40,160 nt of DNA from Octopus bimaculoides. Taxonomy: Eukaryota. Numbering within the stretch: position 1 is the stretch's first letter; the number at the start of each line of letters is the position of its first letter. The notes below the pieces were generated by a model, which was not told the origin of the DNA, did not search any database, and was given only the letters and a program-made list of their open reading frames with translations. This document shows, piece by piece, positions 1-40,160 of this stretch. The stretch spans positions 67,612,086 to 67,652,245 of the forward strand of contig NC_068986.1 in assembly GCF_001194135.2 (NCBI RefSeq). Direction: 5' to 3'. A program made the position numbers and the translations under genes.

Positions 1-50
<50 letters not shown>

Positions 51-115
51 AACAACAGTGACTGCAAGACGGTTCCCTGAGGGACAATAATGATATAATA
101 ATAATGTCTGTGTAT

Positions 116-383
116 TTGTTTGCGTGTGTGTGTGTGTGTCTGATTACCTGTCTGTGTGTTTGTATATATGTTTGTTCTCCAACACTGCTTGACAACTGGT
201 TATGTATGTTCACATCCCCATAACCTAGTGGTTTGGCGAAAGAGACTGATAGAATAGGTCCCGGACTTTACAAGATGTATTATGTACTGGAGTCGATTCA
301 TTCAACTAAAATTGTTTAATGCAGTGCCCCAGCATGGCCAAAGTCTAATGGCTGAAGCAAGTGAAGATAAAAGATAAAGGATA
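116..383 (+). mobile_element. SINE family A, 3' half (head missing), with (TG)n tract and AAGAT-repeat tail
   Basis: Alignable by eye to the reverse complement of the full-length copy at 28781-29175 (cttgacaac...gttcacatccccataacctagtgg...gccccagcatggcc...gctgaagcaagtgaagataaaagataa). Confidence 0.8.
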
Positions 384-437
384 ACCCTGATGAGGATTAA
401 TAAGGAAAGAACATGCTCACTGACCCCTTGCTCTCAG

Positions 438-594
438 TTTTATCCTTTATTTGTTTCAATCATTGGACTACGACCATTCTGGGGCACCACAGGGCTTTCT
501 TCAACCCAGGGCTATAGTAGAAGCCATTTGTCTAAGATGCCATGCAATGAGCCTGGAACCGTGGTTGGGAAACCAACTCACTACCACATAAGTA
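438..594 (-). mobile_element. SINE family A, internally deleted copy (tail joined directly to tRNA-like head)
   Basis: 438-490 matches the SINE tail in reverse; 495-594 (ggctatagtagaag...ccatgc...gaacc...accaca) matches the head region seen at 29060-29175. Confidence 0.7.
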
Positions 595-699
595 CCAGAA
601 AATTTCATGACTTTTTCTCAGGATATATTTTCACAAGGAGACTGAATATATATATATTAGATATAGGATATTCTCATAAAAACAGAAATACATGTACAT

Positions 700-1080
700 G
701 TATTATGTGTGTGTGTACATACACACATATATATGTATATATATATATGCGAGTAAAAATAAATACAAAAAAAGGTGGATTTTTTTGTATGATTGTGTAT
801 AGAGGAATATATTATTTTGCTTAAAAGAGTTCCAACACTGTCTGTTTTTTATGTTTTATTTATATTCCTGCAGAACTAATGTGGGGTATAGAATATGGAA
901 TATACAATATATAATATAATATACAATATATAATATAAAATAAAATAAATATATATATATATATATCTGTGTATGTATACGTGCATATATACACACACAT
1001 GCATGTACATGTGCAAATATATATGTGTGTGTATATGCATATATAAATATATATATATGTATATGTATATATATACACAC

Positions 1081-1114
<34 letters not shown>
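700..1114. repeat. (TA)n/(CA)n-rich compound microsatellite running into a gap
   Basis: Direct inspection. Confidence 0.9.
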
Positions 1115-1377
1115 NNNNNNNNNNNNNNNNNNNNNNNNNNNNNNNNNNNNNNNNNNNNNNNNNNNNNNNNNNNNNNNNNNNNNNNNNNNNNNNNNNNNNN
1201 NNNNNNNNNNNNNNNNNNNNNNNNNNNNNNNNNNNNNNNNNNNNNNNNNNNNNNNNNNNNNNNNNNNNNNNNNNNNNNNNNNNNNNNNNNNNNNNNNNNN
1301 NNNNNNNNNNNNNNNNNNNNNNNNNNNNNNNNNNNNNNNNNNNNNNNNNNNNNNNNNNNNNNNNNNNNNNNNNNNNN
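1115..1377. other. Assembly gap (N run)
   Basis: Ns. Confidence 1.
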
Positions 1378-1424
<47 letters not shown>

Positions 1425-1425
1425 A

Positions 1426-1502
<77 letters not shown>
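1378..1502. repeat. (AAC)n(AAT)n compound microsatellite
   Basis: Direct inspection. Confidence 0.98.
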
Positions 1503-1503
<1 letters not shown>

Positions 1504-1790
1504 TCCGAAACGTAAGCTGCAACATCAGTAGAGAATCAAGCAGAAGAAGCAACAAGAGTATCATAATTACTTGGTTTGTTCTCACTTAAGAGCGTTTTGT
1601 GGTCTCTGTTTTCATATTTTAAATAAAATATATTCACTTGATATATTCATTGTTTGACTCGTGGGCATTTAGAATTATAAGACAATTCCAAAAGACACGC
1701 CCAGAATACACTTGAAAGATTGTCACGTACTACACAAAGATTTAGACACATTCCAATTCCATGTAGTGAAATGGCGTATAATTAAACCAC

Positions 1791-2018
<228 letters not shown>

Positions 2019-4013
2019 TGTTCTTATTACTATTGCTGATATTGTTAATACAGTGTTTCCGCCATGGAATCGGTGCTTTTCCTGCATGCCAACAGGGGAA
2101 ATGTGTCTATTGTCTATACTTAAATGTTTCCCAGAAGTATGTAGAAATTTTAGATAGAGACCTATAGAAATGTTTGCAAAATAATATTTTAGAAATTTTT
2201 TTTTATGATGGGAGTAGAAAGTAATGAAAATGCTGTGAGTAAAAACATCATATATTATGGTTGATTCAAGAAATTCATATTTCTACAAACAAATATAATG
2301 TCTTTGTTGTTGGACAAGGAAATAGTTTCTAAAAGTTTTAGCCAGTAGCGTTACATCAGAGATATATTCATGCATAGCAAATGAAAATCATTTTAAAATT
2401 ATGAAGTAAATTTAATTGGTAGCAAGAAATTACCCTTATTCATAAAGATAAATTATATTTGATGTAGAAATTATATTTTTTATATCATTGATGTGCATAA
2501 CGATTGCAAAAGATATATAGTTTATTACAAACATTATAAGACTTAAAGTTATATAGTATATTTTGTTCAAATGTTTTTACTCACACATCAATCCTTTATT
2601 AGGTTACTTATGATATTATTTTCTTCATGGTGGAATTTTTCGATCAATGATACTTCTGTTTAACTGCTAGTCAGGTCTAATTATGTATATTTGTGATATA
2701 TTGCACGCTAACCCAGACCATCCCATATTTTCATGTGCTTAGATCTACCTTGTTCAACAGCAGTGTGATACGTGTGTTTTGTGGCTACTACTTGTGGCAG
2801 ATTATTTCCCCTATAGCAAAATGGGTCTTATTGATTCAATATCTGTGTTTTCCTTCAGCTGCAAATATTCTGTGTCACCACCTTCCAAGGTTAGGAATCC
2901 TCGTTTAATTCATTAAAACGAATTGGATATTTGCCACAAGTTGGTTCGCGTGTCATCAAATTGCTTTGGTGACAATTAAAACCCGTTTGTTGTGAGAATA
3001 TCGTCGGTTGTCTTCAGTTTTATCGAGACTAAGTGATCAAGACTATCCTTTTGAGAGTTTCCCGTTGTCTAAGAATACATATAACTACTAAAATATATTA
3101 CTGCACCGCTCATTCACATCATTTCCTACGCATTTCTTGTAATATAAGAAAAATAAAGACGAAGACATGGTCACTAATAAAATCGCAGTATTTTATTCCT
3201 TCTATTGTTATTCACATGAGATTTTAGCGGTGATACTACGTTCTCTCAGTGAATCACAAACATTTGAATAAAGGTGAGTCTATTGTAGATCAATCCTTTT
3301 AAGTTCGAAATTCCAGAAGGCTACATGTACTACTATATCGCCATTACATTTTGAAACATTGTAGCTGTCAATCATTACCGGTAAATACTGGTTAAAATGT
3401 GAAGTAAATAACTATTGATTTAATAACATAAATAAAATCAATGCAATCATAATCAAATTAATGTGTAATTCTGCTTGGCATCAAAATCACACCCTGCTTC
3501 ATTCCACGTTAAAATATTCTTACAAGTGAGCTATTCTCGTTATCTTAAATTGACCATTTTGCATAAATTCAATGAATCTGTGAGACGGACAATTTAATAA
3601 GTCTATTCAAATTTAAATTTGAGTGACGACTTTAATATAGGCTTCTTTTCGTTTTCTTCTTATAGCTTGCTTCATTTTCCCTTGTTTAAGTTTTATGGTT
3701 TCCTTTCTTGGGATACAGGAATTCAATTTAGAAATATAACTCATATTTTTAGTTTTGAACTGATTCCCTTCCTTTTTATTTGTACTTAATTATTTCGAAT
3801 TTCTTTACAAATTTTGTAAGGTTATCAGTCTGAAATAAATTATCTTAATTTGCCTGATATAAAATGAAACGATGCTGATATTTGAATATACAGAATTAGA
3901 AAGGCGTGAACAACATGACAATGAAGAAAACCATTGAACATTAGAGATATTTAAGTGTAGTGAACCAAGTGGATAGAATTTTATGCAATGATCGTATTTC
4001 TCGCTGAGTTTAT

Positions 4014-4063
<50 letters not shown>

Positions 4064-4090
4064 ATTGATAAGTCATTTAGATTTCAAATT

Positions 4091-4295
4091 TAGGCACATG
4101 GCCAGTAAATTTGGAGGAGGGTGCAAGTCGATTACATCGACCCCAGTGCTCAACTGATACATATTTTTTCGAGACCCCGAAACGATGAATGGCAAAGCCG
4201 ACCTTGACAGATTTGAACATATAACGTAAAGATGAGCAAAATTCCGCTAACCATTTTTCCTGGTGTACAAGCGATTCTGCCAAGTTTTCCGCCTT
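4091..4295 (-). mobile_element. tRNA-derived SINE family B, copy 1
   Basis: Minus strand starts aaggcggaaaacttggcagaatcg (A-box-like TGGCAGAATCG) and has a B-box-like GTTCAAATC; the body contains the gtcgat...atcgac motif shared with 4323-4528 and 9670-9759. Confidence 0.8.
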
Positions 4296-4322
4296 TCATT
4301 TATAAGTAATATTGATTTCGAA

Positions 4323-4528
4323 TTTTGGCACAAGGCCAACAATTTCGGTTGTGGTAGAGGATATCGATTATATCGACCCCAGGGTTCAAGTGGTACTTAT
4401 TCCTTAGACCCAGAAAGAACGAAAAGCAAAGTCGACCTCGGCGGAATTTGAAGTTAGAACGTAACGACAGAGGAATGCTGGTAATCACTTTACCCGGCAT
4501 GCTGAAGATTACGACAGCTCGACGTCTT
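4323..4528 (-). mobile_element. tRNA-derived SINE family B, copy 2 (tandem with copy 1)
   Basis: Collinear similarity to 4091-4295 (ggcacaaggcc...atcgacccc...ggtacttatt...aaagtcgacctcggcggaatttgaa). Confidence 0.8.
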
Positions 4529-6874
4529 TCATTGATAATATCAAAATGAATTTACTTCGACAATCATATCCACAGATTATGAAATGTATAATTTCCAGAA
4601 ATATGGTACATGTAAATCTAGATATCAGGTCTATATTAATACCACAATACTTAATAACGGTAAACATTGATTTGTCATAATATAGTGTGAAGGAATATTT
4701 AACAAAAATTCAAAATGAAAATGCAGTGCGTATGGTAATGAAGTATCTCTTAGATCTTGCAATGAAGTTCAGGACACTATGTATTAAACACTGCAACAAT
4801 AAGTATGAATGCCTGTGTACGCATGTAAGTGTGTACGTCGTTCACAGAGCTTTATAAACAATATTCTCATCATGGCAGAAATTTAGTTTCTTCGCAAAGT
4901 TGTAATTATATTGAGAAGAGGTGAAGTCCAGTAAATGCTGATATAAAATGGCTATTATAGATGTTGTTTAAAGTTGCAAATTCGCCACGAGGAATGCAAC
5001 ATTGTTTCTTAAGATAAAGGATGTAGTTTATTGTTGCATGCTATAATTAACTGGACTGCATTCTTTCTGTTATGATATTTGGATTTTCTTTTCTATATTT
5101 TTTGTCGTTTCCTTTTGATTCTCGGAAAACGTTACATACACCATTTATAATTTGATCACAACTATACGGGCGTTGTGTTTTCACAATAACTGTGTGCTAG
5201 TACGTATTTTCCATGTGGAACAGAGAGGACTTAATGTTATTACTCGATTCTACGAGAGAAACTGAAACTAAAAATACAATATTGTGGAGGTGTGCTCGAT
5301 ATTACAGCTGTTGTCATTCTAAGGAAACTGGTTTGGGAAAAAATATAATACAGCAGGTACAGAAAAAGTGAATTGTGATAATTGAAACAAGATGTCTTAT
5401 TTTAGATACTGACGTTTACTCCTCAATGTTTAGAAAAAGGATTAGAAATGGAATTCTCATTTAAATATCTCTGAAGGATACACAAGTTCTGTTGATAATT
5501 ATTTCAATTTGTGCATCTAACCACGATTAATAGCGATAGCTGGAAATGCAATATGGTGTAGTTGAAAAGAATGAATAATTTGAAAATCTTTAGATATGGA
5601 TATCACTACTCCCACCAGCGGGTATTTGCGAATAGCAAAGAGATATGTGCAAACTCACAAGAATGTACTATGCGCCATATTGTTACTTATTTTCGTATAC
5701 TTTTAACAATAGTAAGCACGAATGATTAGATTGGAAGGGTGGCTGATTAAAAGCAAAAAATACTCTCATTAGTTTTGCTTCATCTTCTCTCATTTACAAT
5801 TCAAGTCCTATTTATATTCTCCTATGATAATTAAAATGCCAGTAATATTTTTGGATCAATAAAATCGAATACATTCAATCACTTTAATACATTGAATCTA
5901 AACAAGAAATATCATAATTATTCTCTCTTTCAATGTATATCATGTACCACATTATAAAAGAAGTACAAATTAACCCTTTTGTATTTTGAAACAAGTTTTC
6001 ACCTATTTCGTTCACTACATTGATAAAAATGTTAAACATTTTTTTTTAAGTAGAAGCTTTGAGAAATAAATGGAAAATAAAGAAACATCGTATTGTTTCC
6101 TCTATACCATTGGTTACATACAAACAATCAAGAATGGTTAGGGAAAGTTCTATTATTTTAAAATCTTTTCCTTTAATTTTTTTTCACCGAAGGGCATTCC
6201 TACACAGATACATTGTTAAGTGTTGTATACACTCACAATAGTATAATATTTACGAAATAATCTTTCGCTTCACAGCTAATTGAGTATATATATAATAGAA
6301 AACATTATTTTCTTTGTTTGGACCATTTATTTACTTCCTGCAAGTCAGTATTTTATTTCTTCTTTTTCGCTGGTATCCTTATATTTTTCTATTCCATGAA
6401 TGAATACAACTCGTTAGGAAATTGGTACGTTCAGCCTTGTTTGAACTTCATCGGCTGAGAAAGATGTGTGATAGTCACGTGGTCTTATTGGAAACGCATC
6501 AATCATTACTAAATGCCAATACTTACTATTTAAATCAATTCTACATATATTTACTTTTGATCATTTTAACCATCTCCGTTCCTTACAGAAACCGCATTGA
6601 AAATATTTAACTTGCTGAAATTTCTATAAATTTCAAAATTGATATATGTAGTGGTGATGATAGCATAAACCTTTATTTTTCAAGATGGGCTTTTCACGAA
6701 ACACTTTCTAGGTAGCTTACAAATGATAAAACTACTCTGATTTTGAATGAACTACTTATATTTTTATATAATGAAATCCCGACGTTATTCGAGCTCTAAC
6801 AAATGTTAATTACTATCATATAATGGTAGGTGAAGGAGTTTCGATTCCTAATTTAGACAGTTCACTTCACTTAC

Positions 6875-6891
6875 CGTGCATGCCTCCAATT
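6875..6891 (-). other. Candidate 17-nt micro-exon (unassigned)
   Basis: Minus strand reads cttttctttttctttgagttatttcgtctctacag|AATTGGAGGCATGCACG|gtaagtg: a long polypyrimidine tract, YAG acceptor and perfect GTAAGT donor. Confidence 0.35.
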
Positions 6892-7442
6892 CTGTAGAGA
6901 CGAAATAACTCAAAGAAAAAGAAAAGTATGTAAAGTTGAATTATTTTTCCTGCAAATTTTTCCATTTTCATCAAATGAAGTGTCCTGGCTCCGAATGATT
7001 CGAGTCACTGAAAATAGCAATGACCTAATTTTCCCTGTAGATGGCAAGATTTTGACCGAGTCGAAAGGACGTAAAACCACTATTATATGAACCCAAGTCT
7101 CTTGTGACTAGGTTAAGAGGCGAAAGAAATTAAAGCATTATATCATTTTAACTTCCTTTATTTTCGTAATCTGCCGGCATTGCTAAACAAAACGTTTGCA
7201 TATGTACCTAGACATTCACAGTGTGTATGCGTGTAGTTATCTAGCAACTTAGCTACAGAGATAGATAAAGCACACAAAAATAATACCAGAAGAAATATTA
7301 GAAGATGACTCAGAGATAAACAAAATGTAAATCGTTCATTAGAAGAGGAGAAATATGAAAATAAACAACAATCGAAGAAATTGTACAATGAATGTATATA
7401 CGCTAATAAAAAAGAAATAGCGTAAGATGTAACGGCTTGGAT

Positions 7443-7545
7443 TATATATATCAGTATATATATGTATGTATATGTGTGCGTGTGCGTGTGCGTGTGTGTG
7501 TGTATGTGTGTGTGTGTGTCTGTCTGTCTGTGTGTGTGTGTGTGT
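7443..7545. repeat. (TA)/(TG)/(TCTG) microsatellite
   Basis: Direct inspection. Confidence 0.9.
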
Positions 7546-8053
7546 TTTGCGACGGAACGGCGTCTCGTCCAGGTGGGGAATATATACGTCATTGAAACCG
7601 GGGAACCGGCTCTTATGAGCACTACATGGCTCGAGAAAGAAATACTTATTATTTATGTATATACAGTAACGAAGTAGAAACAACGCTAGTGTTGTTAAAC
7701 ATTATCCACCGCACACGCTCAATGTACAGTATATACTGCTTTCATTCGCCAATTCGTTGCTCTGAAACGCTTGAAGGACGACTTCCACATGGCACTGGCT
7801 GTTAACAAACCTGAATGTCATAGACAGGCGATAGAACTCGCACCATTTGCTTTGGGTATATGATTTTGATAAAACACAAATTTGGCGCGAAATATTGGTA
7901 TCCATCACTCCTGAATGTGATCTGGGGCGAGTGAATTTGCCTCTCTTTTGTTTTAATACACCGTGTTTTAACACGCAGAGCAATTAAGACATCGCCTTTC
8001 AGGCGCTTCAGATCAACCGATCGGCGAGGAAACATGTATATGCACACACACGC

Positions 8054-8095
<42 letters not shown>

Positions 8096-8235
8096 NNNNN
8101 NNNNNNNNNNNNNNNNNNNNNNNNNNNNNNNNNNNNNNNNNNNNNNNNNNNNNNNNNNNNNNNNNNNNNNNNNNNNNNNNNNNNNNNNNNNNNNNNNNNN
8201 NNNNNNNNNNNNNNNNNNNNNNNNNNNNNNNNNNN
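8096..8235. other. Assembly gap flanked by (CA)n and (TA)n
   Basis: Ns. Confidence 1.
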
Positions 8236-9183
8236 ATATATATATATATATATATACATACATTTCACCTTCATAACTCCTCATTACATAATAGATTCTC
8301 TGATGTTATTTATTCTTGTAAACACAAGTACTACTTATCTTTCGCGCACTTCGCTGAATCTATGTAATTCCATAATAAGTTTCCATACCCCCCCCCACCA
8401 AAAAACCTTAAACCAAGACATAGTCATCGTTAGAACCTACTACTTAAAAAATACTACCCCCACGCCTTACGCCTTTACTCTCTCTCATACACACATCACA
8501 AGTTTCTTCCAAATTATTCACATCAACTACTTCACACTTCCCTCTTAGCCTCCCCGCCTTTTCAGTCACAAAATGTTCTTAACAATACCCCACTCATTTG
8601 AAAACTAACCAATCTACCCCTACTCACACCTCACTATTCAATTCCATACTTATCTATTGACCAACACCCCACCCATCCCCTCTAATACCAACCCAGTTCA
8701 TTTCTCGCACTAAAAACTACTTTTCATCACCTTGTCATTCTCCAGCTTCTGAACCAGTCAACTCATTTCCCTTAACTAATAGCCATCCCCGTTTGCCTAT
8801 CTCAACCTTTAACTCTATAGACTTCACACAAATTAACACAAAGGTCATCTTTCATATACTACCTAAACCACCCTTCCCACTTCCTCCCACTTTTCACCTC
8901 TACTATTATTACTAGCCTTCTGGGAAGAGTTTTACATTTGAGCTGTTTACAAAATGGAGATTAAAGGTAGAATGATTTTGTAGAGAACTAATTGTATCAG
9001 AAACAGAAGTTGGAGGTTTTAGATAGAGAGTAGTGGGAGGAGAAAATAGATTTGGGGGTTAGGGTTAAAAAAAGGACGTTTTTTTTTTAATGTATGCATA
9101 TGTACATTTTATGTATTAAATGTATTTAATATTTTTTTGTATATCGATTTACCTAACTTGCTTATCCTTATATTTTTCCATAT

Positions 9184-9245
<62 letters not shown>

Positions 9246-9370
9246 CTTGTTTTAAATCTCCGAGCGAGAGATATATAGTAGAAGTAACGAATAGTAAAGT
9301 TTATCTGCCAACATAATATGGCAGTCCTACACAGGTACGATATTACTGTTAGTTAGCCCCAGCAATGGTA

Positions 9371-9500
9371 ATGCAAGGGAGGTCATCGCTCCCATCTCTA
9401 GCCTTACGTGATACTCACAGACCTAGGTTTCTGGGTAGTTTCCCATTCTCAGTATGAGACAATCACCGACTAGAGATGGGAGCAATGACCAGCGTTGCAT
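9371..9500. mobile_element. Short MITE-like element with 21-bp inverted arms
   Basis: ggtcatcgctcccatctctag (9381-9401) vs ctagagatgggagcaatgacc (9470-9490) is 20/21 complementary; the outer atgcaa/ttgcat pair extends the stem. Confidence 0.7.
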
Positions 9501-9543
9501 ATACTATACGGGTACTTTACCATATATATATATGTATATATAT

Positions 9544-9545
9544 AG

Positions 9546-9593
<48 letters not shown>
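9544..9593. repeat. (GATA)n microsatellite
   Basis: Direct inspection. Confidence 0.95.
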
Positions 9594-9594
<1 letters not shown>

Positions 9595-9669
9595 TTTGAA
9601 CGTTGATAAATGCATATGTATATTTATTTGTATATTGCGGACATGGGGTTAAACATGAAGGGAAAACAC

Positions 9670-9759
9670 AATAACAGGCAAAGGGATTAAGTCGATTACA
9701 TGGACGCCAGTGCATGACTGGTACTTATTTAATCGACTCCGAAAGAATGGAAGGCAAAG
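9670..9759 (-). mobile_element. SINE family B fragment truncated by gap
   Basis: aagtcgattacatggacgccagt...ggtacttatttaatcgactccgaaagaatggaaggcaaag matches 4126-4198. Confidence 0.75.
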
Positions 9760-10517
9760 NNNNNNNNNNNNNNNNNNNNNNNNNNNNNNNNNNNNNNNNN
9801 NNNNNNNNNNNNNNNNNNNNNNNNNNNNNNNNNNNNNNNNNNNNNNNNNNNNNNNNNNNNNNNNNNNNNNNNNNNNNNNNNNNNNNNNNNNNNNNNNNNN
9901 NNNNNNNNNNNNNNNNNNNNNNNNNNNNNNNNNNNNNNNNNNNNNNNNNNNNNNNNNNNNNNNNNNNNNNNNNNNNNNNNNNNNNNNNNNNNNNNNNNNN
10001 NNNNNNNNNNNNNNNNNNNNNNNNNNNNNNNNNNNNNNNNNNNNNNNNNNNNNNNNNNNNNNNNNNNNNNNNNNNNNNNNNNNNNNNNNNNNNNNNNNNN
10101 NNNNNNNNNNNNNNNNNNNNNNNNNNNNNNNNNNNNNNNNNNNNNNNNNNNNNNNNNNNNNNNNNNNNNNNNNNNNNNNNNNNNNNNNNNNNNNNNNNNN
10201 NNNNNNNNNNNNNNNNNNNNNNNNNNNNNNNNNNNNNNNNNNNNNNNNNNNNNNNNNNNNNNNNNNNNNNNNNNNNNNNNNNNNNNNNNNNNNNNNNNNN
10301 NNNNNNNNNNNNNNNNNNNNNNNNNNNNNNNNNNNNNNNNNNNNNNNNNNNNNNNNNNNNNNNNNNNNNNNNNNNNNNNNNNNNNNNNNNNNNNNNNNNN
10401 NNNNNNNNNNNNNNNNNNNNNNNNNNNNNNNNNNNNNNNNNNNNNNNNNNNNNNNNNNNNNNNNNNNNNNNNNNNNNNNNNNNNNNNNNNNNNNNNNNNN
10501 NNNNNNNNNNNNNNNNN
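9760..10517. other. Assembly gap (N run)
   Basis: Ns. Confidence 1.
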
Positions 10518-10556
<39 letters not shown>

Positions 10557-11570
10557 GCACGCGTGTATGGGCGCGTGTGTGGGTCGTTTCCATATTTATT
10601 TTGCAAGATTCTGGATGCGAAATCGTATTTTGAACAGCTGCTGTATCTTGGTAGCCAGTGAAGTATTTGATTGCCCCAGAAACGTTTGATATATCAGCCA
10701 ATAAATTTGCTTGTTTGTTAGATGTCTTTCTTTACCATTCGCAATGTCTTCAGTGACTTGGCCTCATTACTCCAGGTCTGTCAAAACGCTTTGAAACAAA
10801 ATATAGTATTTTTTGTCAGTAATTATAGCAGCTTTGATTATCTGTGTATGTGTGCATGTCTCGTTCCTGTTTTGCGATCATCCATTTGTTGTTATTTACA
10901 TAATCAGTGTTTATATGCATAAATATCCTGCATTTCTGCCTGTGTCCAAGTATATGTCGCTGTTAAACTGTAAACGTTTATACGAGGGAGTATATGCGCT
11001 CTATTGTGTGTGCACGCATGTTGTGTGTGCACGCACGTTGTGTGTGTGTTCAAACCAGCGTACGTGTGACAGTATGCTGGTTATTCCTATATATTAGCAT
11101 TCATATCTGAGTACAAAGGCAGCGGTTCTCTTTCAGGTTTTATTATTTTTTTTGTCTCTGAAAATACATATATACAAATCCTCTCTCATACACACTCATG
11201 TAATCACTCACCCATGCCTATGTTCACCTATCCATAGTCATAACATAAATGCATACACACGCACTCACACACATATGTACACACATACGTACATACATAC
11301 ATACATACATATACACACACAACCATATGTATCCATATGTTATTCATTTATATAATTATATATATATCTACATATACTTACACACGCATGCCCACACTAA
11401 AACCTACGCACATGCACACACATACACAGGTATACATAAGAGCATCGGCGATATTACGAAGTTTGAGCAAATAGTATTATTAATATGTTTCTCTACAAAT
11501 GGTGTACTCTTATTGGTTGATGTTACAGTCTTTTACAATTTCATATTTTATAGATATAATATCAAATATA

Positions 11571-11613
<43 letters not shown>

Positions 11614-11929
11614 GCGTACATATGTTTACATGGTTTATTTATTTACATATATATGTTACATGAGTGTACTTTCTGTTCATGTCTTTTTGTACGTGTTGAA
11701 ATGAAATCATTTAATAAAACATATTTACTGAAAATGACGTACTTTTGAAAGTAATGCTCTAATTAATAATTGCCTCGGGCTGTTGCTTCTATCGTATTAT
11801 ATCATGAAGAACTTGTGTTTATAAATATTTTGTGAATATTATGAAAGAATTCGAATAAAACGTCGTCCATATTTCTGTTCATCACGATTGTTATATATAA
11901 TTATTTTGTTCCTTATTATCATGATGATA

Positions 11930-11983
11930 ACTTTGATGATCATTGTTTCTATGATCTTCATCGCTACTATGAACGTCATCATC

Positions 11984-12035
<52 letters not shown>

Positions 12036-12330
12036 CCATCAACATCATCATCATCATCACCATCAACATCATCATCATCATCAGCATCATCATCATCATC
12101 ATCATCATCATGACCATCATCATCATTATCATCATCATCATGACCATGATTATTACCATCACCATCATTGTCATCATTATTACCATCGTTGTCGTTATCA
12201 TCATCCTCATCCCAACAGAAGTTTTATTTGCCAGCTATGTGACCAGCACCATTGTCATAAGGGTAACCAGTCACATGATGACCGTTATCATCATACACTC
12301 CCACTGCCATCATCACACTTACCGTCCTCG
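11930..12330. repeat. (CAT)n microsatellite with degenerate flanks
   Basis: Direct inspection; it explains the poly-M/poly-I ORFs. Confidence 0.95.
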
Positions 12331-12904
12331 CCATTATTAACCAAAATAAATAAACAAACAAACAAAGAATTCAATACGTTGAAGTTTGACCTACTTGAAT
12401 TAACAAGCAAATTTCCACAAGTTTTCTTCATGCAGTTATTAAAATTGATGATGCAATGAATAACCGATTGTTATTATATAACACCCACCACCAGACGGGA
12501 TATTAGCACATCGAATGCTGGTTAAACTATGATACGTCGACACACAAAAATGCTCTAAAGAAATTTTCAATTCAGCATCCCTCACTGAAGAAATTAAGTG
12601 AAATGTTTACCAGTATTTCTCAGCAATCATATCAAAACAAATTTAAATATACTGCACCGAAACAATTTCCGACCCAAAAATACATACCCTTCGAACTAAA
12701 CATTGTTATCGCAAACGATATTTATGACGATATAATACAGGCAACCAAAATGATACTATAAGGAAAATCACTGTAAATCATAATCACACACGGGTGTGTC
12801 TAGCGTCACACCAATCTTTATCGTATACAAAAGTCTTGCATCCATAGCATAGAAAACACTTGACGTCAAACAGGGCTGTGTAACGCACTGCAAATGTAGT
12901 CTTT

Positions 12905-13163
12905 TCTAGTAAGAATGATGATGGCCGTCCACTCGTGACCGAGGAAGACCATTGCCGACCTTCAGGAACATTGCAGATTAAGCTTTCCCCATTCACTATA
13001 CGAGCCGTACGCTTTCGCGCAGCTCGCTTAAGTTCTTCATGCTGGATACGTGCTCTCTGAAAAGTGTCGATCCCCTCCTTAACCTGCTTCCTCCATCCGT
13101 GGCGATGACAGGCATTGTTCTCCCAGTCACTGTCCTGCATATCACAGGCCTGTAATATTAAGA
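12905..13163 (-). mobile_element. RTE-clade (BovB-like) LINE ORF C-terminal relic
   Basis: Translation LQACDMQDSDWENNACHRHGWRKQVKEGIDTFQRARIQHEELKRAARK...LICNV matches the typical RTE C-terminus (LKACxI...WE..A.DR..WR..V..G...FE..R......KR..RK...CxxC). Confidence 0.8.
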
Positions 13164-13209
13164 ATACATGCATACATACGCACACACACAAATACACTTG
13201 TGCTGAATT

Positions 13210-13290
13210 GCTGAATATACATACATACATACATACATACGTACGTACATACATACATACACACATACACACAAATACGTACATACATAC

Positions 13291-13385
<95 letters not shown>
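13210..13385. repeat. (ATAC)n/(TG)n microsatellite
   Basis: Direct inspection. Confidence 0.95.
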
Positions 13386-14339
13386 TGTATTTATGTAATT
13401 GATTATATATGAAATGGTTCCTCCCTGGCATTACAGACTCTCACATTCCTTTCTGCACTAGACGACTTGGATTCAGGTTATTCGCTCGTCTTCCTCACCA
13501 TTTACAAGCTTTATGTAAATATATTGGATTGCTTTTAAAAAGCACTCAAAACATTCTACCTGCTAAGATTTTTAGTGCTTTCGCCCCTAATCGCTTGTAC
13601 ACAATTCTCACCAAGCAATTTACAGTTTTCCAAATTGGTTACTTCACAGATATTTCATTTTACATACTCATTTTAACCTACAACACTTAAATTATGCAAC
13701 CCATCCGTATACACAAATACCATCATTATTCCACCCTCCTCACATTCTCTAGACTCAGTTCTACGCCTATTCCTCCTTATATCAATCCTTCAGAAATCTG
13801 GTTCCAAACAATAGATGTAGCCAAATAGATCGTGTCCATTCTTACTCACAAGATAACAAACATTAAATGGAACCAGCCATCATATTAATCATATGCATAA
13901 GTGATGGTAGTTTCTCGTAGTCCAAGAAAAACAATTCTGATATTTCTTGCTGAGCAACCAGCACAAATGACTGGTTTTAGTGATCAAAAATATGTGCTGT
14001 ACGTTAATTGGTTCACTCCCTTCCATCAAATCGACATCACCTGGACAAATGCACGGTTTACCATACATCAGATATTGAAGTGAATGCAGAGCAATGTGAA
14101 ATGAAGCGTTTTGCTCAAGAACACCACACAACATCCAGTCCAGGAACTGAAACCAAAATAAAAAGGGCCAGACATCCCATTCAGAACGAGACAGACACCA
14201 AAACAGCACACCACCGTCTGCAAATTCTGTACCATTATCATCGTCATGACACCTTTTGTCTTTACCACCGTCTGTTTCGTAATCATTGTAATATTTTATG
14301 AACTATCACTATCAGTAGTGGTAAGTATAAGAACATCTA

Positions 14340-14530
14340 TTCATCTTCATTATCGTCGTTGTCGTCGTCGTCGTCATCGTCTTCGTCATCATCATCATAG
14401 TCATCATCATAGTCATCGTCACCATCATCATTATTATCATCATCAACATCATCATCATCGCCTGTGACGTCATCTGCAACTGAGTCGTCGAGATGTTACT
14501 GACCATCGTTGCTCTCATCGTCATCGTGCT
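14340..14530. repeat. (CGT)n/(CAT)n degenerate trinucleotide repeat
   Basis: Direct inspection. Confidence 0.9.
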
Positions 14531-14829
14531 ATTGTCGCTGCCTCATGTAAATGAACTATCATCGTAGCTTATCAGACCATTGATTACACTAATTTACCTG
14601 CCGTTTTCTTCTTTCTCTTTTTTTCTTCTAGTTATTCACGGCAACAGTGAGATTGAACGCAGCAATAACAGCGCAGGTAATCACGGCAAACAATAGCGCA
14701 CGCCACTCAGGGATGGATTTAGGCTAGAGAAGTTGCGCTCCCTATCTGATGGATGACTATGGTCCTACATATGTATATATATGTGTGCGTGTGTGCGTGT
14801 GTGTGTGTATACATGCATATGTAGACACA

Positions 14830-14882
<53 letters not shown>

Positions 14883-16394
14883 ATTTACAAGGACGTCATA
14901 CATAATAATGACAACCGTAACAACACGAGAAGCACCACAATCTTTGTAGGCATGTTGAGCAAAATTTAGTGACATACCTATATTCAATATACATATGGAC
15001 TGATAGATCGCTTACGACATACGTTACAAGTACAAGTGACATTAACAATATCATACGACTCATGACGTATGAAATAGACAATATCGAGCATCATGATATA
15101 TTTCATACAACAGAAGTAAACTCTAGCTCTAACGTCGTAGTTTCTTGTGTCATAAGTTCGTGTTTAAATCCAAGACAGTTATTTTTATTTATTTATTTAG
15201 TTATTTAGTTTTTTGCTTTTTAAATATTAAGAAAATTCTATATTATGTTGCTTTCTATAGGTAGTATGAGAGAAAGAAACGCTAGTGCATGAATTATCGT
15301 TAAAGTGTCTCTCTTAAATGGAACAATAATATACGCAGAAAAAGCGGAATAGATTTAGTGAAAGTATCCTAAGAATGGAATGCAATGTTGAAAGCATACA
15401 AAAAGTATGGTTAACGCAAGTTGGACTCTGCTATACTAACTCAACATGGACTCATTATATACCAATAAGCAGTTTATCAGTTACACCAGCATTATCAATA
15501 AAACGTTGTGTCACTGTAAATATTGAAAATATTATCTATGGCAGTAAATATTGAAAGTATATCACACAATGATTTATGCTGCACCAGCACTGTTGTACAT
15601 AAGAAATATGATATGTACACACCTATGATTAGTATGTGGTGGCAGATTTTGAAATCTTATATGTAATGATTTGATATTGGCAACATAATGTACAGCATAT
15701 AAACACAAATTTCTATAATTTCTTCTCTGGAATGAATGGTATGAACGTTAATAGTTGACTAGGTAGTGAGTCAGAGGAGATGTTTCATAATTTAGCGGAA
15801 TTGAATACAAATTGATATATATATATTCATCATTACTGGCATGTGTGAGATATATGATGCCACGGATGTCATGTTTGATAACATTTGATTTATATTTCAT
15901 TATTCGATAATTCCATACGAGATATTTTACATAATACTGACAAAGAGGATATAGAAGAGATTTTTGATAAGAGAAATAAAAGATAAATAAAGAATAACGT
16001 GCGTCGCAATATATATCAGATAAAGGAAACGGCATCATCATTAATCTACATAAAAATAGCTATCTATAACCGATTTGATTGTGAATAATATGAAATGTAA
16101 TAAACTACAGTATGTAACGGCAATATCAGGCAAATAATAATCAAGCATAAATAGGACAACATGCAATATATAAACAATATCGTTGAAACAATAGATGTTA
16201 GGAATATGTGTAATAACATATATAACAAACTGTAGTGATAAAAACTAGCGATGCATGTATAAACATTTAGGGATTGAATACATCAGAATTGACCCACCAA
16301 CACGCACGTATGCGTATATGTATGTGGTGTTTGCGTCATAATTGTGCATGTAAATTCATTTAACCTCTAAACATTCATATGGAGAAATATCATA

Positions 16395-16700
16395 TGTGTG
16401 TGTATGTATGTATGTGTATGTGTATATACATACATATATATGTAAATATATAAATATATCTATATATGTATGTATATAAATACGTATATACATATATGTA
16501 TATATATATATATGTTTATATATATGTATATATATATATGTATATATATATTTATATACACATGTATTTACGTATATATATGTGTGTGTGTATACATATG
16601 TATATATGCATATTCATATATGAATATCTATATGTATATATGTACATATCTCTCTCTCTATATGTATATATTATATATATACATACATATATATATATAA
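16395..16700. repeat. TA-rich degenerate microsatellite
   Basis: Direct inspection. Confidence 0.9.
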
Positions 16701-16733
16701 GATAATATCACGCGCATGACTGATCAGACATAA

Positions 16734-16893
16734 NNNNNNNNNNNNNNNNNNNNNNNNNNNNNNNNNNNNNNNNNNNNNNNNNNNNNNNNNNNNNNNNNNN
16801 NNNNNNNNNNNNNNNNNNNNNNNNNNNNNNNNNNNNNNNNNNNNNNNNNNNNNNNNNNNNNNNNNNNNNNNNNNNNNNNNNNNNNNNNNNNNN
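16734..16893. other. Assembly gap, probably spurious (identical 35-bp sequence on both sides)
   Basis: aagataatatcacgcgcatgactgatcagacataa occurs at 16699-16733 and 16925-16959. Confidence 0.85.
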
Positions 16894-17067
16894 TATATAT
16901 ATATTCGGATACATATATATATATAAGATAATATCACGCGCATGACTGATCAGACATAATGCATTGATAAACACACATGCATAAAAATATATATCTACAT
17001 CTATCTATATATATATACTGTTGAATGCACCAACGTTTTCGCTGATTAAGTAGTTTTTTAATCGAGA

Positions 17068-17323
17068 CAGTGTTTCTTAATAATTTATGCCCTGTGGACC
17101 CCTTTAATTCCTATTTTACTTTACTGGACCCCCATAGACACTCAATGGTTAAAAAAATCCTATTATGCTTTTATAAATAATTATTCTTAGTCATTGCTTT
17201 GTAAAAATTGTTATAATATCATGTGCATTGTAGAAATATAATCAGTTTACTGCACATAAATTACAACAATAAAATCTTACATGGACCCCCCCATGGTCAT
17301 ATCGACCTGGTTGAGAACCACCA
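17068..17323. mobile_element. hAT (Charlie-like) non-autonomous MITE, degraded
   Basis: Ends cagtgtttcttaa... and ...ggttgagaaccac resemble the CAGTGGTTCTCAACC-type TIR; repeated internal ggacccc motifs. No intact 8-bp TSD seen. Confidence 0.6.
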
Positions 17324-18155
17324 CACTAGAATGGCCTCAGCGGCCAGCTGTTTGTTCATGTGGAAAAGGAATACAAGCTGGACAGCTAATTGATAATAAT
17401 CACCTTTACGGCAGTTTGGAAGAAAGTACAAGCTTAATGTTTAACGTACTCCCATATACACACATGCATACTATTGTTCAGCCATACGATGTTAATTATA
17501 CTTTTTAAGTTTGGAATAACTGCTGTCTTGTGAAAGGAAAAGAAAAGACCTTACCATAAAATGTATGTAACTGATCGTAGACAGATGGGAATGTGCAGAA
17601 AATACGACATATTACAATAGGACAATAAAAAGAACTATCAAAACATAGCATCGGAAAGAATGTAAAACCTAAATATGAGGCATATGAGAACGTACAGTTA
17701 ATGGTGTCTTAAAGAGTTACGCGTACCTATTTTAGTATCAGTAATCGTTTACTAGGGACCCTGGTTCCCATAAATTTTAATTCTTGTAGAAGGAAACATA
17801 CTACTGTTATAAAACGAAAACAAAACAATCCAAAACCATAAGATGTTAAATGTGTAATAGTGAAAACTGAGTATCAGCTGCAGGTTTTAGGTTGCCAAAC
17901 CTTAAACATCAATTACTGAATGCAAACTTCTCAGTTCGAGAATATGCAATCACCTGTTGTTTTTGCATACCAATATGTAAGTGCCTGTGTGTGCGTGTGT
18001 GTATGTGTGAGTGTGTGTGTGTGTGGGGGGGGGTGTACTATGGGCAGCCTGTCTAACCGTTCAGTGAACCACGTACTTTCTTCCAACTGTCATGCCGAGT
18101 GCTTTTTACGTTGTCATCGAATTTTTTTCTCTGCACACAAACATATATACAAGCA

Positions 18156-18157
<2 letters not shown>

Positions 18158-18236
<79 letters not shown>
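18158..18236. repeat. (TG)n microsatellite
   Basis: Direct inspection. Confidence 0.98.
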
Positions 18237-18237
<1 letters not shown>

Positions 18238-18495
18238 TATGGGGTGAGTATGCATATCAGAGATATGAAATATTTAATGTACTTCTATAAGTATCAGACG
18301 ACAAATAAATTCCTGTTTCTATTTAGAAAACGACAATGACAACAATAAGAAACAATGACACTGAATCGTTAAACCCACCTAAAAGTGTGATGACGTTGAC
18401 AAAAAGACGTATTTAACGAACAAAACATTCTTATCATAAAGGCGGTATCCAACTAATTCATCAACTGAAGAATAAACTAATTGAACGAAGCTTAC

Positions 18496-18582
18496 CTCTT
18501 GGACCTACGCCGACCATAGGTTTACTGAGATGTCTCCATACAGCATGAACAATCGGAATACGATTTGTCTCACAGTGTTTTC
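18496..18582 (-). CDS. Candidate 87-nt symmetric (phase 1-1) coding exon, product unknown: (G)KHCETNRIPIVHAVWRHLSKPMVGVGPR
   Basis: Minus strand reads tcgtttcag|GAAAACACTG...GGTCCAAGAG|gtaagc. Length is divisible by 3, only one frame is open, and GC content is above the flanks. No homology recognised. Confidence 0.35.
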
Positions 18583-19297
18583 CTGAAACGATCTAGTCGA
18601 ACATTTGCAATGAGGGCATTTGAGCATGTTTGGTGCACATTAGAAAGTTATATGTATTATAGTGTACACTAGTATGTAGCCATTTAGTTATGTAGTATAT
18701 ATTGTAGTACCTTAAGATTCATAAATTAATTGGTGAAAATGGTTATTTTACTGTTTATTCTTAGTTCACCCCAGGTCGTGTAAATTTATAATCACAACTA
18801 CAACTTTAATTCTATCTGTTCTTTCTCACAACAAAGAGATATGAATAAAGAAAGATTTCCTGCAGATCGACCGACCATGTAAAGGTTTGGCATTTGGCTT
18901 GAAGTAAATATAACTATGCTGATGTAGCAAGGCTTTTAAGAGTAGTAGCTAGAGTATAGCTACAGGAGTGAAATAACTTTAATGCATAGACAGGAAGAGT
19001 AGATACAAATCGATTATTTTAAACAGAGATCACGACATTATTAAAATATGTTTATCGTGTGTGGAATTGCTATCCGTGAATTTGTGTTGTTATATCTAAT
19101 GGTGAAGTAACACCTAATTGAAGCGCTGTCCACAGGTCTAACTGTTGGCCACCTAACTACTTGAATAATGAGCCAAATATTATGTATACTCGTCATAATG
19201 ATAGATCCAAAATCAAAATACTAACGTTAATGATTCACTGTATACTCCATCGACAAAATGTAGTATTTTGATTACGTTAGGAATTATCATTATTATT

Positions 19298-19841
19298 GTA
19301 TAGTGAGGGAGCAATGCCTTCCATCAAAGTGACACTGGGGTAAAATAGACGATACCCAGTATACTCATCATGACTACCCGTCTGATAAGAGTACATAAGG
19401 CACATGCATCACATACATATATCCGAGACATGGTGATCTCATATCAAGAGAAACAGCGCATGACCTTGTCAGTGGGGCCCAGGTAGAATCGTGTTCAGGT
19501 TGAGTAGCTTATCCCGCTCAAAACCTCCCTGAATAAGGGTTGTGTAAGGATGTTGAACGAAACACCCATGTTTCTTGAGGTGAATTATTCAAACCCCAAA
19601 TAATTCCTCTCAACACATGGTTATGTTGCTCCTCCACTACTTCTTCTGCTCGTGATCAGAGATGCGCAAGTCATCAGCCACCAAAGGAAGTGTTCCACTG
19701 GTTAAGGTTAAACAATTAACAAGAAAATCTGTGGTATGGAACAGAATATTTGCTGTAGTCCAACTTTTATATTAATACAAAACATGTACATGATAACATT
19801 TCCAATCGCTTAAGATCAAAAGCCATGAGAGCCAGTGCTGG

Positions 19842-19842
<1 letters not shown>
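19298..19842. mobile_element. ~545-bp interspersed repeat bounded by (ATT)n on both sides, no coding capacity recognised
   Basis: Sharp compositional boundaries; short attatcattattatt at the left and a long (ATT)n at 19843-19925. Resembles an abundant octopus repeat from my memory (not database-checked). Confidence 0.55.
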
Positions 19843-19912
<70 letters not shown>

Positions 19913-19925
19913 CATATTATTATTT
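19843..19925. repeat. (ATT)n microsatellite
   Basis: Direct inspection. Confidence 0.98.
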
Positions 19926-20739
19926 TCATTATCAGCTTCTTTCAATTCTGTTTCCATTTCTTGCCTAGGGCAGAGAAACGCAATGTATACATTGGTAGGC
20001 CGTTACAATAAACACACTAGATTGTTCATTTACAAAGTCATGTGATAGAGAAAAGGGGAAGACAGACGAAGAGAAAAAGTAAAAAATTAAAAAATGTAAA
20101 CGGAGAAAGTAAAGGTGAAAAAGGGAAAGAAAATTCACGACAATGCTTCTCTCAGTACGTGTGACGTACCGGTTAAGACAATGGATGAGGGGAAAAGCAT
20201 AGCAATGAAACAAAGTATGCATAGAATATAAATTTGTAATAGAGTCATTAGATTGCAGGACCACCATCTAAGGCCCATAACTAAACTCTTGGACCTTAAA
20301 GACACATTTCGAGAGTGCACCTATTAACTAGGGCCTATATTTTTATTGGAGGACATCACTTCTTCACTTTCAACTTCTGTTCTAATTTGAAATTCAAAAT
20401 TCGACAGTGTTAGTCTTTAGTACATCAATGTCATCTGCCACACACAATCTCTTTTGTCATACCCTCCTCGGACGAGACCATCACTTCATAATGGATTCGT
20501 TAGATAGCCAAATCCGTCCGATAATTATTTAACATGAGGACAGTTATTTAACATGCCTCTACAAGTCTCTAATGCATGGATAATTGAGCAGAACTGCTTC
20601 TTCACTCTGAATACATCTGGAATATTCTATGTAAGTGGCACTTCTATGCTTTAATATCTCAAATTAGTTACGTACCTAAGCAATGCTATCAAGCCAAGGA
20701 ACATTTGAAATTATCCATAATTTCCATACCCCAGAATAA

Positions 20740-22160
20740 GCCACTCGGTTGATTTTTGTCGATGCGCAGAGTTTCTTCAAAATCGATTTCATTTTACTCC
20801 ACCACTAGCTCTCGATGGATGCCTAACGTGAAAGTTCCATTGAAATCACCATCTTACCAGCAGAGAGAGATGAATACGAATGACAACATTCTAAATGCTT
20901 GGTACCAAGAACTGAAACACATATCTTTACACAAAAAGAAGAGCGAAAGATCCAACCTGAGTAGACAAAAGTTAAGGCAAGGCACAATATTCAGGTGGTA
21001 AATTATAACAGAATGTCTGTATGTTCTCGCCATCGCTTCCCAATACCTGCTTTCTTCTCAACTGATTTCGAAGTGAAACCAGCTATCTTGCCGTAATACT
21101 AATCAGCTTTTGTATGTTGGCAGTCTGAAGTTATACGAGACAAACTATAAATAACCAGAAACATTGAGACAGATAGATAGTATATGGATTTACGTACGAC
21201 ATTGATATAACATTCGGATTTGAAAAATTTGACCAGAAAACCTTGGGCAGAGAAGTATTAAGGAAAGTAATATCATGCTAGATTTTTAAAAAATGCTTTA
21301 AGAGAATTTCTTTAAATACAGGTATGCAAATACATTGGTATCATTTAACAAGATAGTGTACAAAACACACAAGTGACCAATTAATGCTTAAAACAAAGCT
21401 AACTGCAAAATCAATATTGTAGCTATCCCAGTACATAAGTTATAGCTATAGTCAAACGAACGGGGATGGCTACACAGAAAAAATAATGACCCATTCCTAA
21501 ATCTGACATATATTATGTTTATCACGAACACTGAAATATATATACTGTAGGCTGATTGCAATAGCAAATAACAATTTTGGATAACACGAAGAAAACATTA
21601 GTCAAAGAAATACAGTAACAATGGCTGTGATATTTACGTATCAGAGCTGAGACTAAAATGTTATAAATATTGTTGACTAGGACACAGTATGAAAGCCTTT
21701 CTGACCGAAATCGTACAACATCTGGACCAGGACATGTTGCAGTAGAGAAAAGCAGTTAACCACACACATTGTCTTTGACTTCTCATTCCCAGTCAAGATA
21801 AAAATATCTACAGATAAAATAGAGTTGGAGGCTATAAGCACAGAAAGTTATGCCAGCATTATAAAATTCCAGCAGAAAAGTAGAAAGATAAACATATAGG
21901 AGAAAAGGTCCCGTGGAGAAACAAAACCATCATATGCCACAATCTGTCAGATACAGACATCATGGTTAATCTGCCGAATGTATTAAATGCCCATCAGGAA
22001 AGGAGATGCCTAATAACTGAAGTACTAGTTGCAACAGATTATCTTCCTCACGTAGGAAAGTAGAAATTATCCAAATATTAAATTCGAGAAACAGAAATAA
22101 TCAGAATGAGTGGAGAGAAACAGAAGCAACTGTTATCATATTACGCACTTTCGGATTTAT
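20740..22160 (+). mobile_element. Heavily decayed Dong/R4-like non-LTR retrotransposon (RT remnants through RLE endonuclease)
   Basis: Broken motifs in the expected order: KLRQGTIF (~20970, RT QG motif), DIDITFGFEKF (~21200, cf. DIGMxFGLDKC), and 21930-22150, which aligns by eye with the intact RLE segment at 33663-33986 (ERRCLITEVLVATD cf. GKKCLLIDVSIPAD). Confidence 0.6.
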
Positions 22161-22261
22161 TACAAACAAACATGCAGGCAAATAACTAAACAAACCCCAG
22201 CGTATATAAATAAACACAAGATACTGAAAATAGCACAAATTATACAGCGACAAATTATACA

Positions 22262-22323
22262 GCTAAATAGATAGACAGACAGAAAAAAACATACAGACAG
22301 ACAAAAGGATAGATAGATGGATC

Positions 22324-22408
<85 letters not shown>

Positions 22409-22420
22409 ATAGATAGACAT
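22262..22420. repeat. (GACA)/(GATA)n microsatellite
   Basis: Direct inspection. Confidence 0.95.
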
Positions 22421-22694
22421 ATTTATATATCTTGATATTGATGTTTAATCTCGTGTATTAAAGAATGCATACAGATATATGTACTGAGTTGTACAAGATT
22501 GTCAAGCTGGAAACATTCATATGCTGGAAGTAGTTGAAGTTTCTCGAAGCATTACAACATAAATATCAATAACATATATTTCCTTGCATTCCTACTTTAG
22601 TACTTCTAATTGATGGGACCTCTGCTATTTAATATGAAAAAAACTCCTCTTGAACTACTCCATAGCATAAATTCTACATACGTGTTTACATAGA

Positions 22695-22734
<40 letters not shown>

Positions 22735-25330
22735 TATTTGTTTGCATAAAATATTATATTACATATTTTCACTTCCACGATATAATATCGTATAGAATCC
22801 ACAGAAACGTCCAAATCTTCATCTAATTGACTAAAGTAACTAATTGGACAAGTTAGAGATCAATACTTTGCTTTGTCTTTGTTTCTTAGCTATCGATTTT
22901 GATACTAAATTTGCATTTTTCTTTACGTTTGGTTTTAATTTATTTACATATATTTTTATGTTGCATTTGCATTTATATTCAAGCTTATTTTAAATCTTAG
23001 TCATTTGATTTTAGATTTCAGTCCGTATCTCATCACTTAATAGCAAAATAATAACATGCAAAGACGCACTATGTCAAAAACTCAGCAGTATTATAATTGT
23101 AACATTTCTTTTGGTGCTCTTGATTTATTGAAATTATTCTGCTGTTTTACGTGTTTTATATTGATTTTTATGTAATGCATTATATTTTGTTGTAACTCCT
23201 ATCTTTAAAAGCGTTCATTCCGTGTCAATTTGACCCCGATATCTTGACGAATCTATGGCTGTTACGCCATAAATACCTAAATTTCGGGAGTTTGTGAAGT
23301 ATTTAAGACAAGAACTAATTGAAATAACCATAATTAGCATTCAATTAAATGAGATTTTCAATCGAAACTTGTATCCAGTTCTTTTTTCGGTGTTATAGGA
23401 AAGCGGTGGCTCAACGTTGCACAAATCTGTTGATGCAAATTAGAAATAATAAAGCAAGAATGCTCAACAGATATATATCTGGAGAACGGTGTGGAAAAAG
23501 AATGGTAGGGAAAGATATTTTTAAGAGACATTACAACAAAAACAACAACAAAAATACGTAACTAAACCATAATTTTAAATGTTGTAATATTAGGCAAGTT
23601 AGATAAGGGAACGCCATTATTATTTTTATAATACACAAGAAAAGACTTTTGAGGTTTTGTGCAAAATATTTATTTTCAGCTCACTAATTTAAGGTTGAGT
23701 GTCTACATATTTGAGTTGATTGAAAGTAGAGGAAATAAAATTTAAAATATTAACCTAGAAAATGCAATATCATAGCTGAAATATTTGTTACTCATTGAAG
23801 GGTCTTTGTTATGATTATTTCAGAGAATTTAGATCCGATCAGTTTGTAATAGCTTCCAACTGATGCCAACGCGATGATAATCAATTAAAATCTCCTTTAT
23901 TTTCATGTAATTTATAGTGCTCAATCTCTAGAATTCATAGTTTTATCATATGTGATAGATAAACAATCAGATACGCCTTTTAAATATTTTGCATCCATTT
24001 TCATAAAACATTTACTCGTGATATAACAAATTCCTTATTGATTTCTTATATAAGCAAAAAGCCTGAGATCTGACGGGAAAGGAAATTACTGCTTTAAAAA
24101 ATGCATTAGCTGCGTAAAAGTAAATGTTTATTTTCAAGTGGGTTATATTACTAATTGCACTTCATTTAACTCAAATGTAAACGGTAATTTTTTAAATTTT
24201 TGCTATTATTAAAAGGCCATTATGTATAAAACTTATTTCATGGATATTGTGATAAGTGTAGAAAAATATATATTAAGACTATTCACAATCTGGCTTTGTC
24301 TCGTATTGGAATCATTTCATATGTTTCTGAAAAATATATCGTCACATCTCACTTTCCTTAACTATAATATTTGTCAGGCTTCTTACTTATGTAACAAATT
24401 ATGATTTACATGCATTATATGATTCTTGCCATATACTCCATGTAAATTATCGCATTATGGTGGTATTTTGTTTGCATGAGACAAAGTATTTTGTCAAATT
24501 AGAATATAATTACATCATTCTCTAATATAATTTCGAGCTGTTTAAATTGTTGGACAGAATCTAAGATATAAAGTGCTTTCATGGTTGTTACGAGAACCAA
24601 TTCTAGATTATAAATATATCAGAGATGGAGCAAAGATAGTATAATAGTGAGGGGATATAGTATCAGGTTTTCTTCGCTTGCGCTTAACTCTTACGCGGCT
24701 TGCACCTTGGGTTGAACTATAGCAGGGACGTATGTTCAGGGTGTGCTACAAGGGCACTAATTCTATTTTACATTTGTTCAATAATTATCAACATAACACA
24801 ATATTTATTAACAAAAAACAAATTTGTAAGTGATATGCAATTTCATAAAATGAGAAACAATTTTCAGCACACCCTGATCTTACTCCCTCGGTACGCCAAT
24901 GAACGATAATATATGCATTTTGCTGCCAGTCAGATTCATACGAGTATTATGGAACGCTTCCATATGAAAAATATTCATGAATCTCTAAGTTTGCTAAATG
25001 CACTCTCAACTTTGTCCTTTTTTAAAATTTCGCTCATATATATATTTTGTATAACCTAGTACATATTTTTCTATTGATTCATTTACTTATTTTAAGATTG
25101 CTAAATTTTCTGCTTTCAATTGAGGAGTTGGAGATCGAAGCTTTCATGAATTATGGACATTTCATTGCTTTTAAGCGCCGATAAACTTTGCACTTTTACT
25201 GCTTTTCTTTAATGCTTACAAGAATTTCTGGAATGGTTTTTAATCGTTTTATACTCAATTTATTCTATATACTGGCTTAGATTACGTTATTAAATTTGAA
25301 CTAAAGCATTTGTATTTTCAATGATTTCAG

Positions 25331-25485
25331 ATTTTCATGGAGTTCATGCTGCCAAGCTGGAAGACACACAAAGGCTACATCGAGATTTATTTCACCGTTA
25401 CAACACCATGGTACGCCCGATCCAGGATCAAGACAAACCTGTTACAATAAATATGGATTTATATCTTATGAGTATTACGTCACTG
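25331..25485 (+). CDS. Internal coding exon (exon 2 type) of a Cys-loop ligand-gated ion channel subunit, nAChR/5-HT3/AChBP-like: (D)FHGVHAAKLEDTQRLHRDLFHRYNTMVRPIQDQDKPVTINMDLYLMSITSL
   Basis: The pattern RL.RDLF.RYN..VRP.....PVT.....YL.SI..L is the canonical alpha-helix/beta-1 start of the pLGIC extracellular domain. Acceptor catttgtattttcaatgatttcag| (phase 1) and donor CTG|gtcagt (phase 0) fall where nAChR genes have introns (after the signal-peptide exon, and just before DEKNQ). VHA-A resembles a signal peptidase site. Confidence 0.85.
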
Positions 25486-25789
25486 GTCAGTACTAATGAT
25501 TTTGAATTTTTTAAAAATTTATGATTCGATGGTTACACACAATTTCACAACGAGATAAATTCTACAGGGATAGTTCGTGTTTGAATCTCTTTCGTGATGT
25601 TGTAATGTAATGTTGATAATTTCAGAATCCATTACTTCATAATCCCTTAAATAAATATTATCAGATCTGAATCTGTATGTCAGATATTTTATTTATCCAT
25701 CAATTAAAACATCCAAGGCATTTGAGCAAATAATAGGAGCTCTGCATCATATGTCCCTTCGAGTATCCATAAAACCTGATCTCACTTTG

Positions 25790-26640
25790 AATCCGTAAAT
25801 CGTATTGGGTAGACCATCCTGTTCAGGTGATTTATTCATCTTCAGTCAACCATCGCTTCCCATATCTCTGCAGATCTTACCGGCTATCACAAAACTGCGC
25901 CTCTCTTACTGAGAAATCTAGCAGGCCGCTGAAGTGCACAGCGAATTCCATTCTGTGTCCAGGCCCACCAAATCATTCTGAACAAGCAAGCAAAATGCTG
26001 GTGGAAAACCACCCGCATCTTCTAAGCGTCGATTAACATACAACAAGGACCAGATTGTAGATTGTTGCCAAGTTTCATCCTCACCACACGGGACAATCGA
26101 AAATTTTTCATTACCTCAGGTCTTAGAGAACGTGCTTTAGCACTGACAAGGCAGACTTCCTACTTTATTTTGAATAATTCATGAAGGATCATTCTCGCTG
26201 CGAGCACGTCGGTTGCGATGCCTTTCCTAAACGTATCTTTTAAATCTATTAGTTCTTCGTCCTAGTTTTCTCCATCACTACGACCTTATTAAAGCTTTTC
26301 GACTCTATACTAATCGTGGCTTTTCAGGGTGAACCACTATTTGTTGTGGTCGACTTTCCTCATCAAATCCTTTATAATTTATTCGCTAATAGTTTTTTTG
26401 CATGCCGGAAGCCACGTATTCAGCTTCTAGTAACCGTGTACTTGCCTACAAAACAAATTTATGTCGGCCGGACAGATCACAAAATTGTGCTCTCGGTTGC
26501 CGACGATTTTAAAATATGGACATCTATGCTATCATTATCTAATAACTCACAGAAAACTTTATTTCGATACAATCTGAATAATTCGAAGCTGTTTGATCAT
26601 GACCAGGTTGATTATTTCGGAAAATCCAGTCGATTTTGGT
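25790..26640 (-). mobile_element. L1/Tx1-like LINE ORF2 relic (end of APE endonuclease through linker to RT start)
   Basis: Frameshifted motifs in order: VGNREHNFVIC (cf. VGxSDHKLV), GY*KLNTWL (GYWKLN), NK*WFTLK, KGIATDVLAARMILHELF, FQQHF-like, and KSPEQDGLP (KSPGxDGLP). Confidence 0.75.
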
Positions 26641-26749
26641 GCATCGTTAATCAAAAGCATCTCCCCATTTGTTCATATCTGCCGATATTTTTTTGGTGTT
26701 TTGTTTCTTTTTCTTTTCTTTGAATTTGGTAATAGTTTGCTATATATGA

Positions 26750-27700
26750 TTCCCCCACTGTTACCTACGCATACGACATGTCTGTGTGATGTGATCATGG
26801 GAGAAGCATAATTTGAAGAGAATTTTGTTTTTCTTTTGTCGTCATTTGTTATTTTTGGTGTCTTATGTTCTGTTGTTTGTGATAGCAGCTTTTCTTGCAT
26901 TGTTTTTGTTGATATTGTTTTCACCCTTGGTGTTGTTGCTGTAGGTACTGCTTCTAGTTTTGAAGCTGGTGTTGCAATCCCAGTTTCTGCAAGTGCATTC
27001 TTTTATAGTCTTAGCTGCTAGTGCTGTGCTTGTTGCTGCTAATGCTGATGCTGTGATGTTGGCAAATATGGAGGCCTTCGTTCAGCTTTCATTTTCAGTT
27101 ATTAGGAGAAAAGAGTTTTCAATGTCTCTACAGAAGTAGCATCGCAGTCTTCTGTTTTCTATTATCTACTGCATTTGCTGCCCTCTTGGGATATCTATTA
27201 GTTCGGAGATTTTGACTAGTGTTTCGGATGTATCTCAAACCTCATTTCAACCCAATTATCCTTTCGGAATCTTTTATATTTCTTGCAACGTGTTAGGAAC
27301 TTTTAAAATCGTCTCATTTTGACTACTCTTCAGAAATCTATTTGTGGTGGGACACTCTGCGTCCCTGGCAAATTGGTATCAGTTAAAATTTTCAGTTCTT
27401 TGTGGAACAGTGGAATACTTCTTCATAATTTTAATGTATTCGAATTTATGCGTATGTCTGACAAAATTGATGTCTAGCAAAATAATTCTTAAACAGAGTT
27501 CAGTTTGTCCTGAAGTTATTACGCTTCGATTTGTGTATTGTCAGCGATAAGCATCTATACACAATTGTATTCCTTCCTACTTGGTCTAAAAGGCATTGCG
27601 GTATATTCAATGTAGTTTTTCTTTGTTCTATTTAGTTGTTGTGTTTCTCTACCTCTTCTAAATATTCATGCTTTTGATCTAGAGAGATAATGTCGCAAAC
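26750..27700 (-). mobile_element. LINE ORF1 (gag-like) relic inserted within the L1/Tx1 ORF2 relic
   Basis: IIENRRLRCYFCRD (zinc-knuckle start CX2C, ~27170-27125) followed by a Thr/Lys-rich low-complexity tail; many stops. Confidence 0.45.
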
Positions 27701-27789
27701 GTTTGAAATTTGGCAAAAGAAATATTTCTGATATATTTTCACGGTTGCAGCTGCTGTTTATAGTACCATCGTTGCCATTGTCGTTGTTG

Positions 27790-28030
27790 CTTCTCATTGA
27801 CGTGGTTGTGGCGGCTTAGTAGCAGTGGTATCGGTGGTGTCGGTTGTGGCGGTGGCAACGGTTGTGGTAGCGGTGTTGGTGGCAGCGGCGGTGGTGTTTA
27901 ATGTGCTGGTACAGTTTGTTGTCATAGCGGTGGTAATGTATGATTTTCTGCTGGTGGTTGTTTTGCAGGTTTCTTTCTTAGACATGTCACTGTTATTGCT
28001 GATGTTACTGTTGTTGTTCTTGCATTTACT
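27790..28030. repeat. Degenerate (GTT/GGT/GCT)n trinucleotide low-complexity tract
   Basis: Direct inspection; it gives Thr-rich or Val-rich spurious ORFs. Confidence 0.8.
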
Positions 28031-28049
28031 ACATTTGTAGTATTCTGTA

Positions 28050-28780
28050 GTGAAGAGGGTTTCATATTCAGTATTTCGTCCCATCTTCCTTTCGTACTGG
28101 TTGGTCAGCAAATGTCAGGCGGATACATCTGTGTATATTTGCGTGGATTTTGAAGATCTCTCTTCTATCAGATTGCTCTACACAATGCAAACGTGCATTC
28201 AAGATGGAATTCCAGTCATTCACTCAATAGCTCTAAAGAGCATAATGTTCTGATGAAAAATCTCAGGAGCCTAAAATCTGATTTCCCTCTGTCAGTCGAA
28301 ACGGAGATTGCTTCTGGTTTGAAGGAATAATCTTCACTAATGTACACGTCCTGGACCACCAACTTGCCGTCCGGTCCCAGGAAGGCCGACTGTGTCTCGA
28401 AAGAAATGCCTTTCCGGTGCAACATTAACACTGACTTGGAATTCCACGTAGGCGCAGAAATACGAATTTCGCAAAATCCTCAAAAATGGAGGCCATGGCA
28501 TGTGTGTCAGAAATTTTGCTCTCGCTAATAGTTATCACACCAACTACTAGCGGCATGAGGTCACTGAAGGTCGCCTGTACTTCCCAGGTGACCTCAGAAT
28601 ACATGCACTTATATAACGTATTCTTGCAACAACCATGTTGGTAGGAAATAACTGAAGAAAAGAGCGTCACAAAACTCAAAGTCTATTCTGCAAGCGGGTT
28701 CAATGGAGAAACTAAATAACTTGTTCGATGCCTGAGGCTGGGATTCCTAACCTCATCTGGAAAATTCTCATTTCCCTATA
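28050..28780 (-). mobile_element. L1/Tx1-like LINE: ORF1 end plus APE endonuclease N-terminal relic
   Basis: MVVARIRYISACILRSPGK (cf. RIGCINVRGLRS), VGVITISESKI (cf. DVVAVQETRL), LHRKGISFETQSAFLGPDGKLVVQDV (cf. DPEGRLVVLDV), NDWNSILNARL (cf. GDWNAIL). Confidence 0.75.
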
Positions 28781-29175
28781 TCTCTTTTCTCTTTACACTT
28801 TTACTCTTTTACTTGTTTCAGTCATTTGACTGCGGCCATGCTGGTGCACCGCCTTTAGTCGAGCAAATCGACCCCAGGACTTATTCTTTGTAAGCCTAGT
28901 ACTTATTCTATCGGTCTATTTTGCCGAACCGCTAGTTTACGGGGACGTAAACACACCAGCATTGGTTGTCAAGCGATGTTGGGGACAAACACAGACACAC
29001 AAACATACACACACACACACATACATACATATATACGACGTGTACCAAATCCACTCAAAAGGCTTTGGTCGGCTCGAGGCTATAGTAGAAGACTCTTGCC
29101 CAAGGTGCCACGCAGTGGGACTGAACCTTGAACCATGTTGTTCGTACGCAAGCTACTTACCACACAGCCACTCCT
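28781..29175 (-). mobile_element. Full-length tRNA-derived SINE family A
   Basis: Minus strand starts aggagtggctgtgtggtaagtagc (A box TGGCTGTGTGG), has B box GGTTCAGTCCC, an internal (TG)n tract, and a tail gactgaaacaagtaaaagagtaaaag. Confidence 0.9.
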
Positions 29176-29318
29176 ACTCTTACATCTCAGCGTGGAATTT
29201 TGTCAGTGAACTGGTCGCGGTATCGAAGCGACGAAAATATTTTGGTAAATTAAATTTAAATGTTGAAGTGAATCTAACGGTTTTTGTATGAGTTATAAAC
29301 ATCTTCCACGCTGCAATT

Positions 29319-29362
<44 letters not shown>

Positions 29363-29559
29363 CTATTGACAGTTTTGTCAATTTCAGGTTCGTCGGAGCA
29401 TTCATTTTGCTTTTATTGAAAGCCCCCATCTGTGTACATAGGTTTCCATTTCATGCTATGTAAGATAGCACTTTTTAAAATATTAACTTCATAACAGCTC
29501 AAACTGAATGTGTATGCGATTTTATCGTGTGTATTATTTTGTACATAGTATCATTTTTG

Positions 29560-30090
29560 TGCTGGTAGTTAGTGAACTTGTCTGAATTTTCTCTTTTTTT
29601 TTGGTGTTGAAGCAAAAATGTTAGTCCGAAAATATTAGTTGTTCTACAAATGGGTAGCTTAGTCAGTTGGTCTTTACAATCACTAATATTTCCGCCTCAT
29701 TCAACAGGGAAATTACTTCTTGGATCTGTTTTATATGCTTATGCTTTATACTGTGGTTCCAGACCAGTTCTCCTGCCTCGCTCTTTCTACATTCAGTAGT
29801 GTTTCGCTTTCTTCCAACAATATCCATGTCTTTCTACTTCAGCACTCTAGCTCTTTTAAAACCGACGAAAGTGTTAACTTGTAAGGTAATTCTTTCTAAA
29901 TAAGAAGTAAAGAGAGTGACATCCTCGCTGCGGCAGATGACTAATGGATATTGTAATGCAAGGCCTGTTGTCTTAAACAGAACTTCGATCCCGCTATACT
30001 GCCTTGGCCTAATTATATATGTTCGACATTCTTCCATACATCATGGAAAGCTCTCTCTAGTTGTGCGTTTTTGGCGCTAGTTATCCAGGC
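29560..30090 (-). mobile_element. L1/Tx1-like LINE ORF1 relic (5' part of the same element as 28050-28780)
   Basis: Translation YIIRPRQYSGIEVLFKTTGLALQYPL...TLFTSYLERITLQV resembles cephalopod LINE ORF1 proteins from my memory; strand and order fit an ORF1 upstream of the endonuclease. Confidence 0.45.
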
Positions 30091-30733
30091 AATGAGTTGT
30101 TAAACCCACGCAGTAATATATAACAGTGTTTTAAGTGTTGCAGCTAGCTTCAATAAGTTACGAATGTTTTCGAAATCGATTGACTGTAAACTTCCGTTGT
30201 GAAGGCTATCCTCAAGAAGGAAGCCTAGCGATTGTTGCTGCTGCTGTTGCTGTTTGTAGCGTAATGGCCTGTTTTCTACCGATATTATTCTTTTCAACGT
30301 TACTGTCGTTTTCCTTTTTGCTGTTGTTACAGTTGCTAATGCGGTTACAACAATTACTAATGTTACTTTCTTCGTCCTTGCTACCATTACTACTTACTAG
30401 CAAATCTACCCATCTACGATGGAGGCATTAAATGAGGGAAGGAAGTCATAACAACAGTATGTATTGCAAAATGTGTAAACGGACTTGATAGATTACTGGG
30501 TGATGTCTTAGGGAAATCACATTATTGTTGGTGATACAGTATTCTATTGCAGTTATATGACATGTATTTGTGACTAAGTGACGTGGTGACGATTCATTCA
30601 CTCCTGAACTGAAATAGGCTCCCAACTTCTGTATCATGAATGGTTATGCAGACCACTCCTATGGAAAGCTAGAGCTTCCTTCGATAACTACATAAAAAGT
30701 ATTAAGGAAAAAATGTTGGCGGAATTATGATGT

Positions 30734-31920
30734 AAGCACGTGCTAAAACCCCTCATAACTGTATTATTTATAGGGAATTTTACAATTTTTTTTTCGATTT
30801 TGTCTTCTGCATAAGGCTATTGATATAATTATGCAAAATAGTAATTTTTTTTTTAAATCCCCACACATGCCGATATGTTTATGCGTGCTAGAAACAGTAT
30901 TTAAAAATTGAGGGAAGGTCTCTTATGATTGACTTATTTCATTATTCTAATATCTTCTGAAACTTATACAAATAGTAATATATACATATAGTAACTATAT
31001 ATACACATAGTAACTTATACATACAGTAACATATATAAATATATATACACACATACATTTTTACAGAGTTAGATTTATATACATCCCCGTATATATATAA
31101 ACATTTCGACATATCTACACAAGTGTGCCCCAAATATTTGCTTCTTCATAACCTTGAGAAAATTTAATATTTCTTAATGATATTTTCTACAAATATGCTT
31201 CAGATCGTGTAGAATTAGATGAAATTGCAATTCATTGTGAAAACCTTCTGTCCCTAAAGGAGTTTTATAAAATTCACACTATTAGGCTTTGTTGTATATA
31301 TATATGTATATATGTATATATGTATACGTGGGTGTATACGTATTGTTTTAATTATATCTTTATACACGCACATACATAAAAAAAACTGACACACCGTCGT
31401 TTACGACGATCACATGTATCCAAAACTTCACCACTCTTCCAACTTCATATTCCGTCTTAAAAAGAAGGCTATCATCTATTTGGACTATATGATTTGGGTC
31501 ACCCAATTTCTTCTTGTCTTTCAACAATTTTTGAGTACATATTTCCCAGCAAAATAATTCGTACTACTGTACGGCTGTCTGTCTGCTAATGTCACTGGCA
31601 TTTCAAATATAAAGTCCAGGATTATGTGAGAAAGTGTGAAGACCGTCAATTGACTTTTTTCCATAGCAGTGTTAAAAAATTATTTGGAAATTACAAAGAG
31701 AAACAAATGGTAGATTCGGACTGTCCGTATTTTAAAACCACGATGCAAAAAAAAAAAAATGAAAAAAAAATGAAAAACAGTGGAAACTTTTGGAATCGGG
31801 GAAATTTATTTTAAAAATTCCATAATCGTATTAATTCCATTATGTAGAAGACAGAATCGAAAAAAATTTGTAAAAATTCGTAAAAATAAAAGAAGTTATG
31901 AGTGGTTTTAGCCGGTGCTT
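30734..31920. mobile_element. Non-autonomous DNA element (or two inverted element ends) with ~100-130-bp imperfect terminal inverted repeats
   Basis: aagcacgtgctaaaacccctcataact...ttcgattttgtcttctgcataagg (30734-30816) is the reverse complement of ccattatgtagaagacagaatcgaaa...gttatgagtggttttagccggtgctt (31837-31920). Confidence 0.7.
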
Positions 31921-32431
31921 GTTTAGATATACTTTTAGTTTAGTAGTTTACACTACCTTACGCTTGTATATACTCTTATACATTCAAAGTTCACAAATTT
32001 CCTTATTTAAATTATGAATCATATTTCTTTCGATAATATCAATATGATTACAAAACTTCTGGATTCTGTTGCTCTACACATAGCGACGTTTAGCTGGTCC
32101 GGTGTAAACATCAGAGTGGCTAAAAATACACCTACTCGATCTAAAGTCTGGCCCTGCGCCTTGTTGCTGTGAATGTGCGATCGGGATTATTAGGAATCTA
32201 TCCATCTATAATAGGAAATAAAGGGATAGTATCGCAAATCCAAACCCTCTAAATTCACAAACTATACGGTGGGTCGGGGAATCCAGAGTTAATCCTCCTC
32301 GCTGGAGTTTTAATAAAAAAAAAATCAAAGGTGATTTAATAATGCAAAACTCATTATCAGTAATTGCTTAGTATACGAGATTAAAAAAGTAAATAAAAAT
32401 TAAGTGTGGTTGTGGTGGTAGTGGTGGCGGG

Positions 32432-32745
32432 GTCTTCGGTAGAATAGAGAGAGTTTCTAAGAAATGTTTCTTAGTGGAAGTACTTGATCATTCTGAGCAG
32501 ACTTTGACAGCATTAATTCAACGATGGATTCTGCCAGAGAGTCACATAGTAAGTGATGGCTGTCGATCATACCATAATATTGGAATTTTAAATGGTGGCG
32601 CATACACTATCAATGCGATTGTACATGAAGAAAATATCGGAAACATGTGGATGCGTGTTAAACGCAAATTATGCTGTCAATTCGGCACTTCAGTGGCTTT
32701 CTTTTGTTTCGTATTTGCACGAATTTATATGGCGTAATCCAGTGA
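32432..32745 (+). pseudogene. Merlin/IS1016 (ISXO2-like) DDE transposase relic
   Basis: VFGRIERVSKKCFLVEVLDHSEQTLTALIQRWILPESHIVSDGCRSY...VHEENIGNMWMRVKRKL..QFGTS, then a frameshift to FVSYLHEFIWR. This matches the ISXO2 pattern WVFGG.ER...F.V.V.DR...TL..II...I.PG..I.SD...Y...H.NF...IE..W...K...YL.EF.WR, with the NFVDP..G.HTQ segment deleted. Confidence 0.85.
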
Positions 32746-32869
32746 AGCAAGCTGACTTACTTCCCTTTGCTTCTTTTATTAGTTATCTCACCCTTAATTT
32801 TTATTTACTTTTTTACGCCCGTAAACTAAACAATTATCCTCAATATCCACTAAATAATAATGCTTTTTC

Positions 32870-33000
32870 AAATTTGTTTTCGCTACAAACCTTCCTGATT
32901 AGTTCCTTCGTAATCCCGAAAAACATCGTGACCACTTGTCCAGCCGTTTCGCCGTGATGGGGGAACAGCCAGACAAACATAACGCCCATTATAGTAAGAT
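32870..33000 (+). mobile_element. Lep1/Helitron-like non-autonomous element 3' end
   Basis: ccagccgtttcgccgtgatggggaacagccagacaaacata...attatagtaagat resembles the cagccgttt...acagacatac...tagtaagat terminus of Lep1-type elements (recalled, not searched). Confidence 0.4.
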
Positions 33001-33617
33001 TACTGTGATAATTAACTGCTGCTCTCTACAGTTTGTTCCTATAGTGGTGACGAAGTTGACAATGGACACATCTTCTGCTGATGAATCTGAAAATTTCTTT
33101 ATTTGGTGTATCATCGTTCCTGCAGCTACTACTGTTGCTGTGATTGTAGATACTATTATATTTGTTATAGTTATTGTTTTAAATGTCGGTGTGGTCGTAG
33201 TTCTCGATTTCGTCGACACAGTTGCTACCGATGGCAGTCATTTGACTTAGTGTGAGTAAAGAGAAATCGGTGCAATTTAGTATCGTAGTCAGAATAATCA
33301 TTCCTTTCCTACCATCTTTCACAGTTCATTGGGCGTATATATTTTGTTGTCAGTGTGATTTTAAACATTAACATTTCGGATATGGTGTAATTTTTGTCAT
33401 AAAAGAGATCTCCAATTGTTGCTTCCCACTTCACACAGTGACGTAATGATTTCTTGTTTAACAAAGTATCCTCTCACCAAAATAATTGATTAAATAAACA
33501 AAAACAACGTACTCCCAACAAAACAATTAGCAGTATACGAGCCAAAGTGAAGCACATCCGATAATCAAAAGCAGCAGCAACAATAACAACAATGACAACA
33601 ACAACAGCAACAAGAAC

Positions 33618-33662
<45 letters not shown>
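33618..33662. repeat. (AAT)n microsatellite, target of the adjacent Dong/R4 insertion
   Basis: Direct inspection. Confidence 0.95.
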
Positions 33663-33664
<2 letters not shown>

Positions 33665-34098
33665 AAATAGACCAGATATAGTTGTCAAAGATCATGAAGG
33701 AAAAAAATGCCTTCTAATTGATGTTTCAATACCAGCAGATGACAACGTTTCTCTAAAAGAAATGGAAAAACTTTCAAAATACAAAGACCTGGAAATAGAG
33801 ATAACTCGAATGTGGAATCTAAAAACAGAAACAATTCCTATCATAGTAGGTGCCTTAGGTATAATAAAAAAATATTCAGACAAATACATAACAAAAACAC
33901 CAGGACTTACAAATATATATAACATACAGAAAATTGCACTACTGGGTACTGCACACATTCTACGCAAAACACTTTCAATACAGTAAACATAAGAGCACCA
34001 CAGCAAACCACAGCACATACCCAAGGCGCACAGAGCTGCGCTCGGTAGTGAAGTGAAAGCACGTTATAAAAATAAAACTACTGAATAATAATAATAAT
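33663..34098 (+). mobile_element. 5'-truncated young Dong/R4-clade non-LTR retrotransposon (restriction-like endonuclease domain, 3' UTR, (AAT)n tail)
   Basis: Uninterrupted ORF 33663-33986: TNRPDIVVKDHEGKKCLLIDVSIPADDNVSLKEMEKLSKYKDLEIEITRMWNLKTETIPIIVGALG...LGTAHILRKTL, carrying the PD...D...K RLE catalytic motif. Flanked on both sides by (AAT)n. Confidence 0.92.
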
Positions 34099-35084
34099 AT
34101 GAGATTATGTATAAGTAGAAGTTTAAAAAGAAATAAAACAAAAAACATATAAAGTAGAGGCTGGAGGAAGAAAAAACTGAAAAGATGAAACCGAGGAGGT
34201 ATGTAAGTTTGGTGAGACGTAACATTTTAAGCGCATGATAATGATAGTTACTGATTGCAAAGGATGACAATGCAATAGTATGCAACAGATATAGTATAAT
34301 ATAGGTTTTGTCGTATCTCAGTTACGATTAAACACTAGTAAACATTTCAAGCATATATTATTACGTGCAATGTGATGCTTGAGAAGACAGAAAGGTTTGA
34401 ATAAGAAACGTGTCACGTGACAACTTGAACATGTTGAGATAGGCTAGTACTAAACAAGTGGAGAGCGTAAAGTCTGAGCACGTCTACAAGAGATTTGGGA
34501 TTAAAAAATAGTCATGACTATGGTTTAAAGGGGAGAGTCATTATGTCAATAACGTTATTCGTACTGGATGTAAGTGTATTTCCATATTGTCAATTAACTA
34601 ATGTAGTATTGATCTGCCGTACGAATACTTCATTTTCAATGTCCTCGTGTCTTCGGGAGAATATTTTTCTATCAATAAGTAGAAAATAATTAGAATATCT
34701 GTTTCAACTAACGATTTCTCGCCAAGAGCTTCGTGGAAATAATAAAGGAGAAAAATATCGAGTAATATTTGTTATAATAGGAAAACAATTCTTTGTCTCT
34801 ACTGTTATCTTCTTAGAAAGACTAACTCATAACTGGATATGGTAATGAACTGAAACCTGATGGATAGTAATGACGAAGACATAATGAACAAATCTATGCA
34901 GATTCAAATTATAGTAAATTATCCCAAACTGTCATGAAGTGGTGTAAATATCCGTGATGACATTGTGGTTAAATTTAGTGTATCAGATGTAAGAGAATAA
35001 CTTACTTGCCTAAACTCAAAATTCAAGTTTATTATGACATAAGGATTATTATTTCGAGATTATTATGCTATAAAGTTCACAGCG

Positions 35085-35172
35085 ACACACACGCAAACTC
35101 ACACCCACACACACACACATACACACACACACAAACACACACACACACACAAACACACATACACACACACAA
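35085..35172. repeat. (CA)n microsatellite
   Basis: Direct inspection. Confidence 0.95.
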
Positions 35173-36345
35173 TAAGCATTAAGTGGCATGAAGTTAAGTG
35201 AAGCCTACAACAACCATTCTAACATTAAATTGTCAAACGGAAAACAAATAGGAAGAAATTTGACATAAGCGATGCGATGCTGTAATAGAGCATATTCAGT
35301 TTAAAGGTAAACAAACAGAAATCTTTATGAAATCATATTACATATGTGTAAAGTGGTTTAATGTTAGAGGAAATCGTGACAGAGTTCAGTAAAGCACTTT
35401 AATGAGAACGCTTTTTTTTCTAGCACGATACAATATATCACTTTTATACTGATATTGTTTTAATTCCACCTATCGTCAGAGCGATGATACACTCTACTCC
35501 AGAGTGGATATTTGCCACTATGTAATGGCTCATCATGAAAGTAAAATAACAGATTTTCAACGAGTTAAGATAGATTTGATCTATGCATGCTGTTCACTCC
35601 CTGGATATTAATGTCTGACTGCACGAATTGTATCTGCTTTTCTTTGTAACTCTAACTTCTATGATAGTAATAGTTTGATACAATTGCTAGGTAGATATGA
35701 ATGATATTTCATCATTAAAGACTACATTGTGAATGAGAAGATCAAACAGTCGGATATTTATAAGCCTTTGGCTTTAAATTGCTATTCGAGGGCACTACAC
35801 ATATACTGTGAAATAATGATGAGTCTAACACAGCAATATCAAAATAGGGAATCACTATTACTAAAATTGAGTTCAAACGTATTAAAACATGAGAGTAATT
35901 CAATATGTTATTTTCAAAATGATATGGATAACGCTTCTATGTTGTCACTTATAATCCTGGGCTAGATGGAGTGAAAGATAAAAAATTTCCAGTTAAAAAG
36001 GAATAAAAATATAACAGAGTCAAGTGGTGGGGGCTCTGGCTCGGCTCTTTCAAATCTCTTACAAAGCTCATAACTTTCAGAAGCAGTTAAAATACATGCA
36101 GGTCATCGGTGACACCCAAGCAACAACTACTTGGGAGAAAATTCTTAAATATTCTGTCTTCTAGACTAGCAACGGATAGGGTAAAAATGTTCCACCGAGA
36201 AAAATATAAACTAACAATAGAGAGACGTGAGAGAAAAATGCAGAAAACATAGAACAATAGAAATGTAAAGAAGTAAAAACTAGTAATTAGATATTACAAA
36301 TATGATTTTTTAAAAACTGATCATCCTTCATTTAAGTCATCATTC

Positions 36346-36510
36346 ACCTTTTACTTGTTTCAGTCAATAGACCACGGCTAGGTTGGGGCATAACTTTCAA
36401 GGATTTAGTCGAACGAATCTGGTACTCATTTTCTCAGTTACTGAATTGTTAAGTTACATGGACGCACGCAAACAAACCAACACTGGTTATCGAGGGTGTG
36501 AGAAAGAAAC
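36346..36510 (-). mobile_element. Decayed SINE family A 3' part
   Basis: ttttacttgtttcagtcaatagaccacggc...ttagtcgaacgaatc...ggtactcatt...accaacactggttatc aligns with 28800-28975. Confidence 0.65.
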
Positions 36511-38329
36511 AATGGCACACGCACAAACATAATATATATATATATATATATATATGGATAGATGGCGGGCGTCCATAAAGTTTATATCAATCAAAGTCTT
36601 TCACAGGCCATCAGTCAGTCCGGGGTTTTATTAGAAGACCCTTGCACAAAATGCAGCGCAGCAGTACTGAACCAGAAAACACGTGTTCGCAGAGCAAGCT
36701 TCTTAATCACACGACCATATCTACACTTAATTATAGGCTTACAATCTAAAGGATGAAGTACTGCTATGGTTTTAGGTTATATCGATGCTGGGAATCAAAT
36801 ACAGGAAAGATCGAAATGTTTGACACTAGTCTAAAGACATTTTTTAAAAGAACTTAAAAGCACTTAAGATATTTCAACGATAAATTTTATCTGTCATCCT
36901 GTTAACCGCTACTACCTGATCTTAGGATACCTTTGACAGTGTCGTGCCCACCCCCAGGCAGCACGGGGGAGAGAAAAATCAATAACTACAGGGGTCTAAC
37001 TTGCTGCTGTCAGTTTGTACCAGTCGCCGTCGAGACGTCAGATCTTCTCGAACCCCGTACTACTGATTTGCTCAGCAAAATCGTGATAATTTGAGCCCGT
37101 TTGAGAAATGAGCCTCCCGAGGTGAGGTGTCGCTGGCCATTCTCCGAGACAACACCATTCCGGTCATAATCGCGGGGCGCACTGGGTACACCATTTGTTC
37201 TGGGGTATGTGATCCAGCGCCTCTCTTCCTCAATCTTCTGCTTATTCGCCCCCATTTTTTTCATCTTTTTCCTTTTTATCTTATTTTTATCTTTCTTTCT
37301 ATTTCAATGTTATGATTCAAAATGTGATCTGTTGTATAAGTGATTGTAGAAACAAAGCTTTTGTGAAGTCTACCCGCCTTTCTTCTAAGAAGGAAAATAA
37401 AAACAGCTGATTTTTCTCCGTTGGATGCATTGAAAGAAATAATGCATTGAAAGACACTAGAAGTTTTCGCTTTTCAATATGACCACTTTGGAGAATAGCT
37501 CCATTGAAAGAGTTTGTACGCACGGGTGTGTGTATGTGTTAGTGTGTACGTCTGAGTATTTCGTTGGCATGTCTGTGTGTGTGTGCCTTTGTATGTGAGT
37601 GTGCGGGGGTGGCTGCGTAGTTGTGCACAAAAGTACAAGCGGGTGCTAAAGTGCAAGAAGCTATTTCCGTTAAAATAAATAAATTTATAAACATATTTCA
37701 TTTCAAATTTTGCTATTTCACACTACATAAAATGCTGTATAACTTCAATATTTAGCATGTCTAATTTTAATGACTCAAGTATTTCCGTTCGTGTAATTAT
37801 GTAATTTTTAACTGTTATGAATTATGCTTTTTAAATATTTAAAAATACATCATACAACTCCATTACCACTTCCCCTCTTCTAATTTACCCACTTCTTATT
37901 GACGATCTTTAATTCTATTTCATGTACCGTCTCATCGGTCTTGTTATTTATTATATTAACTCATTATGATCAGATTCTTGTAGACGCGTCTCCATTCTGT
38001 AATATAATAGCTCCATTGTTAAGAATCTAACGGCGACAGCAATCTGCACAAGACTTATTTTCTTTATCTTTTTGTCATTCTAAATATTTTATCTGGTCAA
38101 ATATTTTCCAAATCATATTTCTTGAACAAAACACGAGACTTTGTTCTGATACTCAGTGTAACTTTAATAGAAGTTTCATTACCTATCAGAACTATTAATC
38201 TTATAGATTTTTGTTTTCATTTCATATTTCTACATTAATCATAAATACGGCTATTATCAATAATTAACTCTTAGAACTTTCTTCCCATTTAGTCTTCAAT
38301 AACGTGAAAGTATTATATATATAAATATA

Positions 38330-38438
38330 GATACAAACATACACACAGAAATGTTTCCCTACATATGTATGTATATGTATGTTTATTTTGTGTAAATATA
38401 TGTATATACGTGTATATACATACATACACACATACATG

Positions 38439-38470
<32 letters not shown>

Positions 38471-38474
38471 TATA

Positions 38475-38544
<70 letters not shown>

Positions 38545-38600
38545 GCCCATATATATATGTAATAGTGTATGTATATATGTAGCATGTGTATAAGTAAACG
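38330..38600. repeat. (TA)/(CA)/(TACA) compound microsatellite
   Basis: Direct inspection. Confidence 0.95.
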
Positions 38601-38626
38601 TATAGTATGTATTTGTGCTTGTAACA

Positions 38627-39748
38627 GAACCAGTTAAATGCAGACAACTTGATAATTAATCATCTTTCTCACTCCACATAGCTTGCAGACTGTACTTTTC
38701 TTCATCTTTATATCTCTCCCCACCTCTCTCTCTCTCAGTCGTCCTCTATTTACTTCTCTTTTTGTTTCCCCCAATTCTCTCTCTATCTATCTTTATATGT
38801 CTCTCTTTCTATCTCCTTGTTTTCAGTGATACATAGAGAGATCGATAAATGTCATATACGGGAATAGCAGTGCTTTCAAGAAATTTGCTTGAAAAATATA
38901 TCATTCCCGATTCGATTCCATTTCAGTGTTTTCCATAATAGCCGCAAGATTACCAATACATTTCAATGAAATTCGGGTCCAAAAACTGTGCACATTCGCG
39001 TCGTATAAGCATCTATGTATATTTGTGAGCATGTTTCTATTTTACTGTACATCAGCAGGGAATATAAACATCGACAAAATCTGGTGTTCTTTGACTCAAG
39101 TCTACAATATTACACAATTCTCTCCTTCTGTTCCTAGAATTTCGGTTATTAAAGTATGATTGATGAACAAAAAATCTAAGATTCTGTTGTTCACAGCTTA
39201 CAAGGAAAAACTGAGAAGAGTAAATGTGGAAATAAATTATGTTATATAAATAATGTGATCACAAATTCTGTAGATTGAACGCATAATTAAGGAAAAATAT
39301 TGTATGTACCGGCTTTCGCCGATGTTTATATACTTTACCGATATGTAGTAAGATATAAAAATGTCCTACATATATACATAGATGCACATACGACGAGAAT
39401 CCGCACACTTTGGGACCCAAATTGTATTCAAATGATATTGGTCATCTTGCAGCTATTATGAAAGATACCAAAATAGAATTGAACTGAGAGTAATATGTTT
39501 TTTTAAGCAAATTCCTAAAAAGCATTGATATTCCCGCATATGACATTTATCGATCTCTGTATGTATCACCACAAAGAAAAAGAGAGAAGGTGTGAGGGAG
39601 GAGAGAGATATGTAAATAGAGGGGGAAACGACAGGGAGATAAATATATATAGAGAGAGAGACAGATGTAAAGATTGAGGAAAACACAGACCACAAGCTAC
39701 GTCAAGCGAGAGAGATGATTTATCAACTTGTCTGTATTTAACTAATTC
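38627..39748. repeat. ~1.1-kb imperfect palindrome (long inverted repeat with ~3-nt central loop at 39177-39179)
   Basis: Arms pair over their whole length. Examples: agttaaatgcagacaacttgataa (38632-) with ttatcaacttgtctgtatttaact (-39743); gatacatagagagatcgataaatgtcatatacgggaat with attcccgcatatgacatttatcgatctctgtatgtatc; ccataatagccgcaagattacc with ggtcatcttgcagctattatga; centre tgaacaa-aaaatc-taa-gattctg-ttgttca. Confidence 0.92.
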
Positions 39749-40160
39749 AAACGCACATACATACACATTACATGTATACATATATTTATTGAATGCATAG
39801 TTTAAAAAAAACTAAGGGATTTAATATATGTACGCTAAACAGCGTTAGATTATAATACGGATGAGTATAGCATCTGCAAGATATAAACAAACATGTAATG
39901 ATACTAGGTGCAATAAATTTTCTAACTGAAAATTTCTTAAAGAGGGTTGTATATCAAAAAGAAATGGCTTCACTCAGAACGACGCTGGATCGCCATGCAC
40001 GGTGCTTTAACCTCATTTCATTTCCTCGGGGATGAATAGCCCAACCTTTTTTTTAGTTAAACCACACACACACACACACACACACATACACTACATGTAT
40101 GTTTTACCAACAGGTCTTCGACAGCAAAGATAGACACATTTTGAGTATATATATATATAT

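What the first reader, a model, noticed from the sequence alone, without database searches (positions are those of the whole stretch)
25331..25485. Exon of a divergent Cys-loop receptor subunit in a probable octopus genome
Seen: a clean 155-nt exon with the pLGIC N-terminal signature and nAChR-conserved intron phases (1 then 0). The beta-1 strand reads MDLYLMSITSL rather than the canonical nAChR-alpha FGLxLxQIIxV, so it looks divergent. Known: molluscs have expanded atypical nAChR-like families, AChBPs and, in cephalopods, chemotactile receptors (CRs). From memory (verify), octopus CR coding sequences are largely intronless, so an intron-containing divergent subunit could be a non-CR atypical lineage or a relative of the CR ancestor. 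Inference: it may be an uncharacterised or unannotated receptor.
Basis: partly seen in the sequence, partly recalled or inferred. Interest (0 to 1): 0.7.

Follow-up and report, generated by a model that had tools for sequence, protein, structure and literature searches.

The report
Annotated octopus nicotinic-receptor-like exon
This is a real coding exon, but it belongs to an octopus gene for a divergent nicotinic-receptor-like channel subunit that public genome annotations already contain, so only the untested function of that subunit remains open.

Summary
Window 25331-25485 (+) is a 155-nt exon with an AG acceptor and a GT donor, phase 1 then 0. It passes Pfam's Neur_chan_LBD threshold, and three other cephalopod loci conserve it under strong purifying selection.

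It is not unannotated. Its 51 residues are 100% identical to RefSeq proteins named 'neuronal acetylcholine receptor subunit beta-3', isoforms X1-X3 in Octopus bimaculoides and X1-X5 in O. sinensis. Argonauta hians has an ortholog. In O. bimaculoides the gene spans about 408 kb.

Its peptide matches O. bimaculoides 15/15 and O. sinensis 14/15.

The full protein has a ligand-binding domain, a Cys-loop, transmembrane helices and a cation-type GEK pore motif. It lacks the alpha-subunit signature: there is no loop-C cysteine pair, and the residues aligned to alpha1 Tyr93 and Tyr190 are Gly and His. It is only about 30% identical to every solved nAChR and to the orphan annelid receptor Alpo4, yet 84-98% conserved among cephalopods.

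It is not a chemotactile receptor: those genes are intronless and they score worse against it. I found no functional study of this gene. Already known, low interest.

The parts
25331..25485 (+). Constitutive 155-nt coding exon, phase 1 in and phase 0 out. It encodes (D)FHGVHAAKLEDTQRLHRDLFHRYNTMVRPIQDQDKPVTINMDLYLMSITSL, which is the mature N-terminus, the N-terminal alpha1 helix and the beta1 strand of the extracellular ligand-binding domain.
   Evidence: sequence and translation. (Pfam LBD, 28.9 bits, above the cut-off of 26). (100% identity to XP_052824798-800 and XP_036360202). (conserved splice sites; dN/dS 0.028). (the ortholog mRNA contig L004 is collinear with genomic DNA only across these 155 nt). 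(in the model of P0010, helix 34-53 and strand 70-85).
25329..25330 (+). Splice acceptor AG of the exon, preceded by a T-rich tract (tttgtattttcaatgatttcag).
   Evidence: TTTCAG is conserved in L001, L002 and L003.
25486..25487 (+). Splice donor GT (gtcagt). In the mRNA the next coding residues are DEKEQ.
   Evidence: GTAAG is conserved in L001-L003. The junction ITSL|DEKEQ is present in the annotated proteins.
14632..14676 (+). 45-nt cassette micro-exon of the same gene, phase 1 in and phase 1 out. It encodes (V)IHGNSEIERSNNSA(D), inserted between the signal-peptide exon and the 155-nt exon. Isoforms X1 and X2 include it and X3 skips it. AG lies at 14630-14631 after a polypyrimidine tract of about 30 nt, and GT lies at 14677-14678.
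   Evidence: tblastn E=1.9e-6, 14/15 identity to O. sinensis. (15/15 identity to O. bimaculoides X1/X2; absent from X3, from O. sinensis X3 and from the Argonauta model). (sequence and splice sites).

Best explanation
The segment is a constitutive coding exon of the Octopus gene that RefSeq calls 'neuronal acetylcholine receptor subunit beta-3' (O. bimaculoides XP_052824798.1, XP_052824799.1 and XP_052824800.1; O. sinensis XP_029637862.2, XP_036360202.1 and others). The gene spans about 408 kb, and only two of its small exons fall in this 40-kb window.

Shown:
- The exon encodes the mature N-terminus, the N-terminal helix and the first beta strand of the extracellular domain.
- The whole protein (474-489 aa) has a pLGIC ligand-binding domain with a C-x13-C Cys-loop.
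- It has the Pfam Neur_chan_memb transmembrane region and helices in the TM1-TM4 positions of the model.
- Its TM2 carries the cation-type GEK motif and the 9' Leu.

Inferred:
- The protein lacks the loop-C vicinal cysteines, and the residues aligned to alpha1 Tyr93 and Tyr190 are Gly and His. It therefore cannot supply a classical principal (+) face for acetylcholine.
- It keeps the loop-B Trp, the residue aligned to alpha1 Tyr198, and an aromatic residue (Tyr) at the loop-D position.
- It therefore most likely works as a non-alpha (complementary or accessory) subunit of a heteropentameric cation channel, co-assembling with alpha-type subunits.
- Alternative splicing of the 45-nt cassette changes the extreme N-terminus and adds an N-N-S sequon.
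For: Exon reality and identity. Annotation: P0010, 83% identical to the probe protein P0003; the list of RefSeq accessions and names in the cluster. Gene size. Domain content: (Neur_chan_LBD 188 bits; Neur_chan_memb 37.5 bits, cut-off 28.1). Residue mapping against muscle alpha1 (9avu_A): searches give Y93->G134, W149->W191, Y190->H232, C192/C193->S234/R235, Y198->Y241, position 55->Y96, with Cys-loop C170/C184 kept. TM2 reads SGEKLMLATTTLLAYAVLL. Fold: pLGIC, with the top 50 PDB matches all nAChRs. Strong constraint: Octopus is 98% identical to Argonauta and 84-86% identical to the other cephalopod transcripts over LBD-TM3.
Against: The functional part is inference from sequence only; there is no expression, assembly or electrophysiology data. 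Subunits that lack the CC tip can still form functional or orphan homomers (Alpo4, CRs). The outer-ring (20') residue is Arg rather than the usual acidic residue, which is unusual for nAChRs. The name 'beta-3' is automatic: identity to alpha1, alpha6 and Alpo4 is equally about 30%, so orthology to vertebrate beta3 is not supported. Exon 1 and all downstream exons lie outside the window, so the gene structure rests on the public models.
Confidence: 0.85

Rival explanations
1. Same exon and gene, but the product is an orphan receptor gated by something other than acetylcholine, as a homomer or with paralogs. This follows the pattern of annelid Alpo4, the cephalopod chemotactile receptors and the octopus dopamine-gated DopC1.
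For: The best solved-structure match is the orphan Alpo4 (8bx5, E=8e-51), which also lacks the CC tip (PMC10338036). Half of the aromatic box is replaced. Cephalopod nAChR-like channels with non-ACh ligands exist (10.1101/2025.04.02.646353; PMC11526382). The high conservation across cephalopods shows a constrained function of its own.
Against: Alpo4 is only 29.6% identical, no closer than alpha1 or alpha6. No ligand or homomeric-assembly evidence exists. Non-alpha accessory subunits show the same losses.
Confidence: 0.3
2. The exon belongs to a chemotactile receptor (CR), or to the intron-containing parent lineage from which the CR retrogenes arose.
For: [quoted passage not shown]
Against: CRs are intronless (PMC11526382, PMC13174522), whereas this gene has large introns and spans about 408 kb. 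For the exon peptide, squid CRB1 scores E=1.3 against 0.0023 for alpha9. No CR chain appears in the best 60 sequence matches or the best 50 fold matches for the full protein. The gene appears as one locus per species in the searches, not as an expanded family.
Confidence: 0.05
3. A pseudo-exon or a chance ORF with a weak domain resemblance.
For: Long stop-free stretches are common in this repeat-rich window, and no other LBD or TM exon lies within 40 kb.
Against: 100% identity to annotated proteins. The frame and splice sites are conserved, with dN/dS 0.028. A 2.5-kb ortholog transcript contig carries exactly this exon spliced to its neighbours.
Confidence: 0.01
4. A soluble AChBP-like protein rather than a channel subunit.
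For: Molluscs have AChBPs, and the exon alone cannot tell the two apart.
Against: The full-length products carry the Neur_chan_memb domain and predicted helices in the TM1-TM4 positions.
Confidence: 0.01

Closest known systems
RefSeq gene models 'neuronal acetylcholine receptor subunit beta-3' of Octopus bimaculoides (XP_052824798.1, XP_052824799.1, XP_052824800.1) and O. sinensis (XP_029637862.2, XP_036360202.1 to XP_036360205.1), plus Argonauta hians GAB1608589.1
   Same: The window's 51-aa exon peptide is 100% identical. The 45-nt cassette matches O. bimaculoides 15/15. This is the same gene.
   Different: Nothing at the sequence level. The names (beta-3, eat-2, alpha-5, alpha-6 for isoforms of one gene) are automatic and mutually inconsistent. 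Older O. bimaculoides models (XP_014770912.1, A0A0L8HPK5) started at the internal Met of this exon and were partial.
Alpo4, the orphan nAChR-like receptor of Alvinella pompejana (PDB 8bx5; PMC10338036)
   Same: It is the best solved-structure sequence match (E=8e-51). It is lophotrochozoan, lacks the loop-C CC tip, is phylogenetically isolated, and has no known agonist.
   Different: Only 29.6% identical. Alpo4 keeps the key aromatic binding residues according to its paper, whereas the octopus protein has lost two of them.
Vertebrate non-alpha and accessory nAChR subunits (beta3, alpha5, muscle beta/epsilon)
   Same: Cation-type GEK pore, Cys-loop, no functional principal face. Muscle and neuronal nAChR chains dominate both the sequence and the fold matches.
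   Different: About 30% identity, with no closer affinity to beta3 than to alpha1 or alpha6. Orthology is not shown. Co-assembly is untested.
Cephalopod chemotactile receptors (CRT1, CRB1)
   Same: Cephalopod nAChR-derived subunits that have lost ACh-binding signatures.
   Different: CRs are intronless retrogene expansions (PMC11526382), whereas this is a single intron-rich 408-kb gene. CR chains score below classical nAChRs.
Bivalve expanded nAChR-like genes, for example Argopecten irradians XP_069122364.1
   Same: 33% identical. It shares the loop-A 'GN' replacement of Tyr (LIIGNA vs LLLGNSA), the W-x-PGG motif before the Cys-loop, the absence of a CC tip, and GEK.
   Different: Low identity. 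That model is a tandem fusion of several units. The relationship is suggested by alignment only and not tested by a tree.

Membership tests
Pentameric ligand-gated ion channels (Cys-loop receptors) | Neur_chan_LBD extracellular domain | tested here: met
   The exon peptide alone scores 28.9 bits (cut-off 26). The full-length P0020 scores 188 bits.
Pentameric ligand-gated ion channels (Cys-loop receptors) | Cys-loop, two cysteines 13 residues apart containing FPFD | tested here: met
   C170-RLNITSFPFDRQT-C184 in the annotated protein aligns to alpha1 C128/C142. It lies outside the window.
Pentameric ligand-gated ion channels (Cys-loop receptors) | Four transmembrane helices (channel, not soluble AChBP) | tested here: met
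   Neur_chan_memb scores 37.5 bits (cut-off 28.1). The model has helices 254-277, 283-306 and 312-346 and a C-terminal helix at low confidence. All lie outside the window.
Cation-selective nAChR/5-HT3 branch | TM2 intracellular-ring Glu (GEK) rather than PAR/PAK, and 9' Leu | tested here: met
   SGEKLMLATTTLLAYAVLL aligns to alpha1 SGEKMTLSISVLLSLTVFL. Selectivity itself was not measured.
nAChR alpha-type (agonist-binding principal) subunit | Vicinal Cys pair at the tip of loop C (alpha1 C192-C193) | tested here: not met
   Ser234 and Arg235 occupy the aligned positions.
nAChR alpha-type (agonist-binding principal) subunit | Aromatic box residues aligned to alpha1 Tyr93, Trp149, Tyr190, Tyr198 | tested here: not met
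   G134, W191, H232 and Y241: two of the four are kept.
Cephalopod chemotactile receptors | Intronless (retrogene) coding sequence | tested here: not met
   The exon is flanked by introns of at least 10.6 kb upstream and more than 14.6 kb downstream within the window. The gene spans about 408 kb. CRs are intronless according to PMC11526382 and PMC13174522.
Cephalopod chemotactile receptors | Clusters with CRT1/CRB1 rather than with classical nAChRs | tested here: inconclusive
   CR chains are absent from the best 60 sequence matches and the best 50 fold matches, and CRB1 scores E=1.3 for the exon peptide. No tree was built, because CR sequences could not be fetched.
Vertebrate CHRNB3 orthologs (as the RefSeq name implies) | Closer to beta3 than to other nAChR subunits | tested here: inconclusive
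   Identity is about 30% to alpha1, alpha6 and Alpo4 alike. No beta3 chain is among the top PDB matches. No tree was built.
nAChR gene structure | Exon for helix alpha1 plus beta1, bounded by a phase-1 and a phase-0 intron, with the second intron just before the DEKNQ motif | tested here: met
   Phases 1 and 0 read directly from the sequence. The next residues in the mRNA are DEKEQ. That vertebrate genes share this position is prior knowledge and was not re-checked here.

The most novel reading that the evidence does not exclude
This gene is single-copy, intron-rich and highly conserved in cephalopods, yet it is otherwise isolated (at most about 35% identity to anything outside cephalopods in these searches). 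It could be an undescribed functional class. One possibility is an orphan channel with a non-cholinergic ligand. Another is an obligatory partner that reshapes octopus nAChR, or even CR, complexes. In either case its extreme N-terminus would be tuned by a regulated 45-nt cassette exon.
Probability: 0.2. Interest if true: 0.45.

Novelty: already known. Interest (0 to 1): 0.15.

Why it matters
For the genome scan, this is a true positive of exon recognition but not a discovery: the gene is already in RefSeq for two Octopus species and annotated in Argonauta. What remains is modest and still real. Cephalopods carry several nAChR-like lineages of unknown function (10.1101/2025.06.15.659772; PMC13174522). 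This subunit is strongly constrained across cephalopods and lacks the alpha signature, and I found no functional study of it. It is a reasonable candidate for the oocyte-expression screens already used on octopus ligand-gated channels. The automatic names (beta-3, eat-2, alpha-5, alpha-6 for isoforms of one gene) are misleading and should not be read as orthology.

Tried and rejected
1. The word-index search with the 51-aa peptide returned only two ORF calls on genomic DNA and no annotated protein. This was a false negative of the index. The exhaustive search, followed, found the 100%-identical RefSeq proteins.
2. Further exons in the window were sought four ways, and all gave nothing beyond the 155-nt exon and the cassette:
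   - motif regexes for beta2, loop A, FPFD and TM2;
   - enumeration of 39-51-nt AG...GT mini-exons downstream;
   - tblastn with P0003, P0010 and P0011.
   Exon 1 (MAIYLTACVTYILLFLE) was not found. It may lie upstream of the window or in an N gap.
3. A 'DLFRRYSYSIRP' match at L001:13243-13344 looked like a duplicated exon. It is a chance match next to a poly-A tract.
4. P0004 (1463 aa, 79.5 bits, no aligned stretch) is a highly repetitive protein. I rejected it as spurious.
6. Rfam gave no hits in the window.
7. The original CR papers (PMC10228259, PMC7605239) are not held. Supplements of two preprints contained neither the accessions nor 'beta-3'. No paper cites the accessions.
8. Look-ups of isoform X2 returned nothing, because only the longest product of a gene is indexed. 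Isoform X1 gave the gene span but no DNA.
9. The third homology search, restricted to LBD-TM3, found only cephalopod orthologs.

Full report
**Observation.** An AG at 25329-25330 follows a T-rich tract, and a GT at 25486-25487 follows the last codon. The length is 155 nt, that is 2 nt plus 51 codons, so the entry phase is 1 and the exit phase is 0. Translation from 25333 gives FHGVHAAKLEDTQRLHRDLFHRYNTMVRPIQDQDKPVTINMDLYLMSITSL. This peptide alone exceeds Pfam's gathering score for the neurotransmitter-gated channel ligand-binding domain (28.9 bits against 26, profile positions 2-39). Its best solved-structure matches are nAChR alpha9, alpha6, alpha1 and alpha7. Squid CRB1 appears only at E=1.3.

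**Is it a real exon?** A word-index protein search found two ORF calls (P0001, P0002) made on genomic contigs of other organisms. I fetched their loci, L001-L003.
- Only the exon plus about 30 nt upstream aligns between these loci and the window. The TTTCAG acceptor and the GTAAG/GTCAG donor are conserved.
- Differences are almost all synonymous. Window vs L001 gives pN 0.12 against pS 0.80 (saturated). L001 vs L002 gives dN/dS 0.028.
- A 2.5-kb transcript contig from a further relative (L004, run SRR24189498) encodes a complete 468-aa protein. It is collinear with the genomic loci only across these 155 nt. This is what splicing at these sites predicts.

A pseudo-exon or a chance ORF is therefore excluded.

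**Which gene?** The exhaustive HMMER search with the peptide found P0003, a full-length pLGIC subunit. Searching with P0003 and listing the cluster gave RefSeq proteins from three taxa:
- O. sinensis XP_029637862.2 and XP_036360202.1 to XP_036360205.1;
- O. bimaculoides XP_052824798.1, XP_052824799.1 and XP_052824800.1;
- Argonauta hians GAB1608589.1.

There are also a partial O. vulgaris model and older partial O. bimaculoides models. Most are named 'neuronal acetylcholine receptor subunit beta-3'. Other isoforms of the same gene are named eat-2, alpha-5 or alpha-6, which shows that the names are automatic. The window's 51 residues are 100% identical to the Octopus and Argonauta proteins. The first search had missed them, which was a false negative of the word index.

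**Second exon and gene span.** tblastn with the annotated proteins found a second exon in the window at 14632-14676. It is 45 nt long. AG lies at 14630-14631 behind a long polypyrimidine tract, and GT lies at 14677-14678. It encodes (V)IHGNSEIERSNNSA(D). It is identical to O. bimaculoides isoforms X1/X2 and differs by one residue (N for D) from O. sinensis. It is skipped in isoform X3 and absent from the Argonauta and P0003/P0009 sequences. The window is therefore Octopus, and most consistent with O. bimaculoides. The N-gapped, 33% GC, microsatellite- and SINE-rich sequence fits that. Neither the signal-peptide exon nor the next exon (DEKEQ...) is in the window. The O. bimaculoides gene spans about 408 kb in GCA_001194135.2, which explains why.

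**What the product is.** The annotated protein has Neur_chan_LBD (188 bits) and Neur_chan_memb (37.5 bits, cut-off 28.1). An AlphaFold model has mean pLDDT 65, and mostly 70-90 in the LBD and TM1-TM3. It shows the pLGIC fold, with the window's exon forming helix 34-53 and strand 70-85. The 50 best Foldseek matches in the PDB are all classical nAChR chains.

Aligned to muscle alpha1:
- the Cys-loop cysteines, Trp149 and Tyr198 are kept;
- Tyr93 is Gly, Tyr190 is His, and the Cys192-Cys193 pair is Ser-Arg;
- the loop-D position is Tyr;
- TM2 reads SGEKLMLATTTLLAYAVLL, with the cation-type GEK motif and the 9' Leu.

Identity is about 30% to Alpo4 (the best hit, E=8e-51), to alpha6 and to alpha1 alike. 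Among cephalopods it is 84-98% over LBD-TM3. Outside cephalopods the best relatives found are 30-35% identical. They include a scallop protein that shares the Gly-for-Tyr loop-A change.

**Mechanism.**
- Shown: a cation-type, four-TM pLGIC subunit without the alpha signature.
- Inferred, most likely: a non-alpha (complementary or accessory) subunit of a heteromeric cation channel. The alternative cassette modifies the extreme N-terminus.
- Main rival (about 0.3): an orphan receptor for a non-cholinergic ligand, as found for Alpo4 (PMC10338036), the CRs (PMC11526382) and octopus DopC1 (10.1101/2025.04.02.646353).
- The CR hypothesis is weak. CRs are intronless (PMC11526382, PMC13174522), and CR chains score below classical nAChRs. 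A proper tree could not be built here.

**Verdict.** Novelty: already known. Interest is low. The residual interest is that this conserved cephalopod subunit has, as far as the held literature shows, not been characterised functionally.

Noticed in passing
It encodes (V)IHGNSEIERSNNSA(D), with a strong polypyrimidine tract and AG/GT splice sites. RefSeq isoforms X1/X2 include it and X3 skips it. It adds an N-N-S sequon to the N-terminus.
   Followed up: yes
window 32393-32734 (+): An ORF with an IS1595/ISXO2-like DDE transposase domain remnant (Pfam PF12762, E=9.9e-6, 26.1 bits, just under the cut-off of 27). It is probably a decayed DNA transposon in the intron.
   Followed up: partly
window 33531-33983 (+): A 151-codon ORF with a long poly-Asn run and a C-terminal part that resembles retroelement-associated proteins of marine invertebrates (resemblance from memory). 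It has no Pfam hit.
   Followed up: partly
window 28798-29025 and 125-373; 29113-29134 (-): Two inverted copies (71% identity) of a SINE-like element. A 22-mer of the octopus SINE, recalled from memory, matches at 29113-29134 with 2 mismatches (0 expected by chance).
   Followed up: partly
window 38589-39085 and 39308-39784: An inverted repeat pair of about 500 bp (72% identity), separated by about 220 bp, near the 3' end of the window. Its nature is unknown; it may be a foldback element or two TE copies.
   Followed up: no
window 1115-1377, 8096-8235, 9760-10517, 16734-16893: Four assembly gaps (runs of N), mostly next to microsatellites. The last gap is flanked by a 95%-identical direct duplicate (16672-16733 / 16896-16959), which suggests an assembly artefact. 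Exon 1 could in principle be hidden in one of the three gaps upstream of 14632.
   Followed up: partly
RefSeq isoforms (outside the window), P0018/P0021/P0022/P0024 vs P0020/P0010: A second alternative micro-insertion of 8 residues (DWSFWTSQ) lies at the start of TM3 in isoforms X1, X3 and X4. Isoform X5 is truncated after it.
   Followed up: no
tool behaviour: The word-index homology search with the 51-aa peptide missed 100%-identical RefSeq proteins that are in the same collection. 'No annotated hit' from a short query should not be read as 'unannotated'.
   Followed up: yes
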